Positions 1-64,000 of a DNA stretch of 64,000 bases are shown here, piece by piece; within the stretch, counting starts at the first letter, position 1; each line of letters begins with the position of its first letter. The notes beneath the pieces were generated by a model that was not told the origin of the DNA, ran no database searches, and was given only the letters and a program-made list of their open reading frames with translations. This DNA comes from Candidatus Poribacteria bacterium (GTDB lineage Bacteria > Poribacteria > WGA-4E > WGA-3G). Location of the stretch: NCBI GenBank assembly GCA_965198235.1, contig OZ240248.1, positions 3,968,001 to 4,032,000 on the forward strand, in the 5' to 3' direction. The translations under genes and the position numbers were made by a program.

Positions 1-1687
1 TAGCACTATTATCATTGTAGTTCGGAAACATTTCAGGGGCGACAGCATCTGTCAATCGATGAATTTGTGCTGTGAGTCCGAGATTCCAGATGTAGGGTTT
101 TCCCCAATTCGCTGTCCCACCCATCCGGTAATGGACATGTGGATTACCGAACGCATAACTCACCTTCCCAAAGAACTTTGAAGTTTGGTCGCTCGCTGAA
201 TTTCTGAGGCTCCACGCCCAAAGGGGTCCGATATCCTTTCGTTTCCCGAGTTCAAAACCGGTGCCGATTTCCCATCCTGTCACTCGATTAAATCCGAGGC
301 GTAGCGGTGGGTTAAGACCCAGATAAGCATTAGAAAGCGGTTTCTCATCAACAGTAATCGTCGCGATGTATTTGGAATTTTCCTCATCTACCTGTAGGTT
401 TACCTCCTCAAAATAAGGCATCGCTTTATACAGGGTTTTCAGTGCTTGTTCAAGATCTTCAGAACCGTTTTCAAGTGTCTGTTGAATTTGTGCTTCCGAT
501 ACCTTTTGATTCCCTTGGATGCGTATTTTGTGGATAGGGACATCCCCCGCCAAAAATCGTGTGCCTACGGCTGGAATTTGAGCGTCTAACTTTTGTGAGA
601 CCAACTTGTCAAAAAATGATTTGTGGACTTGGTCACCGCGGGAACCAGAAATCTTCAGAGATTTCAACACTGACAGTGTTCGGGTAACGGGAATATCTTC
701 CACAGTAATTATCGCAACGCTTTTAGCATTCTCTTCTTCGACGCGTAGAGATGCCTTTTTAGAACTATTGAGCAGGACACTTGTAAGAATAGGCATGACC
801 TCAACGATGTCGCCAGATCCATTTTCAAGGACTTTCACAATGTTGGAACTATCAATTCCATTGACCCCTTGGATTTGAATGTCGTGAATTCGTTTACCAT
901 CAAAAGCCCAATTCCATGACTTTACCGATTCTTGGGTTTCTTGTAACGATGGGGCTTCTTCAGCAGTATCGGTTGTAACGGGAGGTGCTGGCGTTGGCTT
1001 GGCAATTTCACGCGTTGGGGGCGGTGAAGGGGGCGCGATTTCCAGATCGCGAGGTTTGAGCGACATCAGTTCAGGAATCTCAATACCGAGTTGATGGAGA
1101 TTTAGTAGCAATTCGCCGAGTTGCTTTTTCGGGATTTCGCCAACGATATTTATTAGATACACATCATCGCCACTTTTAACAATAACGAAGACTCCTTGAA
1201 TAGTCTCATTGACTTGGAGGGTATAGAGATGCAAATTGTCTTTTTCGAGATCGCCTTGAGGGGGTTGTCCTAATGTGTTCCAGCCGCGCGCTTTCAGGTT
1301 TTCTCCGTAATATTGAACAACTTCCTTAAGATTGACAGACCGACCTCGATAACTGCGGAGATGTAAGTTGTCTATGTTGTTAAACAGCGGTGCAATATTG
1401 GAAGTAGGCTCCTCCATCACGAGTGCAATGACACGTTTGTCTAAATCAAACTGGAATTCAGATGATGGTAGATTTGGAGAATCAAAGGCGACAGTGCCGT
1501 TATTGGACTGTGATTGCACTGTAGGAGTAATGAGAAGCAGAAATGCTATCAATGCTTTTGTAATAGTATGGTTAAACCTAAAAATATGTAGATAGTTGTT
1601 CAGCGACCAACCCATCGCCGCTGGCGAGGTTTGTAACCTCGCCACTCTCAATGTCCAAATAATTGTGGGTTTTACTATATATCTCAT
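1..1687 (-). CDS. Omp85/BamA-like outer-membrane protein (DUF4252-like N-domain + POTRA-like segments), runs off the window edge; paralog of 3645-5597
   Basis: Read manually at both ends, which share one frame: ATG at 1687 after an AAGAGGA SD gives MRY-[37 aa insert]-TITKALIAFLLLITPTVQSQSNNGTVAFDSPNL, and the window-edge end reads VAPEMFPNYNDNSA. Shares VAFDxP/FQF, IxGN and RFNRVTGW-like motifs with 3645-5597. Missing from the ORF track because it has no stop codon in the window. Confidence 0.8.
   Translation of the reverse strand, partial: MRYIVKPTIIWTLRVARLQTSPAAMGWSLNNYLHIFRFNHTITKALIAFLLLITPTVQSQSNNGTVAFDSPNLPSSEFQFDLDKRVIALVMEEPTSNIAPLFNNIDNLHLRSYRGRSVNLKEVVQYYGENLKARGWNTLGQPPQGDLEKDNLHLYTLQVNETIQGVFVIVKSGDDVYLINIVGEIPKKQLGELLLNLHQLGIEIPELMSLKPRDLEIAPPSPPPTREIAKPTPAPPVTTDTAEEAPSLQETQESVKSWNWAFDGKRIHDIQIQGVNGIDSSNIVKVLENGSGDIVEVMPILTSVLLNSSKKASLRVEEENAKSVAIITVEDIPVTRTLSVLKSLKISGSRGDQVHKSFFDKLVSQKLDAQIPAVGTRFLAGDVPIHKIRIQGNQKVSEAQIQQTLENGSEDLEQALKTLYKAMPYFEEVNLQVDEENSKYIATITVDEKPLSNAYLGLNPPLRLGFNRVTGWEIGTGFELGKRKDIGPLWAWSLRNSASDQTSKFFGKVSYAFGNPHVHYRMGGTANWGKPYIWNLGLTAQIHRLTDAVAPEMFPNYNDNSA
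1567..1679. mobile_element. MITE (TATAGTAAA-type terminal inverted repeats, TA ends) inserted in frame in the 5' end of the CDS
   Basis: TATGGTTAAA...TTTACTATA ends with an internal GGCGAGGTTTGTAACCTCGCC hairpin. Colinear with the copy at 46251-46450. Confidence 0.8.
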
Positions 1688-1699
1688 CCAATATCCTCT

Positions 1700-2887
1700 T
1701 TACTGATTACTTTCGATGTTCTTCAGGCGTTGTTGTAGTTTCTTCAATGCCTCTGGAATGCGAGGTTTGCCGGGGCGATAGATAACCTCGGGTGGCACAA
1801 TCATTCCAAGTATATATTCCTCCACGCTCCATTCCCATGTGGGGATTGTTATTGAAATGGAACGCCTCGTCTCAGAATAAGGCTCTTTCGGGGGTTGATA
1901 GTACCACTGTAGTGCGATAGAGTGTCGAGGTCCCTGGAAATAGTGAATCTCAATGGGATACATACCTGTTGAGAGTGTTATACTTCCCCGTTCCCCCTTC
2001 CCCGAGTGAATTCCATCGTTATCCACGACGAGCGTTCCATCGATATATAATTTTGCCCCGTCATCTGAGTAAAGTCCGAAGTGGTACAATCCCGGTGTGT
2101 CAATCTCTAATTCCCCTCGGAAGCGAATGGCAAAATCCTCAACAATAAATTGCATTTCTGGTGTCGGAAATCCCTCGGTGTAGTCTCGTTTAGAGACATC
2201 TAAGTTTGGTGTGACAAAGGTATAGACGGGGATCAAAAGATCGAAATCCGGCATCCGGTGGATTGGACCGCCGGGGACGTAGACTTGCCCAATTAATCCG
2301 TGTCCTGGCATCACATTTGTGTCAAAGATACCCAGTCCTGCATCTATACTATCAAGGGGTGCGAGTTCGACATCCGATGCCCCAGTCCCTTTTGCAAAGT
2401 GTTTTCCGCTCCCATACCCCCCGGTCCCACGTCCCCCGCGTCCAAGTCCACCAACACCGGTTCCCCGCTGTCCCTCAGCGACAACGGGACCTGAGAGTGT
2501 TCCATCCTCACCAAGACTGGCATTGGAGACAGGGCTTGGGGCATCTGATTGTGGAAGATCGGCATGCGTAACGATGTCGGGAATTACATCAGCGTGGACG
2601 GGTGCTTTAGGAACGCTCACCTCTGGCGCATACGTCGGCGCAGCGGGGGAAGAGGGTGATGATTCTGTCTCGTTCACTTGTGGCACCACAGGTGTACGCA
2701 CGGGTAAAACCCGCTGTCTTACTCGCTTCTCGGATTCTGGTTCCAATATCTCAATCGATATGCTCTCTTTCTCTACTGCGAAGTGATTGACGAGAAACGG
2801 TGAGATCACCAACATCAGACAGATATGCAACCCTAAAGATAGTAATAGCGCGCGATTTGTACGTCCTCGCATTTTGTTATTCCTCAT
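1700..2887 (-). CDS. PA14-domain protein with N-terminal membrane anchor and Pro/Gly-rich linker
   Basis: SLGLHICLMLV transmembrane segment. PA14 motifs FAIRFRGELEIDTPGLYHFGLYSDDGAKLYIDG...DNDGIH...IHYFQG. Confidence 0.8.
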   Translation of the reverse strand: MRNNKMRGRTNRALLLSLGLHICLMLVISPFLVNHFAVEKESISIEILEPESEKRVRQRVLPVRTPVVPQVNETESSPSSPAAPTYAPEVSVPKAPVHADVIPDIVTHADLPQSDAPSPVSNASLGEDGTLSGPVVAEGQRGTGVGGLGRGGRGTGGYGSGKHFAKGTGASDVELAPLDSIDAGLGIFDTNVMPGHGLIGQVYVPGGPIHRMPDFDLLIPVYTFVTPNLDVSKRDYTEGFPTPEMQFIVEDFAIRFRGELEIDTPGLYHFGLYSDDGAKLYIDGTLVVDNDGIHSGKGERGSITLSTGMYPIEIHYFQGPRHSIALQWYYQPPKEPYSETRRSISITIPTWEWSVEEYILGMIVPPEVIYRPGKPRIPEALKKLQQRLKNIESNQ

Positions 2888-2968
2888 GCATTTGGAGCGG
2901 GTGTGTCCACAAAAGAGGCCGGGATTCGGGGATCCCTCCTACAAAGGTCTCCTTTATACTCCTATGAT

Positions 2969-3010
2969 TTAGGTGACGTAACTTAGGTGTCAAAAGGTTG
3001 CATTATTTTT
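2969..3010 (-). promoter_or_regulatory. Putative ECF-sigma promoter (TGCAAC-N18-CGTCA)
   Basis: Closely similar motif at 23281-23322, upstream of the ECF operon. Confidence 0.55.
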
Positions 3011-3036
3011 CAAACTGTCTCAGGTCGTAAACATTC

Positions 3037-3534
3037 TTAGTGCGTGAGTGAATAGATAACGGCATTAATTCCCATTTTGAATGCCATATCCGAATACTTG
3101 TTCCATGCCTGTTTTCCGTGAAAATCGTCGACAAGGATAAAACCACCGCGTAGCAGGTATTCCCGTAAGTTTCTCGCCTCAGCGTCGGTAAATTTCAAAC
3201 GACTGACATCTACCATATAGCCAAACGGATAGTGAAAGAGTTCCTCAGAACCGATATCAATTATCTTTTCCTTTGAACTCACGGCGACATTTGTCTGCTC
3301 GCGGAGTTGCAGGATAAAGTTCCGGTCTGAAGCGGGCCAATCCGTATCCCATTTACCGCGATGCCCCCAGGAACCCCTATATTTCAAGCGGACAAAAGTG
3401 AATACATCAGTCTCCGACTTCTCAACGACAGCCGCCGAAGCGAAATGACCTCCAAAAATGGACAATACTATCAATACTGATACAATATGACACCCAAAAG
3501 ATAGTAAAAAAATACGATTTATGTGTCGGCACAT
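3037..3534 (-). pseudogene. DUF4159-family protein with apparent in-frame internal deletion
   Basis: FTFVRLKY, WDTDWPASDRN, LREYLLRGGFILVDDF and terminal MGINAVIYSLTH motifs are present. The central segment normally found between DDF and MGIN is missing. Confidence 0.6.
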
Positions 3535-3644
3535 TTCGTTGTCTCTTGTTACTGTTAGAATTAATTGGACACTTTCAAACAATTCCGAATGCTGTTATCG
3601 TCCACTGGACAGGCACAAACTAACAGTTTATGCTACAAATCTGA

Positions 3645-5597
3645 CTAAAAACTATAAAACCAGAGGACGTTGAATTGCACGCTTTGTTCTGATTCAAAGG
3701 CTTTCGCAACATTAAACCGTAGAAAGGAGTCACTTTCACCGAACTGGAAACCGATGCCGGCATCGCTCTTTGGCTCAAGTGTGGGTGTTTCGTCGGTTAC
3801 ATTCCACGCTTGACCTGCATCAAGGAAAAACACCAGAAAGAGATTAAAAAAATCAAATTGCCTGTTTCTCCAGGTGAACAGTTCCGGTAAAGGGTAGAAA
3901 TATTCGATGTTGAAGAGGTAGCCACGATCCCCTGCAAAAGCATAGAGCGGGTAGCCGTTCAATACCCCTGGTCCACCGATAGTAAATTGGCGTTGAATCG
4001 GTAGAGATGCAGTTGAGAAACTGCCGACCGCGCGAGTCCGTATCTCATATTTACCGAATGCATGTGCATAGCGGAGGTGGAGTTGATAGCGCGTAAAATC
4101 GAAATCCGAGCCGAAGGCGGTCCTGCTATGTTCAAGAAGGAAAGTGTTATGCCAACCGAGGTAACCTGTACCGAGGTGACCTTGGCGGAGGTTAAGATCG
4201 TATGTGAACATGACGCTCCGCATGCGACCGGAAGTTATTGCTGGGTTTTCCCGCGCTTTTGACGTTGAACGCCAATTGAAGAGATGCCAATCTGTGCTTT
4301 TTTCCAGGCTCTTGTGATTTTCAGCAAGAAGCGTCAGCGTAACCAAGTGCCTTGGGGGAATATACTCCATGCGTGGCAGCTTCTGCCATCGGAAGGCTAT
4401 TTCAAAGCCGCGCCTTGAATAGTAGTTGTGTAAGTCTTCGGCACCGAAAATGTGATAGAGCAAACCGAACGGGTCATTGAGAGAATTGTCAACACGATAG
4501 GGAATCACGTTGTCAGGTGTGATATCGGTTGTGCGATGGACCCTGGCATTGATTCCAAACCCATGATACCATTTGTCAGCGTCTGCCTCGGGATTATTAA
4601 GTTGTGTGTACGTTGAAAACGGCAATGTATCTATACCAATTTCGACATCCGTTACTTTATTGCCAAACCCGTAGCCTACATGCCCAAAGATATTTGAGGT
4701 TGGCATGCCATTTGAAAAACGCGCCCTTGCGAAGTCAACCTCAAGAACAGACCCCAGTTTCCAACCTGTGACTCGGTTAAATCTAATCATCGGGTTTGCT
4801 GTAAAGGAACCAGAAGATCGTGATGAAGAACGTTCCTTTACAGTAATCACGGCGGTATGCCTGCCATTCTCTTCCTTAACACTCGACTCGACTTTCTCTA
4901 ATTTAGAACCCATTTTTTTTCGCAGCACTTCCACCGCTTTATTGATGTCCTCGTCACCTGCTCTAAGCGTTTCCAGAATCTCCGCCCGATCAATTTTCTG
5001 ATTGCCTTTAATCTGAATTTCATAAATTGGGGAACCATCGGCAAGTCGGAATCCTGTCGGTGAAGATAAAGATCGTTTATCAATCTCTAACGCGAGAAGC
5101 GATTCCAATTCGGGGATCTCAATGCCGAGTTTACCGAGATCCGTTAGGAACTGACCCATCTGTTCTAAAGGGACGCTGCCAACGATGTTTAGCAGATAAA
5201 TTTCCTCATCGCCTTTTACGACTGCAAAGATGCCCGTGAAAGTGTTATCTGCCTGTGGACTTTGCAGAGCGGCTCCGTTCAGGACATAGAGTTGAACCCT
5301 ATCATCTTCCTGTATGCCGTGCCAGTTTTTCGCTTTCAAGTTCTCGCTGTAATACTGAACGAGTGTATCATAAATATCTTCTTCATCATCGTAGATTTGG
5401 ATGTAAAGAGCGTCCACCGTATTGAAGGGTGCCGACGTAACGGCGAGCGTGATTAGTTCACGGGTGAAGTGGAATTGAAACTTGGCATTTGATATATCAG
5501 GACAATCGAAAGCGATTATGCCGTCTGGCGTTTCAGCGGACGTTCGCGGGGATACTATTAGCAGTAGTAAGACTATGATAAAAATATTATATTTCAT
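3645..5597 (-). CDS. Omp85/BamA-TamA family beta-barrel protein with DUF4252-like N-terminal domain and one POTRA-like segment
   Basis: Signal peptide; IYEIQIKGNQKI (POTRA-like); barrel motifs FTIGGPGVLNGY, FFLDAGQAW, DAGIGFQF; C-terminal Phe. Confidence 0.8.
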   Translation of the reverse strand: MKYNIFIIVLLLLIVSPRTSAETPDGIIAFDCPDISNAKFQFHFTRELITLAVTSAPFNTVDALYIQIYDDEEDIYDTLVQYYSENLKAKNWHGIQEDDRVQLYVLNGAALQSPQADNTFTGIFAVVKGDEEIYLLNIVGSVPLEQMGQFLTDLGKLGIEIPELESLLALEIDKRSLSSPTGFRLADGSPIYEIQIKGNQKIDRAEILETLRAGDEDINKAVEVLRKKMGSKLEKVESSVKEENGRHTAVITVKERSSSRSSGSFTANPMIRFNRVTGWKLGSVLEVDFARARFSNGMPTSNIFGHVGYGFGNKVTDVEIGIDTLPFSTYTQLNNPEADADKWYHGFGINARVHRTTDITPDNVIPYRVDNSLNDPFGLLYHIFGAEDLHNYYSRRGFEIAFRWQKLPRMEYIPPRHLVTLTLLAENHKSLEKSTDWHLFNWRSTSKARENPAITSGRMRSVMFTYDLNLRQGHLGTGYLGWHNTFLLEHSRTAFGSDFDFTRYQLHLRYAHAFGKYEIRTRAVGSFSTASLPIQRQFTIGGPGVLNGYPLYAFAGDRGYLFNIEYFYPLPELFTWRNRQFDFFNLFLVFFLDAGQAWNVTDETPTLEPKSDAGIGFQFGESDSFLRFNVAKAFESEQSVQFNVLWFYSF

Positions 5598-5641
5598 ATC
5601 TGTTTTCCGGGCATATATGGTTTTCGAGGGTTGTAAAGGCT

Positions 5642-5670
5642 ATTATAATAACTTAAGGTTCGATTGTCAA
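5642..5670 (-). promoter_or_regulatory. sigma70 promoter TTGACA-17-TATAAT
   Basis: Perfect consensus about 45 nt upstream of the 5597 start. Confidence 0.8.
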
Positions 5671-5772
5671 ATTTCGTATGAAAGATTTAACGGTGCGTTT
5701 ACAAAGTACGTTTACAGAGTAGAAAAGGCGTGCTTGGGAAGCACGCCTACGGTAGGTATAGTTGAATCAACA

Positions 5773-6253
5773 CTAAAACGATTTATCAAGGTTGAAACGT
5801 AGGACACCACGATTAGCAGTCCCGACATACAGTATGTTACCATCAACGGCGAAAGAGATAACAGAACCTGGAATTTCTGGCGTTGCCTGTTTCCACATAT
5901 TGGAACCCTCTTTCAATAGATACACGCGTTGGTCGGTCTGTCCATATACCGTTGTGCCTTCCACTGTTAATCGGGAGACGACGAGCGTTCTACCTTCAGC
6001 ATCGGTTGCGGCGTGCCAGTGCGTGCCGTCGCTCGAATACGTAACACCTTTAAACGAGAGCAAGGTTCAGTGTCATGTCGGCTTCCGCCCCAGGGACCCC
6101 ATCCGTTATGACAATCCTGACCGGCTGCCCTTTTGGGTGCGCCCCGATCAAAGTCCATGTCTCACCATCATCTGTAGAAGTCAACATCTCCCCAGTGGTA
6201 GCGATGTAGAGCGTCCCGTCTCGCTCTACCATTTGTTGTTCGCCGCCTATCAC
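5773..6253 (-). pseudogene. Remnant of a BNR/VPS10-like beta-propeller (paralog of the C-terminal part of 19821-22919)
   Basis: Two out-of-frame pieces match distant parts of 19821-22919: ERDGTLYI..STDDGETW..ITDG, and SSDGTHW..ATDAEG..ILYVGTANRGVLRFNLD. About 500 aa between them is absent. Confidence 0.8.
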
Positions 6254-7518
6254 TCTGTTCGCAACGCCTCAATTGGCGAGATGTGTGAGGCTCTCACGGC
6301 GGGATAGAGTCCGAAGACGATACCAATGCAGGCTGAAATGCTAACAGAAACTGCCATCCATTGTGGTGAGATCACGACAGGCCACTGCGGAATCACTTTG
6401 ACGATTTTGACGGCGATGTGTGAACAGGCATAGCCGGTGCCTATACCGAGACCGAGACCGAGTAAGCCGCCGATGCCGCACATCACGATCGCTTCAATCA
6501 GAAACTGCAAGAAAATGTCTTGCCGTTTCGCCCCAATAGCTCGACGGATGCCAATCTCACGGGTGCGTTGGTTCACGGAAACGAGCATCATGTTCATAAT
6601 GCCAACGCTCCCGACAAACAGCGAAAACGCGGCAATGCTACTAAGCATAATTTTGATAATGCGACTGATTTTATCAAGTTCCTTGACAGCTGCAGTCGCA
6701 AAGCTAATATCAAAAAAATTGTCTTGGTTCCGATGTCTTTTTCTTAAAACAGTTCTGACTTCCTCAGCGGCTTTCTCAATAGCATCGGCATCGACCGCTC
6801 TGACATTGAGATAATTGACGTGGCGTTTGCCTTTGAATCTATCTTGTGCCGTGGTTAGAGGTATGAACACGATGTCGTCCCAACTGAATCCGTATTGAAG
6901 GCTTGTCCCGCGTTCAGCCATAACGCCGAGGATGCGAAATCGGTCAGGTCTTCCGCCTTGAAGCGAAAGTTTGATTTCTTTGCCAACCGGATTCTGGTTT
7001 CCGAACAGTTCTATTGCGACTTCTCTACCGAGTACGCAGACTTTTCTACGGTTGCTGAATTCATCTTCGGAGAAGAAACGTCCCTGCTGAATCTGCCACT
7101 TCATTCCGGTCGGGAAATGCGAATTAACGCCATTGTATTCCGTCCATTTTGTTGCGCCACTTTCAGCTTGCGCGAGCACTTCATTAGAAATACTCGGAAT
7201 TACACATTCAACAGAAGGGCATTCGGCTTCAATGGCTAAAACATCTGCGTACCTTAAGTGTTCACCGCTACGGTTTGGAAATACGCGGTCGCCGCGCCAG
7301 ATCCACGGATTCCGACGGACGAAAAAATGACCACCAAACTTTTCAAACTCTTGCATGACGATACGCTTCGCGCCATCGCCGATAGCGAGCATTGCGAGGA
7401 CGGCAGCGACACCGATAATGATACCCAGCATTGTGAGTGCCGAACGCATTTTTTCCTGCAAGATGGCAGTGAATCCTGTTGAAAATCCCTCGTATAGTTT
7501 CAATTCTCCACTCCTCAT
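6250..7518 (-). CDS. MacB/FtsX-family ABC transporter permease
   Basis: RSALTMLGIIIGVAAV, GIMNMMLVSVNQRTREIGIRRAIGA, FGLYPAVRAS. The real start is ATG 7518 or TTG 7503 (GAGGAG SD); the longer ORF start lies inside a MITE. Confidence 0.9.
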   Translation of the reverse strand: MRSGELKLYEGFSTGFTAILQEKMRSALTMLGIIIGVAAVLAMLAIGDGAKRIVMQEFEKFGGHFFVRRNPWIWRGDRVFPNRSGEHLRYADVLAIEAECPSVECVIPSISNEVLAQAESGATKWTEYNGVNSHFPTGMKWQIQQGRFFSEDEFSNRRKVCVLGREVAIELFGNQNPVGKEIKLSLQGGRPDRFRILGVMAERGTSLQYGFSWDDIVFIPLTTAQDRFKGKRHVNYLNVRAVDADAIEKAAEEVRTVLRKRHRNQDNFFDISFATAAVKELDKISRIIKIMLSSIAAFSLFVGSVGIMNMMLVSVNQRTREIGIRRAIGAKRQDIFLQFLIEAIVMCGIGGLLGLGLGIGTGYACSHIAVKIVKVIPQWPVVISPQWMAVSVSISACIGIVFGLYPAVRASHISPIEALRTE

Positions 7519-7534
7519 CACAATGCACGTTAAA

Positions 7535-7766
7535 TAGGACTTACGCGCTTCCTCTTGAAGTCCCCCTGATAAGGGGCGGGGAATGCCATACGGGGAATGC
7601 CATACGGCATTCATACCGTTGATTCGCATTCATACCCGGGGAAGCCCACATGGGCTTCATACCGTTGATTCTGATTCTTTAGGGGGTTAAATAACTGAAA
7701 TACTCTCACTGCGAGGCATTTTTGGGTGAAATCTATTGCTTCTTTACGCAATTTGCGTAAGTCCTG
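7535..7766. mobile_element. MITE with AGGACTTACGC terminal inverted repeats and 5-bp target duplication (TTAAA)
   Basis: TTAAA|TAGGACTTACGC...GCGTAAGTCCTG|TTAAA. Same TIR as 47593-47717. Confidence 0.8.
7577..7677 (+). repeat. Three nested copies of a ~35-nt hairpin unit CGGGGAA-stem/loop-TTCATACCGTTGATTC
   Basis: Intact units at 7591-7625 and 7637-7671 interrupt an outer copy that starts at 7577. Confidence 0.75.
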
Positions 7767-7868
7767 TTAAACTTAAAATATCAAATTCGATGAATACATG
7801 CAAGTTGTTTTACTAATAAATTTGCTTTCAAGCTTTTCAGCGATAGTTTGATTTGGAACGGCACGTTT

Positions 7869-9695
7869 TCAAACATACCATTGTGCTTGTGCTTTAAAGA
7901 ACTGGGCATAAAGTCCATCTTTTGCCAATAAGGTTTCATGGTCACCGTCTTCAACGACTGCGCCGTTATCAAGGACGAGAATCCGGTCACAGGTTCGGAC
8001 AGAGGAGAGACGGTGTGAAATTAGCACGGATGTACGTCCGACACTCCGCTCAATAAATCGCTCATAGACCGCTTGTTCGGCTAAGGGGTCTAAGGCAGCA
8101 GTCGGTTCGTCAAGCACGACCAGCCAGGGGGCCTCGCGCATGAAACTCCGGGCAGTTGCGAGACGTTGCCATTCGCCACCGGAGAGATCGCGTCCGCCGA
8201 AGGTGGGACCGAGGATTGTCTCGTACCCCTCTGTGAGTCCGTCAACGACCGAGGCGGCACCACCGGCGATAGAGGCTTCTTCCATACGATCGGGGTGCTC
8301 AAGGTCGCCGAAGATAACGTTCTCACGTGCGGTAAGGTGATACTGCGTGAAGTCTTGGAAGACCGCGCTGCAACGCATCAACCACGCTCGACGGTTTTCA
8401 TCTGTGAGTGGGACATCTCCTATATGGATTATCCCCGTTTGTGGACGGTAGAGCCCTAAAAGTAGACGCGCCAGAGTGGTTTTCCCTGCGCCATTGGGCC
8501 CAACAATTGCAACCCGCTCCCCTTTTCTCAACGTCAGCGTTATGTTATTTAACGTGGGTTCTTGCGTATTTGGGTAGAAAAACGATATATTTTCTATCGC
8601 AATGTCTTGAATTGTGTTATTTCCATCTAATTCATCTGTTTTCCGATAGTGTTTCTCTACTGTGGCTGCATCGCGCCCTAAAAACTGATACAAATCTCCG
8701 GACAAACGGTGCATCTGACTGGCTATCAACTGAAAATATCCCGCCACTTCATTCCAGATGCCGTCCAGTTGGACGAGTGCGGCGGCAGCGGCGATATACG
8801 TGCCGACGGTGAGTCCACCTTGAAAGACCTCAAGTAATAGAAGAATGAGCGAACCGGCGTATAATAATCCACGGACGATGTCAATTGCAAGATGTGCGAA
8901 GAATTTACGGCGTTCAATCCTTTGTTGTCCGTGTATGAGTGTCTGCGATAACTGTTTCCAGCGGTTTATCCATAAGTCCTGAGTTTGGTATAATCGAACT
9001 TCCTTGCCCGTGCCACGATCCGTCAGTATTCCTTCTAATGCATCTCGCTCTCGGCGTTCGGATGTCTGCTCGACATCAAAGTTGTAACTATCTACAGCGA
9101 AACGCGAATCGCTCCACCAAGAGATCATGCCAGTGAATGCGGGCAGCAAAACCAATAATGGATGATAACGCCATAACACGACACCGAGGGTTACAACGCT
9201 GATGAATTGTTGAAGGCTATCAATAAGCCACCAGAGGATATTCTCAAGGTCTAATCCGGAAATCGAACGCGCTCGTTCAAGGGCATTTTGATATTCAGGG
9301 GTCTGGAATTCGATGAGTTCTGTGGTATCAGCTTTTTTAAGGATGCATTCATTCAGCCAGACTTCAATGTTTTCTCTGACACGGATATGGAGCGGTTGGC
9401 TTAACTGATTGGCAAGGGTGATAAAAATGCGTAAGCCAAGCAGCCCTATCAACCACGGAACGACTTGCTGCCACCAGTTCGTATCACCTACAGCATCAGT
9501 GATGGCATTGACGAGGTGTTCGGTTACAAAGAACTCACCGGCGGGGACAATACCGAGCGATAGCGTGAGTAGCATCATCCCCAAAAGCGCGAGTGAACCG
9601 CTTTGCCAAACGACTGCGAAAGTTCGGAGGTAGGCGAATAAAGTTTCTTTGGCAGCTGAAATCCATGTTTTCAATTTTCCTTTAGCATTTGACAT
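7869..9695 (-). CDS. ABC exporter, fused permease/ATPase
   Basis: N-terminal transmembrane segments; GPNGAGKT, LSGGEWQR, LDEPTAALDP. Confidence 0.92.
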   Translation of the reverse strand: MSNAKGKLKTWISAAKETLFAYLRTFAVVWQSGSLALLGMMLLTLSLGIVPAGEFFVTEHLVNAITDAVGDTNWWQQVVPWLIGLLGLRIFITLANQLSQPLHIRVRENIEVWLNECILKKADTTELIEFQTPEYQNALERARSISGLDLENILWWLIDSLQQFISVVTLGVVLWRYHPLLVLLPAFTGMISWWSDSRFAVDSYNFDVEQTSERRERDALEGILTDRGTGKEVRLYQTQDLWINRWKQLSQTLIHGQQRIERRKFFAHLAIDIVRGLLYAGSLILLLLEVFQGGLTVGTYIAAAAALVQLDGIWNEVAGYFQLIASQMHRLSGDLYQFLGRDAATVEKHYRKTDELDGNNTIQDIAIENISFFYPNTQEPTLNNITLTLRKGERVAIVGPNGAGKTTLARLLLGLYRPQTGIIHIGDVPLTDENRRAWLMRCSAVFQDFTQYHLTARENVIFGDLEHPDRMEEASIAGGAASVVDGLTEGYETILGPTFGGRDLSGGEWQRLATARSFMREAPWLVVLDEPTAALDPLAEQAVYERFIERSVGRTSVLISHRLSSVRTCDRILVLDNGAVVEDGDHETLLAKDGLYAQFFKAQAQWYV

Positions 9696-9710
9696 CGGAA
9701 ACCTCTCTTT

Positions 9711-11552
9711 TTACTGGTACCAATGTGCCTGTGCTCTGAAAAATTGGGCATAAAGCCCATTTCTGGCGAGCAGTGCCTCATGTGTGCCATCTTCAACAAT
9801 TTTACCGACATCTAGGACCAAGATACGGTCTGCGAGACGTGCGGACCCGATTCGGTGTGAAATCAGGAACGTCATGCGTCCAGCTGCGAGTTCAACAAAA
9901 CGTTGGTAAAGTTCGACTTCAGCCTGCGGGTCTAAGGCGGCAGTCGGTTCGTCAAGTACAAGGATTTGCGGGTTTCGGACCAAAGCCCGTGCGAGCGCGA
10001 CTTTTTGCCATTCGCCGCCGGATAACTCGGCACCTTCCCCTTCCTCACCGAGTGAAGGATCCAGAAACGTCCCTAAACCGCGCGGAAAGGTTTGAAAACG
10101 CTCCTCAAGACCGACTTCATTGATGACGCGCCGAAGTGTATCATCGTCGATGTGAAAGTCCGGGGGACCTGGAACCAATTCTTCCCGCAAAGGTCTGCGA
10201 AATCGCGCGAAATCTTGGAAAACAGCGGCACAGTTAAGTGCTATCTGTTCGGGCGCGATTGCAGCGACACTTTTGCCATCATAGCGCACTATTCCATCAT
10301 CGGGTTGATACAAACCGAGCAACAATTTCATGAGTGTTGACTTGCCCGCACCGTTGACACCGACGATGCTGACGATCTCCCCGGGGCGTACATGCAAGTT
10401 TATGTCTTGTAGCACATCTTCGGTTGCTTCTGGGTATCGGAAGCGTAGATTATGAACCTCTATACCATCTTGTAGACGTTGTGGAAATGTCTCGGTTCCT
10501 GCCTGTGTATGGGTTTTTTCTGCGCGTTCCAGGAAAGAATGTAAGTCGCGAAGCAGCGGTAAATCTTCAAATATGTCTTGAATTTGAGAAAGTATCGCCT
10601 CCAAATTGCCTTGAAAACTTGCTGCAGCACCGGTAAGAACGACATAATCTCCAAGCGTGAGGTTGCCATCAACAATACGGGATGCGAGTATGGCAATTGC
10701 GATGGCATAGGCAAGGATTTCGACGATAGTTGTGCCAATAGTACCTTTTGCCTCTGTCCAAATCTTTGCAAGCGATTCTTCCTTCCATTTCTGGTGATTC
10801 GTTCGCCAGCGTCCGAAAAGATGATCGAAAAGTCCATAGAGTCGAACTTCCTGTCCGGAGGATGAACCGAGCAGCAGACCGAGCATGTAAGCCATCATAC
10901 GACGGATAGGGGTCGCATCGTAATCGTGGATGTACCCACTTTCGGCTGTTTTAACTTTGAGCCAAGCGGAAGGGATTGCGGGTAAGACGACCACAAGCAC
11001 GAGCAGCGGATCAGCGATCCATAGGAGCGCGCCGTAACCGACGAGCGTTATGCAGAGTTGTCCAATCTCTGTTAGGAATCGCAGGAGGTTGGTTAACCGA
11101 TGTCCGAGAGCCTGTCGCGCCCGCTGTATTAAGTCGTATGTTTGTGGCTGATCAAAGACGGCAAAATCGATATGCGTTGCAGCTTCAATCAAGGCATGCT
11201 GTTGATGGAGTCCAATGCGGTTCTGCATTTTCCATCGCAAGTAACTGTCCCAAGTGCTGGCGATGTTTCTGAGTATCGCCAAAAGCACAAGAGCGATCAC
11301 CCAAGGTGCTGCGGTCTGTAGACTCGGCTCTGTTTCGTCTGCAAGAATAGCAGCGATGAGGTTCACCAATCCTCGACTCGCCCAGAGGACACCTATAGGG
11401 ATACACCCATGGACGAGTGTCAGAAACGCCTGTGCGATCGCGCCAAACGGACTAGCGTGCCATGCGACGAAGAAAAAACGGCGCAGCGTTTGTATCACCG
11501 ACGGACGCGATGCTGATTCTGTGTTGGGGGCATGAGAATTATCGGAAGCCAT
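9711..11552 (-). CDS. ABC exporter, fused permease/ATPase (likely heterodimer partner of 7869-9695)
   Basis: GVNGAGKST, LSGGEWQK, LDEPTAALDP. Confidence 0.92.
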   Translation of the reverse strand: MASDNSHAPNTESASRPSVIQTLRRFFFVAWHASPFGAIAQAFLTLVHGCIPIGVLWASRGLVNLIAAILADETEPSLQTAAPWVIALVLLAILRNIASTWDSYLRWKMQNRIGLHQQHALIEAATHIDFAVFDQPQTYDLIQRARQALGHRLTNLLRFLTEIGQLCITLVGYGALLWIADPLLVLVVVLPAIPSAWLKVKTAESGYIHDYDATPIRRMMAYMLGLLLGSSSGQEVRLYGLFDHLFGRWRTNHQKWKEESLAKIWTEAKGTIGTTIVEILAYAIAIAILASRIVDGNLTLGDYVVLTGAAASFQGNLEAILSQIQDIFEDLPLLRDLHSFLERAEKTHTQAGTETFPQRLQDGIEVHNLRFRYPEATEDVLQDINLHVRPGEIVSIVGVNGAGKSTLMKLLLGLYQPDDGIVRYDGKSVAAIAPEQIALNCAAVFQDFARFRRPLREELVPGPPDFHIDDDTLRRVINEVGLEERFQTFPRGLGTFLDPSLGEEGEGAELSGGEWQKVALARALVRNPQILVLDEPTAALDPQAEVELYQRFVELAAGRMTFLISHRIGSARLADRILVLDVGKIVEDGTHEALLARNGLYAQFFRAQAHWYQ

Positions 11553-11728
11553 TTACGTTTTTCCTCGTTTTCATCTTCAGGCATTTGTATTATCGGTTTC
11601 CTGTGTTGGAAAAAGTGAAAAATTGATCTCTGGATGTTCCAAAAACTTCTGTGGAAAACGGCTATATATGCGCTAAATGTATAGGGCAACCGAGGCACGA
11701 GACCTCGACTTCTTTCGCGACAGCGACC

Positions 11729-11929
11729 TCAAGTGTGTGCCGCGAAGTTTAAATTTGTGAATGATACCTTACGGTCACCAACCTTGCGGTAAATCAGATT
11801 ATAGATTTTTTGCTGATATTTGCGCACGAGTGGGTTAAACGCCTCCGTATCGCCATTCTGGGCGCGCGCGACAAGTTCCTGCTCATCGAAATGATTGAGT
11901 TCAGTATGTGTTGTTAAAGCACTTCTCAT
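11729..11929 (-). pseudogene. Truncated ECF sigma factor (region 2 start only)
   Basis: DEQELVARAQNGDTEAFNPLVRKYQQKIYNLIYRKVGD, followed by unrelated sequence and a stop. AGGAG SD. Confidence 0.75.
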
Positions 11930-11939
11930 ATTTTTCTCC

Positions 11940-13319
11940 TTAAAAAATTGTTTCTCGGAGTTTTTCCTTTGCCTTGGCGTAATCTCGACGTGCCTGATAA
12001 AAGACACGTTGTGCCTCTGTAAATTCTGCTTGTGTTTGAAACGCGTCGTTGTAGGTTAGACTCTGATACCCGGGTATTTCAACCGTGACTTCATCAAGCA
12101 CGCGCTCTATCGTCCGTAGCTGCTGCTCACGGATTCTGACGCGCTTTTCTTCAATTTCCATGCGTTCTTTCGCATTCGCCACGGCACGGTAGTCGCGTCG
12201 CACCTCTACGCGGATTGACTTGGTTATTTCGACGTACGCCAGCTGGAGTCGCTCCAGTTCAGCGATTTCTACGGCGCGAAGATTCTCAGTTTTTTTCCCG
12301 TCGTATAACGGGATATTGAAGTTGAAACGTACTTCCCATCCGTCTCGTGTACGCGGGTTTGTTTCAAAAATGCTTGACGTATCTCGCTCACGGTCGAGTA
12401 TCACCGGATCATAGAGTGCCGTTGCGTCCCAAGTCCGGTTCTGTTGGTGTTGTTCCAACATCAGATGGAGGTCCTTGTAGCGTGCTTCAGCAGAGATATC
12501 GGGGAACCGATTCCAGAGTGTCTCTACGGCGAGACGTTCTTGACGAACGATATCGCCTTGTAGGTCGCGTAAATCAAGATTGTTTGCGAGTGCGAGTTCT
12601 ACGGCAGTTTCCAGTGTCATGTCGTCATCAGAAAGGGGTTGTGAGAGGGCAACTTGTACCAGCGGATCGAGTCCGATGAGACTGATAAGTTCCGCAGTGT
12701 CCACATCAAGCCGTCGTTGAAGTTCGTTGAGCGCAAGCTGCTGTTCGGAGAGTTCAAGTTCCGTATTGAGGCGGCTGAGGAAAGGGATCCGTTTTTCTGC
12801 GTGCTTGATTTGCGTGCCTTTTAATTTTTTATTTAGTTCCACCTCAATCGCGCGACGTTGCTGAATCTCTTCTTGTGTGAGGATGATATTATGCCAGAGA
12901 TTCCGAACGGCGTAAACCCTTTCCTTTTTTGCGCGTTCGTATTCAATCTCTGCCTTACGGACATCCTCCTGCGCAGCATCAAGTCCTTCGGGGATTTCGC
13001 CGAATTGTACGAGAAGCATACTGGCTTGTGCGCGAGTGAGATAGTCTCTTTCATCGATATCGCCGTCTTTTTGGCGTTGATATTCGCCGGTGACACCCAC
13101 TTGTGGTAGGTAAATGGCTTTGGACACACGGAGGTGTGCCTTGGCGCGTTCCACCACTTTTTCCGCCTTTTTCACCACCTCGTTGTTCTGTAGCGCGAGT
13201 TCGATAGCGCGTGCTGGCTGCAGTATGACCAGCCGCTGCGCTGAAATGGTGCTCCCGATAGTAAAAAATAGGCAGACCGCTAATACTTTTGTTAACCTCT
13301 TGTTCACTACAATCTCCAT
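11940..13319 (-). CDS. TolC-family outer membrane efflux protein
   Basis: AIELALQNN, YLPQVGVTG, AVELALANN, FNIPLYDG; duplicated helical halves. Confidence 0.85.
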   Translation of the reverse strand: MEIVVNKRLTKVLAVCLFFTIGSTISAQRLVILQPARAIELALQNNEVVKKAEKVVERAKAHLRVSKAIYLPQVGVTGEYQRQKDGDIDERDYLTRAQASMLLVQFGEIPEGLDAAQEDVRKAEIEYERAKKERVYAVRNLWHNIILTQEEIQQRRAIEVELNKKLKGTQIKHAEKRIPFLSRLNTELELSEQQLALNELQRRLDVDTAELISLIGLDPLVQVALSQPLSDDDMTLETAVELALANNLDLRDLQGDIVRQERLAVETLWNRFPDISAEARYKDLHLMLEQHQQNRTWDATALYDPVILDRERDTSSIFETNPRTRDGWEVRFNFNIPLYDGKKTENLRAVEIAELERLQLAYVEITKSIRVEVRRDYRAVANAKERMEIEEKRVRIREQQLRTIERVLDEVTVEIPGYQSLTYNDAFQTQAEFTEAQRVFYQARRDYAKAKEKLRETIF

Positions 13320-13450
13320 ATATTGGCTATCGGAAACTATCGGAAACCGTCAGCCGTCGATAAGAGATTTTTGTGGCAGGGAAAATGTTCGGAACTGCCA
13401 CAGACCCACTACTGACTACTGACTGTTCTCACTGCGAAGCAAATCATTCC

Positions 13451-15706
13451 TCAACGTCGGCTAATGCGGATTGTAACGATAACAATCGCAATCATCAAGA
13501 GTATCAACGCACCGAACAGCAGCGTCGTCACCGACATTTGCGTCTGAGACTCAACTTGCACCGTGATGGAACGGTCGCGTGCCTCAAACTTACGGTTATC
13601 CACGGTGACTTCGGCGTTCAACTTTGCTTGATATTCCCCCACTCCGATGTCCGCAGGGGGACTCAACGTCAGTTGGATCTCCTTCTCCTCGTTCCGTGCC
13701 AATGAGCCAATGACTTCGGGGATAACCGTGTATTTCCAATCGGTGTTGACATCGACAAGCATGCGGATGTCAATGAGGTCGCGGGTGCCGATGTTCTTTA
13801 GCGTTGCTGTCATGTTGACCTCTTCACCTATCTTGATTGTCTGGAACGCGTTCGGCACGAATACCTCAATCTCCGGTACACCCTTTGGAATCAGCTCAAA
13901 CCGCTCGACCCCCCCTTGGATACTCGCAATCCTATCGGCAGGTAAATCCAACCGATTGTTGACACCACTGAGTTCATTGGCTTCCGCTTCATCAAGCACA
14001 GCGACGTAGAACTCAAGCGTGCTATCGAGATAGGAGGCATCCAATTCCTCCGGTAGATAGACAATCAACGATAGATTCCGCTTTGATTGTTCTTGTGTAA
14101 ACTTCACCTGAGACTGCCGAGATTTCGTCTCTGGGTCTTGGAATTCAAAGGAGAGGCGGTTCAGGAGGTTAATGACACGCAACTGGAATGTATTTTCTGT
14201 CTCTGCCAATCGATCGAGCGTCAAATCATAGGTGACGCTGCTTCCTAAGTTCCCTTCCTGCGAAAAGCGGAGCGAACTGACATTGACCACATCCAGCGCG
14301 GATTCTTTTTGCAGATAGATAAGTCGCGTTTCGGGTTCAGCAAGTTCGGGATAATCCAGTGATACCTTCAGGCTCTCGACATCTTTCTGGAGTTGAAACG
14401 TCAATTCCACGGTTTCATTGTAACCGAGCACCGGGATTTTCTCTTCATACGGTTTAACGATGTTCGTGTCATCAGTGACATCAAGTAAGGAGACATAGAT
14501 GGAGCGAATCTCGTTTGCTGCTGCAATCTCTTCAGGAGTTGCATCACTCGGCATTGCTTCTGTCGTGGAGGTGTTTTTCAACTGGATCGTCACCATCATT
14601 TGGTTCTCGATGCGAAACTTCTTCGCACTGAGGATAGAGATGTGGCGTGTGTCCTCCTCGAGATGGATTTTATAGGGAATTTCCTGGTCAAGGTATTTCA
14701 GACTGACAATGAGACTGTCAACATTTCGCCGTAGTTCAAAATCGAGGGTTTTCTCCTGTCCGTTTTTCAGTGTTGGAATGCGATGTTCGTAAGGAAAACC
14801 GATGATAGATTCAGTGTCGTCTTTGATAGAGACATAGACGTTGTTGATTTCTTGTGCTGTGTTGGTGTCTATTTCCTCTGTCTCACTCGTGATCGCACCA
14901 TACGTGAGAACGACTTCCAGGTGTCGGCGGTCGCCCTGTTTGTAACGCCTCGCCGATACGACGGAGATATATGGATCCTCCTGTTTGAGGTGGATGTTCT
15001 TTTCGTCCTTCTGACCCGAGTAATTTAACTCTACGACGACATCTCGCACATTCTCTTTTATCAGTTCAAACTCTAATGTGACAGCTTCACCCTCTTTGAG
15101 CGTCTCAATTTGTTGTTCGTAAGGTTCGGTGATAATCGCTCCGCTCCCACCATAACTTTCCTGTTCTTTAATCGAGACGAAGATGTCGTCAATCTGTGCA
15201 CTGATGATAATTTCTCGTCCGAGTACTTTCGAGCTTTCAACGAGTTTCACGGGCGACGAACTGTTCCGCAAGGTGATTGAGAACAACTCCCGACCATCGC
15301 CGGATTCGTAGAGTCTTGTCTTTTCAACGGTGATGTGCCACTCATCTTGTAGGGACTCAAGTTCCACCTGTTGGAGCGTCAATTTTGCCTGTTCATATTC
15401 ATCGACGGCACGTTCGTAGGCTTCCTCTGCTTTATTGACTTCTGAGACAGTGACGATGTTGTTATCTTCCATCATCATTGCCTTGAGGTTTTCGAGTTCA
15501 ACCTGCTTTTTATTCATCAATTTCTCTGCCAATTCCATCTTCAGGCGCTCGACTTCTATCAAGATTTGACGGCTCTGTTCCTCTTTAGTTTTTGGATCGT
15601 TCGCATTGCCGGACTGAGTACCTTCTGCAAAAGCCAGCGGCGTTCCTATAGACAGTAGTATTCCCACCGCGCTAATGAAAATGATTGTAAGTATATTGAT
15701 TCGCAT
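13451..15706 (-). CDS. Secreted coiled-coil + three internal Ig-like repeats + NEW3-like domain, with C-terminal TM anchor
   Basis: Signal peptide; N-terminal coiled-coil hairpin; three repeats I..[IV][FY]VS....PYE..I..L...E...L.F.L; TLKNIGT...PPADIGVGEY; C-terminal TM followed by RR. Confidence 0.7.
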   Translation of the reverse strand: MRINILTIIFISAVGILLSIGTPLAFAEGTQSGNANDPKTKEEQSRQILIEVERLKMELAEKLMNKKQVELENLKAMMMEDNNIVTVSEVNKAEEAYERAVDEYEQAKLTLQQVELESLQDEWHITVEKTRLYESGDGRELFSITLRNSSSPVKLVESSKVLGREIIISAQIDDIFVSIKEQESYGGSGAIITEPYEQQIETLKEGEAVTLEFELIKENVRDVVVELNYSGQKDEKNIHLKQEDPYISVVSARRYKQGDRRHLEVVLTYGAITSETEEIDTNTAQEINNVYVSIKDDTESIIGFPYEHRIPTLKNGQEKTLDFELRRNVDSLIVSLKYLDQEIPYKIHLEEDTRHISILSAKKFRIENQMMVTIQLKNTSTTEAMPSDATPEEIAAANEIRSIYVSLLDVTDDTNIVKPYEEKIPVLGYNETVELTFQLQKDVESLKVSLDYPELAEPETRLIYLQKESALDVVNVSSLRFSQEGNLGSSVTYDLTLDRLAETENTFQLRVINLLNRLSFEFQDPETKSRQSQVKFTQEQSKRNLSLIVYLPEELDASYLDSTLEFYVAVLDEAEANELSGVNNRLDLPADRIASIQGGVERFELIPKGVPEIEVFVPNAFQTIKIGEEVNMTATLKNIGTRDLIDIRMLVDVNTDWKYTVIPEVIGSLARNEEKEIQLTLSPPADIGVGEYQAKLNAEVTVDNRKFEARDRSITVQVESQTQMSVTTLLFGALILLMIAIVIVTIRISRR

Positions 15707-15792
15707 TTTTAATGAATCCTGTCGTCATAATTGGGTATCCGATTCGCCAAACCGCGATTTGGCGAATCGGTTGATATTGCGTCACGCCGGTG

Positions 15793-16527
15793 CTATCCAG
15801 TTGCATCTTCCTCGGTTTCATACCCAGCAACGTAATGCAGGTACAACGCCTCAAGGTTTTCTTTTAGAATTTCTTCGCGTGTCAGCTCCCGTTCAAGATT
15901 GCCTTGCACCAGAATCCCGATTCTGTCGGCGATCTCTTTCGCACGGAAGATGTCGTGCGTCGACATGAAGATGGCTTTCCCTTCCTCTTTTAACTCACGG
16001 AGCAGGTTCAGGAAATCGGCACCCCCCTTCGGATCCAAGCCCGAAGTCGGTTCATCGAGCAAGACGGCTTGCGCGTTCTTCATGATCGCAATAGCAATGC
16101 CCAAACGTTGGCGCATGCCTTTGGAGAATGTCTTGACGCGCCGTGTAAAGGCTTCCTGCGGTAAACCGACACGTCCAAGTGTGGCATCGAGTTCAGCGTT
16201 TGATACCTTCTTCCGCCCACCGAGTTTTGCGAAAAAGGAGAGGTTTTGCCGCGCCGTAAAGTTGCGATAGAGTTCGACGTTCTCCGAGACGTAAGCGAGG
16301 TGCTTCTTCGCCTCCAGTGGGAACTTCGGGATCTCAATATCCCCTATCAGCGCGGTGCCACTCGTCGGTTCGATGAAGTTCAGCAGCATGGAGATGGTCG
16401 TGCTTTTCCCGGCACCGTTCGCGCCGAGGACGACATAAATTTCGCCATCGTCCACTTTCATGTTCAATTTGTCAACGGCTAAAACACTTTCATTATAAAC
16501 TTTCGTGAGGTCGCGGGTTTCTAACAT
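15793..16527 (-). CDS. ABC transporter ATP-binding protein
   Basis: GANGAGKST, FSKGMRQR, LLDEPTSGLDP. Confidence 0.93.
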   Translation of the reverse strand: MLETRDLTKVYNESVLAVDKLNMKVDDGEIYVVLGANGAGKSTTISMLLNFIEPTSGTALIGDIEIPKFPLEAKKHLAYVSENVELYRNFTARQNLSFFAKLGGRKKVSNAELDATLGRVGLPQEAFTRRVKTFSKGMRQRLGIAIAIMKNAQAVLLDEPTSGLDPKGGADFLNLLRELKEEGKAIFMSTHDIFRAKEIADRIGILVQGNLERELTREEILKENLEALYLHYVAGYETEEDATG

Positions 16528-16862
16528 GGGTTTCTCCTCCGGTTATTTTTTATCCGTACATAATCGTTTGTAAACGCAACTGTAGTAAAATATCCAATTA
16601 CTTGGGCATTGGGGTAGGCGAGGATACAATCCTCGCCAGCGAAGATGTCCGTGGTGTACAAACATCCCTTTATAATTAATGATACGATTTTGAGGAAGAA
16701 TAGGTGCATAATGGTTGTCGGTAGTCGGTTAAAGAGCAGTCTGTGACGGCAAACCGTTTGCAACTGCCAGGCGAGTTACCGATAACCATTTCGGACTGTA
16801 ATGGAACGCGGATCAGAGTTAATCGTTTAAAAAACGCCAGCGGGGGTGAAGCATCCTTTGCA

Positions 16863-18308
16863 TCAAATATCGGAACGGAAGAACTTCAGGAATGCCGCCG
16901 CCGTAAACGCTAAAGCAAAAAAACCGAGTAAGAGCACATCCACTGCAGACCGACGCAATGTGTCCGATAAAGCAGGTTCTGTCAGCGTTGGTGGTGGCGG
17001 AATCTTTTCTGTTTCGGATTCAGAAGAATCATCGTTCATCCGATTCATTACTTGTAGCATCTGTGCCAGTGCGTCGTCTGAAATTCCGCTGAAATACGAA
17101 TCATCGAGTTGATCGTAGTACCGCTCACCCGTTTGAAAGTAGGTGTCTCTTTTCAACGTGCCGGTTTGTGTGAGGTTCATCGCAAAATAGGTGAGTGAGG
17201 ACGTTGGTGCGATCCGGGAAAGGGTCTCGCCAACCTGCTCTTGCCGATCCCTTTCGCGTTGATAGTCCCTATCAATCTTGCCCGCTTGATTCTGGAACTC
17301 CAGTCGAAACTGTTCCTCAATCGGTCCTCTGAGTTTATCCAACCTTTTTTGCGTCTCTGGATCGTTTAGGGAAATATGGGCAGTCCCCCCGCTCTCGAAA
17401 GCTAAAGCCATTTTTTTATTCATCTTGTCTTGCTTATCTTTTGTCAGGTTATTGTGAAGTGCGTTTTTTTCCATGTAAACAGCCTGCTGTGTCCGGGTGG
17501 GTGCGACAAGTTTCGCGACGACAAACGCGCCTCGTGGTACGATCAGCACCGCAAACACCCAGAACGTAAAAGCGACAATCAGCGCGGTCTTGGCGTTGTC
17601 CAGATAGGTGGAAATGACCACACCTATCGCAAAAAACACTGCAATGTAGAGTAATGAGATAACCGTGAGACCCAACACTGGCAGAGCAACCTTGAGCTCA
17701 CCTAAAGGAAATCCCTGCCAGACGATCAGGAGTAACCCCAAGAGGAAGGATACCAAAAATGGAACAACGAACACAAGGTATCCACCGATCAGCTTGCTCC
17801 ACAAAAATACATCTCGGGGAAGGGAGTTTGATAGATTTATCCGAAGCGTGCCTGCCTCTCTTTCCCCAGCAACAGCATCAAACGTAAACAGAAGTGCGAG
17901 CAGACTGAAAACAGTCCCGACAATAAATAGGAAATCAAGGTTCCCGAGTGCATACGCCACGGATGCCTGAGCAATTCCTGCTGAACCTTGCCGAACCCCA
18001 TTACGCGTCATCCCAAGATAGGTCGGCAGTGCCTCCTCTAAACCGTTCGCGAAGACGCTTAAAGGCGTGGGCTTGAGGAAGAGCTTGGAAACCTCCACAT
18101 TTGGATCTTGCGCATTCGGTGGATTCTCCTCCGATTCTGTCCGTGCGCGTTTCACCGACTCTTGATAATCTGTCAAGTTTTGGCTATACCTGCGATAATT
18201 GATGGAAAGGGTGAGTGGGATGAGCAGGGCACACATCAGCAAGAGTGCGACAAATCGGACGCTGAGAATGTGGTGCATAATTTCTTTTTGAATCAATGTC
18301 ATTAACAT
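16863..18308 (-). CDS. ABC-2 type transporter permease
   Basis: FDAVAGEREAGTLRINLSN motif, multiple TMs, terminal FFRSDI. Confidence 0.85.
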   Translation of the reverse strand: MLMTLIQKEIMHHILSVRFVALLLMCALLIPLTLSINYRRYSQNLTDYQESVKRARTESEENPPNAQDPNVEVSKLFLKPTPLSVFANGLEEALPTYLGMTRNGVRQGSAGIAQASVAYALGNLDFLFIVGTVFSLLALLFTFDAVAGEREAGTLRINLSNSLPRDVFLWSKLIGGYLVFVVPFLVSFLLGLLLIVWQGFPLGELKVALPVLGLTVISLLYIAVFFAIGVVISTYLDNAKTALIVAFTFWVFAVLIVPRGAFVVAKLVAPTRTQQAVYMEKNALHNNLTKDKQDKMNKKMALAFESGGTAHISLNDPETQKRLDKLRGPIEEQFRLEFQNQAGKIDRDYQRERDRQEQVGETLSRIAPTSSLTYFAMNLTQTGTLKRDTYFQTGERYYDQLDDSYFSGISDDALAQMLQVMNRMNDDSSESETEKIPPPPTLTEPALSDTLRRSAVDVLLLGFFALAFTAAAFLKFFRSDI

Positions 18309-18356
18309 GGTAATTGCTCCTCTGTTTTTTAGTTCGGTGTTCGTAGCACAAACTAA

Positions 18357-18487
18357 ATGAAGTTTCAGTATTTAATTCGGTAATTTCTGAACGTGCGATA
18401 AATCGCACTACTACGAACCAATCCGTTTGTAGTAGGGAAACCATTTATGGTCTCCTGTCGATTACCGAATTATTTTTTTATCTTCAT
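18357..18487. mobile_element. MITE-like element inserted in a REP hairpin
   Basis: ATGAAG..TAATTCGGTAAT / ATTACCGAATTA..CTTCAT inverted ends sit inside GTAGCACAAACT..AGTTTATGCTAC. An empty copy of that REP is at 3613-3636. Confidence 0.6.
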
Positions 18488-18533
18488 ACAGTTTATGCTA
18501 CAACGTCCTTTATGAAATTCACTTTATAGCACA

Positions 18534-19781
18534 TCACGGGGATAGCAGGACCGCTAATTGCTCAAGGATGTCCTGTCCCTCTTCGGTTTTCAGAAATTCC
18601 TCTCCGAGGTGTGCTTCAAGTTGGGACTGTAGTTGTTCCCTAATTTGATTTTTCACTTGTGGGATTGCTTGTTTGAGTATATCCATCCCCATTGGGGTCT
18701 TGAGGATGCCTCTTCCAAGTTGTGCTTCAAGTTGCATGTGAATCTCATTTTCCAAGGCACTCAGCAGTTTTGGCACGAATTTTTTGAAGACTAATTCTTC
18801 AATGGCTTGTTTGAGTCGCTCTCTACCTTCTTGGGTCTTGAGAAACGCGTCTCCGTGTTGTTTGTGTAAGTCACGCACAACGTCAGCGAGCGCGGAGACC
18901 CCCATTTTATTACTATTATAGATGTCTCTTTGCGGACCGTTACGATAGAGTTTTCCACTGAGACTTAGGTTGAGACGATGGTGTTCACAACGAACGATAG
19001 GTATCATACCCCCTTCCTGTGTCCACAGCATTTGTTGATCGTCTTTCTCAGAGGGTCGAATCTCATAGAGATAACTGCACGGCAGTGTTGGGTCCGACGC
19101 ATCCTCGGTGAGAACCCCGGGGGTTCCTGCTGTTGGATCCGCTGGGCAGAGGAGCACTTCCGTCTCCAAATATTGTGGGGAAAGCTCGGAAAGCCATTGT
19201 GGATCTGTATCCGCATTCAAAGCTCGATAGTCCTCACGGGCTCGTTTTATCTGCCTCAAATTTTCTCTACATATCCCAATCCCTTTGGAATCCTCAGAAT
19301 TTTGCTGCGCTGAAAGTGAGGCTAATTCATAAGGATAGACATCTGCTAAGAGGCACCGGTTTAGGCGAACCAACGCTTCCCCACCTTGTGGGTTTTCTGC
19401 GATGAGTGCTTGCGTTTGTTCACCGAGTTCAATATTGGCGAACAGTTGCGCATCATAGAGAGACTCAGCTTGAAGCAATTGATTTAGGTCTGAAAGCAAT
19501 ACTTCCTGCTGCTGAGCGGATGGTGTGCTTGCCCCATCGTATCCAACTAATATCCACTGCATATCTTCGGACAATTGCGACGCAATAAATTTGGACACCG
19601 GCGCACGCGTATCTTGGAGTTTCACGACCAGACTGCCGGGGTCTTTCACCGCATCCATGTCAAAGAGAAACTGATCTGTGCCTGCCTGCAGCGGTAGTTG
19701 CAAACCTATGACCGTCACTAAAGTTGCGATCAGAAGTGTTAGGGAATTGCGAATCTTGCCTCGTAAAATTATGCTTTTCAT
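18534..19781 (-). CDS. Secreted hypothetical protein with a Cys-containing central domain (CRENL..CPAD..CSYLYE..RCEHH) and C-terminal short repeats
   Basis: Long ORF, AGGAG SD before ATG 19781, hydrophobic N-terminus, three G.xxLKT..G...L.Q repeats. Confidence 0.7.
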   Translation of the reverse strand: MKSIILRGKIRNSLTLLIATLVTVIGLQLPLQAGTDQFLFDMDAVKDPGSLVVKLQDTRAPVSKFIASQLSEDMQWILVGYDGASTPSAQQQEVLLSDLNQLLQAESLYDAQLFANIELGEQTQALIAENPQGGEALVRLNRCLLADVYPYELASLSAQQNSEDSKGIGICRENLRQIKRAREDYRALNADTDPQWLSELSPQYLETEVLLCPADPTAGTPGVLTEDASDPTLPCSYLYEIRPSEKDDQQMLWTQEGGMIPIVRCEHHRLNLSLSGKLYRNGPQRDIYNSNKMGVSALADVVRDLHKQHGDAFLKTQEGRERLKQAIEELVFKKFVPKLLSALENEIHMQLEAQLGRGILKTPMGMDILKQAIPQVKNQIREQLQSQLEAHLGEEFLKTEEGQDILEQLAVLLSP

Positions 19782-19820
19782 TTTTTGAATCTCCTTAGAA
19801 TGTTTGTACATTTCAGTTTT

Positions 19821-22800
19821 TTATTCGGATTCATCAAGCGTGAAACGTAGCACACCCCTGCCAGCAGTGCCGACATAAAGCGTGTTACCATCAACAGCAA
19901 GAGAGCTAACAAGGATTGGAATTTCCGGTGTAACCTGTTGCCACATATTAGCATTGGCTTTCAATTGGTACACCCGTTGCTGGTGTGTCCCATAGACAGT
20001 TGTGTCGTCTACCGCTAACTTTTCTATGATAAGCGGTATACCTTCTGCATCGGTTGTCGCCTGCCAATCGGTGCCATCATTTGAAGATGCGATCCCTTTA
20101 TCGGTTGCGACATAAACGGTTGATCCGGCAAAAGCGATTGCATTGAAGGATGTAACAGAGAACGGAAGTGATGTGGTGACATCGTTCCAAGTGTCTCCTT
20201 CATCGAAGGATTGGAAAAGATGTCCATCGCTTTTACCAACATAGACGGTCTTCCCTAAAACGGCGAGTTTCAAACGGAAGTCAGCAAGATCGTTAGCCTC
20301 GTCCAATGCAAGAGCGAACTCATCTGCATTGACGATCCCAGTATCAAACCACTGAGTTGTTCCGGGTTTCCATCTGAAGAGTTTATGTTCAAATTCCATA
20401 TAGTAAGCAGTATCGCTGACAGCGAAACTTCCGAAAAATCCCCCAAGAAGTTTAACTATGCTTTTCTCAACGACCTGACTATATGCCTCACTGACTCTAT
20501 CTACATCCACATTTTTAAAGTTAATCACATCTTCAAGACTCAGTTTTTTATCCGCTTCAATGTTTTCCTGATCTTCGTTTTGACCTGTTGCTAAAAGATC
20601 CCTTTCCATTTCTTCACGAACTGCTGCTAAAAGGTCCTCTTTCATCTCTTCACTCATCGACTCGTTAGAGTCTTTCCCGTCCAAAATCGGCATTCCGGGG
20701 ACAGGAATTAACCTATTGTCTTCATCAGAGAGTTGGAAAAGTTGAGGTGGTATTTCTTTGATTCCTCTGGTATAGAGCGTATTGTTGAATCCCAGAATCG
20801 CCGTAAGGTTCAGGGTGTCCCCTAAAACTGGGCTCCAGGATTCGCCACGATCAGATGAGACCACAAGTGTCTGTCCCATGTTGGCGTAGAGTTTGTTAGG
20901 TGTAGCGACTAAATCCATTACCCCCGTCTTTACCAACCCCGTGTTAAATGGGTGCCATGTTTCACCCGCATCGGTTGTCCGATAAATCCCAAACAGTCCG
21001 CTTTTGTAGAGGGTATTCGTGGTGGAAATATATCCCATATCTGAAGTGAAGATATTCATAGTGGACATATATCCTATATCTGAAATGTCTGAACCCAAGT
21101 TAACCCAAGTTTCACCTGAATCATTTGAGTAATAACTTTTTCCACCATTTAGGACCCAAAGATTTTCTTGCGCTGCGACGATTTTGGTGTCCGAGATAGG
21201 TTTTGTTCCTGAATTGCTAACTTGCCCCGAGATTGTGAAACCGAAACCATCTCCTTGCGAAGGCTCTGTCTCTACAATAAAGTCTAATGCCTGCCACGAG
21301 TCTCCTAAATCCGTTGAGCGATAGAGGGACAGAGGTGTTCCGAGTTTCATTTGCATTGAGGCGGTTGGTGAAATTTCCTGTGATATAACCTCAGTGCCTA
21401 CGGCAACATAGAGTTGGTGTTCAGCATTTTCCAATGCCCGGATATTCTCAGATTCTCCTACCGGCAGTTGTTCCCAACCTTCCGGATTGCGACGATAGAG
21501 TCCAGCATCCGTTCCGACAAACAGCGTGTTTTCAACAGCAGTGATCGCACGAATCTTTTTATCACTTATGCCATCGTTCAGAGATGTCCAGGATTTCCCA
21601 GCATCTGTAGACTGGAATACACCATCAGCGAGTGCCAGGTACATTATAATATTGGCTTGCGTCCCATCTGTTATGACGAGGTCAATCAACTGTCCTTCTG
21701 GACGTGTTCCCAACGAATTCCATGTTTCGCCTCTATCTGCGGAAGCAAGTACTTCGGTATCGGAGACGATATAGAGGGTATCTCCGTGTTCTGTGATTTG
21801 CCACGATCCCTGAATAGGAATGTTGGGCGTGATGGAGCGCCATGCGTTTCCATCGTCTGTCAACGTGTAAAGATCTGTGCCTGCGCCAGCGTAGAGATTG
21901 CCGTTCGCTGCGATGAACAGACTCTGGACGCTACCGCCTACGGGTCCCTTTGTCTGGGCCCACTGTGGTTTTGGGGTTGCAACCTGTGTGTTGTCAACGG
22001 GGAGTGTAGCAAAAAGGGATTCGTCGGATTGTTGGCCTGATCCCGGACCTTTGCCCGGGGTAACTGAACTGCCGGGTTGATACCGAACTGCGGGTTTTGC
22101 GGGTGAGTCCAAGACGAAGACCGCATCGATAATCTCGACCGTCGGTTCTGAGGTAGCGTCGAAACTGTAGGGTTTCTGAAAACGAGAGAGGTATTGCGTG
22201 CCAACACCCATCAACAGGAAGATCAGGACAGCAGAGGCAGCGGAAACCGCCAAGGGTGCCACCGGTTTACTCACTACAGGTGGGACGGGAGCCAGACGCG
22301 AAACTTCCTGCATGATGTTCTCAGCTAAGTTATCAGGGAGTTGGAAGCTACCAAGGTTCTGCTGAATTACGTCTTCCTCTTTGCGCAAACGGTTACGGGC
22401 GCGGCTGAGTCGGCTTTTGACGGTATTCTGAGAGACACCGAGAAACTCGGAAATGGCTTTGATTGTCATCTCGCCGAGGTAATGAAGCGTCATCACTGTT
22501 CTCTCACTTTCCGGTAATTTTTTGAGCAGTTCCTTGACGACTTCACGGCGCGTTTCATCGGCTTCGGCTGCCTGTTTTTCTGCTACGTATTGAGAATATG
22601 ACACTTTGTCCACCTCATTCGTATTGTCAGCATCTAAGGATTCCATTGGCAGGCGACTCTTTTTGAGCCAGTCGCGACACAGGTTTGCCGCGATAACGTA
22701 GAGCCATCCTGCAAATTGGCTATGGTTTTTCAAGGTTCTGAGTTTCCGATACGCAGTGAGAAACGCGTCTTGCGTAATTTCTTGGGCAATATGAAAATCG

Positions 22801-22919
22801 CCGATCTTCCGCCATGCTAAGGCGTGTACCCCTTTCTGATATTTTTTCACCAAGGGACTGAATGCGTCCTGATCGCCCTGTAATATACGCTGGATGAGTT
22901 CAGCATCGGTGTGTGTCAT
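19821..22919 (-). CDS. ECF sigma-70 factor fused via a TM helix to an extracytoplasmic BNR/VPS10-like beta-propeller
   Basis: Sigma regions 2 and 4 (AQEITQDAFL, FAGWLYVIAAN, TVKSRLSRAR), a TM near aa 225-245, and many SxDxGxTW repeats. Confidence 0.9.
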   Translation of the reverse strand: MTHTDAELIQRILQGDQDAFSPLVKKYQKGVHALAWRKIGDFHIAQEITQDAFLTAYRKLRTLKNHSQFAGWLYVIAANLCRDWLKKSRLPMESLDADNTNEVDKVSYSQYVAEKQAAEADETRREVVKELLKKLPESERTVMTLHYLGEMTIKAISEFLGVSQNTVKSRLSRARNRLRKEEDVIQQNLGSFQLPDNLAENIMQEVSRLAPVPPVVSKPVAPLAVSAASAVLIFLLMGVGTQYLSRFQKPYSFDATSEPTVEIIDAVFVLDSPAKPAVRYQPGSSVTPGKGPGSGQQSDESLFATLPVDNTQVATPKPQWAQTKGPVGGSVQSLFIAANGNLYAGAGTDLYTLTDDGNAWRSITPNIPIQGSWQITEHGDTLYIVSDTEVLASADRGETWNSLGTRPEGQLIDLVITDGTQANIIMYLALADGVFQSTDAGKSWTSLNDGISDKKIRAITAVENTLFVGTDAGLYRRNPEGWEQLPVGESENIRALENAEHQLYVAVGTEVISQEISPTASMQMKLGTPLSLYRSTDLGDSWQALDFIVETEPSQGDGFGFTISGQVSNSGTKPISDTKIVAAQENLWVLNGGKSYYSNDSGETWVNLGSDISDIGYMSTMNIFTSDMGYISTTNTLYKSGLFGIYRTTDAGETWHPFNTGLVKTGVMDLVATPNKLYANMGQTLVVSSDRGESWSPVLGDTLNLTAILGFNNTLYTRGIKEIPPQLFQLSDEDNRLIPVPGMPILDGKDSNESMSEEMKEDLLAAVREEMERDLLATGQNEDQENIEADKKLSLEDVINFKNVDVDRVSEAYSQVVEKSIVKLLGGFFGSFAVSDTAYYMEFEHKLFRWKPGTTQWFDTGIVNADEFALALDEANDLADFRLKLAVLGKTVYVGKSDGHLFQSFDEGDTWNDVTTSLPFSVTSFNAIAFAGSTVYVATDKGIASSNDGTDWQATTDAEGIPLIIEKLAVDDTTVYGTHQQRVYQLKANANMWQQVTPEIPILVSSLAVDGNTLYVGTAGRGVLRFTLDESE

Positions 22920-22988
22920 CGAAAATCTCCTCCGGAACTATTGCCCCTTTGATAGAAGTGACGTAACCTTAAGCAATCGATTGCTGTG

Positions 22989-23207
22989 TTATTTTATCAA
23001 TAAGATAAACTTTGGACCTGTTTCCTGAATCTCACGCCTCCGTAACGAGTAAGCAGTGGAATAGGATTCTAATTCGTTTATACAGCGAATATATGCCTGA
23101 GAAGTCGGGACAGGATATGGTAGCGTCTCAACATCGCCGAACGCGAGGTAAGCGATGCCAAATAGTAGCAAACAAACAAGGAATAGGTTAATCATCATAA
23201 AGCGCAT
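22989..23207 (-). CDS. Small secreted/membrane hypothetical protein
   Basis: AAGGAG SD and hydrophobic N-terminus; first gene after the ECF-type promoter. Confidence 0.45.
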   Translation of the reverse strand: MRFMMINLFLVCLLLFGIAYLAFGDVETLPYPVPTSQAYIRCINELESYSTAYSLRRREIQETGPKFILLIK

Positions 23208-23280
23208 GGTTTTCTCCTTCAAAGTGGAAGTTCCGTTAAGTTTGCCAGGGACAACATGGCTATAATTTAACATCTAATGA

Positions 23281-23322
23281 TTAGGGTGACGACACTTAGG
23301 TACCGAAAGGTTGCATTATTTT
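23281..23322 (-). promoter_or_regulatory. Putative ECF-sigma promoter (TGCAAC-N18-CGTCA)
   Basis: Closely matches 2969-3010. A related GTTACGTCAC motif lies at 22958-22967, just upstream of the sigma gene. Confidence 0.55.
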
Positions 23323-23518
23323 CAAAAAGAGATTGTGATTGCAGATCTCAGAAAAAAGATGGCATAATTGCATTTTTCTTTTATACTTCTTGAAATATAT
23401 GTTATACTTTAATAATATACAGACTTTTGGCGCAACTTGCTGGTTTACATGAAGATTAAAAAAATGAATTAGGTAATTGTTTGTGTGAATCACGACATGC
23501 TCAACTGGGAGGCATAGC

Positions 23519-24337
23519 ATGGAACACCATATAACTGATGAACAGTGGGAACATTTTTCGGAAAACGGCTATGTGCGCATCGGACAAGTCGCCACGGATG
23601 CCGAACTCGCGAAACTGCAGGAGCGGATGGATGACATCATGCTCGGCAAAGCACCGCTGGATTATGACCAAATCATGATGCAACTGGATCGGGCACCCGG
23701 AAAAGACTCGCCGGGACCGCAGTCTAAGGGACACAAAGGTGCCACGTTGTTGTATCGGAAAATTCAGAACCTTGAACTCGATCCGATTTTTTTGGAGTAT
23801 CTCCAGAAACAGGTTTTCCAAGAGATTTGTACGAAAATCTATGGGGATGGGACCCCTGTTGCCTGTTTTCGGGCAATGTTTATGAATAAACCCGCACATG
23901 AGGGTACTCGACTTACATGGCATCAAGACAGATGGAGGGATCTCAACCAGGACCCACAGATTACGATTTATACCGCTCTGGATCCAGCAATGATTGAGAA
24001 CGGCTGTGTACATATCATTCCGAAGTCGCATAGCAGGCTCATCAACCCTTCAAACGGATCCGGTTTTCTCACACAGGAACACATTGACGACATCGTTGCG
24101 AACGCTACACCACTCCCGATGGAGTTGAAGGCTGGAGAAGTCGTCTTACTCCACAATTGGATGCTACACAGTTCCGGGACGAACGATACGGATATTCCGC
24201 GGCGTGCGTTCAGCGTCTGCTACATGCATGGCGAGACGAAATCGCATCACGGGCATGCCTTTACGCGGGTGTTCGGCGATGGTGCGATCAGTGTCACCGA
24301 TTTATCGAAGTTTAAGTATGAAAGCCCGATCGTTTAG
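23519..24337 (+). CDS. Phytanoyl-CoA dioxygenase (PhyH) family Fe(II)/2OG oxygenase
   Basis: WHQD, ENGCVHIIPKSH, LHSSGTN...RRA. Confidence 0.9.
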   Translation: MEHHITDEQWEHFSENGYVRIGQVATDAELAKLQERMDDIMLGKAPLDYDQIMMQLDRAPGKDSPGPQSKGHKGATLLYRKIQNLELDPIFLEYLQKQVFQEICTKIYGDGTPVACFRAMFMNKPAHEGTRLTWHQDRWRDLNQDPQITIYTALDPAMIENGCVHIIPKSHSRLINPSNGSGFLTQEHIDDIVANATPLPMELKAGEVVLLHNWMLHSSGTNDTDIPRRAFSVCYMHGETKSHHGHAFTRVFGDGAISVTDLSKFKYESPIV

Positions 24338-24379
24338 GTTTGGGAGCAGCCAAAATAGAAGAACAACAAGGAGAAAAAT

Positions 24380-25384
24380 ATGGCGAAGATTCGACTTGCC
24401 ATGATTGGGTGTGGCGGAAACTCCTCAGGTCACGCCAGACGAATGGATGCTAATCCTGACGTGCAAATCGTCGGCACCTGCGATGTGAACACTGACATCG
24501 CTAACGGTTATATCGACCGAAACCTGTCTGATCTGAGTCCGCGTCCCGGTGCTTATGACGACATCAGCAAATTGCTCGCAGAGACGACACCGGATGCCGT
24601 GGTCATCTCTACACCACACACACTCCACTTTGAGCAGGGCATGCAGGCACTTGAAGCGGGATGTCACGTCTTGATGGAAAAGCCGATGGTGACAGCATCT
24701 AAAGATGCCTATACCATCGCAGAAAAGGTGAAAGAGACCGGACTCACCCTAACCATCGGCTACAATACGCCATGCACATCCAATTTCTATTACACCCGCG
24801 AAATTGTTCGTAGTGGGGAATTCGGTAAGCTGGAATTGGTCATTGGCTATATTACGCAAGGCTGGAAAGGTGGCACAACGGGAACGTGGCGGCAGAACCC
24901 GAAACTTTCTGGTGGTGGACAAGCTTACGATAGTGGCGCACATCTCCTGAACAGTCTCTGCTGGGCGGTCGAATCGAAAGTCGCCGAAGTCTATGCCTAT
25001 ACAGATAACCAAGATCGAGACGTTGACATCAACTCCTCGATTAACGTCAAGTTTGAAAGCGGTGTTCTCGCTGCGATGGCGGTGAGCGGCAATTGCCCAA
25101 GCCCCGGCGGTACACACATGGCATTGGTTTTTGAGAACGGCAGGATTGAGGTTGACGGCTGGGGTGGCGGTTGGATTCGCGTCTGGGAAGGTGGAGAAGC
25201 GTTGGATCCACCTCCAATTACAGACGACATGTCCGCTGGCACGCCTGATGACAACTTCATTGACGCTGTTCTCGGTAGGGCGGAACCCCGTACCAATCCG
25301 ATGAATGGGATTATCCAATCTGAATTGATGGATCTCATCTACGAATCTGCGGAAACAGGAGTCCCGGCGCGTCCTGAACGCTAA
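24380..25384 (+). CDS. Gfo/Idh/MocA oxidoreductase
   Basis: IGCGG, HVLMEKPM, GGGQAYDSGAH. Confidence 0.9.
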   Translation: MAKIRLAMIGCGGNSSGHARRMDANPDVQIVGTCDVNTDIANGYIDRNLSDLSPRPGAYDDISKLLAETTPDAVVISTPHTLHFEQGMQALEAGCHVLMEKPMVTASKDAYTIAEKVKETGLTLTIGYNTPCTSNFYYTREIVRSGEFGKLELVIGYITQGWKGGTTGTWRQNPKLSGGGQAYDSGAHLLNSLCWAVESKVAEVYAYTDNQDRDVDINSSINVKFESGVLAAMAVSGNCPSPGGTHMALVFENGRIEVDGWGGGWIRVWEGGEALDPPPITDDMSAGTPDDNFIDAVLGRAEPRTNPMNGIIQSELMDLIYESAETGVPARPER

Positions 25385-25386
25385 GG

Positions 25387-25531
25387 TAACATCAGTTCGG
25401 AAAAACATTTCGCACCACTAAGATTCGCAATGCCCCCCTGATAAGGGGGGTTAGGGGGGTTAATCTCGCACCTGATAAGCTGAATAGTGCTGTAGATAAC
25501 ATATTTCTACATTATTATAGAACTCACGTTA
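25387..25531. mobile_element. MITE-like element (TAACxTxAGTTC / GAACTCACGTTA ends) carrying a CCCCCTGATAAGGGGG hairpin
   Basis: Inverted ends; TAAGGTA is duplicated at 25382-25388 and 25530-25536. Confidence 0.65.
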
Positions 25532-25596
25532 AGGTAGTTAATCCTTCTGAAATGGATTTGCAGGCAGGTTGTAGGCGCGGTTTTCTAACCGCGCTT

Positions 25597-26766
25597 TTAC
25601 GCTAACGTCGCACCTTCAGGACGCGGTGCTACTGGTCGGATAGGCATCTTTTGGTAGGAGCGATATGCGAGTTCTGCTAAATGCGGTGTCTCAATTCGGA
25701 CGTGCCCTTCCGCCCGCGAGTGCATGAGTGCATCGAGAACACCTGTCACGAGTAGCGTCCGTTCCACAGGATACTGCGGTTCTCCCGTTACAAACATCTC
25801 TTCAATATTAAGACTCAAATAACTAAAATGGGCATGCGGCGGTCCGTTCTGTAGGTAAAACTCCGTTGCGTAGTGGGTGTCGCCCGCCTTTGCCGCATAA
25901 GCAAAATCAGAGACGTACCCCGTCAGCATCAGCACAGCAGAACGGAACCCGTCCCGATGCTCCAGCAGAAACGCCGTTGGATTAGGGCATCCCTCTATAA
26001 AGGTGGTATCGGGACGATTATCGATCTGTGCACACGCCTTCTCCGCCAAGTCAAGAGACCACTTTCCAGTCTCACCTGCCTCCCAGACTGCATCTCCTTC
26101 CAGACATTGAATTGCCACGATTCCAGACTCGCCGCCTTGTCGACGTTCGATCATACACTGTAGCGTCTCAAGCGAATGAAAACCGTATGACTCTACGCCG
26201 GCATAGCCGATACCGATAGCGGCTTCCAGTTCTGTGTCGAGGGGATGTTCCAAAAAGGGTTTCCGCCAACTCAGGGGGAGCGAGGAGCCTGCCATAAACG
26301 GAACGTCAAGTGCATTTGCACGATTATACATCCAAATCGCGTCGTCCCAATTGTAGGAGAGATGCTTATCGCAGAAAACAGGCACCGACCTGCCACTCGA
26401 TGCAAAGACGCCACAAATCTGTTCAAACATATAGCGGCGCGGGTACATGTGTTGTTCAAATTCGTTATACGGGTAATCACCGTGTTCACCGATCAATAGT
26501 ACACCATCGACAGCCAGTTCACTACCACCGAGCGTCAATGCTTGCCGTATACTCGGGTAGATAGGGACGTTATGCTCGGCTGCTAAACCGACCCCGATGT
26601 CTCGATCATCTACCTGATCCAGATATATGGACACTAATTCCACGCGGGGCATCCGATGACCGGTATCTGTTGGGAACCCCTTCATGTATTTCGTAGCAAT
26701 TACATCTGCATGCGAATACTGAAAATATGTCGTGATGATTGCGGCAATTTTTTTAGGTGCTGGCAT
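25597..26766 (-). CDS. Conserved hypothetical, Gfo/Idh/MocA-like oxidoreductase fold
   Basis: DGVLLIGEHGDYP, PVFCDKHLS, MAGSSLP; start MPAPKK at 26766. Confidence 0.75.
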   Translation of the reverse strand: MPAPKKIAAIITTYFQYSHADVIATKYMKGFPTDTGHRMPRVELVSIYLDQVDDRDIGVGLAAEHNVPIYPSIRQALTLGGSELAVDGVLLIGEHGDYPYNEFEQHMYPRRYMFEQICGVFASSGRSVPVFCDKHLSYNWDDAIWMYNRANALDVPFMAGSSLPLSWRKPFLEHPLDTELEAAIGIGYAGVESYGFHSLETLQCMIERRQGGESGIVAIQCLEGDAVWEAGETGKWSLDLAEKACAQIDNRPDTTFIEGCPNPTAFLLEHRDGFRSAVLMLTGYVSDFAYAAKAGDTHYATEFYLQNGPPHAHFSYLSLNIEEMFVTGEPQYPVERTLLVTGVLDALMHSRAEGHVRIETPHLAELAYRSYQKMPIRPVAPRPEGATLA

Positions 26767-26782
26767 CTTCTTCTCCCGTTGT

Positions 26783-27658
26783 CTATCTAACGATTTCGGT
26801 CCCGATTCCACCCTCTGTGAAAACTTCGAGCAGTAGAGAGTGCGGAATTCTCCCGTCAATAATATGTGTCTTATAAACGCCGCTCATGAGTGCTGTGGTG
26901 CATGCCTCTACCTTCGGAAGCATGCCACCTGCGATGAAACCTTCCTCGATTAATTGGTCCACTTCTCTGATACGAATGGTAGGCATCAGCGACGAAGTAT
27001 CCGATAGATCTCGAAGAATGCCGCGCGTATCCGTCAGAACAATCAACTTCTCTGCTTGGAACGCCGATGCGATTTCACCCGCCATTGTATCGGCATTAAT
27101 ATTATAGGTTTGTCCATCAACACCGACACCAATCGGTGTGATGACAGGGATATAACCTGCTCTGTCGAGTGTGGTAACCGACTCAGTGTTCACACCAATT
27201 ATTTTCCCGACAAATCCCAGGTCAACATCTATTTGTCTGCCGTTTTCGTCGGTAATCTGAGTCTCCTGCTTCTCCGCGAGTATCAGATTCGCGTCTTTTC
27301 CAGACAACCCAATGGCTTTTCCGCCGTGTTGGTTGATCCGAGCCACAATCTCCTTGTTGATTAACCCAAGCACCATCTCAGCGATTTCAACCGTTTCAGC
27401 ATCGGTTACTCGCAACCCCTGTACGAATTCCGGGACTTTCCCAATCTTATCCATCCATGTGGTGATTCTCGGTCCGCCGCCGTGAACTATAATTGGTCGG
27501 ATGCCGACATATTTCATCAGCACAACGTCCTGCATGACGGAATGGATAAGCGTCTCATCCTCCATTGCGGCACCACCATATTTGATAACAATCCGCCGGT
27601 CATAAAAGTGGCGGATATAAGGTAAGGCTTCGATAAGAACTTCAGCAGTTCTGTTCAT
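26783..27658 (-). CDS. argB: Acetylglutamate kinase
   Basis: VIKYGGAAM, VHGGGP, GLRVTD, YNINAD, GGMLPKV. Confidence 0.97.
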   Translation of the reverse strand: MNRTAEVLIEALPYIRHFYDRRIVIKYGGAAMEDETLIHSVMQDVVLMKYVGIRPIIVHGGGPRITTWMDKIGKVPEFVQGLRVTDAETVEIAEMVLGLINKEIVARINQHGGKAIGLSGKDANLILAEKQETQITDENGRQIDVDLGFVGKIIGVNTESVTTLDRAGYIPVITPIGVGVDGQTYNINADTMAGEIASAFQAEKLIVLTDTRGILRDLSDTSSLMPTIRIREVDQLIEEGFIAGGMLPKVEACTTALMSGVYKTHIIDGRIPHSLLLEVFTEGGIGTEIVR

Positions 27659-27701
27659 GTTGTTAAGTCTCGTTCCCTGTCTTTTTATAAAATAGTGTAT
27701 A

Positions 27702-27873
27702 ATAACCCAAGTTGCTACCTAACGAGCTATAGACGTTTAAAGTAGGAGGGGTTTCCAACCCCGATACCTTTCCTCACCCCGTAGGGGTGCTATGTCTATA
27801 GAAAAACGATTTCTCAGTCCCCCTGCACCCCGTAGGGGTGCTATGTCTATAAAAAGGTGGCAACTTGCGCTAT
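27702..27873. mobile_element. MITE-like element with ~19-bp imperfect TIRs, carrying a REP and two CACCCCGTAGGGGTGCTATGTCTATA units
   Basis: ATAACCCAAGTTGCTACCT ... AGGTGGCAACTTGCGCTAT. Confidence 0.6.
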
Positions 27874-27878
27874 AATAT

Positions 27879-27907
27879 ATGATACGCAAACCTTCTGGGT
27901 TTGTCAA
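27879..27907 (-). promoter_or_regulatory. sigma70 promoter TTGACA-17-TATCAT for argB
   Basis: Near-consensus boxes with 17-nt spacing. Confidence 0.65.
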
Positions 27908-28041
27908 ATTAAATGTAGTTATAAATTATCAGTTGTCACTTGGTGGACTGTCTGAATTAGGATTTATAAAATTTTGGGATTCACAGGATTTTTGAACCAC
28001 CTTGATTGAGAATAGTCTTTTATAGAAGGAGCACGAACGCG

Positions 28042-29133
28042 ATGCAATTATCCGCACAGATTTCACAATTTCACGGTGTAGGTATACCATTTGAGGTCCG
28101 CGAGATGCCTGTGGCTGCCACCCCAGATGCCATTCTGGTCCGCGTTTCACTCGCAACGATCTGTGGCTCCGACCTTCATACGGTATCAGGTCGCCGCGGC
28201 GCAGAGATTCCATGTGTGCTTGGACATGAAGTCGTTGGTACTGTTACGGCACCGACACCTCTTCGTTCAGCAACAGGAAAAATGCTGCGTGAAGGTGATC
28301 GAATTACGTGGAGTCTCACGACTTCCTGTGGAACATGTGACTATTGTGTGAATCGGAACCTCCCACAGAAATGCGAGACGATGTTCAAATACGGTCACGC
28401 GCGAAGTGAAGGTGCCGACGCTTTTTCAGGTGGGTTCGCTACACATATCCTATTACGTCCAGGGACAACCGTCTACCACATCCCTGACGGTATGACAGAC
28501 CAGGAGGCTGTCCCTATCAACTGCGCGCTTACAACCGTAGTAAATGGCTTGACGAACATCGGCACGTATCCCGGTGAGACGGCTGTCGTCCACGGTGCCG
28601 GCATGTTAGGCATCTATGCGGCGTGCTATTTGCGTGAACAAGGATATGAGCGCATCGTCGTTGTGGATACCAATGAAAGTCGATTGAAGGTTGCCAAACG
28701 CTTCGGCGCAACGCATACTTTCAACCCAGATAAGACATCTGTTGTGGAGATTGACGCAGCATTAAAAGAACTGACGGACGGACGGGGTGCCGACCTCGGT
28801 GTAGAAGTCAGCGGTGCGACGATTGGAATCCCTAATCTGATTACATGGTTAGCAATTGGCGGGAGATGTCTGACGCTCGGTTACGTCTATCCAAACGCCC
28901 ATATCTCTGTCGATGCCCACCAACTCGTCACAAAATGTGTGACGCTGCGAGGTGTTCATAACTATCATCATATCGCTCTTGGCGATGCCATTCGCTTCGT
29001 TAAGGAAAACCGGAGCCGTTACCCATTTGCGGAGCTTATCGGAGAAACATATCAATTAACGGAAATTAACACCGCATTTGAACATGCACTACGTCAGGAG
29101 GCACTTCGCGTCGCTATTTCGCCAACTTTATAG
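28042..29133 (+). CDS. Zinc-binding alcohol dehydrogenase family
   Basis: ICGSDLH, GHE, CGTCDYC..C, GAGMLG. Confidence 0.92.
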   Translation: MQLSAQISQFHGVGIPFEVREMPVAATPDAILVRVSLATICGSDLHTVSGRRGAEIPCVLGHEVVGTVTAPTPLRSATGKMLREGDRITWSLTTSCGTCDYCVNRNLPQKCETMFKYGHARSEGADAFSGGFATHILLRPGTTVYHIPDGMTDQEAVPINCALTTVVNGLTNIGTYPGETAVVHGAGMLGIYAACYLREQGYERIVVVDTNESRLKVAKRFGATHTFNPDKTSVVEIDAALKELTDGRGADLGVEVSGATIGIPNLITWLAIGGRCLTLGYVYPNAHISVDAHQLVTKCVTLRGVHNYHHIALGDAIRFVKENRSRYPFAELIGETYQLTEINTAFEHALRQEALRVAISPTL

Positions 29134-29173
29134 TGGTCAGCCGTCAGTAAGGATAGCAATCAGGAGCTCGCTC

Positions 29174-31660
29174 CTACAGACGTTCATCAATCCAGCATCT
29201 TGTTCCATCAGTGCGGAGGGTAATTGCGCCTGCTTCGTCGGTTCGCAACATCGGACATCCACGTGCACGATACCGCGCAATCACATCCGCATGTGGAAAT
29301 TGATAGCGATTTCTTTGACCGAGTGAGAAGATCGCATAAAGTGGTTGAACTGCATCTAAAAACTGAGCACTGCTCGATGTGCGACTTCCATGATGCGGCA
29401 CTTTTAGAATTTCTGAACGGAGATCTTGCCCAGACGCGATGAGTCGAAATTCGGCACTCTTGCCGATGTCGCCGGTGAACAGGATGTCTACCTCACCATA
29501 GGTAATCTTCATCACAAGTGAATCGTCGTTCTTATCCTTATCCAGTAGGTTCGTGGAACTGGCATCGATTGGATGCAAGAGATTGAGGGTGGCAGTCGAT
29601 GTGAATTCAATCTTTCCGGCGTATGGAAACGAATACGGGATGTTACGTGCTTTGACAATAGCATGTAATCGTCGATGGGTTTGAGAATCGAGCGGCATAT
29701 CCGATATACCCACTACTTGTCCTACTTTAAAGTTCTGTAAAATATATGCAAGTCCGCCACCGTGGTCAAGGTCTGGGTGCGTCAGGACTACCATATCAAG
29801 TTCCCGAATGCCGTGGAAGTCAAGGTAGGGTTCAATAATCCGTTCGCCTACATCATATTCAACTCGCCTCCGTTTCTGTTTGTCGTAATAACTCCGTTGG
29901 ATGCCACCATCAATCAGTATCGTTCGGTTATCTGGAAATCTGACGATCGCAGCATCTCCCTGACCGACATCAAGCGTAATTACTTCCAACAATCTTCCCT
30001 TCTCGTGGATTGCGGTATCCCAGACCCAGATCACTACAACGGACAGTCCGATGAGGCTTGCGACTTTCCATTGACGATAGACTGCCCGCCAATGTGTAAT
30101 ACCTAAACAGAAGGCGATGTAGAGGACGAACAGACCGAACGTTGGCGGCGTTAACTTGACGACTCCCCATATCTGCCCGAACATGCCGATCAGGATCAGG
30201 AAGATGGAGATAATCGCGTGGTTGAGAACTCCGAGCAACTTCGCGAACGGGAGCCAAATAAAACCGATGCCTACGGATGCCATGCCCACCGCAACGATGA
30301 GCGATACGAGTCCGACTGCGAACGGACCGACGATGATGCCGAGCGGATATGCCCGGAAGAAGTGGTAGCCTATAAGGGGTCCCGTTCCGATTTGCGCCGC
30401 GAACGTCACGAGATAGGAAAGTACCACCCATTTAATTGAGGCGTTCCGAAATTTTCTCAGGACTGAACCTTCGCTTTCCGACGGTGAACCCTCCGCGCTC
30501 TCCCACAGCCGGCGCAACGGCTTCTCCATTTTCGGGACGAAATAGACAATTGAAGCGACGGCGACAAAAGACAACTGAAATCCAATATCCCAAACTTGCA
30601 GTGGGTTCAAAAGGAGCAACACCAACGCCGCAAACGCTAACAGATTGAAGAGATCCGCATCCCGATCAATGAGGGTCGCAAAGAGAAACAGGATTGCCAT
30701 CAGTGAGGCACGAAAGACGGAGGGGCGGAAACCGATGAGGCAGGCGTAAATCAGCACTGCTATAATCGTCAAGAGACAAAGGATCTTCTGCGGGAACCTG
30801 AAGAGCGAGAAACCGAAATAGCAAAACATTGCGACAAGCCCGACGTGCAGACCGGAGACGGCAAGCACATGGAAGGTTCCACTGTTTCGGAAGAGATCCA
30901 ACGTTTCTGTTGGCACATCGTTTCGTTTACCGAGTAAGATACCTTTGAGGAGTTGGGCATGCAACGAGGGTTCAGGAAGCGGCGTTTCGACTTCAGTCTC
31001 CGTATAGATAACGTCAATCAGACGTTCGGTCCGGAGACGGAGTGTCTCTATCCACCGTAAAGGCGGTAATCCACCCTGTTCACCGATTCGCACAAATCCC
31101 TTCGTATCAATTATCCCGACGATCCCTTGCCGAGCAAGGTAGGCTCGGTAATCGAAACCACCGGGATTGCGCTTGGCTTGTGGTTGATGCAGGACACCGG
31201 TCAGCGTTAGATGTTTACCGTAGCGGAGCGGTAGCAATTCTTGAAATCTGATGAGAAATTTCGCCGATACCCGTTGTGCTGAATCTGACAATAACTGGAG
31301 TTCACCGACGGCATAACAGGCATCCCACTCCTCCCCGCGTTCGGGTTGATATACAGTGGTGCCTGAGAAGCTAATCGGCTCGTTGTAAAAGTGGGTTGGA
31401 ATTGGGGAATGGGAAACGGTTTCTAATCGTAGCATGCCGCCAACGAAGATAGATAGATGGAGCAGCGCGTAACAGAGGAACCGCTGACGATTTCTTGTGA
31501 CGATGCTACCGATGAGACAAAGTAGCACAAATATCCAGAGCCACAGAAAAGGAATAGATGTCCATCTGCCTGCGATGATGCCCAATAGATATGGGATAAG
31601 AAAGAAGAGTGCGGGACGCGGTTTGATTTTCATCTGAATTTTATGCAGGGTTTCCCTCAA
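29174..31660 (-). CDS. comEC: DNA internalization competence protein ComEC/Rec2
   Basis: NPGGFDY, HVLAVSGLHVG, GFQLSF, LDVGQGD, THPDLDHGGG, HHGSRTSS. Start may be 31633. Confidence 0.95.
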   Translation of the reverse strand: MRETLHKIQMKIKPRPALFFLIPYLLGIIAGRWTSIPFLWLWIFVLLCLIGSIVTRNRQRFLCYALLHLSIFVGGMLRLETVSHSPIPTHFYNEPISFSGTTVYQPERGEEWDACYAVGELQLLSDSAQRVSAKFLIRFQELLPLRYGKHLTLTGVLHQPQAKRNPGGFDYRAYLARQGIVGIIDTKGFVRIGEQGGLPPLRWIETLRLRTERLIDVIYTETEVETPLPEPSLHAQLLKGILLGKRNDVPTETLDLFRNSGTFHVLAVSGLHVGLVAMFCYFGFSLFRFPQKILCLLTIIAVLIYACLIGFRPSVFRASLMAILFLFATLIDRDADLFNLLAFAALVLLLLNPLQVWDIGFQLSFVAVASIVYFVPKMEKPLRRLWESAEGSPSESEGSVLRKFRNASIKWVVLSYLVTFAAQIGTGPLIGYHFFRAYPLGIIVGPFAVGLVSLIVAVGMASVGIGFIWLPFAKLLGVLNHAIISIFLILIGMFGQIWGVVKLTPPTFGLFVLYIAFCLGITHWRAVYRQWKVASLIGLSVVVIWVWDTAIHEKGRLLEVITLDVGQGDAAIVRFPDNRTILIDGGIQRSYYDKQKRRRVEYDVGERIIEPYLDFHGIRELDMVVLTHPDLDHGGGLAYILQNFKVGQVVGISDMPLDSQTHRRLHAIVKARNIPYSFPYAGKIEFTSTATLNLLHPIDASSTNLLDKDKNDDSLVMKITYGEVDILFTGDIGKSAEFRLIASGQDLRSEILKVPHHGSRTSSSAQFLDAVQPLYAIFSLGQRNRYQFPHADVIARYRARGCPMLRTDEAGAITLRTDGTRCWIDERL

Positions 31661-31757
31661 TGTTCCGCTATTATACCAGTATCTCCGAAAATATTCCGCT
31701 TTTTTTGTCAGAATCAGGATTCACAGGATTATGAGTCGGGATTCGGAGATCCCTCCT

Positions 31758-32001
31758 CAGGGCTATTTAGTTTTCCATTTTTTAGGACATTTTCGGGGCC
31801 ACGGACCCGGTAGGAGCGGTGTTTTTGCTTGGGGTGTTTTTGATAGGGTATTTCTGCGTATTGCTTGGGGTTTTTGATAGGGTGTTTCTGTGGATTTCTG
31901 CGGATTTCTGCGGATTTCCTCTAAGTAACCGCTCCGGGCATGGAAAAAGAGGTGTTCAAACGCCAAACAATCCGATAATTTCTTAAAACTGAATGACCCT
32001 G
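31758..32001. mobile_element. MITE (CAGGGxxATTxAGTTTT TIRs) inserted in a REP, carrying a second REP with a tandem micro-repeat insertion
   Basis: TIRs at 31758-31774 and 31985-32001. The element splits GGGATTCGGAGATCCCTCCT|AC. Confidence 0.7.
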
Positions 32002-32020
32002 ACCTCTCTTACCGTTATGT

Positions 32021-32049
32021 TTGACGTATCCCCGAATTTGTGATACAAT
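32021..32049 (+). promoter_or_regulatory. sigma70 promoter TTGACG-17-TACAAT (extended -10)
   Basis: About 30 nt upstream of 32081. Confidence 0.65.
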
Positions 32050-32080
32050 TCCTTTTTACATCACTCCATAGGGAACGTAA

Positions 32081-33409
32081 ATGCCAAAAAACAGTATTCT
32101 CTCGCAAATGCCGATAGATCTCGGTGATAACTTAAAACTTCGATTCGCCACACCTGCCGACACGGATGTCCTCGCTGAATTCAACACCCGTCTTCATGAA
32201 GAAATGAGTGTGGGTCCAGGGGTCCGAGACTTGATGTTGGGAGATCACCCTACCTGCAAGGCAAGCGATTTTACTGTTGTTGAAGACACCAACACCGGGA
32301 AAATTGTATCATCTCTTTGTCTTATTTCGCAGACATGGACGTATAGCGGTATCCCGTTCAAGTTCGGGCAACCCGAATTCGTGGCGACTGAACCTGAATA
32401 CCGCAGGAGAGGCTTAGTCCGAAAGCAGTTCGAGGTGATTCACGCATTGAGCGAGGCACGCGGCGAATTGATGCAAGGCATCACAGGTATCCCATGGTAT
32501 TACCGACTGTTCGGATATGAGATGGCACTCGATATGGAAGCAGAACAGGTCATTGATGGGATACACATCCCGACGCTGAAAAAAGGGGAGACCGAGACAT
32601 GTCGGCTCCGACCACGAACGGATGCAGATAACACTTTCATCCAAGACCTTTACGCAAACGCGATCCAATCTCATGTCTTTGCCTGCCCGCGCACGCCGGC
32701 ACTCTGGGAATACGAGTTCAATGGACGCTCAGCGGGGAGCGAGGCACGACATGAATGGCTACTCATCGAAGGTATGGAAGGGACGCGACTCGGATATGTA
32801 CAATATCTTCAGTGGTGCTACGAGAATTTCCTTGTGATGCGGATGGAACTCAAACCGGGGGTGGGCTGTCTACATCTCATTCCATCACTGCTGCGAGCGT
32901 TGTGGAAAAAGGCAGAGACAACACCGGTTGTCGCCGAGAATGACAACCCAAAAGCAACAGGTGTGCAGTTCATGTTGGGGCGCGAGCATCCTGTCTATCA
33001 AGCATTACCTAAAGGTATCGTCCGTAAGGACCAGCCGTATGCGTGGTATATCCGGGTGCCAGATTTGATAGTGTTTCTACGGCATATCCAACCCGCACTC
33101 GAAAAACATCTCGTCGGAACTATTGCGGAGGGTTACACCGGTGAACTCAAACTCAACTTCTATCGAAGTGGAATCCACTTTACATTTGAACGCGGGCGCA
33201 TGACAAAACTTACTGATTGGACACCGGAAGACGTTGAGAACGGAGATGCGGCATTCCCTGACTTAACTTTCTTGCAGCTGCTGTGCGGACGTTGTCGAAC
33301 AGAAGAGCTAACATCAAGTTTCGTTGATTGCTGGACGAATGGCACTACCGCTGCGGTACTCCTTGATTGCCTGTTCCCACCGTTTACAAGCGAGGTCTGG
33401 CATCTCTAA
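32081..33409 (+). CDS. GNAT family N-acetyltransferase (Eis-like)
   Basis: VATEPEYRRRGLV, GIPWYYRLFGY. Confidence 0.85.
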   Translation: MPKNSILSQMPIDLGDNLKLRFATPADTDVLAEFNTRLHEEMSVGPGVRDLMLGDHPTCKASDFTVVEDTNTGKIVSSLCLISQTWTYSGIPFKFGQPEFVATEPEYRRRGLVRKQFEVIHALSEARGELMQGITGIPWYYRLFGYEMALDMEAEQVIDGIHIPTLKKGETETCRLRPRTDADNTFIQDLYANAIQSHVFACPRTPALWEYEFNGRSAGSEARHEWLLIEGMEGTRLGYVQYLQWCYENFLVMRMELKPGVGCLHLIPSLLRALWKKAETTPVVAENDNPKATGVQFMLGREHPVYQALPKGIVRKDQPYAWYIRVPDLIVFLRHIQPALEKHLVGTIAEGYTGELKLNFYRSGIHFTFERGRMTKLTDWTPEDVENGDAAFPDLTFLQLLCGRCRTEELTSSFVDCWTNGTTAAVLLDCLFPPFTSEVWHL

Positions 33410-33567
33410 TTGGCGGTCAGCCGTCAGCCATTCTTTCCAATACCCGATCGCGACTCCAACAAAAACACTTTGTGGCATCAATTTTCAGCGTAGGGTGTGC
33501 TAAACCCGCATGATTGACACGAGACACTCTTACTGATCGCTGACGGTTTCCAATAGCCAATATAACA

Positions 33568-34137
33568 ATGGTTACCCAATCGCATGTCGTCCTCAACATA
33601 GCACTCCTCTCAAAGCGAGACAAACCTTTTCTTCACTTCTATGCCTTCATCGGTGCTGTCCTTCCTGACCTACCGATGTTCGTCTTCTTCGCAGTCGAAA
33701 CTTTTATCCGTCAGACACCACAACGCGAACTCTGGGGTTCACGTTATTTTATGGAGGCATGGCAAACTTTCTTTGACCTCTTCAACGCGATTCCGCTGAT
33801 TCTGATCGTTCTGGGGATTGGATATTACCTACTGAACTCCGAGAAAACCGTCGTTTTTGCGTGGAGCATGCTCCTCCATTGCGGCTTCGATTTGTTGACG
33901 CATCACGACGATGGACATCATCACTTCTTTCCGATCTCCGATTTTGTTTTTGAAAGCCCGATTTCTTATTGGGACAGGGATCACTATGGCGGCATCGTTG
34001 CACCGATAGAGCGATTGGTTATGCTCGCTGCTTCCGTTTATCTGTTTCCGAGGTTGAAAACCCGACTTGCGCGTGGTGCTTTGGTGGTAGTGAATGTCCT
34101 GTTCTTGGGTTCCTATCTCCTTTTTCTTTTTCGATAA
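33568..34137 (+). CDS. Membrane-bound metal-dependent hydrolase-like protein
   Basis: GAVLPDLP, LLHCGFDLLTHHDDGHHHFFP, ISYWD. Confidence 0.7.
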   Translation: MVTQSHVVLNIALLSKRDKPFLHFYAFIGAVLPDLPMFVFFAVETFIRQTPQRELWGSRYFMEAWQTFFDLFNAIPLILIVLGIGYYLLNSEKTVVFAWSMLLHCGFDLLTHHDDGHHHFFPISDFVFESPISYWDRDHYGGIVAPIERLVMLAASVYLFPRLKTRLARGALVVVNVLFLGSYLLFLFR

Positions 34138-34184
34138 GAGATTAAATAACAGGAGAAGTTAGGAAGTTTGCAGGCAGGGAAGTT

Positions 34185-34282
34185 ATCTCGATTCCATACT
34201 GGTTCGATTAAAAGTGAAAATCTGCAAGTCTTACAGTTATCAAGAACTCTGCGTTTCAATTCCAAATTGGTTCGATTAGAAG
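34185..34282 (-). CRISPR. Orphan single-spacer CRISPR-like mini-array (two 30-bp repeats, 38-bp spacer)
   Basis: Minus strand: CTTCTAATCGAACCAATTTGGAATTGAAAC (34282-34253), then spacer GCAGAGTTCTTGATAACTGTAAGACTTGCAGATTTTCA, then CTTTTAATCGAACCAGTATGGAATCGAGAT (34214-34185). The ATTGAAAC 3' end is typical of type I-B/III repeats. Confidence 0.75.
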
Positions 34283-34304
34283 GCTTCTCGAAAACCTTGA
34301 ATTT

Positions 34305-34334
34305 ATTATACACGATCCTCACGGGATGTGTCAA
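34305..34334 (-). promoter_or_regulatory. sigma70 promoter TTGACA-18-TATAAT pointing into the mini-array
   Basis: Both consensus hexamers; the -10 box ends 22 nt before the first repeat. Confidence 0.7.
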
Positions 34335-34371
34335 GTCACTTTTTAGACGCGTAAGATCATTTAATTCACCC

Positions 34372-34476
34372 GTAGGAGGGAACTCCGATTCCCGACTCTG
34401 ACCGCTGACTGCTGATGGCTGATAGCCTCTTTGTAGGAGGGGGAAACACCCAAGCAAAAACACTCCGATTCCCGAC
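34372..34476. repeat. Two GTAGGAGGG..CTCCGATTCCCGAC REP copies, the second carrying a 20-nt insertion
   Basis: Empty copy at 34372-34396; filled copy at 34433-34476 with GGAAACACCCAAGCAAAAAC. Confidence 0.75.
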
Positions 34477-34496
34477 CCCCTACTTCTACAATCCCA

Positions 34497-34661
34497 CAAA
34501 TCCTTATCAAGAAGGACACGGACAGCGGCATCATCAACGACCCAAACGGTTGGTTCAAGAACCCCCGCGACCTCATCACAGCAATAGAGCGCATCGTCCA
34601 CGTCAGCGTCGAATCCACCAAAATCATTGAGGCGTTGCCTTCGGAGATAATTTCGGACTAA
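34497..34661 (+). pseudogene. C-terminal remnant of a type ISP restriction-modification enzyme
   Basis: Translates to QILIKKDTDSGIINDPNGWFKNPRDLITAIERIVHVSVESTKIIEALPSEIISD*. SGIxNDPN..VSxE..I..LP is the LlaGI/LlaBIII-type C-terminus. No start codon. Confidence 0.7.
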
Positions 34662-34766
34662 GGAAGTCCCGGGACGCGTTTGTGTTGGGAGCGCGTCGCG
34701 GCATCTCTATTTCCAACAATCTTAACATTTACATTGGCGAGGTTAGATACCTCGCCAGCAGATAGC

Positions 34767-35273
34767 TTAGATACCCATCCGAAGAGCGACCGCGGCGAGT
34801 AGGATGAGCAGCGACACAACCCCCATCAGGCTCGATACTATTGACATCTGGGAACGGAGTGACTTCACCTCCGGCGGGAGTTCCTCAAGCGTGGGATCTA
34901 ATGTCTCAATCGCTGCTGCGAGTCGCGGTGCGAAAATCATACTGTGCAACGCCGTGAGGATAACCAGCACGAAAAAAAGCACAATTTTGATCAGGAGCGT
35001 CCGCATAAAAGCGTTGGAAATCGCGGTGGCAGAAGTGAGATCCACTGCAAAGAAGATGTTGACGATACCCGTGAAAAATAGTATACCGATACACCCCCAT
35101 ACGATAGGCTCAAAGCGTTTCCCTATTTGCATCAAGAGTTGGATACGCTGGATAGGTGGCAGGCTTTGTCTGAAATGAGGGACAATCACCATCGCTAAAA
35201 TCAGGTTGCCGCCGACCCATATAACAGCAGCAATAACGTGTAGCCAAAGCGTGAAGAGTGAGAATATATCCAT
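34767..35273 (-). CDS. CopD/DUF4149-like four-helix membrane protein
   Basis: WLHVIAAVIWVGG, TGIVN, LLIKIVL..LH. Confidence 0.75.
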   Translation of the reverse strand: MDIFSLFTLWLHVIAAVIWVGGNLILAMVIVPHFRQSLPPIQRIQLLMQIGKRFEPIVWGCIGILFFTGIVNIFFAVDLTSATAISNAFMRTLLIKIVLFFVLVILTALHSMIFAPRLAAAIETLDPTLEELPPEVKSLRSQMSIVSSLMGVVSLLILLAAVALRMGI

Positions 35274-35379
35274 TTTTTATGACTCCTTTTAATAGTTGTC
35301 AGTTTGGAGTGTTGGGCTTTGCTGAGCTCAACCCAACCTACGTGTTAAATTGACACCTACAGTGAGGGTGGAACCACAC

Positions 35380-37185
35380 CTACTCGTCGTGAGTGTTCTG
35401 AAGTTTTTCAATGTCGTTGATAACCCGGTCAGCGCGGGCGATCAATGCGTCTCGTTCGTCCGTAGACAGTAGCACAGGCGCGAATCGGTGGTAATCACAC
35501 TTCGTGAGAAGGTCAACAAGCTCGTCAAGAATAGGTTCCGAGATTCCGGCGTGCGTGCATATCTCGCGTGCTGTGTCGATATTCCGCTGTGACAAGTCGA
35601 ATGTCCCCTCAAGATGCTGATAGAGCGTATGTGCGAGTGCGTTCGCGAATGTCGTCGCAGTTTCTGTGGTCCCACTATTTGCGAGTGCTGCAAGTGCCTC
35701 ACGTGCTTGTGAAGCCGGTGTCACCGGTTCTGCCTCGGTATCCTGTGTTTTTCGCTTTCTGAGTCCACTCCCTTCGGGTATACCTGTTCCGGTCTCGGCA
35801 TTTGGTGCCCTTCGCGTAGGTATCACAAACCCGGTGCGGTACCAGAGATACCCTCCTATTCCCAATGCCGCCATCAGAATTGCCAACAAAATTAACCAGA
35901 GTAACCACGGTGAACTACCGGTCTCATCTTCAGCGGTGTCGTTGGGATTGGGACGCACAGAGACAGGGATCGGTGCCGTCTGTGTCGTTGCGTAAACCGC
36001 ACGGTTAGGATCGAAGTAGGTGTATTCGATCGCAGGGATGCGGAATGTGCCCGTTCGGGCAGGGGTTAGGGTGTATACGTAAACTCGACCTACTGGTGTC
36101 ACTCCAGACAGATTGGGTCCGCTCACCATGACCCCGGCGATTGTTGGCAGCTTGGGCGGTGTGACCGTCTGGATGTTGCCATGTCCAGAGATACGGACAG
36201 TGAGCGTTAGCGCGTGTCCAACTTCAATCCAACCGCGCTCAATTTCAGCAGAGATTTGATATTCACCGATAGCACCGTTAAAGTGAGGAGGTCTGTCTGT
36301 TTCGGGAATCGGTTGCACCATTAGCGTCAAAGGTTTGGTCTTCAAGGTTTTGTGTCCTTGCAAGAGTGGTAGTAACAGTTCAGCAGGTGCGAGAACGATC
36401 CGTCCGGTTTTCTTCGGATATAACTTATGCGTGTACTCTTCGATCCAAAATGTCCGCCCGCGAATTTGCTGTGTGTATGTCGGAACCTTTTGAAGTTTCT
36501 CAACGAAGAAATCACGGAATGTCGGGAGTCGTGGGGTTGGGGACTCGCGAGTCGGGAGGACTGTAGTGTAGAGGTGTCGGAAGGTATATGTAAATGGTGC
36601 GTTGAGATACGGTTGTGACGTATTGACCCTTGCTTCAACTTGGTGAATAGCGTTAGTTGAGACATCCACATAGGTGTCGGCACCGCTCACTCGAATTGAA
36701 CCCGGATTCGCGAAATACGGCGTACCTTGATAGGCGAAACGGATATCAGATAGAGCGAAGTCACCGATAGTTTGGGGAATTAGTTCATAAGCCCACGCCA
36801 TAGAAACCGCAATCTTGTTTGCTTCTAACCGTGGTGTCGTTTCGGAATGCAGTGGCACCGCAAGGAACGCCGGTAGGAAATTGAACTGCGGTGCTTCAAT
36901 ATGCTTGATGAAGGTCTCCCCTGAAATTGTGAGGTCCAACCTCGCTTTCTCTCCGAATTGGATGTGACGAGGACTTACCACGGCAGCGACATTGATAACT
37001 GGCTGCATGGACTCTCGCTTCACTATTCCTTGAGCGGTAGCGAGAGGTGGAAAAAGGATCAAGAGGAGACACAAGAAAACAGCCGTAGAGATTTGGTTAA
37101 GCAGTTTACCAATCTTTTTCACGACGATATCCACTTTTGCGCTGTTGTTGTAGTAATTTTTGCCGTAGCCTATTTTCATTCTCAC
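35380..37185 (-). CDS. batD: BatD family protein
   Basis: FNGAIGEYQI, ISGHGNIQ, IPAIEYTYFDP, C-terminal CDYHRFAP. The true start is possibly the GTG near 37122. Confidence 0.8.
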   Translation of the reverse strand: MRMKIGYGKNYYNNSAKVDIVVKKIGKLLNQISTAVFLCLLLILFPPLATAQGIVKRESMQPVINVAAVVSPRHIQFGEKARLDLTISGETFIKHIEAPQFNFLPAFLAVPLHSETTPRLEANKIAVSMAWAYELIPQTIGDFALSDIRFAYQGTPYFANPGSIRVSGADTYVDVSTNAIHQVEARVNTSQPYLNAPFTYTFRHLYTTVLPTRESPTPRLPTFRDFFVEKLQKVPTYTQQIRGRTFWIEEYTHKLYPKKTGRIVLAPAELLLPLLQGHKTLKTKPLTLMVQPIPETDRPPHFNGAIGEYQISAEIERGWIEVGHALTLTVRISGHGNIQTVTPPKLPTIAGVMVSGPNLSGVTPVGRVYVYTLTPARTGTFRIPAIEYTYFDPNRAVYATTQTAPIPVSVRPNPNDTAEDETGSSPWLLWLILLAILMAALGIGGYLWYRTGFVIPTRRAPNAETGTGIPEGSGLRKRKTQDTEAEPVTPASQAREALAALANSGTTETATTFANALAHTLYQHLEGTFDLSQRNIDTAREICTHAGISEPILDELVDLLTKCDYHRFAPVLLSTDERDALIARADRVINDIEKLQNTHDE

Positions 37186-37735
37186 TGAAACGTTCTAAGA
37201 GCCGAAGTGCCTCTGCTCTGCCAATGTTGTTCGGCTCGGTTTTCGGTGCAGTGCTTCTATTCGCCTGCTGTTGTGCGAGGTCTTCCTGCTGTTTTAAGAG
37301 TTGAAGTGCCAGTGCGAGGTTATGTTGTGTATCAGCATCTTGAGGGTCCAAGTGGAGCGTTTGCTTGTAAGACGCAATCGCGCCTGTGAGATCACCAACT
37401 TTAAATTGGGCGTTTCCTAAGTTATACAAAATATTGGACCGATTGAGGGTATCTTCAGTTTGTTCGGAGTGCCTTGAGAGTGATGCCTGAAATGTCCGTG
37501 CCGCCTCTCCAAACTTCCCCTGTCTATAGAGCGCAGTTCCCAAGTTATAGTGTGCAACAGGGTTATCAGGTTTGTCAAGCGTTGCCTGTTGAAAAGCGGC
37601 TTGCGCCTCGTCGTAGTTTCCGCGCAAATATGCCTCGTTCCCGTCATTCATGGCGCGGCTCCAACCGCCTATCCATCCGACAAGGGCAACAACGAAAACA
37701 GTCGTAAACGAGCAACAGAGCATCTTGTTCAACAT
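37106..37735 (-). CDS. TPR protein, BatC-like
   Basis: HYNLGTALYRQG, YNLGNAQFK, DTQHNLALA, C-terminal KDW. Confidence 0.8.
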   Translation of the reverse strand: MLNKMLCCSFTTVFVVALVGWIGGWSRAMNDGNEAYLRGNYDEAQAAFQQATLDKPDNPVAHYNLGTALYRQGKFGEAARTFQASLSRHSEQTEDTLNRSNILYNLGNAQFKVGDLTGAIASYKQTLHLDPQDADTQHNLALALQLLKQQEDLAQQQANRSTAPKTEPNNIGRAEALRLLERFSENENRLRQKLLQQQRKSGYRREKDW

Positions 37736-37869
37736 AGTCTTATTATATCAGATGCTTTTGTGGTTTGCAAACAAATGTAATGGGTTATCGGTTATCGGTT
37801 GTCGGTTGTCGGGCATCAAAGAGGTTGCATCTACAAGTTGACTGGCAATGGTGTAGTTAGGAATGAGAG

Positions 37870-37903
37870 AAAAATAAAAAAGGCGCGCTTAGAAAGCGCG
37901 CCT
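37870..37903 (-). terminator. Intrinsic terminator (REP-derived hairpin + U tract)
   Basis: AGGCGCGCTT-loop-AAGCGCGCCT followed by a T-run on the minus strand. Confidence 0.65.
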
Positions 37904-37922
37904 ACAAAAATAGCGACAAGTC

Positions 37923-38759
37923 TTACTTGCGTTTGATGTCCGCCCAGGTTGTTGTCAATTTCCCAGCGGGTTCGACGGAGACAACCAGCGGTTGGATTTC
38001 ATCGAAGAAGCTCTGCTTATCGGTTGCATCTTTGGGATAGATGGTAACGGCATTGTGCGTTGCCTCGTCAAAGTGCAAGTTCAGATAGGCAGCACCACCG
38101 GACTCACCGCACCGGTAAAGGAAGACGTTGGCACCCTTTTGCAATTCAACTTCAACGGTGTGAAGAATCTTTCGGGCACCACCCGTCCATCTGGTATTGT
38201 TGTACCATTTTTCACCGTTAATCCAGATTTGTGCCCAATCATCGTGTGCTGGGGACATCACGGATGTCATGTCACTCGGTGAATCAATAACGCACATAAC
38301 ATAGGTATCGATGTTATCAGCGGGACCGTCCCGGTTCATATTGTGGTCGTTCGTGACATCGAGTTCAAAGACCGTCCACGCGCGGTCCCCGCCGTGGTCA
38401 TCTCCCCATTTCATATCAATATCTTGGGTCATGAGCAAACCTTCAAGCGTTGAAAGGGAGGCTTGTGTCAGTTTACCGCCGCTCCCTTCCTCGATGAAGT
38501 CCATCGGACCGGAAACTTGGAAGGTTCCATTGTTTTCATAGTTTCCCTCGGGACCGTACCACTTACTGATCCACGTATCTACAGCAATATCATCTTGTCT
38601 AAGGGCATCACCGTTGGGGTCTGGATCTTCTAAGAGGTCGGCTTCCGCTAAGGGACCACCGGAGATCGCGTTAGCCTGTGCAAATACAAGTTGTGAACCA
38701 CTGACAATGAGTGTGAATACAATCACAATTGCGAGTGTAAAAGTATTTAATCTTTTCAT
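37923..38759 (-). CDS. Secreted jelly-roll-like protein, paralog 1 of 3, with C-terminal VEPAGKLTTTWADIK tail
   Basis: Signal peptide; HDDWAQIWING..VELQKGAN motif. Confidence 0.85.
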   Translation of the reverse strand: MKRLNTFTLAIVIVFTLIVSGSQLVFAQANAISGGPLAEADLLEDPDPNGDALRQDDIAVDTWISKWYGPEGNYENNGTFQVSGPMDFIEEGSGGKLTQASLSTLEGLLMTQDIDMKWGDDHGGDRAWTVFELDVTNDHNMNRDGPADNIDTYVMCVIDSPSDMTSVMSPAHDDWAQIWINGEKWYNNTRWTGGARKILHTVEVELQKGANVFLYRCGESGGAAYLNLHFDEATHNAVTIYPKDATDKQSFFDEIQPLVVSVEPAGKLTTTWADIKRK

Positions 38760-38878
38760 GCTATATCCTATATCCTTTTTAGAGATTAAAACCTAAAGTT
38801 ATTAGGACGCGTTATAATGCCTCCTAAGATTCTTTAACTGGTTATATAACGTTGAAATAGCGTTCAACATTACAATTT

Positions 38879-38907
38879 ATTATAACACCTCGACAGAAGT
38901 TTGTCAA
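38879..38907 (-). promoter_or_regulatory. sigma70 promoter TTGACA-17-TATAAT
   Basis: Perfect consensus. Confidence 0.8.
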
Positions 38908-39039
38908 GGGAACTATAGTTATCAGAGAGAATCACGAGCATGGGGAAATCCGAAGAAACACTCGCTCCTACAGGAAAATGGCAGTCAGTAATCAGCCGTC
39001 AATCGTCTAAACGACAACCGTAAAAAACAAAAAATCAAG

Positions 39040-39076
39040 AAAAAGCCCTTGTCTGAAAAGCATAGACAAGGGCTTT
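39040..39076 (-). terminator. Intrinsic terminator
   Basis: AAAGCCCTTGTCT..AGACAAGGGCTTT hairpin just after the 39083 stop. Confidence 0.75.
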
Positions 39077-39082
39077 GGTTAA

Positions 39083-39919
39083 CTAACGATTCCGCTTAAT
39101 ATCTGCCCAGGTGCTTGTCGCCTTTCCGGTAGGATCGACTGGCAAAACACCACGAACCTCATCGAAGAAGCTCTTCTGGTTTTTCGCCTTTTGTGGGTAG
39201 ATTTCGCAGACTTTGTGCGTGTTACTGTCAAAGTGCAAATTGAGGTATGCCGCACCGCCGGATTCACCACACCGATAAAGGACGACATTCGCGCCTTTCG
39301 TCAACTGGACTTCGATGTTGTAGTGAACTATCTGCGCGCCCCCTGTCCAGGTACGATCGTTGTACCATTTATCACCGTTGATCCAAATCTGTGCCCAATC
39401 GTCGTGTGCGGGTGACATCACGGACTTCATATCCTTGGGTGCTTTTATAACACACATCACATAAGTATCGATGTTATCAGCAGGACCATCTCTATTCATA
39501 TTATCCTGGTTAGCCACATCGAGTTCAAAAACTGTCCACTCTCGGACACCGCCGTGCTTCTTATCCCAAGCCATTTTAACGGTCTGCGTCAATTTCAAGC
39601 CTTCGACAGTCGAAAGTTTGGGTTCTGTCAGTTTACCTTTGGTGCCTTCGTCAATAAGGTCTCTCGTCCCGGAAACTTGGAAGGATCCATTGTTTTCATA
39701 GTTCCCTTCGGGCCCGTACCACAGACTGATCCAATCTTTAACATCGGCGTGGTTCTCGCCCAACTGTGCAGCGGCGGCTTCCTCGCGCCAGTCCTTCTCT
39801 TTTATAGGACCACCTTTGATATTGACTTTGTGCTTCTGCGCGAATGTGAGGTGAGAAGTACTCACAACCAGTGCGAACATAATTGCCGTCGCGAGCGTAA
39901 ACTGATATACTCTTTTCAT
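39083..39919 (-). CDS. Secreted jelly-roll-like protein, paralog 2 of 3 (tail VDPTGKATSTWADIK)
   Basis: Highly similar to its neighbours; GGAGG SD before MKRVYQ. Confidence 0.85.
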   Translation of the reverse strand: MKRVYQFTLATAIMFALVVSTSHLTFAQKHKVNIKGGPIKEKDWREEAAAAQLGENHADVKDWISLWYGPEGNYENNGSFQVSGTRDLIDEGTKGKLTEPKLSTVEGLKLTQTVKMAWDKKHGGVREWTVFELDVANQDNMNRDGPADNIDTYVMCVIKAPKDMKSVMSPAHDDWAQIWINGDKWYNDRTWTGGAQIVHYNIEVQLTKGANVVLYRCGESGGAAYLNLHFDSNTHKVCEIYPQKAKNQKSFFDEVRGVLPVDPTGKATSTWADIKRNR

Positions 39920-40033
39920 TTTTGTCTCCTCCATATTGGATAAATAGTTAAGAGCACTGAGTTAAATTACAATGTAACCCAGATTCGTTTATAGGTTATG
40001 TAATGTTGAAGCAGCCCAACATTACAATTTGCT

Positions 40034-40062
40034 ATCATAACATTTGTAGCAAAATTTGTCAA
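40034..40062 (-). promoter_or_regulatory. sigma70 promoter TTGACA-17-TATGAT
   Basis: Near consensus. Confidence 0.75.
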
Positions 40063-40350
40063 GAAAAAATATTGAGATTTGGAGATTTTTTCTACAAAGA
40101 GGCGGTCACCGGTCGGTGATCAGTCTGGTCAGACGTAGATTAAGAATGTATATGGGTATATGGGTGTTAATTTTCTGAATCAAGATTGGCAAGCTTCTTC
40201 GATCTTTACAGGATTCGGAGATGCCTTCTACTTTGAATAAACGAAATGGAGACACAAAAAACATAGCGAATTGTAGCACAAGATAGTGTTACAATCCGCC
40301 ATGTGTATGGATAGGGTTAAAAAACACGCCTATAGAATTTGTGAAGTGTT

Positions 40351-41178
40351 CTACTTGCGCTTAATGTCTGCCCAAGTTGTTGCCAATTTTCCGACGGGAT
40401 CAACAGCAAGAGTGCCGGCAATTTCATCGAAGAAACTCTTCTGGTCATTTGCCTTGTCTGGGTAGATATCGACCGCGGCATGCGTTTTATCGTCGAAATG
40501 CAGGTTCATATACGCATGCCCGCCAGATTCGCCACACCGATAAACGACGATATTCGCGCCTTTTACCAATTGAACTTCAATATTAAAGTCCACCTGCTGT
40601 GCGGCACCTGTCCAACGAGAATTGTTGTACCATTTTTCGCCATTAATCCATATCTGCGCGTGGTCATCATGTGCTGGGGACATCACGGATGTCATGTCTT
40701 TGGGTGCGTCGATAACACAGATAGTATACGTATCAATGTTGTCAATGGGACCGTCGCGGTTCATGTGGTGTGCATCCGCTGGATCCAGTTCAAAGACTGA
40801 CCAACCTCTCGGTCCGCCGTTGCCTTTCTTCCAATTGACATCAACAGTTTGGGTCAATTTCAAACCATCAACGGTCGAAAGTTCGGGTTGCGTCAGTTTA
40901 CCGCCGGTGCCTTCCTCAATAAGGTCTTTCGGTGCAGAGGCACCGAACCCACCGCTGTTTTCGTAGTTCCCATCGGGACCATACCACTTCTCGATCCAAT
41001 TTTTGTTCTTGGAGTGATCTTCGTTCAGTTCTCCGGCTGGGTCTTTTAACCAATCTCCCTTTTTTAAAGGACCGCCGTCAATATTGACTTTCCCTTGTGC
41101 GAATGCAAGTTCGGATATGCCCATAGCCAGTGCGAAGATAATCGCTGTCGCGAGTGTAAGTTGATAAAACTTTCTCAT
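40351..41178 (-). CDS. Secreted jelly-roll-like protein, paralog 3 of 3 (tail VDPVGKLATTWADIK)
   Basis: Highly similar to its neighbours. Confidence 0.85.
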   Translation of the reverse strand: MRKFYQLTLATAIIFALAMGISELAFAQGKVNIDGGPLKKGDWLKDPAGELNEDHSKNKNWIEKWYGPDGNYENSGGFGASAPKDLIEEGTGGKLTQPELSTVDGLKLTQTVDVNWKKGNGGPRGWSVFELDPADAHHMNRDGPIDNIDTYTICVIDAPKDMTSVMSPAHDDHAQIWINGEKWYNNSRWTGAAQQVDFNIEVQLVKGANIVVYRCGESGGHAYMNLHFDDKTHAAVDIYPDKANDQKSFFDEIAGTLAVDPVGKLATTWADIKRK

Positions 41179-41310
41179 TGAAATTTTCCCTCCTTATAGA
41201 TAGACAATTCGCAATGCAGGAACAGGCTTTGGAAACCTGTCTGTCTTGCAAAAGGTTGAGTGAACCTGAATGGAATCCGGATTCACTAAGAAAGTTCCGC
41301 GTTATTAAAC

Positions 41311-41339
41311 ATTGTAAATTTTTAACGAAAATTTGTCAA
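41311..41339 (-). promoter_or_regulatory. sigma70 promoter TTGACA-17-TACAAT
   Basis: Near consensus. Confidence 0.75.
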
Positions 41340-41376
41340 GTCCGTAAGAAAAAAGGGGGTGTAAAGTTAAGGAGTG

Positions 41377-43194
41377 TTATGATGGATACGCATCCAAAGC
41401 CGCCTGCCATTTGGTAAGCTGCGCGACGCGCTGCTGCGCATCTGTCGGCACCTTAAAGGGTCTGCCGCGAGTATCAATGACCAATCCAACGACACCACCC
41501 ATCGCCTCCGCTTCAACAGCGTGTCCATTCCCCGCGCCGACATCAAATCGCCGTGAAGGTTGGAGTTTTAATGATGCCTTTTCGCCCAAAGGTAGCGGAT
41601 AGAGACGGAGTTCACCGTAAGGGACATCTTCCGTAACTGGTGGGTTGCCTGCAATACTAATTTCAATCGAAAGACACGTTTCACCTACCTTAGCAACACC
41701 GACCGGTGCGATAGCGGTTCCCAAATGGATAAGGCAATCCCGTTCAAAGACCTGCGTCGCGGCTTCTGGGTTGACCTGCGCCAAGACACCGAGCTGTGGC
41801 ATCATGAAAATGCTATCTACGGCGAGATGGGTTATGCCTTCAGGTTGAAAAGCATCTATCATCATAAGCATAGCTTGCTGACGCCGGGGTGCGTGCGATA
41901 AAACACCTCCGCTTCCGACGAGCATATCTAAGGAGAGCATATCAACAAGGGTTTGACCGCTTTCCGCTTGATCGAAGGCTTCAGAGATCGTCCGTTGTTG
42001 CTGGACACCGCGCAATTCTACGGCGAGTTGCTTGTGCTGTTCAAAAGCGAGTCGGAGTGCTTCACGTGCAATCGCTTGTTCAAGAATCAGTTCTTGCAAC
42101 GTTTGTGGGATTGTCGTTGGTCGAATCATCTTGTTTTTGATTCGGTTGCGGAGGTCGCCAACCTCAATATCAAACGGAACCCAACGGAGAACGTTTTCTA
42201 AACCCGCTTCAGCAAGGACATTGGAAACACTGTAACTCATACCGAGATTGGCACTCACAGTGCGGTTAAAAATAGATTCCGCTTCTCTGTTTTTAAAGAC
42301 GGAAAACACATCAGTCGTTGCCCCACCGATGTCAACACCGACGACTTCAATATCCTGTTCTGCGGAGACGGTCTGAATGATCTCACCGACTGCTCCGGGG
42401 GTCGGCATAATAGGTGCATCTGTCCAGTCGATGAGTTTCCTGTAACCGGGCGCGTGTGCCATAACGTGCTCGAGGAATTGGTCCTGAATCTTGTGGCGCG
42501 TCGGCATGAGGTTTTCACGCTCTAAAACCGGACGGAGGTTCTCTACCATCTCCAGTGCCATCACATCTTGCAAGCGTTCTGTAATTGACTCGCGTGCGTC
42601 TATGTTCCCAGCATAGATGAGGGGAAGTTCATAAGCGATGCCCAAGCGTGGCCTGGGACGCGCGGCAGCGATAATCTCAGCCAATTCAACGACGTGCGAG
42701 GTTGTCCCACCGTCAACACCACCCGATAGGAGCAGCATATCGGGACGTAGATGCCGGATACGTTCAATTTTTTCGTGCGGAAGGCGTTTATCGTTGGAAG
42801 CAATGACATCCATAACGATTGCACCTGCACCGAGCGCGGCACGCTCCGCGCTTTCAGCGGTCAAATTGCGTACAACGCCTGCTACCATCATCTGAAGTCC
42901 GCCACCGGCACTACTGGTTGATATGTAGATATCGACCCCTTCATCTCCGCGTTGTGGTTTGAGGAGCACACCGTCATCGAGAAGTTTACGTCCTGCAAGT
43001 TCCTCAACTTCAGTGATGGCATTGATAACACCCGCCGTTACATCCTCGACAGGCGCTTCGACCGTGGTAGGTGCCTCACCACGCACGATGAGTTGGTATT
43101 CCTCACCTCTTTTCTCAATTAGAATTGCTTTCGTTGTTGTGCTACCACAATCAGTAGCAAGAATAGAACGGATGTCCTCCGCGGGTTTGTTCAT
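41377..43194 (-). CDS. Glutamate mutase L (GlmL)-like actin-fold ATPase
   Basis: TDCGSTTTK, SSAGGGL, LLSGGVDGG, MPTP, VDIGGATTDVFS, IDTRGRP. Confidence 0.85.
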   Translation of the reverse strand: MNKPAEDIRSILATDCGSTTTKAILIEKRGEEYQLIVRGEAPTTVEAPVEDVTAGVINAITEVEELAGRKLLDDGVLLKPQRGDEGVDIYISTSSAGGGLQMMVAGVVRNLTAESAERAALGAGAIVMDVIASNDKRLPHEKIERIRHLRPDMLLLSGGVDGGTTSHVVELAEIIAAARPRPRLGIAYELPLIYAGNIDARESITERLQDVMALEMVENLRPVLERENLMPTRHKIQDQFLEHVMAHAPGYRKLIDWTDAPIMPTPGAVGEIIQTVSAEQDIEVVGVDIGGATTDVFSVFKNREAESIFNRTVSANLGMSYSVSNVLAEAGLENVLRWVPFDIEVGDLRNRIKNKMIRPTTIPQTLQELILEQAIAREALRLAFEQHKQLAVELRGVQQQRTISEAFDQAESGQTLVDMLSLDMLVGSGGVLSHAPRRQQAMLMMIDAFQPEGITHLAVDSIFMMPQLGVLAQVNPEAATQVFERDCLIHLGTAIAPVGVAKVGETCLSIEISIAGNPPVTEDVPYGELRLYPLPLGEKASLKLQPSRRFDVGAGNGHAVEAEAMGGVVGLVIDTRGRPFKVPTDAQQRVAQLTKWQAALDAYPS

Positions 43195-43277
43195 GCACTC
43201 GATCTCCCGTTTTCAGATTTTATATGCATTAATCAGAGCGATCTAACTTGTTACGATTCGGAGATCGCTCCTACGGA

Positions 43278-44072
43278 TTAATAGCCCAATTGGTGCAGAT
43301 ACTCGCGGTTCACCGTCATTCGCTCAAGATCCGAACGTTCCTCAACCTGTCCAGGGCATGCGGTAACCCAGCGGTCATAATTGAGTTCCGCCAGTGTCGA
43401 CATAATTCCGGGGAAATCCATGACAGTGCCGGCACCGACATCTACCCAACCCACATCGTAAGGCGTGTCGTCACCGCCGCCGGTTACGCTACAATAATCT
43501 TGCAGGTGGACGTAGACGAGGACATCGCTATAACGTCGAATGGATTCAATCGGATCGTACCCCCAGAGTGCGGAATGTGACACATCTATACACAACTTAC
43601 ACTTTCGGAGGAGGCTCATATATTTTGCCCAGTCGTCGATCGAATCTACTGTAGTATTGGTATGGATATGATAACAGACATCCAAGCCATATTGTGCGGC
43701 GTATTCCGCCCACTCTTCGGAGACATCGGCGAGTGCGGCGAGATCTGAATTATTCACTGGACGGTCTTGGGGTTTTCCCGCACCCATAAACATGAAACAA
43801 TCGGCTTCAACTTCTGCAGCGAAGTCAATACGCCGTCTGTTGAGTTCCATCTGTTCTGTATTTTTGTCGATCGGCAGTCCGCGTGCTGTTACGGCGGCGA
43901 TAGGTAAATCCGTATTGCTGCATACTTGTCGAATGTGTTGCGGTGTGCCTACCCAGTCCAGGGATTGCCGCATCTCCCAACCGTCCCATCCTGCATCCTT
44001 CAGTTGCGTCAATAATTCCTCAAAATCTGGTGTCTGCCAGCGTAATGTACTATATCCAAATTTGAAACCCAT
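43278..44072 (-). CDS. Sugar phosphate isomerase/epimerase (xylose-isomerase-like TIM barrel)
   Basis: YHIH, CIDVSH, VHLQD, VGAGTVMDF. Confidence 0.8.
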   Translation of the reverse strand: MGFKFGYSTLRWQTPDFEELLTQLKDAGWDGWEMRQSLDWVGTPQHIRQVCSNTDLPIAAVTARGLPIDKNTEQMELNRRRIDFAAEVEADCFMFMGAGKPQDRPVNNSDLAALADVSEEWAEYAAQYGLDVCYHIHTNTTVDSIDDWAKYMSLLRKCKLCIDVSHSALWGYDPIESIRRYSDVLVYVHLQDYCSVTGGGDDTPYDVGWVDVGAGTVMDFPGIMSTLAELNYDRWVTACPGQVEERSDLERMTVNREYLHQLGY

Positions 44073-44172
44073 GCTGTTTCCTCCTGTACGATACGATTTC
44101 AGTTCAGGGACACATAGTTCCTATCATAAATATATTATAGCACAATTGCAAATTTATATCACAATGCATATC

Positions 44173-44251
44173 ACACAGATGTCGCCCCGCTGGGGCTAAA
44201 GAGAAGGGAGTAGGCTTTTTCTATACACATATCGCCCCGCTGGGGCTAAAA
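44173..44251. repeat. Two direct copies of a GCCCCGCTGGGGC hairpin unit
   Basis: TCGCCCCGCTGGGGCTAAA occurs twice. Its reverse complement resembles the units at 27776-27851. Confidence 0.7.
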
Positions 44252-44415
44252 GCGTTGTTGACGTGTTTCTATAAATAGGTTACCTCTATAAGCCCGAAGA
44301 AACGAAATGTCATATACAATTTCAAAAAATTTATTGCTATATAACAGATGGTTTTGTTAAACTATATCCGTGAAACTTAGGGATTTCCCGTAATTACCCA
44401 TTTTAAGGAGAAAAT

Positions 44416-45381
44416 ATGGATAAAGTGAAACTCGGTTTTATCGGAACCGGCGGTATGGCGAGCGCACACATGCGCAACCTCAAAGACGGCTTTGAGGATG
44501 TCGAATTTAGCGCGATGTGCGACATTTCGGAAGACCGAGCAAAACAGCGTGCCGAAGAATTCGGCGGCAACGCTTACAGCGACTACCGAGTCATGTATGA
44601 TAAAGAGGAGTTAGACGCGGTTTATATCTGTACGCCACCCTTCGCACACGGCGAACAGGAACGCATCGCTTGTGAAAAAGGCATCGCGATGTTTATTGAA
44701 AAGCCGATCCATTCCGAGTTAGAACCGGCGATCATCATTAATGAATACGTTGAACAGACCGGCGTGATCACGAGTGTGGGTTACCATTGGCGTTACGGTG
44801 GCAATGCACAGCATGCGAAAGCGATGCTTGAAGAGCAACCGCAAATTCTTGGTGCCCTCGGCTATTGGATGGGTGGGATGCCCGGTACACCGTGGTGGCG
44901 CGTCCGCGCAGAATCTGGCGGGCAGCACGTCGAACAGACAACACACATCTTCGATTTGGCACGGTTTCTCGTCGGTAGCGATGGGAAGAGCGTCCATGGC
45001 GTTGCCGCGAGCGGTAGCATGGCGCATATTGAAAACTATGACATAGACGACATCAGCATGGTGAACATTGAATTCAAGAACGGTGCTGTTGCGAACATCG
45101 TCTCGGCTTGTGCGATGGAAGGTTTCGGTCGCGTGCATCTTGAAGTTTTCACACGTGGGCTCGTTGTTACCGTCGGTGGTCCGAACAATGTGAACCGAGG
45201 CGGAGAGACAGAATCGCTCTCGAACGAAGACGGACAGGACCGGGATCGTGTTTTTATTGATGCCGTAAAGACGGGTGACACCTCACAGATTTTATCACCT
45301 TACAGCGATGCGTTAGAGACGCTCCGTATCATGCTCGCCGCGAGTACCTCCTTCCGCACGGGTAAGGCGGTAGACCTTTAA
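44416..45381 (+). CDS. Gfo/Idh/MocA oxidoreductase
   Basis: IGTGGMA, FIEKP, SGGQHVEQTTH. Confidence 0.9.
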   Translation: MDKVKLGFIGTGGMASAHMRNLKDGFEDVEFSAMCDISEDRAKQRAEEFGGNAYSDYRVMYDKEELDAVYICTPPFAHGEQERIACEKGIAMFIEKPIHSELEPAIIINEYVEQTGVITSVGYHWRYGGNAQHAKAMLEEQPQILGALGYWMGGMPGTPWWRVRAESGGQHVEQTTHIFDLARFLVGSDGKSVHGVAASGSMAHIENYDIDDISMVNIEFKNGAVANIVSACAMEGFGRVHLEVFTRGLVVTVGGPNNVNRGGETESLSNEDGQDRDRVFIDAVKTGDTSQILSPYSDALETLRIMLAASTSFRTGKAVDL

Positions 45382-45439
45382 ATTTGAACCTTGAGGGGCG
45401 GTTTTTGCGCCGTCCCAACACAACAAGAAAGAGTGAATT

Positions 45440-46195
45440 ATGCCAATTAATCAATCTATCTGTTTTGGCGGCTTCAGCCGTGGCAGAGATCCAATAGAAG
45501 TCATCAAGAAAACCGCTGAAATCGGTTATAAATCCATTGAAATGCTACCCGCAGAATACTGGTCGGTCGTCCAGGACCACGGGATGCGCGTCGCGATTAT
45601 TAGTGGACACTCGTCCCTTCCATCTGGATTGAACGATCCGAACAACCATGACCGGATTGAAGATGAAATCCTTCAGAATATCGACATCGCGGCGGAAAAC
45701 GACATCCCCGGGCTCATCTGTTTTTCTGGAAACCGAGAAGGCAGATCGGACGAAGAAGGACGCGATAACACAATAGCAGGCTTGTCGCGCGTTACCAAAG
45801 CCGCCGAGGAGAAAGGGATCAATCTCTGTGTCGAGTTGCTCAACAGTAAAGTCAATCATCCGGATTATCAATGCGATAAGACGGAATGGGGTGTTGAGGT
45901 TTGCAAAGGGGTAGGTTCACCACGAGCGCAGCTGCTTTACGACATCTACCACATGCAGATTATGGAAGGCGACCTGATCCGTAACATCACGGATTACAGT
46001 GATTATATCGGGCACTACCATACCGCAGGTAACCCCGGACGCCACGACCTCGATGACGAGCAAGAGATTTACTATCCTGCCGTGATGCGCGCTATCGTAA
46101 ACACCGGATACGAACTCTACGTGGGACATGAATTCGGTCCCAAAGGGGACGCATTCGATGCGATGCAACACGCTTATGATGTTTGTAACGTCTAA
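45440..46195 (+). CDS. Hydroxypyruvate isomerase family protein
   Basis: ELLNSKVNHPDY, LYDIYHMQIMEG, HYHTAGNPGRH. Confidence 0.9.
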   Translation: MPINQSICFGGFSRGRDPIEVIKKTAEIGYKSIEMLPAEYWSVVQDHGMRVAIISGHSSLPSGLNDPNNHDRIEDEILQNIDIAAENDIPGLICFSGNREGRSDEEGRDNTIAGLSRVTKAAEEKGINLCVELLNSKVNHPDYQCDKTEWGVEVCKGVGSPRAQLLYDIYHMQIMEGDLIRNITDYSDYIGHYHTAGNPGRHDLDDEQEIYYPAVMRAIVNTGYELYVGHEFGPKGDAFDAMQHAYDVCNV

Positions 46196-46216
46196 GCGGA
46201 CTTCGGACAAATTGCA

Positions 46217-46248
46217 AGGGCAGGTCACCGCGCCTGCCCTATTTTTTT
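46217..46248 (+). terminator. Intrinsic terminator
   Basis: AGGGCAGG-loop-CCTGCCCT followed by ATTTTTTT. Confidence 0.8.
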
Positions 46249-46250
46249 AT

Positions 46251-46450
46251 TATAGTAAAGCCCGAAAATATATTGACAGTTGTTCAGCGAACGAACCCCA
46301 CACGGTCTCCGCTGGCGAGGTGTTTTTGATAGGGTGTTTTTGCTTGGGTGTTTCTGTGGATTTCTGCGGATTTCTGCGGATTTCCCTGCGGATTTCCCCT
46401 AAGTATCCTCGCCTCCCCGTAATGTCCAAGTAATTGTAGATTTTACTATA
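46251..46450. mobile_element. MITE (TATAGTAAA...TTTACTATA) with an ~84-nt micro-repeat insertion in its hairpin loop
   Basis: Colinear with 1567-1679 apart from the insert at 46322-46405. Confidence 0.8.
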
Positions 46451-46707
46451 ACAAAACGTGGATTCAATGCTATAATTGAGATGTAGTTGTTATGCACGTT
46501 TCGTCTGAATCGCGGATTTGCACAGATTTATCGGATTACGCGGATTTTAAGGATACTGCACATCGCTCACATAAATGCGTAACCCAAAAATAGATGATTC
46601 GGCGGCATTCGTTCACCCACGAAATTTTGGACAATTCAATGTGAAACTATGGCAATTGAAATGGAACAACCACCTAAAACCGATAACGGTTAAAGGAGGA
46701 ATTTAAA

Positions 46708-47514
46708 ATGCGGAACGGAATTAAGAGGTTACTTTTCGTCTCTATCGTTTTTATTGCGTTGAGTTCTATCGCTGTTGCGAGTCTTAAAGATGGGTTACTC
46801 GGATATTGGCCTCTTGATGAGGCAGACGGAAAAACTGCAGCGGATTCGAGCGGAAACGGGAACGATGCAACGCTTAAAGGGAACGGTGTCAAATGGAAAC
46901 CCAACGGTGGGAAACTCGGCGGTGCCTTGGAATTTGATGGTGGTGGCGATGCCGCAGAAGACGATAACGGCGTAGACTATATCAATGGGCTCACTGCTTT
47001 GACCGTTGCCGTTTGGGTTAAGTCTGCTGAAACCCCATCCGACCGAGGATTCATCGATGGACGCGATCCCGGTGGCGACGATACCGTCCTCTCGTTGCGA
47101 TATGATGCAGCGGGTTTTGAAGCCGGGGGTAGTGATCTTGTGAAAGCCGGTATTACCACAACAGGCGGGATTCAACGGCTTGAGACCTCAAGTGACGTGC
47201 AGACGGAGTCCTGGCAACACTTCGCCTTGACGTGGAGCAGTGGCAACGAACTGGCACTCTACATCGACGGTGAACTCGATACACCCACCTTTAACAGTCC
47301 AGCGACCAAAGGAAAGTTGACGGATGCCACCAAATTGGTCATAGGCAAAGGCGAGAAGGACCAAGGGCGTTCGTGGAGCGGACTCATTGACGATGTCCGT
47401 ATTTACGACAGAGTCTTAGATGACGCAGAGATTGCAGACCTTGCGGCGGGTGTGCTTGCGGTTGAAGCAAGTGGAAAGTTAGCAACCGTTTGGGGACATC
47501 TCAAGCAAAAGTGA
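46708..47514 (+). CDS. Secreted LamG/concanavalin-like domain protein with C-terminal VEASGKLATVWGHLK tail
   Basis: GLLGYWPLDE, GALEFDG, WQHFALTW, LYIDG, GLIDDVRIYDRVL. Confidence 0.9.
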   Translation: MRNGIKRLLFVSIVFIALSSIAVASLKDGLLGYWPLDEADGKTAADSSGNGNDATLKGNGVKWKPNGGKLGGALEFDGGGDAAEDDNGVDYINGLTALTVAVWVKSAETPSDRGFIDGRDPGGDDTVLSLRYDAAGFEAGGSDLVKAGITTTGGIQRLETSSDVQTESWQHFALTWSSGNELALYIDGELDTPTFNSPATKGKLTDATKLVIGKGEKDQGRSWSGLIDDVRIYDRVLDDAEIADLAAGVLAVEASGKLATVWGHLKQK

Positions 47515-47592
47515 TAGGCTTGTCGTCTACGGAACCTTAACACGCCTCTTTTTGACACTCTACTTCCTAAGGGAATAAGAAAAAAATTCACA

Positions 47593-47717
47593 TAGGACTT
47601 ATGCAGACAAGCGATAAATCGCCTCACTACCAACAGATACACCTTGGAAATACGGGTGTTCCTCAAAAGCGGTGTGGTTCGTAGTGGCGCAATTCATTGC
47701 GCCTTGCGTAAGTCCTG
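47593..47717. mobile_element. MITE with AGGACTTAYGCA TIRs and 5-bp target duplication (TCACA)
   Basis: TCACA|TAGGACTTATGCA...TGCGTAAGTCCTG|TCACA, ending 11 nt before the hsdR ATG. Confidence 0.8.
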
Positions 47718-47728
47718 TCACATTTACC

Positions 47729-50139
47729 ATGACTCCTGAAAAGCAAGCCAGACGCAACATAGACAGTATGCTTGAAGCAGCGGGTTGGCACGTCCAAAAT
47801 CACGCCGGGCATAACACCGCTGCTGCATCTGGTGCTGCGGTTCGAGAATATCCGTTGAAGGCAGATCAGAGGGCTGATTATCTCCTGTTTATCAATGGAG
47901 CTGCAGTTGGTGTTATAGAAGCCAAACCAGAAGGGACAACTCTCAGCGGAGCCCTCCAACAGGCACAACGGTATCGAGCAAGTTTGCCGGATAACTTACG
48001 TCACCTCGCCGGATTTCCCTTTTCCTATGCATCAACAGGGGGTGAGACTTATTTTCGGGATATTCGAGATCCGGATTCTCGCTCACGGGAAATTTTTACA
48101 TTCCATACACCGGAGACCCTCTCTCACCAAGCCACCGAATCGAGAACGCTACAGGAGCGACTCACAGATGATTTGCCTCCATTAGCAAGAGGTAGCCTGA
48201 GAAATTGCCAGTTTGAGGCAATAACCAACCTTGAAGAATCTTTGAAGGAAGCGCGCCCGCGCGCCTTAATTCAGATGGCGACCGGTAGTGGGAAAACCTA
48301 CGCTGCCGTAAGTGCTGTTTACCGACTCATCCGATTTGCTGGGATTAGACGTGTCCTTTTTCTCGTAGACCGACGGAATCTTGGCAGGCAGGCTCTTCGC
48401 GAGTTTCAGGCTTACACACCTCCCGATGACAATTCAAAATTCACGGAACTCTACAACGTTCAACATCTCGCCAGCAACACAATTGATTCGGTAAGTCAGG
48501 TCTGTATTACTACACTGCAACGACTCTACTCTATGCTGAAAGGCGATCCCGACTATGAGACAGAGGAAGAGGAGGTTTCCCTTTTGAAAACGAGGAGGAA
48601 CAAACGGCAGAAGTTACCTATAATCCATCAATTCCTATTGATACCTTTGACGTTATTATCGTTGATGAATGCCATCGTTCCATCTACGGCAGATGGCGAC
48701 AGGTGCTGGAATACTTCGACGCATTCATTGTTGGACTGACCGCAACTCCGTATAGACAAACGATCGGCTTTTTTGATCACAATCTCGTTTATGAATACCG
48801 TCACTTGGAGGCTGTCTCGGATAATGTGAACGTTGGTTATTACGTTTATCAGATTCAAACCGAAATTACGCAAAGTGGTAGCCGTATTGAGGCGGGACAT
48901 TATGTAGCAAGACGGGATAGACAAAGTCGTCAGCTCCACTGGGATGAACTGGATGCCGATCTCGAATACTCTGAGAGGGAATTGGACAGGGCTGTGGTCG
49001 CCATAGACCAGATCCGAAAAGTGATCCAAGGCTTCGAGGAAAAACTTTTCACAGAGTTATTTCCTTATAGACACGTTGTCCCGAAAACCCTTATCTTTGC
49101 CAAAGACGATTCACACGCCGAGGATATTGTTCATATTGTCCGAGAGGTATTCACTAAAGGAGACGAATTTTGCCAGAAAATTACCTACCAGAGCGACAAA
49201 CCAGAGGAACTCATCGCACAATTTCGCAATGATCCGATTTTCCGAATCGCTGTGAGCGTTGACATGATTTCCACCGGCACCGATATTAAACCGCTTGAAT
49301 GCCTGCTTTTTATGCGGGCTGTTCGATCAAGTGGCTATTTTGAGCAGATGAAGGGACGCGGTGTGCGGACTATCAATATAGATGATCTGCGCGCAGTCAC
49401 CGGCGACGCGACTGCCAAAACACACTTTATTATCGTTGATGCTGTCGGGGTCTGCGACTCAGTGAAAACCGATTCACAACCGCTCCCAGGGGATCTACCT
49501 TCTGGTGAACCCCCCGAACCCACTGGAACGGATAGAGACCAGCTGATTGACGAAATTAGTGAAGATCGAGTTATTGATGCCGGATTTGACGATCAAAGTT
49601 CCTCACAATCAATTACGGTCATTCACACCTTTAAACAGTTTATTGACCAAAACTTGGATGAATTGTCAGCGTTACAAATTCTCTATAACCGTCCGGAGGC
49701 AGAAGGTTCGCTTAATGAAGACGGCTTAATTGCGTTGGAAGAATCATTACAACGATATTCAAACGGACTGTCTTGCGAGGCCTTATGGTTTGCCTACCAA
49801 CAGAGATTTCCGAACCGCGTTCAAGGCAACGTTGAACGGCGTACAGACCTGATACCCCTCATCCGGTTTGCTATTGGCGAGAGCAATTTCCTTGAGCCTT
49901 TCAGTGTAACTGTCAATCGAAACTTTGAAGAATGGATAACCGATAAATATTTCACGCCAGAACAACACGAGTGGCTTAAATTGATTCGTGACCACATCGC
50001 CACCTCGCTTGACATTCGGATGGATGATTTTGAGTACACCCCCTTTGCTGAACACGGGAATGGTGCGAAAGTCTACCAACTCTTCGGCGATGATTTAGAC
50101 GATATTTTAAGGGATCTCACAGAGAAATTGATCACCTAA
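47729..50139 (+). pseudogene. hsdR: Type I restriction endonuclease subunit R (EcoEI-like), frameshifted near 48582-48585
   Basis: ADYLL..VIEAK nuclease motif and MATGSGKT are in the first frame. IIVDECHRSIY, GLTATP and QMKGRGVR continue in the -1 frame after TCCCTTTTGAAAAC. Confidence 0.85.
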
Positions 50140-50322
50140 TACTCCCTTGTAGGTAAGACGTTTTGTCTTGAAAAACGACTTGAATTCAAATAGAATTTGT
50201 AGTAAACTTGTAGCAACACGAGACGTTTAACGTGAAATAGACACAAAAGAGATTTTCATAGATGTTAACTTCATTTGCTAATGATTTGCGAAAATGAACT
50301 TAAACTAAATGATAGGATTATA

Positions 50323-51603
50323 ATGAATCCAATGGGCTTACCTCTGAACTGGCAGACCGTAAAATTTGGGGACGTTGCCACATTTACCAAAAAGCCAAAA
50401 GACTTACGATATTCTGAATATAATGAAGTCCCGTTCGTGCCGATGAACTTGATTCCCATTGCCACGTTATTTTCAAAGGAATTTATACTCAAACCATCAG
50501 ACACACTCAGTAGCGGAACTTACTTTGAACCAGGGGATATTCTGCTGGCAAAAATCACACCGTCTTTTGAAAATGGTAAACAGTGTATCATTCAGGAATT
50601 ACCAATGCCATTTGGTATTGCAACAACTGAGGTAATTCCAATTCGTGAAGTTGAAGGTGTTAGTGATAAATTCTATCTTTTTTATTATTTGTTGCTTCCC
50701 GATGTGCGCGCTTTGCTTACAGAGAGAATGCAAGGCACAACGGGTAGATTGCGCTTAGGTCCTAAAACACTTGCTGAGTTGGAAATTCCGCTGCCACCGT
50801 TAGCAGAGCAAAAGCGTATTGTTGCCAAGATAGAGACGCTTTTTACACAATTAGACGCAGCGGTTGATAGTCTAAAAAAAACGCAAGTGCAACTGCAACG
50901 TTATCGTCGATCGCTCCTCAAAGCTGCTTTTGAAGGGGAATTGACAATGGAGTGGCGCGAAAGGCATTCGGGTGAGTCTCAATCGGTGGAGGACTCAAAT
51001 AGATTACCCAAAGACTGGGAAAGGACAAAAGTTGGATGTGTTATAAAAAACGTATCACTAACTGGAAAGAAACTAAAAAAAAAGGACTATGAACTTGACG
51101 GAGAATTACCAGTAATAGATCAGGGATTATCCTTTATTGGTGGATATACAAACAACGAAGAATTAAAGGTTGAATGCGAACTACCAGTAATTGTTTTTGG
51201 AGATCATACTAAGGCAATTAAATATGTAGACTTTGACTTTGTAGGCGGAGCCGATGGAATAAAGGTGATAAAATCTCAAGAAATGTACCATCCGAAACTG
51301 TTTTATTATTTTATCAGGGCAATCTCACTTCCGGACAGAGGATATTCCCGACACTTTCAATTTTTGGAAAAGGCACAGATACCTATCCCACCGCTTACTG
51401 AACAAGTACAAATAATTTTTGAACTTGAGCGTTGTTTTTCTGTTGCCGATGAGGTCGAAGCCACAATTACCTCTGAACTGAGACGCGCCGAACGTTTACG
51501 GCAGTCTATCCTCAAGCATGCGTTCTCTGGTAAACTTGTTTCGCAAAACCCGAACGATGAACCGGTAGAGATCCTTCTGGCACGCATTAAAGCAGAAAGC
51601 TAA
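50323..51603 (+). CDS. hsdS: Type I R-M specificity subunit
   Basis: Two TRDs, IPLPPLAEQKRIV / IPIPPLTEQ, SLLKAAFEGEL / SILKHAFSGKLV. Confidence 0.92.
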   Translation: MNPMGLPLNWQTVKFGDVATFTKKPKDLRYSEYNEVPFVPMNLIPIATLFSKEFILKPSDTLSSGTYFEPGDILLAKITPSFENGKQCIIQELPMPFGIATTEVIPIREVEGVSDKFYLFYYLLLPDVRALLTERMQGTTGRLRLGPKTLAELEIPLPPLAEQKRIVAKIETLFTQLDAAVDSLKKTQVQLQRYRRSLLKAAFEGELTMEWRERHSGESQSVEDSNRLPKDWERTKVGCVIKNVSLTGKKLKKKDYELDGELPVIDQGLSFIGGYTNNEELKVECELPVIVFGDHTKAIKYVDFDFVGGADGIKVIKSQEMYHPKLFYYFIRAISLPDRGYSRHFQFLEKAQIPIPPLTEQVQIIFELERCFSVADEVEATITSELRRAERLRQSILKHAFSGKLVSQNPNDEPVEILLARIKAES

Positions 51604-51605
51604 TA

Positions 51606-51634
51606 TTGCATTGCATCAAAATCTGTGATAAAAT
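51606..51634 (+). promoter_or_regulatory. Putative promoter TTGCAT-17-TAAAAT for the inserted cassette
   Basis: Lies directly after the hsdS stop; TG extension before the -10 box. Confidence 0.5.
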
Positions 51635-51774
51635 AAAATTAAACGTTACGTACCTGCTACTACTTGTTTGTTAAACGCCTTAATTAAATGTCGAGTTTTT
51701 GACTCACCAACGTCCATGCCTCAGAGGCTATCACGGACGATTTCCACTTGGCGAAATTTGGGAGGCGAAGTAAA

Positions 51775-52506
51775 ATGCAACAGATACCGACAGAAAATCC
51801 TCTCTACGCGAGTCCTTCCGTCGCGAGTCCTTCTTTTGGTACCGACGTTCCAATTCAGGAGTGGCGATCAACACGCCTTACTCTTATGCTCATGTTCAAT
51901 AATGAATTCAACGAAGACTACGAAGAAGCCAAAGCATTTCTAAAAGGAAAGAGAGACTTCAATGTAGAAAAAGATATAGGATTCATTAACGAATATCCGC
52001 TAGCAATAGACTACATAGAACCTAATGTCAATGACACCCCTCCATATTGGCTATACCTAATCTCGTGTGGCGGCCCCGGATCCGAAATCCGATTTTTTGT
52101 TGACCACAAAAGTTCTACTGAACCTTACAAGGTTGAATTCTGGTTCTTAGAGTGGTCCAACAGTAGAAAACAAGATGTAACAGGCGAAGCCATTATTGAA
52201 CAGCTCTGGGAACAAGCTCTGCTCCCACTAACAGAACAAATAGAGACACAAAACGAGGAACCATCTCAAGAAACTGATCCGCTCCTTGCACTTGCTGGAA
52301 CGCTTAAATGGGATGATATAAGGAGGCCCAACGCCGCATTGCCGCCGGAAATACGAGTGGTTAAAGGTCCATACGAAGACCATCCGGATCCGCTCATTGC
52401 ATTGTTAGGAACGTTGGAATGTGATGTCACAGACATCGGGGAACGTCACGACGAATATATTGCTGACGCGCTATTAGCAGAGTTACGGGGAGATGAGGAT
52501 GAATGA
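51775..52506 (+). CDS. Hypothetical protein, putative antitoxin with an extra N-terminal domain
   Basis: Overlaps the PIN gene; C-terminal DPLLALAGTL / DPLIALLGTL..DIGERHDEY motifs. Confidence 0.65.
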   Translation: MQQIPTENPLYASPSVASPSFGTDVPIQEWRSTRLTLMLMFNNEFNEDYEEAKAFLKGKRDFNVEKDIGFINEYPLAIDYIEPNVNDTPPYWLYLISCGGPGSEIRFFVDHKSSTEPYKVEFWFLEWSNSRKQDVTGEAIIEQLWEQALLPLTEQIETQNEEPSQETDPLLALAGTLKWDDIRRPNAALPPEIRVVKGPYEDHPDPLIALLGTLECDVTDIGERHDEYIADALLAELRGDEDE

Positions 52507-52912
52507 GGTTTTCGCAGACACCTCCGGGTGGGCGAATGCTTTCGTTAACACGGAACCTTATCATACGCAAGCCTCTACATTGGTGCAACAGTGGCAACAA
52601 TATAATCGCCGTGTTGTCACAACAAACTATGTTCTAAGTGAACTCATCCCTCTACTCACCCGCCTCAGAGTCCCGCGTGAAAGAGGTCTGCATTATATTG
52701 AAACTCTCCGTTCAGTTGACTGGATCGAAATTGTCCACATAGACGAAGAACTAGACAGGAAGGCATGGGAGTTGCTCACAAATCGATTAGATAAGCAGTG
52801 GAGCCTCGTTGACGCTGCCAGTTTTGTTGTGATGCGAGAACGCGGCATAAGTGAAGCTTTGGCAACGGATAAGCACTTTGAGCAAGATGGTTTTGTCCGT
52901 CTTCTGAAATAA
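52499..52912 (+). CDS. vapC: PIN-domain (VapC-like) toxin ribonuclease
   Basis: FADTSGW, TTNYVLSE, SLVDAASF, ATDKHF. Confidence 0.9.
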   Translation: MNEVFADTSGWANAFVNTEPYHTQASTLVQQWQQYNRRVVTTNYVLSELIPLLTRLRVPRERGLHYIETLRSVDWIEIVHIDEELDRKAWELLTNRLDKQWSLVDAASFVVMRERGISEALATDKHFEQDGFVRLLK

Positions 52913-52976
52913 TACATTTATATGAAGCAGGAATTTTTACTTGGAATTTATCTCACACTTGTATAATTTACATACT

Positions 52977-53402
52977 ATGGAAATCTTACAAAACGAACTT
53001 AAAGTCGCTCGTTCTCTTGCTGACAAAACGTTGTTTCGGAAACAGGGGCAACACGAATTAGACGAAATTCGCCGAGAAGTTGAGGAAGCTTGTGCCACGG
53101 ATAACGAGACTGATCCTGTTCCTGATTCTGTTTATCATGATGCGTATTTGTTATTAGACATTCTTTTTAATTACGATATTCCCATGGCTGACATTGGTTG
53201 GTTGATGGATGGAGGAATCGGGTTTGAGTGGCGGTTAAGGAATAGCAAAGGTATTGCAACAATTAGCGTATATGGTGACAATCAGGTCATCTATGGAGCA
53301 TCTTTAGGAAGCAGGCGTAGAGTCAAAGGAACTTGCCCACTATCAGATCTTATTCTATTGCCGAATTTTTTGAAAATGGCAAGTGAAGTCTTTAGGGAAT
53401 AG
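52977..53402 (+). CDS. Hypothetical protein (DGGIGxEW family), paralog A
   Basis: Full-length similarity to 53517-53930. Confidence 0.75.
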   Translation: MEILQNELKVARSLADKTLFRKQGQHELDEIRREVEEACATDNETDPVPDSVYHDAYLLLDILFNYDIPMADIGWLMDGGIGFEWRLRNSKGIATISVYGDNQVIYGASLGSRRRVKGTCPLSDLILLPNFLKMASEVFRE

Positions 53403-53516
53403 TGCCTTTTTTCAAAAAATTGTAGCGTTGAAATTGATATTACGTTGACTGAAAGCCCATGCTAAAATATTGGATACAGTAAGGACTTATTCTCAAATTT
53501 TGATAGGTGACACACT

Positions 53517-53930
53517 ATGAAAATCTTACAAGACAACCTTGATCTCCCCTTGCCGCCAGCAGACAGGTCACTATTGAGGAAACATATCCAACGTGAATTA
53601 GACGAAATCCGAGAGGAAGTCGAAGAAACCTGTAAAGTAGCTAGCGATGTAAGTTCTGTTCCCCAACAAGCTTATGATGAGACCTCTACTTTGCTGAAGC
53701 GGATATCTCATGATATTCCAATGCCGGACATGATGTGGTTAGAAGATGGCGGGATCGGATTGGAATGGCGACCTGAAAACGGCATAGCGACCATGAGTCT
53801 TTATGGCGACGGGCTTGTCGTCTACGGTGCTTTTTTTAGTAAAGATCGGGAAATTGCAGGCATTTGTTCTTTGACTGACGTTTCTTTCCTGCCAGGTTTT
53901 CTTACAACATTGACCAACCTCTTCCAATAA
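53517..53930 (+). CDS. Hypothetical protein (DGGIGxEW family), paralog B
   Basis: IPMPDMMWLEDGGIGLEWR..GIATMSLYGD. Confidence 0.75.
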   Translation: MKILQDNLDLPLPPADRSLLRKHIQRELDEIREEVEETCKVASDVSSVPQQAYDETSTLLKRISHDIPMPDMMWLEDGGIGLEWRPENGIATMSLYGDGLVVYGAFFSKDREIAGICSLTDVSFLPGFLTTLTNLFQ

Positions 53931-53940
53931 AGGATATGGT

Positions 53941-54333
53941 ATGAATTATTCGGGAGGTGAGAAACTTACTCGCTTCATTTTTTCTAAAAGACATTTTTCC
54001 GTAGAAAACAAGACAGTCAAATATGGTGCTTTTATGCCTCCACCCAATAGCGCGGATTTATCAGTGTTTCATATCTCATCTCTATCTGAAAGCGAAGTGT
54101 GGGAGATTGGACGGAGACATGTTGAAACAGAGAAACGAAGACTGAAAGCAAGAGCAGACCTTTTGACAGGGGACGTTTATGAGAGTAATCTGGAGGTCAT
54201 CCCAGACACGCAACCTCATGAACTACATGCCAATATTACACCTTTTCCAGCAGACAGGAAAGAACGCGATCGCATTGCAAGAAAACTTGCACTTGCCAGT
54301 AAATTGGTAATCATACCCCCAGAAGAAACTTGA
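53941..54333 (+). CDS. Hypothetical protein with an R..LSV..H pattern (possible RES/ADP-ribosyltransferase-like fold)
   Basis: EKLTRF, AFMPP..DLSVF, HANI. Confidence 0.65.
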   Translation: MNYSGGEKLTRFIFSKRHFSVENKTVKYGAFMPPPNSADLSVFHISSLSESEVWEIGRRHVETEKRRLKARADLLTGDVYESNLEVIPDTQPHELHANITPFPADRKERDRIARKLALASKLVIIPPEET

Positions 54334-54364
54334 TTCCAGTTCTAAACCTAATGAAGGTTCATCC

Positions 54365-55831
54365 ATGTCTAACGAATCCGCAACAATTATTCAAAAACTT
54401 TGGAATTTCTGCAACGTGCTCCGCGACGACGGGGTTAGTTATGGTGATTACGTCGAACAACTGACGTACCTGCTGTTCCTCAAACTCGCAGACGAACAGA
54501 CGAAACCGCCTTTCAACAAACCCGCAACAATCCCCGCCGGTTTGGATTGGGAGAGCCTTCTCAAAGAGAGCGGTCGCGAGTTGGAAGACCAATATGCTGA
54601 AATCCTCCGAGAACTAAGTCATGAGCCGGGTTTGCTCGGTGCAATTTTCCAAAAATCGCAAAACCGTATTCAGACACCTGCAAACCTGCAACGGCTTATC
54701 CACCTCATCAATGACGAGACATGGAGTGGCATGACTGCCGACATCAAAGGTGCCATCTACGAAGGGCTTTTACAGAAAAATGCTGAGGATACCAAAAGCG
54801 GAGCAGGACAGTACTTCACACCACGTCCGCTTATCAAGGCGATGGTTGCTGTGATGCATCCCGAACCGATGAAAACCATCTGTGACCCAGCATGTGGGAC
54901 TGGCGGTTTCTTCCTCGCGGCATACGATTACATCTCCGAAAACTATAGCAGTACAATGACTCGTGAACAGAAGGATTTTCTTAAATTTAAGACCTTCACT
55001 GGCATGGACATCGTTGATAACGTCGTCCGTCTCTGTGTGATGAATCTATACCTGCGCGGTATCGCTGGGACAGAGAGCCCAATTACAGCCGATGATAGCC
55101 TCAGAAGTGCTACGAAGGATCGCTACGACATAGTGCTTACGAATCCACCGTTCGGGAACAGGAGTAGTATTACAATAGCAACCGACGGAAGTAAACAGAA
55201 CAACACCTCCTCCACCTATGAGCGCGAGGATTTCTGGGCGACAACCTCAAATAAACAGTTCAACTTCCTCCAACACATCAAGACGATTCTGAAGACAGAT
55301 GGACGCGCTGCTGTCGTCCTTCCCGATAATGTGCTCTTTGAACGCGGAGCAGGGGAAACAATTCGTCGGCAGCTGCTCAAGCAATTTGATGTCCACACCC
55401 TTTTGCGATTACCGACCGGTATCTTCTATGCCCAAGGTGTGAAGGCAAACGTTCTCTTTTTCGATAAGCGGCCTGCGCGTGAGGAACCGTGGACTCAAAA
55501 ACTCTGGATTTATGATCTACGAACGAATAAACACTTTACACTCAAGACGAATCCCTTAAGTGATACCGATTTGCAAGACTTTATCAACGTCTACAATCCA
55601 GACAACCGGGACGCACGGATTGAAACTGAGCGGTTCCGCGCTTTTGGTTACGATGAACTTATTGAACGGGAACATGTCAACCTTGACATATTCTGGCAGA
55701 AAGAGGATTCGCTGGAGGATGCAGCGGATCTTCCTACGCCAGATGTATTAGTAGCGGAAATCACCGAGAATTTAAAGTCTGCGTTAGCACAATTTCAGAA
55801 TATCCAAGCAGAATTAGACGGTAATGACTAA
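54365..55831 (+). CDS. hsdM: Type I R-M N6-adenine methyltransferase subunit
   Basis: GAGQYFTPR, DPACGTGGF, TNPPFG. Confidence 0.95.
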   Translation: MSNESATIIQKLWNFCNVLRDDGVSYGDYVEQLTYLLFLKLADEQTKPPFNKPATIPAGLDWESLLKESGRELEDQYAEILRELSHEPGLLGAIFQKSQNRIQTPANLQRLIHLINDETWSGMTADIKGAIYEGLLQKNAEDTKSGAGQYFTPRPLIKAMVAVMHPEPMKTICDPACGTGGFFLAAYDYISENYSSTMTREQKDFLKFKTFTGMDIVDNVVRLCVMNLYLRGIAGTESPITADDSLRSATKDRYDIVLTNPPFGNRSSITIATDGSKQNNTSSTYEREDFWATTSNKQFNFLQHIKTILKTDGRAAVVLPDNVLFERGAGETIRRQLLKQFDVHTLLRLPTGIFYAQGVKANVLFFDKRPAREEPWTQKLWIYDLRTNKHFTLKTNPLSDTDLQDFINVYNPDNRDARIETERFRAFGYDELIEREHVNLDIFWQKEDSLEDAADLPTPDVLVAEITENLKSALAQFQNIQAELDGND

Positions 55832-58246
55832 ATGAAGACACGTCTCCTTGAAAACCTCCTCGGTTGCGAAATAGAAGGGACGCTCGCGGCGATCTCATCA
55901 GACCCTGCGGCACTTGAAACTTTCCTTTCAGCACTTCCCACAGATACACTTGAAAACTACCTCACACCGCAATGGGTGGTGCTTGCTGCCGGTAAAGGCA
56001 CCCGTATTGACCCCAGTGGACGCTTGAGCAAGACGCTGGACATCATGTTTGGTGAGCAAAACACCCTCCAATACTCGCGACGTTACCTCCCCGGCACTCG
56101 TCCCGATATTGTTGTCATTAACTCACAGATGGCATCGACTCTTGAGAAAAACGGGTCTGCCGCGCAGTTACTGGGTCCCGATGTCGTTACGTGTATCCAA
56201 GAAGAAATGAACGGCACAGGGGGTGCGCTGCAAGCGGCACTGCCCGCACTCTACGAGTCTGACGCAGAATGGATCGGGGTGGCGTTCGGTGATGAACCGT
56301 TTTTGGATCGCGACATTTTCGCGCAGACGTTGCTCTCCCACTTCGTTTCTGGAGCGGATGTTACCCTCTGCGGCAAGATACCTGAAACGGTCATAGATAA
56401 GGGCGGACTCTTTTTCGATGAAGACGGTAACCTCACTGGAACCAAAGAGTGGTACGATATGACCGAAGCAGAGAAAACAGAGATGTGGGACCGGTGGCAT
56501 CGCGGTGAGGCGTATACCAATACGGGTATCACACTGATTCGGAAAAGCGCGTTGATAGCGCGGATACATCGGTTGCAACCCCACACAAACCGAAACGACG
56601 AACTCCACCACGTTGACCTCATTCGACATTGTTATGAAGACGGATTGAAAACGAACGCTTTTATCTACCGAGGGGAAGTGCTGTCAGGCGTTAACCGATG
56701 GTCGAACGTTCTATCGGGTGAAGCGGCACTGTTTGCAGAGACTCGAGAATCTCTCGCACGGAAAGGTGTTCGCGTTGACCCAGCGGCACAGATAACGTTG
56801 GGTAGTGAAGATATTGAGATCGGGACGGCATGCTACCTCCTCGGCAGGGTGCATCTCGGAGAAAAAGTTCGGATCGGGGATTACTGTCGGCTTGAAAACG
56901 TCACACTGCTCGGCGCGACAACGGTAGGAGATGCAGTGGGATTGCAGAATGTCACTGCAAACGATACAACGTTTGAATCGAATCCGATACCTGAAAGGTT
57001 AGCCGCACCCGTTCGGGGGCTTGCTACAGAGAGCACGATTGAAAATAGCACCTTTGATGTGGTGAATGTGGGGAACAACGTTCAATTTTCATCCATTGTT
57101 GCGCGTGGGACGGTGATCCCCTCTGACACTGTTTTGTCAAATCGGACACTCGGCGTTCCGCCAGCGCAATCCCCACCTGCGGTGCCGAAGTCACTTTTCG
57201 AGCAGATTGTAACAGCCGAATATAGCCCTGGGGTTTTCACCTTCGGGGAGAAAAAAGAGTTGCCAGATTGGGAAAACCTTCGGCGACATGTCCAATCCCA
57301 TAGTGCGACAGAATTGATTCCACGCGCAACACGTAACCCGCAACTGCAACAAGTCACGTGCGACACCGTAAAAACACTCCTGGATCTTCGACGCGCGAAT
57401 GGCGATTATCTTATCGAATCCCTCACACCAGAAGAACTCTGGGGCAGTGTCTTTGAGATGGTAACACTCCATACCGGCAATCCGAACCCCTACCACGACG
57501 ACAAACTGAAAGCACGACAGACTGCACTCACACTACTTCCAGAGTTTTGGAAAGACAACTGGCTCACCCGTTTAAAGTTGGTCGTCGCAGGCAATATTAT
57601 CGATTACAGCAGCGAACGGGTTGTCAAAAAATTGAAAGCCAATCCTGACTACTTTTCTGAATCGCTACGTGCGGCGGTTGACACATCTTTTTCTATCGAC
57701 TGTTATAAAGTGTTCTGTGAAAAGGTGATTGACGCAGCACCTCAGCAGATCCTCTGGCTTGCCGACAACGATGGAGAGGTGATTTTTGACATCGCCTTCA
57801 TTCAGGAACTCGTGAAGTACGGACACCGTATCGTTATTGTTGGGAAGGCGGACAACGCCAGTAACGATGCAACAGTGGCAGATTTACAGGAAATCGTGAA
57901 GTATCCGCAATTTCGAGAACTCCAGACAGCGATGCAGGAGGGTGTTATGAAACTCATATCATCAGGCGCAAAGACGATCGGGACGAATCTCTATCAGGGG
58001 ACTCCTGAATTTTTCAACGCGCTGTTGGAGGTAGACCTTGTTATTTCAAAAGGACAAGGGAACTTCTTTACAACACCCGGTTGGACAAAAGATACATTTT
58101 ACTTACTACTTTCCAAAGGTGTAACGGCGGAGCAGAGCACAGGCGTTGTCGCGGATCGGAATCTATTGATTGACGGGCTTATTCTATCTTACGTCCCGGG
58201 TGGGACAAAACGGGTTGCACCGCTTCGGGAACTTTGCGTTTTCTAA
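55832..58246 (+). CDS. GlmU-like nucleotidyltransferase/LbH domain fused to an ARMT1/DUF89 phosphatase-like domain
   Basis: VLAAGKGTR, NGTGGAL, hexapeptide-like region, then AGNIIDY, LADNDGE, NDAT, ISKGQGNF. Confidence 0.8.
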   Translation: MKTRLLENLLGCEIEGTLAAISSDPAALETFLSALPTDTLENYLTPQWVVLAAGKGTRIDPSGRLSKTLDIMFGEQNTLQYSRRYLPGTRPDIVVINSQMASTLEKNGSAAQLLGPDVVTCIQEEMNGTGGALQAALPALYESDAEWIGVAFGDEPFLDRDIFAQTLLSHFVSGADVTLCGKIPETVIDKGGLFFDEDGNLTGTKEWYDMTEAEKTEMWDRWHRGEAYTNTGITLIRKSALIARIHRLQPHTNRNDELHHVDLIRHCYEDGLKTNAFIYRGEVLSGVNRWSNVLSGEAALFAETRESLARKGVRVDPAAQITLGSEDIEIGTACYLLGRVHLGEKVRIGDYCRLENVTLLGATTVGDAVGLQNVTANDTTFESNPIPERLAAPVRGLATESTIENSTFDVVNVGNNVQFSSIVARGTVIPSDTVLSNRTLGVPPAQSPPAVPKSLFEQIVTAEYSPGVFTFGEKKELPDWENLRRHVQSHSATELIPRATRNPQLQQVTCDTVKTLLDLRRANGDYLIESLTPEELWGSVFEMVTLHTGNPNPYHDDKLKARQTALTLLPEFWKDNWLTRLKLVVAGNIIDYSSERVVKKLKANPDYFSESLRAAVDTSFSIDCYKVFCEKVIDAAPQQILWLADNDGEVIFDIAFIQELVKYGHRIVIVGKADNASNDATVADLQEIVKYPQFRELQTAMQEGVMKLISSGAKTIGTNLYQGTPEFFNALLEVDLVISKGQGNFFTTPGWTKDTFYLLLSKGVTAEQSTGVVADRNLLIDGLILSYVPGGTKRVAPLRELCVF

Positions 58247-58402
58247 TTTACCTTGCGGATAAGTGCCAGTGAAAAAACTGTGATAGTTCCCGTGTTCGAG
58301 TCGCCCTCCGCTACGCTTACGGGCTACGGGTTTTGGTTTAAGTTTCACTCTTAACCAGAAACCTGCGCGTAATGGAATGGAGCGCAGTCCAGGTCCCATA
58401 AA

Positions 58403-59728
58403 TTAAAAAACTTTTGAAATTGTGAATTCTCGTTTGCCCGAAGTAGGAAGTGGAATCTCTTCTACAAATTTTACCGTGACAATGACATCAGCACCGAGTG
58501 CCCCTTGAATTTTCTGAACCATGTAACGACGTGTTGCTTCTGTCCATTGTGTGTTAATAATCAGCTTCAAGACACAGTGTTTAAGGGTCTCTTGGATCAG
58601 CTGGAACTGCTCCACACCAATGACGTTATAGAACTGTTGTGTGAAGTAACCCCCGTGTATCAATGTCCCAGTTCTCGTTCGGAAGGTAGCCGTGCTACGT
58701 CCGAGCAGTTCCGCCAAGATAGGTAACTGATTCCCACATGGGCATATTTCATCGGAGAGACGGCCGATGTCTCCAATTCGATACCGAATAAACGGCATCG
58801 CGTAATTATTGAGTTGTGTAATTAAGATGTCTCCGGGTTTGGTATATGGATTGGGGCTGTCTATTTCAAGGTAGAGATCGTGGCAATTGATATGCATGCG
58901 TCCCTCTGCACATTCCATAGCAATCAATCCGACTTCGCGTCCTCCATAGCGGTTATAAACCCTCGTACTGAAAACGGTCTCAACTAAGGAGCGATAGTGC
59001 GAATGTAGCATCTCCGCTGAAGTAATAATCCCTTTTAAATCCCATTTAGGTGCCAAACCGTTTTCAAAAAGAAATGCAGCGAATTGGTAAAGCGATGAAG
59101 GATAGGCGAGAATTGTTTGTGGGGGGCATCTATCCATCTGCCGAAATGCTGTCCGCATCGTCGCGTCTGTGAGATGAAAACCATTGAGCCAGTAGTGATT
59201 CCGCCAGAAATTATTCAGCTGATACTTCCAATGTTCATCGCCTTCCAAGTCTGCGAGCGCACCCCAGATAATCAGTTGAGGTTCACCAAAATCCCAGCCT
59301 GCCCACCGATCAAAGTAGTAGACGCTTAAATTCCGCTGATTCCAATAACTTCTATCCTGATAGAAGGTAAGTGGTGCTCCTGTTGAGCCACCCGTAGCAT
59401 TCATTACACGTTGCTCTCGCGGAAACGCCTCAGAACAGAGACGCTCCAATTGCTCACGAATGTTCCTTTTCTCAAGGGGCGGAATTTGCGATATATGCGG
59501 GGACTCTATCTTGAACAATTCACGGTAGTAGGGTGTCGTCTGGTAAGCATGCCGGAGGAGTTTTTCTAATTGGTCCCTTTGGAACGCCAAGATGTCTTCG
59601 CGCGGCGCGTTCAGTAAGGCAGCCGTTTGTGAAAGTTGCGAACGGTAACTAACGCCTTTGCGGTAGGTATTATAGGCGTGCCACGCCACCTTCGATATGA
59701 ACTTTTTAGCAGTCTGACCGATTGGCAT
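58403..59728 (-). CDS. Phenylacetate-CoA ligase / CapK-like adenylate-forming protein
   Basis: TGGSTGAP, YGGREVG, MPFIRYRIGD, SGKR. Confidence 0.85.
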   Translation of the reverse strand: MPIGQTAKKFISKVAWHAYNTYRKGVSYRSQLSQTAALLNAPREDILAFQRDQLEKLLRHAYQTTPYYRELFKIESPHISQIPPLEKRNIREQLERLCSEAFPREQRVMNATGGSTGAPLTFYQDRSYWNQRNLSVYYFDRWAGWDFGEPQLIIWGALADLEGDEHWKYQLNNFWRNHYWLNGFHLTDATMRTAFRQMDRCPPQTILAYPSSLYQFAAFLFENGLAPKWDLKGIITSAEMLHSHYRSLVETVFSTRVYNRYGGREVGLIAMECAEGRMHINCHDLYLEIDSPNPYTKPGDILITQLNNYAMPFIRYRIGDIGRLSDEICPCGNQLPILAELLGRSTATFRTRTGTLIHGGYFTQQFYNVIGVEQFQLIQETLKHCVLKLIINTQWTEATRRYMVQKIQGALGADVIVTVKFVEEIPLPTSGKREFTISKVF

Positions 59729-59854
59729 GATGTTGGGTTCGTAGCCTTGAATGTCCGGACAAACTTAGGCATCCAAGAAGGGCTCCCTCCCACAAAAGTG
59801 CTTCGCGAGAATTGAGTAACTCTGTAAATCCATAATCAGACTCAGACTCTTGAA

Positions 59855-61342
59855 TTAAGACGATGGTCTCAGTGGATCAATATGTGGTGAATATCCTGAT
59901 GGAAACTGATCGCTCACGGAACGACCATCTTGAAAAAGTTGTCCGGCATCTGGATTTTCAGGCTCGACCGGCGATGGGAAATCGCGCCACTTATTGCCGT
60001 CAAGTGGAAGTTCGTAGCCATCCTCACGGAACCGGTCAATCAAGCGTTGTCGATAGGCGTTGAGAATTTTACCGTATGCGGGATTACCGGCAAGGCTTCG
60101 GTCATCAAGTCTTCCCGACAGATGTCTGAAAAGCCATTCCTTTCGATTAGCAGCAGAGTAGATATATTTATATTCCTCCGTCAAGAGCATATAGAGCCCT
60201 GTGCTTTCCTGTCCCAATTGTCCTACGATAGCTTCTCGCTGTGCATTACCGGCGGCAATATCGGCAAGATCAGTGCCACTCCGATCTGCCTGTAGGGGTA
60301 GGGCTGCTGCGCCGAGACAAGTTGGAAGGACATCAACCAGACTGGTCGGTGTGTCGCACTGCGCGTTTGCTGCAAATCGCTCGGGATAGCGGACAAGCAG
60401 CGGAATCCGAGCAGCCGCGTCCAAGAATGATCGTTTTCCGTAGCAGTCGTAGTCACCGAGCAATTCACCGTGATCGGACGTGTACAAGATTAGCGTGTTG
60501 TCCAATTCGTCCTCCGATTCGAGGTAGTCAAGGATTCGTCCGACCTGATAGTCGATGAAAGAGATCGCTGCGTAGTAAGCCGCTCGCATTGTCCGAAGAA
60601 GGTTCATATCCCGTCCTTGGTCCCGGTACTTATATCGATTTTGATGTCGGTTCCAGTAGGTATGCAGATGCTCATAATCCGCGGGCAGGAACGGCAATGG
60701 CATTTCGACTGTGCGGTAAAGTCGATTCCATGGCACCGGGGATTCAAACGGCGGATGTGGTTTGATAAAACTGCTCCAACACAGAAACGGACGCTGCGTA
60801 TCGCGCCCAGAGAGAAACGCCAGTGTTTTATCGCCTACCCACTGTGTGTGATGTAAACGGGCAGGCAATTGAGAAGGTTGTGGGATGTAGTAGTACTCAC
60901 TCCGTTCACCATGGGGTGCAACGACATGGTCATAACCATTTTCACCTAAAAACTCTGTGAAATCATCGGGACCCGGACCTTCCTCGGAGAAGTCTCGCGT
61001 TTCAAATCCCCACATCTTGCGTCCCTGCGGCGAAAAGTGCATTTTACCGATACCGTGTGTTTGGTAACCTGCTTCGTTGAGCATTTCCATCACTGAGACG
61101 CGGTCCTGCGGCATTGGCGAATTGCCCGTACACCCTGTTTCGTGTACCCACTGACCAAGCAGGAAACTACAACGAGAGGCTACACACACAGGGGATGGGC
61201 AGTACGCTGATGTAAAACTTGTTCCCTCCCGAACAATACGATTTAGTCCTGGGGTTTGAATGATCGGATTTCCAAGGGCACCGACCGTATCAAAACGTTG
61301 CTGATCCGTCATCAAAAAGATGATATTCGGTTGTTTCGCCAT
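59855..61342 (-). CDS. Sulfatase family hydrolase
   Basis: PNIIFLMTDQQR, CVASR, GKMH, PHPP, YTSDHG. Confidence 0.92.
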   Translation of the reverse strand: MAKQPNIIFLMTDQQRFDTVGALGNPIIQTPGLNRIVREGTSFTSAYCPSPVCVASRCSFLLGQWVHETGCTGNSPMPQDRVSVMEMLNEAGYQTHGIGKMHFSPQGRKMWGFETRDFSEEGPGPDDFTEFLGENGYDHVVAPHGERSEYYYIPQPSQLPARLHHTQWVGDKTLAFLSGRDTQRPFLCWSSFIKPHPPFESPVPWNRLYRTVEMPLPFLPADYEHLHTYWNRHQNRYKYRDQGRDMNLLRTMRAAYYAAISFIDYQVGRILDYLESEDELDNTLILYTSDHGELLGDYDCYGKRSFLDAAARIPLLVRYPERFAANAQCDTPTSLVDVLPTCLGAAALPLQADRSGTDLADIAAGNAQREAIVGQLGQESTGLYMLLTEEYKYIYSAANRKEWLFRHLSGRLDDRSLAGNPAYGKILNAYRQRLIDRFREDGYELPLDGNKWRDFPSPVEPENPDAGQLFQDGRSVSDQFPSGYSPHIDPLRPSS

Positions 61343-61633
61343 AGGGGTCGCGGTCCTTTTTTAAATGATTTGGTTTGTGTGTGAATATAGTAGGGATAGC
61401 ATACTACTTTTTCAAACAGAGCGCAATTAATATTTTAACTGGATATCCGTCAGAGGTATTCGGTTATTGGTTGTCAGTAGAATAGCCATCAGCGGTCAGG
61501 AAGTTAGCGACTGGGAAACCGCGCCTACCGGGATTGGGAAATCGGCAGGGTTACAAACCCCGCCAGCAGAGGAGAGTGCTTCTTCCTGGTCTTCGGTAGT
61601 GAGTCGGAATTCGGAGATTCTTCCCATTTCCTA

Positions 61634-61662
61634 TTGACATTCAGTCGTGGATGTAGTATCAT
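61634..61662 (+). promoter_or_regulatory. sigma70 promoter TTGACA-17-TATCAT
   Basis: Upstream of 61730. Confidence 0.7.
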
Positions 61663-61729
61663 TTAGGAAATACGGATTTTAATTCTCCATACGAGAATAG
61701 CGTCAAAATCATCAGAAACAGATAAACAG

Positions 61730-61927
61730 ATGCAGAAATGGTATGAAAACAGAAAACTTCTGAACACCTTCATCGTTTTGATGTGTGTCAGTTTTATCGC
61801 TTACTTTTTCTTTCACTGGAAATGGGGATTACCCCTATTCCTGTGCAGCGGCACAGCAATTATGGTGAGAGGTGTCGTAAAAATTACGATGCGAATGCGA
61901 AGCAGAAAAAGACGCAAGGAAAATTAG
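61730..61927 (+). CDS. Small two-TM membrane protein
   Basis: Two hydrophobic segments and a basic tail; 4 nt before the next gene. Confidence 0.55.
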   Translation: MQKWYENRKLLNTFIVLMCVSFIAYFFFHWKWGLPLFLCSGTAIMVRGVVKITMRMRSRKRRKEN

Positions 61928-61931
61928 AAAA

Positions 61932-62924
61932 ATGAAAAGACGAACGTTCATAAAACTGAGCGCGATTAGTGCAGCAGGAATGGTCCTGCCCCTTCAATTG
62001 GAAGGACACGCGGCAGCGATGCCACGACTCAAGCCGAGCACACTGATGACCCCGAATGCTGACTTCTATATCCTACAGATCGGCGATCCTGTTGAACTTG
62101 ACGCAGCGACATGGCGATTGCCAATCACCGGTCTCACCGAAAAACGGATACCACCGCTGCGACTTGAAGACATCACTACGATGGAGTCCGTCACGGCGAC
62201 GCGAACCTTGAAGTGTATCGGTGACCCGATCGGTACGGAACAGATGAGCAATGCGGTGTGGAAAGGGATTCGATTACGCGATCTGCTCGAGAAAGTCGGA
62301 CCAAAACCCGAAGTCAAAGTGGTCGTTTTCCGGTGTGCGGATGGTTACCATACTGCGACTCCTTTGGAAGACGCGATGGGTGAAGAGACGCTTCTCGCTT
62401 ATGAAATGAACGATGAACCGCTACCGACTGAGCACGGCTTCCCAGTCCGATTGCTCAACCCCGGTCATTACGGCACGAAAAATCCGAAATGGATAATCAA
62501 CATTCAGTTGGCGAAGGAACACGAAAGTTACTGGGAGAAACGGGGCTGGGATCCGATCGCGAATGTGAAACTCGCCACAATGATTGGAACACCGAGTGAA
62601 GGCGAGGAAATTCCCGGCGGCAAGGTTTACACAGTAAGCGGTGCGGCGTTCGATGCAGGCAACCACGGCGGCATCAAGAAGGTAGAAGTTAGTATCGACT
62701 ACGGACAGACATGGGAAGAAGCAGAAATTTGGGCGAAAGATACCCCACTTGCATGGGTGCTCTGGAAATGGAATTGGCAGGTTCCTGAGAAATCAGAGCC
62801 TGTTGAGATTTACGCGAGAGCCACCGCCAACAGTGGTGTTACGCAAGACGAAATCGGAATCGAAGTAGAACCAGTTGGCGCGACAGGCTATCATATAATC
62901 GACGCAGCGATTGTGATGCCATAG
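61932..62924 (+). CDS. Tat-exported molybdopterin oxidoreductase (sulfite oxidase family)
   Basis: KRRTFIK Tat motif, TLKC, AYEMNDEPLPTEHGFPVRL, YGTKNPKW, C-terminal dimerisation domain. Confidence 0.9.
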   Translation: MKRRTFIKLSAISAAGMVLPLQLEGHAAAMPRLKPSTLMTPNADFYILQIGDPVELDAATWRLPITGLTEKRIPPLRLEDITTMESVTATRTLKCIGDPIGTEQMSNAVWKGIRLRDLLEKVGPKPEVKVVVFRCADGYHTATPLEDAMGEETLLAYEMNDEPLPTEHGFPVRLLNPGHYGTKNPKWIINIQLAKEHESYWEKRGWDPIANVKLATMIGTPSEGEEIPGGKVYTVSGAAFDAGNHGGIKKVEVSIDYGQTWEEAEIWAKDTPLAWVLWKWNWQVPEKSEPVEIYARATANSGVTQDEIGIEVEPVGATGYHIIDAAIVMP

Positions 62925-62955
62925 CGTAGGAGGGGTTTTCAACCCCGATGCCTTA

Positions 62956-64000
62956 ATGCGCCTAAAACCGCTCCAACTACTCACCGTTTATCTGCCAGTC
63001 CTACTGATTGACTTTGCCTTTAGCAATATCCTAACCAATACCTCTTTTTATACCAGTCATTTAGGACTCTCCTCAACCTTCCTTGGCGTGTTGATGGCAG
63101 TAACCAACGGGATTTTCGCGCTGCTCGCGATCCCGTGTGGGAGACTCTCGGACCGGATAGAGCGTCGGTATATCCTTTACGCCGCGTGTCTGCTACTTAG
63201 TGCCGTCAGCATAGGACTCGCCCTTTGTCGAAATAGTGGACATCTAATGAGTGTCTTTCCCGGAATCGGTATCAGTATGGCACTCTTCTTTCCTGTTTAC
63301 GAGGCATGGCTCGCTGAACGGGAAGGCGAAGGCGAATTAATCCAAAGGATTATGCTCTTCAACCTATTCTGGAGCATCGGCATGACCTTGGGTCCGGCGT
63401 TCTCGAGTTATCTGTACGGCGAGGCAAACCCGTTTAGACCTTTCTACCTCGCCGGTGTCTTCGCTATACTCACCCTATTGACAATTTGGGCTTCTCGTAT
63501 TGCCAAATCCGACCCATCAAATCCGTCCGTCCACACAGATGAATCCGACCCGGAATCACCTGAGATACTGTATCCACCGCCACCTGTTCGGATGACTTAT
63601 CTCCATCTGGCTCGGTGTGCGAATTTCGTCTCGTGGTTCGCGCTTGGTGTCCTCCGCCAACTCGCGCCAAAACTTATGTTGGAGATGGGGATCCGTCCCA
63701 TAATATACGGTAACCTGATGTTGATCCTCGGTGGTGTGCAAACGTTGGCGTTCCTTGTCCTCGGGACAGGCTACTCGACGCGGTGGCATTATCGCTTTAG
63801 CCCGCTATTCATTGTTCAGGTGCTGGCAATTCTGAGTTTCCTCAGCATAGGACTCGCACAGCACATGATTCTCTGGGCTTTCGCTTTTCCGGTTATCGGT
63901 GTGTCTGTTGCGTTTACCTACTTCAGTAGTCTCTACTACGGGCTGGACCGGCATATGGATAAGGGGAATAAGAGCGGGTGGCACGAAGCCATATTAGGCG
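62956..64000 (+). CDS. MFS transporter (runs off the window end)
   Basis: MRLKPLQLLTVYLPVLLIDFAFSN..., motif A GRLSDRIERR, multiple TMs. Read manually; not in the ORF track. Confidence 0.8.
   Translation, partial: MRLKPLQLLTVYLPVLLIDFAFSNILTNTSFYTSHLGLSSTFLGVLMAVTNGIFALLAIPCGRLSDRIERRYILYAACLLLSAVSIGLALCRNSGHLMSVFPGIGISMALFFPVYEAWLAEREGEGELIQRIMLFNLFWSIGMTLGPAFSSYLYGEANPFRPFYLAGVFAILTLLTIWASRIAKSDPSNPSVHTDESDPESPEILYPPPPVRMTYLHLARCANFVSWFALGVLRQLAPKLMLEMGIRPIIYGNLMLILGGVQTLAFLVLGTGYSTRWHYRFSPLFIVQVLAILSFLSIGLAQHMILWAFAFPVIGVSVAFTYFSSLYYGLDRHMDKGNKSGWHEAILG

Follow-up and report, generated by a model that had tools for sequence, protein, structure and literature searches.

A self-nested 35-nt hairpin unit in Poribacteria, probably a non-autonomous micro-transposon

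The window analysed here is a stretch of 64,000 nucleotides from a Candidatus Poribacteria bacterium (contig OZ240248.1, positions 3,968,001 to 4,032,000), and at its positions 7577-7677 it contains three copies of a 35-nt unit, with two intact units lying inside a third. The best explanation for this arrangement, to which a probability of roughly 0.6 is given, is that the unit is a non-autonomous, single-hairpin micro-transposon, and that the nest was formed by two entries into a resident copy and is now a passenger. The unit family is found in two genera of sponge-dwelling Poribacteria, where it amounts to thousands of copies.

Each unit is composed of CGGGGAA, a variable 4-bp stem with its loop, and TTCATACCGTTGATTC, a pattern that is matched twice in the window and in none of 100 shuffles. 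Positions 7561-7690 read, in order, CCCCCTGATAAGGGG, a block of 101 nt and TTTAGGGGG, and the block itself is parsed as CGGGGAATGCCATA, a unit, GCATTCATACC, a second unit and TGATTC. The components of the nest are:

7577..7590, + strand: outer unit, piece 1 (unit positions 1-14)
7591..7625, + strand: inner unit 1, stem TGCC/GGCA, at self-site 2 in the hairpin loop, with CG replaced
7626..7636, + strand: outer unit, piece 2 (unit positions 17-27)
7637..7671, + strand: inner unit 2, stem GCCC/GGGC, at self-site 3 (CATACC/GT/TGATTC), with GT replaced
7672..7677, + strand: outer unit, piece 3 (unit positions 30-35, TGATTC)

A first-pass annotation, made from the letters of the DNA, had proposed two intact units with compensatory stem changes, both interrupting an outer copy at a cost of 2 nt per entry, and this description stands. 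The outer pieces, once rejoined, give a unit that lacks CG at unit positions 15-16 and GT at positions 28-29. The stems of the two inner units differ by changes that compensate, such that 6 of the 12 central bases are different and pairing is nevertheless kept. Folding predicts for both inner units a hairpin of 7 bp (GAAnnnn-loop-nnnnTTC), preceded by a 5' lead of 4 nt and followed by a 3' tail of 13 nt. Self-site 2 has also been entered at two further loci (L003 and L034). A scan of window positions 7300-8000 against Rfam, at E-values up to 1, returned no match.

The 101-nt block sits in a G/C-rich host motif of 28 nt, where it has taken the place of the dinucleotide GA, and the motif in turn is carried by a MITE:

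7562..7576, + strand: left half of the host motif (CCCCCTGATAAGGGG), with a CCCCC-TGATAA-GGGG(G) hairpin
7678..7688, + strand: right half of the host motif (TTTAGGGGGTT)
7535..7766, + strand: MITE of 232 nt with terminal inverted repeats TAGGACTTACGC / GCGTAAGTCCTG, carrying the motif and the nest
7530..7534, no strand: left copy of the MITE target duplication, TTAAA (5 bp)
7767..7771, no strand: right copy of the MITE target duplication, TTAAA
6250..7470, - strand: flanking gene, MacB/FtsX-type ABC permease, outside the element
7869..9695, - strand: flanking gene, ABC transporter ATPase/permease, outside the element

That the nest lies inside a MITE, as the annotation had claimed, is borne out by terminal inverted repeats that match at 11 of 12 positions and by the TTAAA duplication on either side; another copy of the MITE is flanked by GTAAT at each end. 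The genome from which the window derives (hereafter the source genome; 5.17 Mb in 2 contigs, 96% complete) has 130 such inverted-repeat pairs counted over both strands, equivalent to about 65 MITE-like elements. Among these, the host motif is empty in 23, holds a single unit in four and holds the triple nest in four. The motif, CCCCCTGATAAGGGG-GA-TTTAGGGGGTT, is itself a dispersed micro-repeat, occurring in MITEs as well as in several unrelated contexts. With a short gap it is present in 38 copies in the source genome, the gap being GA in 29, and 11 copies carry the unit. The empty form that had been placed at about 25434-25451 of the window is real, but it is a variant of the motif, GGGGGG-TTAGGGGGG (also GG-TTAGGGGGG, at 25435-25455), and is situated outside any MITE.

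At the orthologous locus in genome G045 the MITE is absent. Two other genomes (G013, locus L198, and G011, locus L207) hold, in the region orthologous to window positions 7530-7771, a MITE that has inverted repeats of this family and occupies the same TTAAA-type site. Three species share the MITE at one site, with an interior that is wholly different in each, and the interiors of these MITEs are modular, or are exchanged.

Within the source genome, the unit occurs at 11 loci, of which seven are single units and four are triple nests, and all of them lie within the motif CCCCCTGATAAGGGG..TTTAGGGGG. Eight of the loci are in MITEs and three are elsewhere, namely in two copies of a ..GGGGGTTATCCTGATTCAGACAA repeat and at one further site. 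Since the four nests are near-identical and each is contained in a complete MITE, the nesting arose once or rarely and was carried along thereafter; they do not represent four nesting events, and the nest now moves with the MITE. Additionally, both short-interior and long-interior MITEs hold the triple nest, and both are also found empty or with a single unit, by which conversion between MITE copies is indicated. In three other genomes (G063, G021 and G050) the 138-nt nest recurs at 96-98% identity, compared to 75-89% for the adjoining genes.

In a recurrent variant of the unit, the 3' stem arm ends in (A)GAACC in place of its last two bases, which breaks the hairpin. The variant is seen with several stems (e.g. 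L006, L018 and L081) and in both inner units of the nest at C1:2081028 of the source genome. The contigs obtained from public sequencing runs, all of them short, represent a pile-up from all repeat copies and from other organisms; one such contig, from X4, joins across the whole MITE, another holds the empty GA form, and neither intermediates nor polymorphic sites were seen among these short contigs.

Before the family at large is considered, a local artefact, in which slippage, tandem duplication or misassembly would have built the nest with no insertion, has to be weighed. The first 14 nt of the nested block are a perfect tandem repeat, as slippage would produce, and extra copies of TGATTC unaccompanied by an extra left part are found elsewhere (e.g. 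L001 and L054), best explained if one of two tandem left parts was lost, or by slippage, so that events of this kind do occur. Inner unit 2, however, belongs to another stem subfamily, single copies of which occur elsewhere, and the same architecture recurs with other stem combinations in other contexts and genomes. Misassembly, which the annotation had named as a threat to its reading, is ruled out by the presence of the triple nest four times in a two-contig genome and by its near-identical copies in the assemblies of other species. The artefact is thus refuted, and its probability is negligible.

The further genomic copies that the annotation had anticipated exist well beyond the source genome. 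Units with exact flanks were found in 20 of 24 congeners and in none of 16 genomes from other families in the order. A looser pattern, applied to 176 Poribacteria genomes (the source genome and 175 others), identified units in 96 of the 175, comprising 55 of 64 genomes of genus g1, all 40 of genus g13, and one of the 71 remaining, this last (G105) having a single copy. The counts reach 404 per genome and exceed 4,600 matches in total, in about 95 genomes of the two genera. In a species-wide scan, the matches listed were all from Poribacteria or MAGs.

The compensatory changes seen in the nest are a general property of the family, as the annotation had suggested could be checked. When 34 distinct 35-nt units were aligned, pairing was kept in 98.7% of stem cells, compared to 23-45% in slid-alignment controls. 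Double changes account for 34 stem cells against 8.4 in shuffles, with none of 500 shuffles reaching 34, and folding z-scores of the units range from -2.7 to -3.3. The invariance of the ends in this alignment is imposed by the search pattern, and outer copies do show end variants such as CGGTGAA.

Among viral contigs there was one match (IMG/VR, L225), in which the nest is surrounded by typical poribacterial intergenic repeats and from which no lead to an enzyme was gained. In this contig, long tandem runs of the heptamer AATTGCT adjoin the nested unit (1540-1620). The small dispersed repeats of Nostoc are said to be accompanied by heptamer repeats. In another genome (G018:C1, ~1.15-3.13 Mb, L026-L039), a unit with the stem GTGC/GCAC is carried inside a GGCGAGGTT...AACCTCGCC hairpin by a larger repeat, dozens of near-identical copies of which are present, nearly always on the same strand. 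The strand skew of units in this genome (42 forward vs 5 reverse) was considered as a replichore bias and rejected, being due to this larger repeat. In G138, the orientation of units is unlinked to replichore (57 vs 43, strands mixed along the chromosome), and the targeting of single-stranded DNA on the lagging strand is accordingly without support.

The sites of insertion were characterized from a sample of 165 flanked instances, representing 55 distinct contexts of 5+5 nt. Independent insertion events are fewer than these copies, as one event may account for many copies in the same context once the host repeat has spread. Of 114 distinct 13+13-nt flank pairs, 60 have a short-gap counterpart, defined as a gap of 8 nt or less sought in the source genome or in fetched loci. 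These give 98 distinct combinations of pair and gap, and the gap is exactly 2 nt in 72, in keeping with the proposed loss of 2 nt without duplication. The remaining 26 have an extra GTTGATTC (10), 1 nt (9), 3 nt (5) or no gap (2). Representative empty sites, in which the middle pair of bases is the one replaced, are the following:

AAGGGG/GA/TTTAGG
CTCGCCC/AA or AG/ATGCGA
CACCCC/AG/CGGGGTG and CACTCC/AG/CGGAGTG
AAGCCC/CA/GCGGGG
GGTTTCC/TA/ACC
GTAGGAGG/GA/ACTCC
self-site 2: GCCATA/CG/GCATTC
self-site 3: CATACC/GT/TGATTC

The dinucleotides replaced are GA, AA/AG, AG, CA, TA, GG, CG and GT. On the left side of the insertion, position -2 is C or G in 45 of the 55 contexts and position -1 in 44, mostly as CC and less often as GG. 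The right side of these contexts has no base preference, and no microhomology was seen at the right junction. When the rebuilt empty sites were folded, the replaced bases fell in the loop, or 1-2 bases from the 3' foot, of a small G/C hairpin; the targets include REP loops, the hairpins of other repeats, and the loop and 3' tail of the unit itself. A model in which the halves of the unit wrap a retained central dinucleotide of the target was rejected, as filled sites carry GT whatever the target had. The unit also does not behave as a MITE in miniature: CGGGGAAT and GTTGATTC, its ends, do not form an inverted repeat, and its insertion costs the target 2 nt with none duplicated. At 35 nt it is indeed far below the size of a terminal-inverted-repeat transposon, as had been argued at first pass.

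Self-site 3 is a hot spot for nesting, with 44 distinct direct nests and no inverted ones in the sample. Nests at this site reach 4-5 levels and take the form L^n GTTGATTC (TGATTC)^(n-1); inner and outer stems differ in many of them, which marks them as insertions and not local duplications. The innermost junctions, 38 in number, comprise 28 of the -2 type, eight that read CTTGATT, one that reads CTGATTC and one that is something else. The junction also varies with lineage. All 71 junctions in G055 (g1) read TGATT and are of the -2 type, compared to G160 (g13), in which 68 of 70 self-site junctions read ...GATTC/CTTGATT (net +35, with G replaced by C). In G152 and G168 nests are almost absent. 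A native C at unit position 28 was rejected as the source of the G160 junction, as C is found in none of the four single G160 units that have a base other than G there, and a longer variant of the unit was found in none of four genomes. The C at the G160 junction thus arises with the insertion. The CTTGATT junctions of G160, the eight of this type in the sample of 38, and the 26 of 98 combinations with gaps other than 2 nt all stand against a universal 2-nt rule.

The annotation had inferred a reverse transcriptase, an HUH/RAYT enzyme or a recombinase as the mobilizing activity, and none of the enzyme families tested can be linked to the unit. Reverse transcriptase, Y1/RAYT, IS110 and serine recombinase genes are each missing from some high-copy genomes, although absence of a gene now is compatible with past activity and profile searches can miss divergent genes. 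Specifically, IS110 DEDD (PF01548) was found in none of five high-copy genomes and serine recombinase (PF00239) in one of the five. Reverse transcriptase (RVT_1, PF00078) was found neither in the source genome nor in three of the five high-copy genomes (G152, G168 and G160, with 404, 218 and 208 units), and is represented by one gene in G055 and two in G138.

These profiles bear directly on an RNA route, whereby target-primed reverse transcription of the R2 type, its second cut displaced by 2 bp, would insert the unit. Deletion of 2 bp of target is a known outcome of R2-type insertion, and a hairpin followed by a conserved 3' tail is what a reverse transcriptase might be expected to recognize. 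Contigs from an RNA library also cover the MITE, by which transcription of the window copy is not shown. Owing to the absence of reverse transcriptase from the genomes named above, the route is nonetheless unlikely, and very much so; moreover, no 5'-truncated copies were seen in the source genome, and the 5' junction is exact everywhere.

A Y1 HUH transposase, either a RAYT or the TnpA of IS200/IS605, might alternatively move units in trans as single-stranded DNA, with CGGGG acting as a guide that pairs with CC(CC) in the target. IS608 selects its target through a guide sequence, and the preference for CC 5' of the insertion is complementary to the GGGG at the hairpin foot. The unit also resembles REPs in its one hairpin with conserved single-stranded flanks, and the source genome encodes six Y1/HUH proteins (PF01797), three of them REP-flanked RAYTs and three of the IS200/605 type, with REP loops among the targets of the unit. 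Against this, no unit (left part) lies within 1.5 kb of any of 36 Y1 genes in six genomes (six in the source genome and 30 in five relatives). A search of 112 genomes found no Y1 gene in G147, G154 and G158 despite their 111, 158 and 87 units, and did find Y1 in genomes of genus g1 that lack units and in five of seven genomes of genera g9-g12. Target bases are lost here, whereas we know of no HUH transposition that removes them, and the replichore bias is lacking in G138. A Y1 transposase is therefore regarded as an improbable agent, if less so than an RNA route.

The source genome does hold a textbook REPIN/RAYT system in Poribacteria. Its three RAYT-type Y1 genes (C1: 606918-607262, 1898775-1899119 and 3853757-3854101) are each flanked on both sides by inverted REP doublets (CACYCC-AGC/GTA-GGRGTG-CTATGTCTATAGAA), and a loose 17-mer search for the associated REP, permitting up to 3 mismatches, gave 114 matches in this genome. 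The CACCCC/CACTCC target hairpins listed above are its true REPs. Two near-identical IS200/IS605-type copies, each with a Y1 tnpA and a downstream tnpB-like open reading frame, are located at C1 4381488 and 4792784, and a third tnpA of this type stands alone at C1 119838.

With every dedicated family tested missing from some high-copy genomes, it may also be asked whether a dedicated enzyme is needed at all. Errors of replication or repair, for instance a template switch where a hairpin stalls the fork or a cut of the topoisomerase type, could copy units into hairpin loops, from which mostly gene conversion would distribute them among host repeats. Conversion is in any case needed to account for the empty, single and triple states in short- and long-interior MITEs, and the interior of the orthologous MITE differs in G013 and G011. 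Yet errors are seldom as regular as what is observed, with ends exact to the base in 55 contexts, an orientation of 44 vs 0 and a constant 2-nt offset. The right junction offers no microhomology, and a junction rule that varies by lineage is a better fit to an evolving enzyme. An origin in errors is accordingly considered rather unlikely, though it retains more weight than a Y1 transposase.

The preferred reading, that of a mobile single-hairpin unit, is as follows. The unit has fixed ends (5' CGGGGAA and 3' TTCATACCGTTGATTC) around a 7-bp hairpin, the inner four pairs of which are conserved by pairing and not by sequence. It enters many unrelated sites in a single orientation, in or just 3' of short G/C-rich hairpins, and in its own genus is swapped for exactly two target bases with no duplication. 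In the window copy, the resident unit had first entered the 28-nt motif in the MITE, to be followed by two entries from different stem subfamilies, and the composite spreads by ordinary MITE transposition and probably also by conversion between MITE copies. More generally, a unit that has entered a repeat multiplies along with it, in MITE or REP copies, and through conversion. Both the element and its target are probably handled as single-stranded DNA, given that structure rather than sequence is conserved and that loops are targeted. An activity at the DNA level that is specific, acts in trans and handles hairpins is suggested by the constant ends, the strict orientation, the loop-type targets and a stem conserved in structure only; a putative enzyme would perform the joining on DNA and in trans. 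The target strand or strands would be cut 2 nt apart, either with a stagger of reverse polarity and loss of the flap, or through exchange of the loop dinucleotide.

A more far-reaching proposal, held tentatively, is that a novel strand-transfer activity swaps a 35-nt DNA hairpin for two bases in or beside hairpins, and that it represents a new class of transposase or a co-opted host enzyme. If this were true, the units would be among the smallest sequence-defined mobile DNAs, and their chemistry, consisting of a 2-nt substitution without duplication at an offset tunable by lineage, would be unlike any described transposition pathway.

The family provides a much larger natural data set for the mobility of micro-elements, with exact ends, a target rule, a hot self-target and lineage-specific junctions. 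This variation, along with the existence of unit-free relatives, makes the enzyme findable by phyletic profiling, and the 35-mer together with a REP-loop target gives defined substrates for biochemistry. For annotation, it is of consequence that a large share of poribacterial intergenic DNA is made up of units, REPs and MITEs. Literature searches on MITEs and repetitive DNA in Poribacteria, and on follow-ups to the small dispersed repeats, returned nothing on such elements in this phylum, and no mention of small dispersed repeats was found in the Delihas review.

Among known systems, MITEs share with the unit a non-autonomous and repeated character, and the carrier at 7535-7766, with its inverted repeats and 5-bp duplication, is a true MITE. 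The unit, in contrast, has neither terminal inverted repeats nor a duplication, costs the target 2 nt, and is shorter by a factor of about 5. Transposition of IS200/IS605 elements is hairpin-dependent and orientation-specific, makes no duplication, and is directed to a target of a few bases 5' of the insertion. In these elements there is a hairpin at either end, all target bases are retained and the lagging strand is favoured. The unit differs in having one hairpin, in losing 2 nt, in showing no replichore bias and in its lack of co-occurrence with Y1.

Insertion sequences of the IS1397 type target the loops of extragenic palindromes, encode a transposase and make a duplication. The unit likewise targets the loop of an extragenic palindrome, but the former are full insertion sequences that encode their transposase and duplicate their target. 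Insertion sequences directed at REP loops, IS1397 and others, are cited as references 41-42 in PMC3116915. The unit is similar to REP/REPIN elements with their RAYT transposases (Bertels and Rainey 2011, PMC3116915) in its length of ~35 nt, one G/C-rich hairpin, conserved flanks, extragenic location and hundreds of copies. It is dissimilar in that units flank no RAYT (0/36), form no inverted doublets and carry no GTAG/CGTC tag. REP loops being among its insertion sites, the unit has the true REP/RAYT system of the source genome as a target and is distinct from it.

The closest likeness drawn in the first-pass annotation was to the small dispersed repeats of Nostoc, and it is upheld by a unit of 35 nt that is found in 55 contexts, with a compensatory, covarying stem and with nesting in itself and in MITEs. 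The Nostoc elements, SDR1-8 of Nostoc punctiforme and relatives, were reportedly described by Elhai et al. in 2008 as hairpins of 21-27 nt with compensatory changes, located in MITEs and beside heptamer repeats, and nested in themselves. We know of no account since that description in 2008 that has settled how elements of tens of bases move. The unit shares with the Nostoc repeats its size of tens of bases, its dispersal, its compensated hairpin, its presence in MITEs and its self-nesting. The Poribacteria unit belongs to a different phylum, probably bears no sequence relation to them, and is longer, at 35 nt compared to 21-27 nt. An RNA route, reportedly proposed for the Nostoc repeats, is unlikely for the unit. 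For the unit, moreover, a replacement of 2 nt, two fixed self-sites and a junction that is specific to lineage are documented.

What the first reader, a model, noticed from the sequence alone, without database searches (positions are those of the whole stretch)
34149..34334. Orphan single-spacer CRISPR mini-array with its own consensus promoter and no cas genes
Seen: TTGACA-18-TATAAT, a very short leader, then a 30-nt repeat ending ATTGAAAC, a 38-nt spacer and a second repeat degenerate at its 3' end (24/30 identical). A faint TATTTAATC lies 36 nt further on, where a third repeat would start. There is no cas gene in the 64 kb, and I found no spacer match in the window by eye. Established: ATTGAAAC-ending repeats are Cas6-processed (type I-B/III), and solitary or degenerate mini-arrays act as regulatory crRNA-like RNAs (CreA/CreR), as Tn7-CAST homing guides, or as Racr-type decoys. 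Inference: a stand-alone guide RNA that borrows Cas proteins in trans, possibly for gene regulation. Its transcript also runs antisense toward 33568-34137.
Basis: partly seen in the sequence, partly recalled or inferred. Interest (0 to 1): 0.8.

Follow-up and report, generated by a model that had tools for sequence, protein, structure and literature searches.

The report
Orphaned CRISPR regulator carrying anti-cas4 spacer
This tiny CRISPR array is what remains of a small regulatory array after the bacterium lost a whole type I-B CRISPR-Cas system, and its only spacer is a copy of that lost system's own cas4 gene.

Summary
On the minus strand there is a 12/12 TTGACA-18-TATAAT promoter, a 22-nt leader, a 30-nt repeat, a 38-nt spacer and a second repeat with a degenerate 3' end. 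The "third repeat" is chance (11/30).

It is not a free-standing invention. In relatives, this chromosomal site (between a YdjM-like and a CopD-like gene) holds a complete type I-B operon with arrays of 28-139 repeats. The window's mini-array is orthologous to a one-spacer mini-CRISPR next to cas6 in that operon. In six relatives the pseudo-spacer of that mini-CRISPR pairs in a 5-1-5-1-5 pattern, behind a CCN PAM, with the promoter region directly downstream of it. That is the CreR/CreA design.

This genome has no I-B cas gene. The regulatory pseudo-spacer is gone, and the spacer now present matches the 3' end of I-B cas4 in five relatives (35/38 at best, PAM CCA). It has no full or seed-type target in its own genome.

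Four other genomes that lack I-B Cas1 and Cas7 carry different anti-cas spacers. The most likely story is self-targeting acquisition, then loss of the operon, leaving an orphan guide. That guide may still block re-entry of I-B. Transcription is untested.

The parts
34305..34334 (-). Promoter: TTGACA (34334-34329), 18 nt, TATAAT (34310-34305)
   Evidence: 12/12 consensus, the only such site in 33400-35000. Both hexamers are identical in the orthologous mini-CRISPR of G066 and in main-array leaders of relatives.
34283..34304 (-). 22-nt leader between the -10 box and the first repeat
   Evidence: Promoter to end of R1 is 84% identical (70/83) to the G066 mini-CRISPR, against 73-80% to eight main-array leaders, the G074 mini-CRISPR and the G061 array leader.
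34253..34282 (-). Repeat 1, 30 nt, ending ATTGAAAC
   Evidence: 26/30 to the genus consensus repeat. Rfam CRISPR-DR2 30.5 bits, below gathering. Weak structure, -2.3 kcal/mol.
34215..34252 (-). 38-nt spacer: a copy of the 3' end of type I-B cas4 (anti-cas spacer)
   Evidence: Mismatches to cas4 of relatives: 3 in G077, 5 in G085, 6 in G030, 7 in G083, 7 in G063, each preceded by ...CTCCA. In G083 the site lies inside the ORF scored as Cas4. No other match in its own genome.
34185..34214 (-). Repeat 2, 3' end degenerate (…CGAGAT)
   Evidence: 28/30 to the genus consensus. With its 12-nt flank it is 34/43 identical to the degenerate second repeat of the G066 mini-CRISPR, against 27-29/42 for terminal or solo repeats next to gene A in G066, G024 and G004.
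34173..34184 (-). Short flank still homologous to the flank of the G066 mini-CRISPR. The left deletion breakpoint lies just beyond it.
   Evidence: Alignments. The TTGACA-N16/17-TATAAT promoter and its pseudo-spacer target, which follow in relatives, are absent here.
34335..34397 (-). Sequence upstream of the promoter shared with the G066 mini-CRISPR, including one REP-like unit
   Evidence: The 60 nt upstream of the -35 box are 79% identical to G066, against about 50% for every main-array leader.
34340..34505 (.). REP-like interspersed repeats
   Evidence: blastn finds 48 hits (34340-34425) and 90 hits (34426-34505) in its own genome, each count including the query's own copy. High multi-copy depth in sequencing runs.
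34506..34660 (+). 3' fragment of a Type ISP restriction-modification gene
   Evidence: 87.6% identical over 145 nt to the 3' end of a 1004-aa ORF of G008 that scores Type_ISP_C at 1.7e-90. Single copy in its own genome.
33568..34137 (+). Gene A (189 aa, weak YdjM-like membrane protein): conserved left border of the locus
   Evidence: DNA match in 65 of 65 genus genomes. Pfam YdjM 22.5 bits, below its cut-off of 29.
34767..35273 (-). Gene B (168 aa, CopD-like): conserved right border. In relatives cas6 follows it.
   Evidence: Synteny. Pfam CopD 39.4 bits, above its cut-off of 32.1.

Best explanation
The element is the orphaned remnant of a CreR/CreA-type mini-CRISPR. Such a mini-CRISPR encodes a crRNA-like RNA that makes Cascade repress its own operon. 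It belonged to a type I-B CRISPR-Cas system that once occupied this site.

Shown:
(1) Relatives carry, between the same two flanking genes, gene B - cas6 - cas8b - cas7 - cas5 - cas3 - cas4 - cas1 - cas2 - leader - long array - gene A. The mini-CRISPR sits just downstream of cas6 in G066, G085 and G030. No mini-CRISPR was seen in G083 or G087.
(2) The window's promoter, leader, both repeats and both flanks are orthologous to that mini-CRISPR.
(3) In relatives its pseudo-spacer pairs at positions 1-5, 7-11 and 13-17 with a CCN-flanked site just after the -10 box of the promoter directly downstream of it.
(4) This genome has no I-B cas gene, no main array and no target promoter.
(5) Its spacer is not the regulatory pseudo-spacer. 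It is a full-length copy of the cas4 3' end with a CCA PAM.

Inferred: the adaptation machinery inserted a self-derived spacer into the mini-CRISPR. G020 and G022 show the intermediate state, repeat - anti-cas spacer - repeat - pseudo-spacer - degenerate repeat. Full complementarity turned a repressor locus into a self-cleaving guide. Survivors had lost the operon, and the pseudo-spacer unit was lost by repeat recombination. Today the consensus promoter probably still makes a short pre-crRNA that has no cognate Cas6 or Cascade and no target. It would act only if a related I-B operon re-entered the cell, and would then turn that operon against its own cas4.
For: Site and synteny. Of 11 relatives' syntenic loci, six hold arrays of 28-139 repeats (G087 47, G018 56, G085 135, G083 28, G030 139, G077 119). 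G024 and G078 have 1-2 repeats. G004, G014 and G006 have none at up to 5 mismatches. The G083 operon was annotated as Cas6, Cas7, Cas5, Cas3, Cas4, Cas1b and Cas2, and the G066 operon as Cas8b1/Cst1, Cas7/Cst2, Cas5t, Cas3 and Cas4.

Orthology to the G066 mini-CRISPR. Upstream 60 nt 79%, promoter to R1 84%, R2 plus flank 79%, spacer 54%, which is about what unrelated sequence would give (my estimate, no control run). Main-array leaders score about 50% and 73-80% for the first two regions.

CreR-type pairing in 6 of the 7 mini-CRISPRs examined (G022 had no recognisable promoter). PAMs are CCT, CCA or CCG. Matches are 6/6 at positions 1-5, 0/6 at 6, 5-6/6 at 7-11, 0/6 at 12, 5-6/6 at 13-17, then mostly mismatches. 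G030 and G009 show compensatory changes.

Loss. tblastn with ten proteins of the G083 I-B locus finds only the distant resident Cas1 (28%) and Cas3 (22%). The G087 interference module gives 0 DNA matches in G000. Only two I-B repeats exist in the genome at up to 8 mismatches. Cas1b passes its cut-off in 25 of 65 genus genomes, and G000 is not among them.

Spacer. It matches cas4 in five relatives behind CCA.

Recurrence. Six anti-cas spacers occur in five genomes: G000 cas4, G020 cas3, G022 cas8b1, G061 cas1 twice, G076 cas2. All have CCN-type flanks in most relatives. All five genomes lack Cas1b and I-B Cas7 (0 of 5). Mini-CRISPRs carry a spacer other than the pseudo-spacer in 3 of 3 Cas1b-less genomes and 0 of 5 Cas1b-positive ones.

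Precedent. Residual arrays with anti-cas spacers in E. coli I-F (PMC2886076 and PMC8616872, passages). CreR (bioRxiv 10.1101/2023.03.10.532045, passages). A CCN PAM in another I-B system (PMC8406132, passages).
Against: The order of events is inferred, and no conspecific genome was available. Loss of cas does not require anti-cas spacers. G004, G024, G014 and G006 lost the operon and keep no spacer, and the two spacers of G078 match nothing. In G061 and G076 a type III R-M system sits where the operon was, and G000 keeps a Type ISP fragment, so ordinary defence-island cassette turnover could explain the loss. The spacer's exact source is unknown: the best match is 35/38, in another species, and there is no exact match in three public collections. 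One independent protospacer (a G018 spacer against G000 C1:5084913-5084946, 31/34) is flanked by ACT, not CCN. Transcription is not shown. G020 (84% complete), G022 (95%) and G061 (85%) are fragmented assemblies, and the G020 and G022 contigs end just beyond the mini-CRISPR, so absence there is less certain. The genomes compared are kin, and the groups were partly defined after seeing the pattern.
Confidence: 0.72

Rival explanations
1. Selected anti-cas guard. The orphan guide is kept by selection because it destroys any incoming type I-B operon, using that operon's own Cas proteins. This is the mechanism proposed and tested for the orphan I-F arrays of E. coli. It is compatible with the best explanation and differs only in claiming present function.
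For: The only surviving spacer is the anti-cas one. Relatives' arrays hold 28-139 repeats. Both promoter hexamers are unchanged between G000 and G066 (0/12), while the 18-nt spacing has 5 changes and the upstream 60 nt are only 79% alike. R1 and the first 26 nt of R2 would yield a normal crRNA. The pattern recurs in five species. Precedent: PMC2886076 and PMC8616872, section 20 (passages).
Against: No expression data. There is no within-species conservation test. The element's divergence from G066 (79-84%) is greater than that of the neighbouring gene (88%), which looks neutral. A leader-proximal position may by itself protect a spacer from deletion.
Confidence: 0.25
2. Neutral debris. The operon was lost by ordinary defence-island turnover, and the anti-cas4 spacer is an incidental by-product of spacer uptake from DNA next to the array, with no role in the loss.
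For: R-M cassettes or fragments sit in the emptied site in G061, G076 and G000. Partial deletions of cas1/cas2 are common in the genus (G087, G032, G036, G016, G011). The intact G083 array holds a spacer against its own leader region, so self-derived uptake near the array does occur. A hotspot of uptake next to arrays is recalled from Levy et al. 2015, which I did not read.
Against: PAM-flanked anti-cas spacers were seen only in genomes lacking I-B Cas1 and Cas7 (5 of 5). None was seen in the intact arrays examined. The self-match in G083 lacks a CCN flank.
Confidence: 0.2
3. One reading: an active stand-alone regulatory guide that borrows Cas proteins in trans from the genome's other type I system to regulate host genes.
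For: The resident 37-nt repeat also ends ATTGAAAC, so the 8-nt 5' handle would be identical. The promoter is a perfect consensus.
Against: No full or seed-type target exists in the genome. The resident Cas6 is unrelated to the I-B Cas6 (BLASTP E 0.03, different Pfam families) and its repeat forms a 6-bp hairpin that the I-B repeats lack. The spacer is a full-length gene copy, not a partial-match pseudo-spacer.
Confidence: 0.04
4. A main CRISPR array collapsed to one spacer by repeat recombination. This was my own first reading.
For: The main-array leaders of relatives have the same promoter design and align with it. R2 lies 47 nt from the stop of gene A, close to the 57 nt of the terminal repeat in G066.
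Against: The upstream 60 nt, the leader, R1 and the R2 flank are all closer to the G066 mini-CRISPR than to any main-array leader or terminal repeat.
Confidence: 0.05

Closest known systems
CreR / CreA degenerate mini-CRISPRs of type I-B systems (Haloarcula hispanica creTA between cas6 and cas8; CreR autorepression of the cas8 promoter). bioRxiv 10.1101/2023.03.10.532045, passages read. Li et al. 2021 is known to me only through that text.
   Same: The relatives' ortholog has one pseudo-spacer between a good repeat and a degenerate repeat and sits beside cas6. Complementarity is limited to about 17 nt with every sixth position unpaired, behind a functional-type PAM, on the promoter directly downstream of it. 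The window's element shares the promoter, repeats and flanks of that locus.
   Different: In the window the pseudo-spacer, the target promoter, Cas6 and Cascade are all absent. The spacer is a full-length match to a coding sequence (cas4). No creT-like toxin was looked for. The organism is a bacterium with sigma-70-type promoters.
Anti-cas spacers in orphan I-F arrays of Escherichia coli (Touchon and Rocha 2010, PMC2886076, passages read; Almendros et al. 2016, known only through the review PMC8616872, section 20)
   Same: A very short residual array in a genome that lacks the cognate cas genes. The spacer's best matches are cas genes of the same subtype in relatives. The same two explanations compete: self-targeting caused the loss, or the array guards against re-entry.
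   Different: Type I-B, not I-F. The array derives from a regulatory mini-CRISPR inside the operon, not from a flanking array. Each species here has a different anti-cas spacer, rather than one conserved set. No experimental test exists.
Self-targeting spacers and CRISPR autoimmunity (Stern et al. 2010, Vercoe et al. 2013, as summarised in PMC8616872, section 13, passages read)
   Same: A spacer that matches the carrier lineage's own DNA, associated with a degenerate or lost CRISPR-Cas locus and with a deletion that includes the target.
   Different: The target is the cas operon itself, and the target is no longer in the genome.
Virus- or MGE-borne mini-arrays and solitary repeat units (as summarised in PMC8616872, section 16, passage read)
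   Same: A single spacer between a complete and a truncated repeat, with repeats similar to those of a host-type system.
   Different: Chromosomal and syntenic with relatives. No mobile-element genes flank it, apart from a dead R-M fragment.

Membership tests
CRISPR array (type I-B repeat family of this genus) | Repeats belong to a repeat family that forms long arrays next to cas genes | tested here: met
   26/30 and 28/30 to the genus consensus. The family is found in 29 of 36 same-genus genomes and lies next to the I-B operon in G083 and G066.
CRISPR array (type I-B repeat family of this genus) | Spacer length within the family's range | tested here: met
   38 nt. 104 of 717 unique spacers are 38 nt; range 32-45.
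CreR/CreA regulatory mini-CRISPR | Mini-CRISPR with one pseudo-spacer between a repeat and a degenerate repeat | tested here: met
   It is orthologous to the mini-CRISPR of G066.
CreR/CreA regulatory mini-CRISPR | Lies within or beside its cas operon (the cas6-cas8 intergenic region in I-B) | tested here: not met
   There is no I-B cas gene anywhere in the genome. The feature is met only by the orthologs in G066, G085 and G030.
CreR/CreA regulatory mini-CRISPR | Pseudo-spacer partially complementary (seed only) to a PAM-flanked site at a cas or creT promoter | tested here: not met
   0 sites in its own genome with CCN plus 15 seed positions at up to 2 mismatches, and 0 with any PAM at up to 1 mismatch. 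Met in 6 of 7 relatives' mini-CRISPRs.
CreR/CreA regulatory mini-CRISPR | Cognate Cas6 and Cascade available to process and use the RNA | tested here: not met
   The only Cas6 is that of an unrelated system.
Anti-cas orphan array (E. coli I-F type) | Array present while the cognate cas genes are absent from the genome | tested here: met
   The genome is 96.3% complete in 2 contigs.
Anti-cas orphan array (E. coli I-F type) | Best matches of the spacer are cognate cas genes of relatives, with an interference-type PAM | tested here: met
   cas4 in 5 relatives, 3-7 mismatches, flank CCA in 5 of 5. That CCN is the PAM of this system rests on 6 anti-cas protospacers and 6 pseudo-spacer targets and on analogy with C. 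difficile I-B (PMC8406132). One contrary flank, ACT, was seen.
Anti-cas orphan array (E. coli I-F type) | Array is expressed | tested here: inconclusive
   There is only a consensus promoter. See Tried and rejected for the RNA runs.
Anti-cas orphan array (E. coli I-F type) | Blocks establishment of an incoming cognate cas operon | not testable with these tools
   Needs a transformation or conjugation assay.
Anti-cas orphan array (E. coli I-F type) | Anti-cas spacer conserved among cas-less strains | not testable with these tools
   The collection holds one genome per species. No other record holds the spacer exactly. Other species carry other anti-cas spacers.

The most novel reading that the evidence does not exclude
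The type I-B operons of this genus carry a built-in fuse. Their CreR-type autorepressor locus can also accept new spacers. When it captures a PAM-flanked piece of its own operon, the repressor locus becomes a self-cleaving guide that eliminates the operon. The surviving promoter-driven guide then persists as a heritable block to re-acquisition of that CRISPR-Cas type. This would have happened independently in at least three species at the mini-CRISPR (G000, G020, G022) and, in other arrays, in G061 and G076. It would link Cas autoregulation, autoimmunity and the patchy distribution of CRISPR-Cas in one mechanism.
Probability: 0.25. Interest if true: 0.7.

Novelty: new variant of a known kind. 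Interest (0 to 1): 0.55.

Why it matters
Why closely related bacteria so often differ in having or lacking CRISPR-Cas is an open question. Self-targeting is a favoured but rarely documented cause. This genus offers a natural series at one chromosomal site: intact I-B operons with a CreR-type autorepressor, intermediates whose autorepressor locus has gained an anti-cas spacer, and end states like this window where only the promoter-driven anti-cas guide is left.

The series makes two ideas directly testable with defined sequences. One is that regulatory mini-CRISPRs can take up spacers and thereby trigger loss of their own system. The other is that the leftover guide protects against re-acquisition, so far shown only for E. 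coli I-F.

The clean 5-1-5-1-5 covariation between pseudo-spacer and promoter in six species is also independent comparative support for CreR-type regulation in bacterial I-B systems.

For this genome alone the practical conclusion is modest. The array is an orphan relic, not an active regulator.

Tried and rejected
1. Third repeat at 34148-34119: 11/30 to the consensus, below background. Rejected.

2. Collapsed main array (my reading up): rejected after searches showed closer orthology to the G066 mini-CRISPR.

3. A single deletion by recombination between a mini-CRISPR repeat and the terminal repeat of the main array: considered. R2 plus flank fits the mini-CRISPR's own second repeat better (34/43 against 27-29/42), so it is not favoured, though not excluded.

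4. Phage or plasmid target. There is no exact match in viral contigs, metagenome contigs or genome contigs. In 'phages' only 17-22-nt chance matches at E about 6 were found.

5. Expression. The look-up of sequencing runs listed 18 runs. Four were laid (X1, X4, and RNA runs X5 and X6, all as contigs). X1 tiles 34050-34461 without differences and may be the source sample. The RNA contigs cover gene A, the REP units, the Type ISP fragment and a repeat-like piece at about 34230-34289, but not the unique parts of the mini-array. Contigs cannot show absence, so nothing can be said about transcription or habitat.

6. Anti-cas spacers against the interference genes. A genus-wide DNA search with the G087 module gave five short candidates (G027, G002, G076, G075, G026). 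None is flanked by a repeat. Rejected.

7. A PAM from independent protospacers. Of 717 spacers blasted against G000, one good hit (31/34) was found, with flank ACT. This is too few to define a PAM.

8. Resident-array spacers against I-B loci or their own genome: none match.

9. (tblastn of the Type ISP peptide) used the wrong peptide through a script slip and gave no result. The DNA match is used instead.

10. CAST and decoy readings were not specifically tested. The window was not scanned for Tn7 genes.

Supplementary files of the papers were not opened. The supplementary figures S6 and S7 of the CreR preprint, and lists of anti-cas spacers, may hold similar cases.

12. The statement that a CreR locus capturing anti-cas spacers is not in print rests only on (20 papers; 5 papers; 3 papers), and on 'orphan' occurring 0 times in the CreR preprint.
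Full report
WHAT IS THERE. Read on the minus strand, 34334-34185 contains the following:
- TTGACA, 18 nt, TATAAT (12 of 12 consensus, the only promoter-like site in 33400-35000)
- a 22-nt leader
- a 30-nt repeat ending ATTGAAAC (R1, 34282-34253)
- a 38-nt spacer (34252-34215)
- a second repeat (R2, 34214-34185) that is 24/30 identical to R1 and degenerate at its 3' end

Rfam's CRISPR-DR2 model scores R1 at 30.5 bits, under its gathering score of 37. The proposed third repeat is 11/30 to the family consensus. That is below what random stretches of the window reach, and it overlaps the stop codon of the neighbouring gene. The genome (5.17 Mb, 2 contigs, 96.3% complete) holds only these two copies of the repeat at up to 8 mismatches.

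THE REPEAT FAMILY AND THE SITE. The repeat is the standard repeat of a CRISPR family common in the genus. A 25-nt core pattern is found in 39 of 61 genomes searched (G000 included), and in 29 of 36 of the same genus, with up to 275 copies per genome.

The flanking gene A (33568-34137, weakly YdjM-like) is conserved in 65 of 65 genus genomes. I fetched the syntenic region of 11 relatives:
- Six have arrays of 28-139 repeats between gene A and gene B (34767-35273, CopD-like), on the same strand as the window's mini-array.
- G024 and G078 have one or two repeats.
- G004, G014 and G006 have none at up to 5 mismatches.

In G083 the region reads gene B, cas6, an unassigned 585-aa ORF in the cas8b position, cas7, cas5, cas3, cas4, cas1b, cas2, leader, array, gene A. 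In G066 the effector genes score as Cas8b1/Cst1, Cas7/Cst2 and Cas5t.

WHAT THE GENOME STILL HAS. The only Cas1 (a Cas4/Cas1 fusion), the only Cas6, a Cas3' helicase and Cas2 lie 1.27 Mb away. They sit next to an array of 56 repeats of 37 nt that also end ATTGAAAC but form a 6-bp hairpin. That Cas6 is unrelated to the I-B Cas6 (BLASTP E 0.03, different Pfam families).

tblastn with ten proteins of the G083 I-B locus (eight Cas proteins and two other ORFs), and a DNA search with the G087 interference module, find no I-B gene in G000. There is no I-B Cas7 and no type III RAMP. Cas1b passes its curated cut-off in 25 of 65 genus genomes, and G000 is not among them.

THE SPACER. It has no other match in its own genome at up to 11 mismatches. 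It has no exact match in the viral, metagenome or species-genome collections, and only chance hits in cultured phages.

Across 159 genomes of the order, at up to 3 mismatches, it matches one place besides itself: the I-B operon of G077. With more mismatches allowed, it matches the homologous place in G085 (5), G030 (6), G083 (7) and G063 (7). In G083 that place lies in the last 47 nt of the ORF scored as Cas4. The mismatches fall at three-base intervals, as expected for wobble divergence of a coding sequence. Every copy is preceded by ...CTCCA. The spacer lies on the strand opposite to cas4, so it cannot be a deletion remnant. It is an acquired spacer.

NOT THE MAIN ARRAY BUT THE OPERON'S MINI-CRISPR. 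At first I took the element for a collapsed main array, because the main-array leaders of seven relatives have the same promoter design. The closest relative by gene A (G066, 88%) changed this reading.

On G066 contig C149, gene B is followed by cas6. About 0.6 kb further on there is a one-spacer mini-array that aligns with the window's element well beyond the repeats. Identities to G066 are 79% for the 60 nt upstream of the -35 box, 84% from the promoter to the end of R1, and 79% for R2 plus 12 nt of flank. The spacers are only 54% alike, about what unrelated sequence would give (my estimate, no control run). Eight main-array leaders, the G074 mini-CRISPR and the G061 array leader reach about 50% and 73-80% for the first two regions. 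Terminal repeats next to gene A fit R2 worse, at 27-29/42.

A genus-wide search with the G066 element gave matches in 11 of 65 genomes. On inspection, one-spacer or two-spacer mini-arrays of this kind are present in G066, G074, G085, G030, G009, G020 and G022. A degenerate one is in G018. The two G079 hits are ordinary arrays, and the G073 and G004 hits touch only the flank.

WHAT THE MINI-CRISPR DOES IN RELATIVES. Downstream of its degenerate second repeat (7-31 nt) lies a TTGACA-N16/17-TATAAT promoter. Two to nine nt after the -10 box there is a CCN (CCT, CCA or CCG), followed by a sequence that matches the mini-array's spacer. The matches are 6/6 genomes at positions 1-5, 0/6 at position 6, 5-6/6 at 7-11, 0/6 at 12, 5-6/6 at 13-17, and mostly mismatches from 18 on. 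This held in six of the seven mini-arrays examined. G022 had no recognisable promoter before its contig ends.

G030 and G009 differ from the others at several paired positions, in spacer and target alike. Seed-only pairing, with every sixth base unpaired, behind a PAM and on the promoter next to the mini-CRISPR, is the design described for CreA/CreR. There, a degenerate mini-CRISPR in the cas6-cas8 intergenic region of type I-B makes Cascade repress the cas8 promoter (bioRxiv 10.1101/2023.03.10.532045, passages). In G066 the promoter is followed by a 121-aa ORF of no known family and then cas8b1.

WHAT HAPPENED IN THE WINDOW. G000 keeps the mini-CRISPR's promoter, leader, both repeats and about 12 nt of flank. 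It lacks the regulatory pseudo-spacer, the target promoter, and everything from there to the end of the main array. On the other side cas6 is gone. In its place are REP-like units (48 and 90 blastn hits genome-wide, the query's own copy included) and a 155-nt 3' fragment of a Type ISP restriction-modification gene. The present spacer has no seed-type target in the genome: 0 sites with CCN and up to 2 mismatches in 15 seed positions.

THE PATTERN IN OTHER GENOMES. G020 and G022 carry the intermediate form: repeat, extra spacer, repeat, pseudo-spacer, degenerate repeat.
- The extra spacer of G020 matches cas3 (3 mismatches to G030; flank CCC, CCT or CCG).
- The extra spacer of G022 matches the 5' part of cas8b1 of G066 (4 mismatches; flank CCC).
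- Neither has a target in its own assembly.
- G076 has a three-repeat array at the syntenic site whose second spacer matches cas2 (4 mismatches; flank CCA).
- G061 has an array of about eight spacers whose two leader-proximal spacers match cas1 (4-8 mismatches; flanks CCA/CTA and CCT/CCG).

All five genomes lack Cas1b and I-B Cas7 (0 of 5). G061 keeps only cas6. In G061 and G076 a type III R-M pair occupies the place of the operon.

Among mini-CRISPRs, a spacer other than the pseudo-spacer occurs in 3 of 3 Cas1b-less genomes and 0 of 5 Cas1b-positive ones. In the intact arrays I held (about 700 spacers), the only self-match was a G083 spacer against its own leader region, with a non-CCN flank.

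Caveats. The genomes are kin. The groups were seen before they were counted. Three of the assemblies are fragmented. My searches used cas genes of two species, so diverged anti-cas spacers would be missed. G078 (two spacers, no match), and G004, G024, G014 and G006 (no spacers left), show that loss also happens without visible anti-cas spacers.

MECHANISM. Shown: orthology to a CreR-type locus, absence of the I-B system, and a PAM-flanked cas4-derived spacer.

Inferred: a self-derived spacer was inserted at the mini-CRISPR's first repeat. Full complementarity plus a CCN PAM allowed Cas3 attack on the operon. CCN is the adaptation and interference PAM in C. difficile I-B (PMC8406132, passages). 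Survivors carried deletions that removed the operon, and the pseudo-spacer unit was lost by recombination between repeats. Preferential uptake of spacers from DNA next to an array is something I recall from Levy et al. 2015, which I did not read.

The alternative is that the operon was lost through cassette turnover at a defence hotspot and the spacer is incidental.

In either case, the present element is a promoter with a guide that has neither protein partners nor a target in this cell. If a related I-B operon entered, its Cas6 and Cascade could use this guide against its own cas4. That was proposed for E. coli by Touchon and Rocha (PMC2886076, passages) and, according to the review PMC8616872 (section 20), shown by Almendros et al. 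2016.

COMPARISON AND NOVELTY. By descent the element is a CreR/CreA-type mini-CRISPR. By present state it fails three of that family's four defining features and is better filed with the anti-cas orphan arrays. Three things seem new: the subtype (I-B), the origin of the orphan array from the operon's own regulatory locus, and the recurrence with different spacers in several species. My literature searches found no report of a CreR locus capturing anti-cas spacers. They were few, and supplements were closed.

VERDICT. Interest is moderate (0.55): an ordinary relic in this genome, but part of an unusually legible natural series bearing on how CRISPR-Cas systems are lost.

Noticed in passing
G000:C1:2723600-2738056 (L006, L007; outside the window): The resident CRISPR-Cas locus has a WYL/WCX regulator, four ORFs (836, 324, 280, 319 aa) with no NCBIfam hit and no Pfam hit at or above the gathering score, Cas3' helicase, Cas6, a Cas4g/Cas1g fusion, Cas2 and 56 repeats of 37 nt. 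A I-G-type adaptation module sits beside a stand-alone Cas6 and unrecognised effector genes, so the subtype is unclear.
   Followed up: partly
window 34340-34505: REP-like interspersed units (core ...GAGTCGGGAATCGGAG...) with 48-90 blastn hits in the genome (own copy included) and very high depth in sequencing runs. One such unit also sits between cas1 and cas2 of G077 and flooded a DNA search.
   Followed up: partly
window 34506-34660 (+): A dead 3' fragment of a Type ISP restriction-modification gene. Full-length paralogs (874-1004 aa) stand in tandem in G008 and G087. With the type III R-M genes in G061 and G076, this marks the site as a defence-gene hotspot.
   Followed up: partly
L061 native 4393-4555 (G085, between cas3 and cas4): A second embedded mini-array with three repeats and two spacers inside an intact I-B operon. 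Its second spacer resembles the anti-cas8b1 spacer of G022 (7 mismatches) but has no target in the part of the G085 locus that I held. It may be another regulatory element, or a guide against a rival I-B variant.
   Followed up: partly
L087 5599-5964 (G066): A 121-aa ORF of no known family is the first gene behind the promoter targeted by the pseudo-spacer, ahead of cas8b1. G085 has an ORF start in the same position. I did not examine whether it is a small Cascade subunit, a toxin or something else.
   Followed up: no
L058 about 8194-8500 (G087); also G011:C327 and G075:C974: cas4 and the 5' two-thirds of cas1 are missing. In G087 a solitary repeat abuts the truncated cas1. The cas1 homology in all three genomes starts at the same query position (1173 of the G077 probe). 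This points to a shared or recurrent repeat-associated deletion.
   Followed up: partly
L066 12268-12303 and array spacer at 12877 (G083): An intact array carries a spacer identical over 33 of 36 nt to a conserved element of its own leader, with a non-CCN flank (GGAAG). The same element is conserved in the leaders of G003 and G009.
   Followed up: no
window 37870-41200: Three tandem paralogous stretches (about 37890-38570, 39090-39920, 40256-41180), roughly 70% alike, showed up as repeated cross-matches in the synteny comparison.
   Followed up: no
G000:C1:5084913-5084946 (outside the window): A spacer of the G018 array matches this place at 31/34, with 5' flank ACT. It may be a prophage or mobile element targeted by a relative's CRISPR system.
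   Followed up: no
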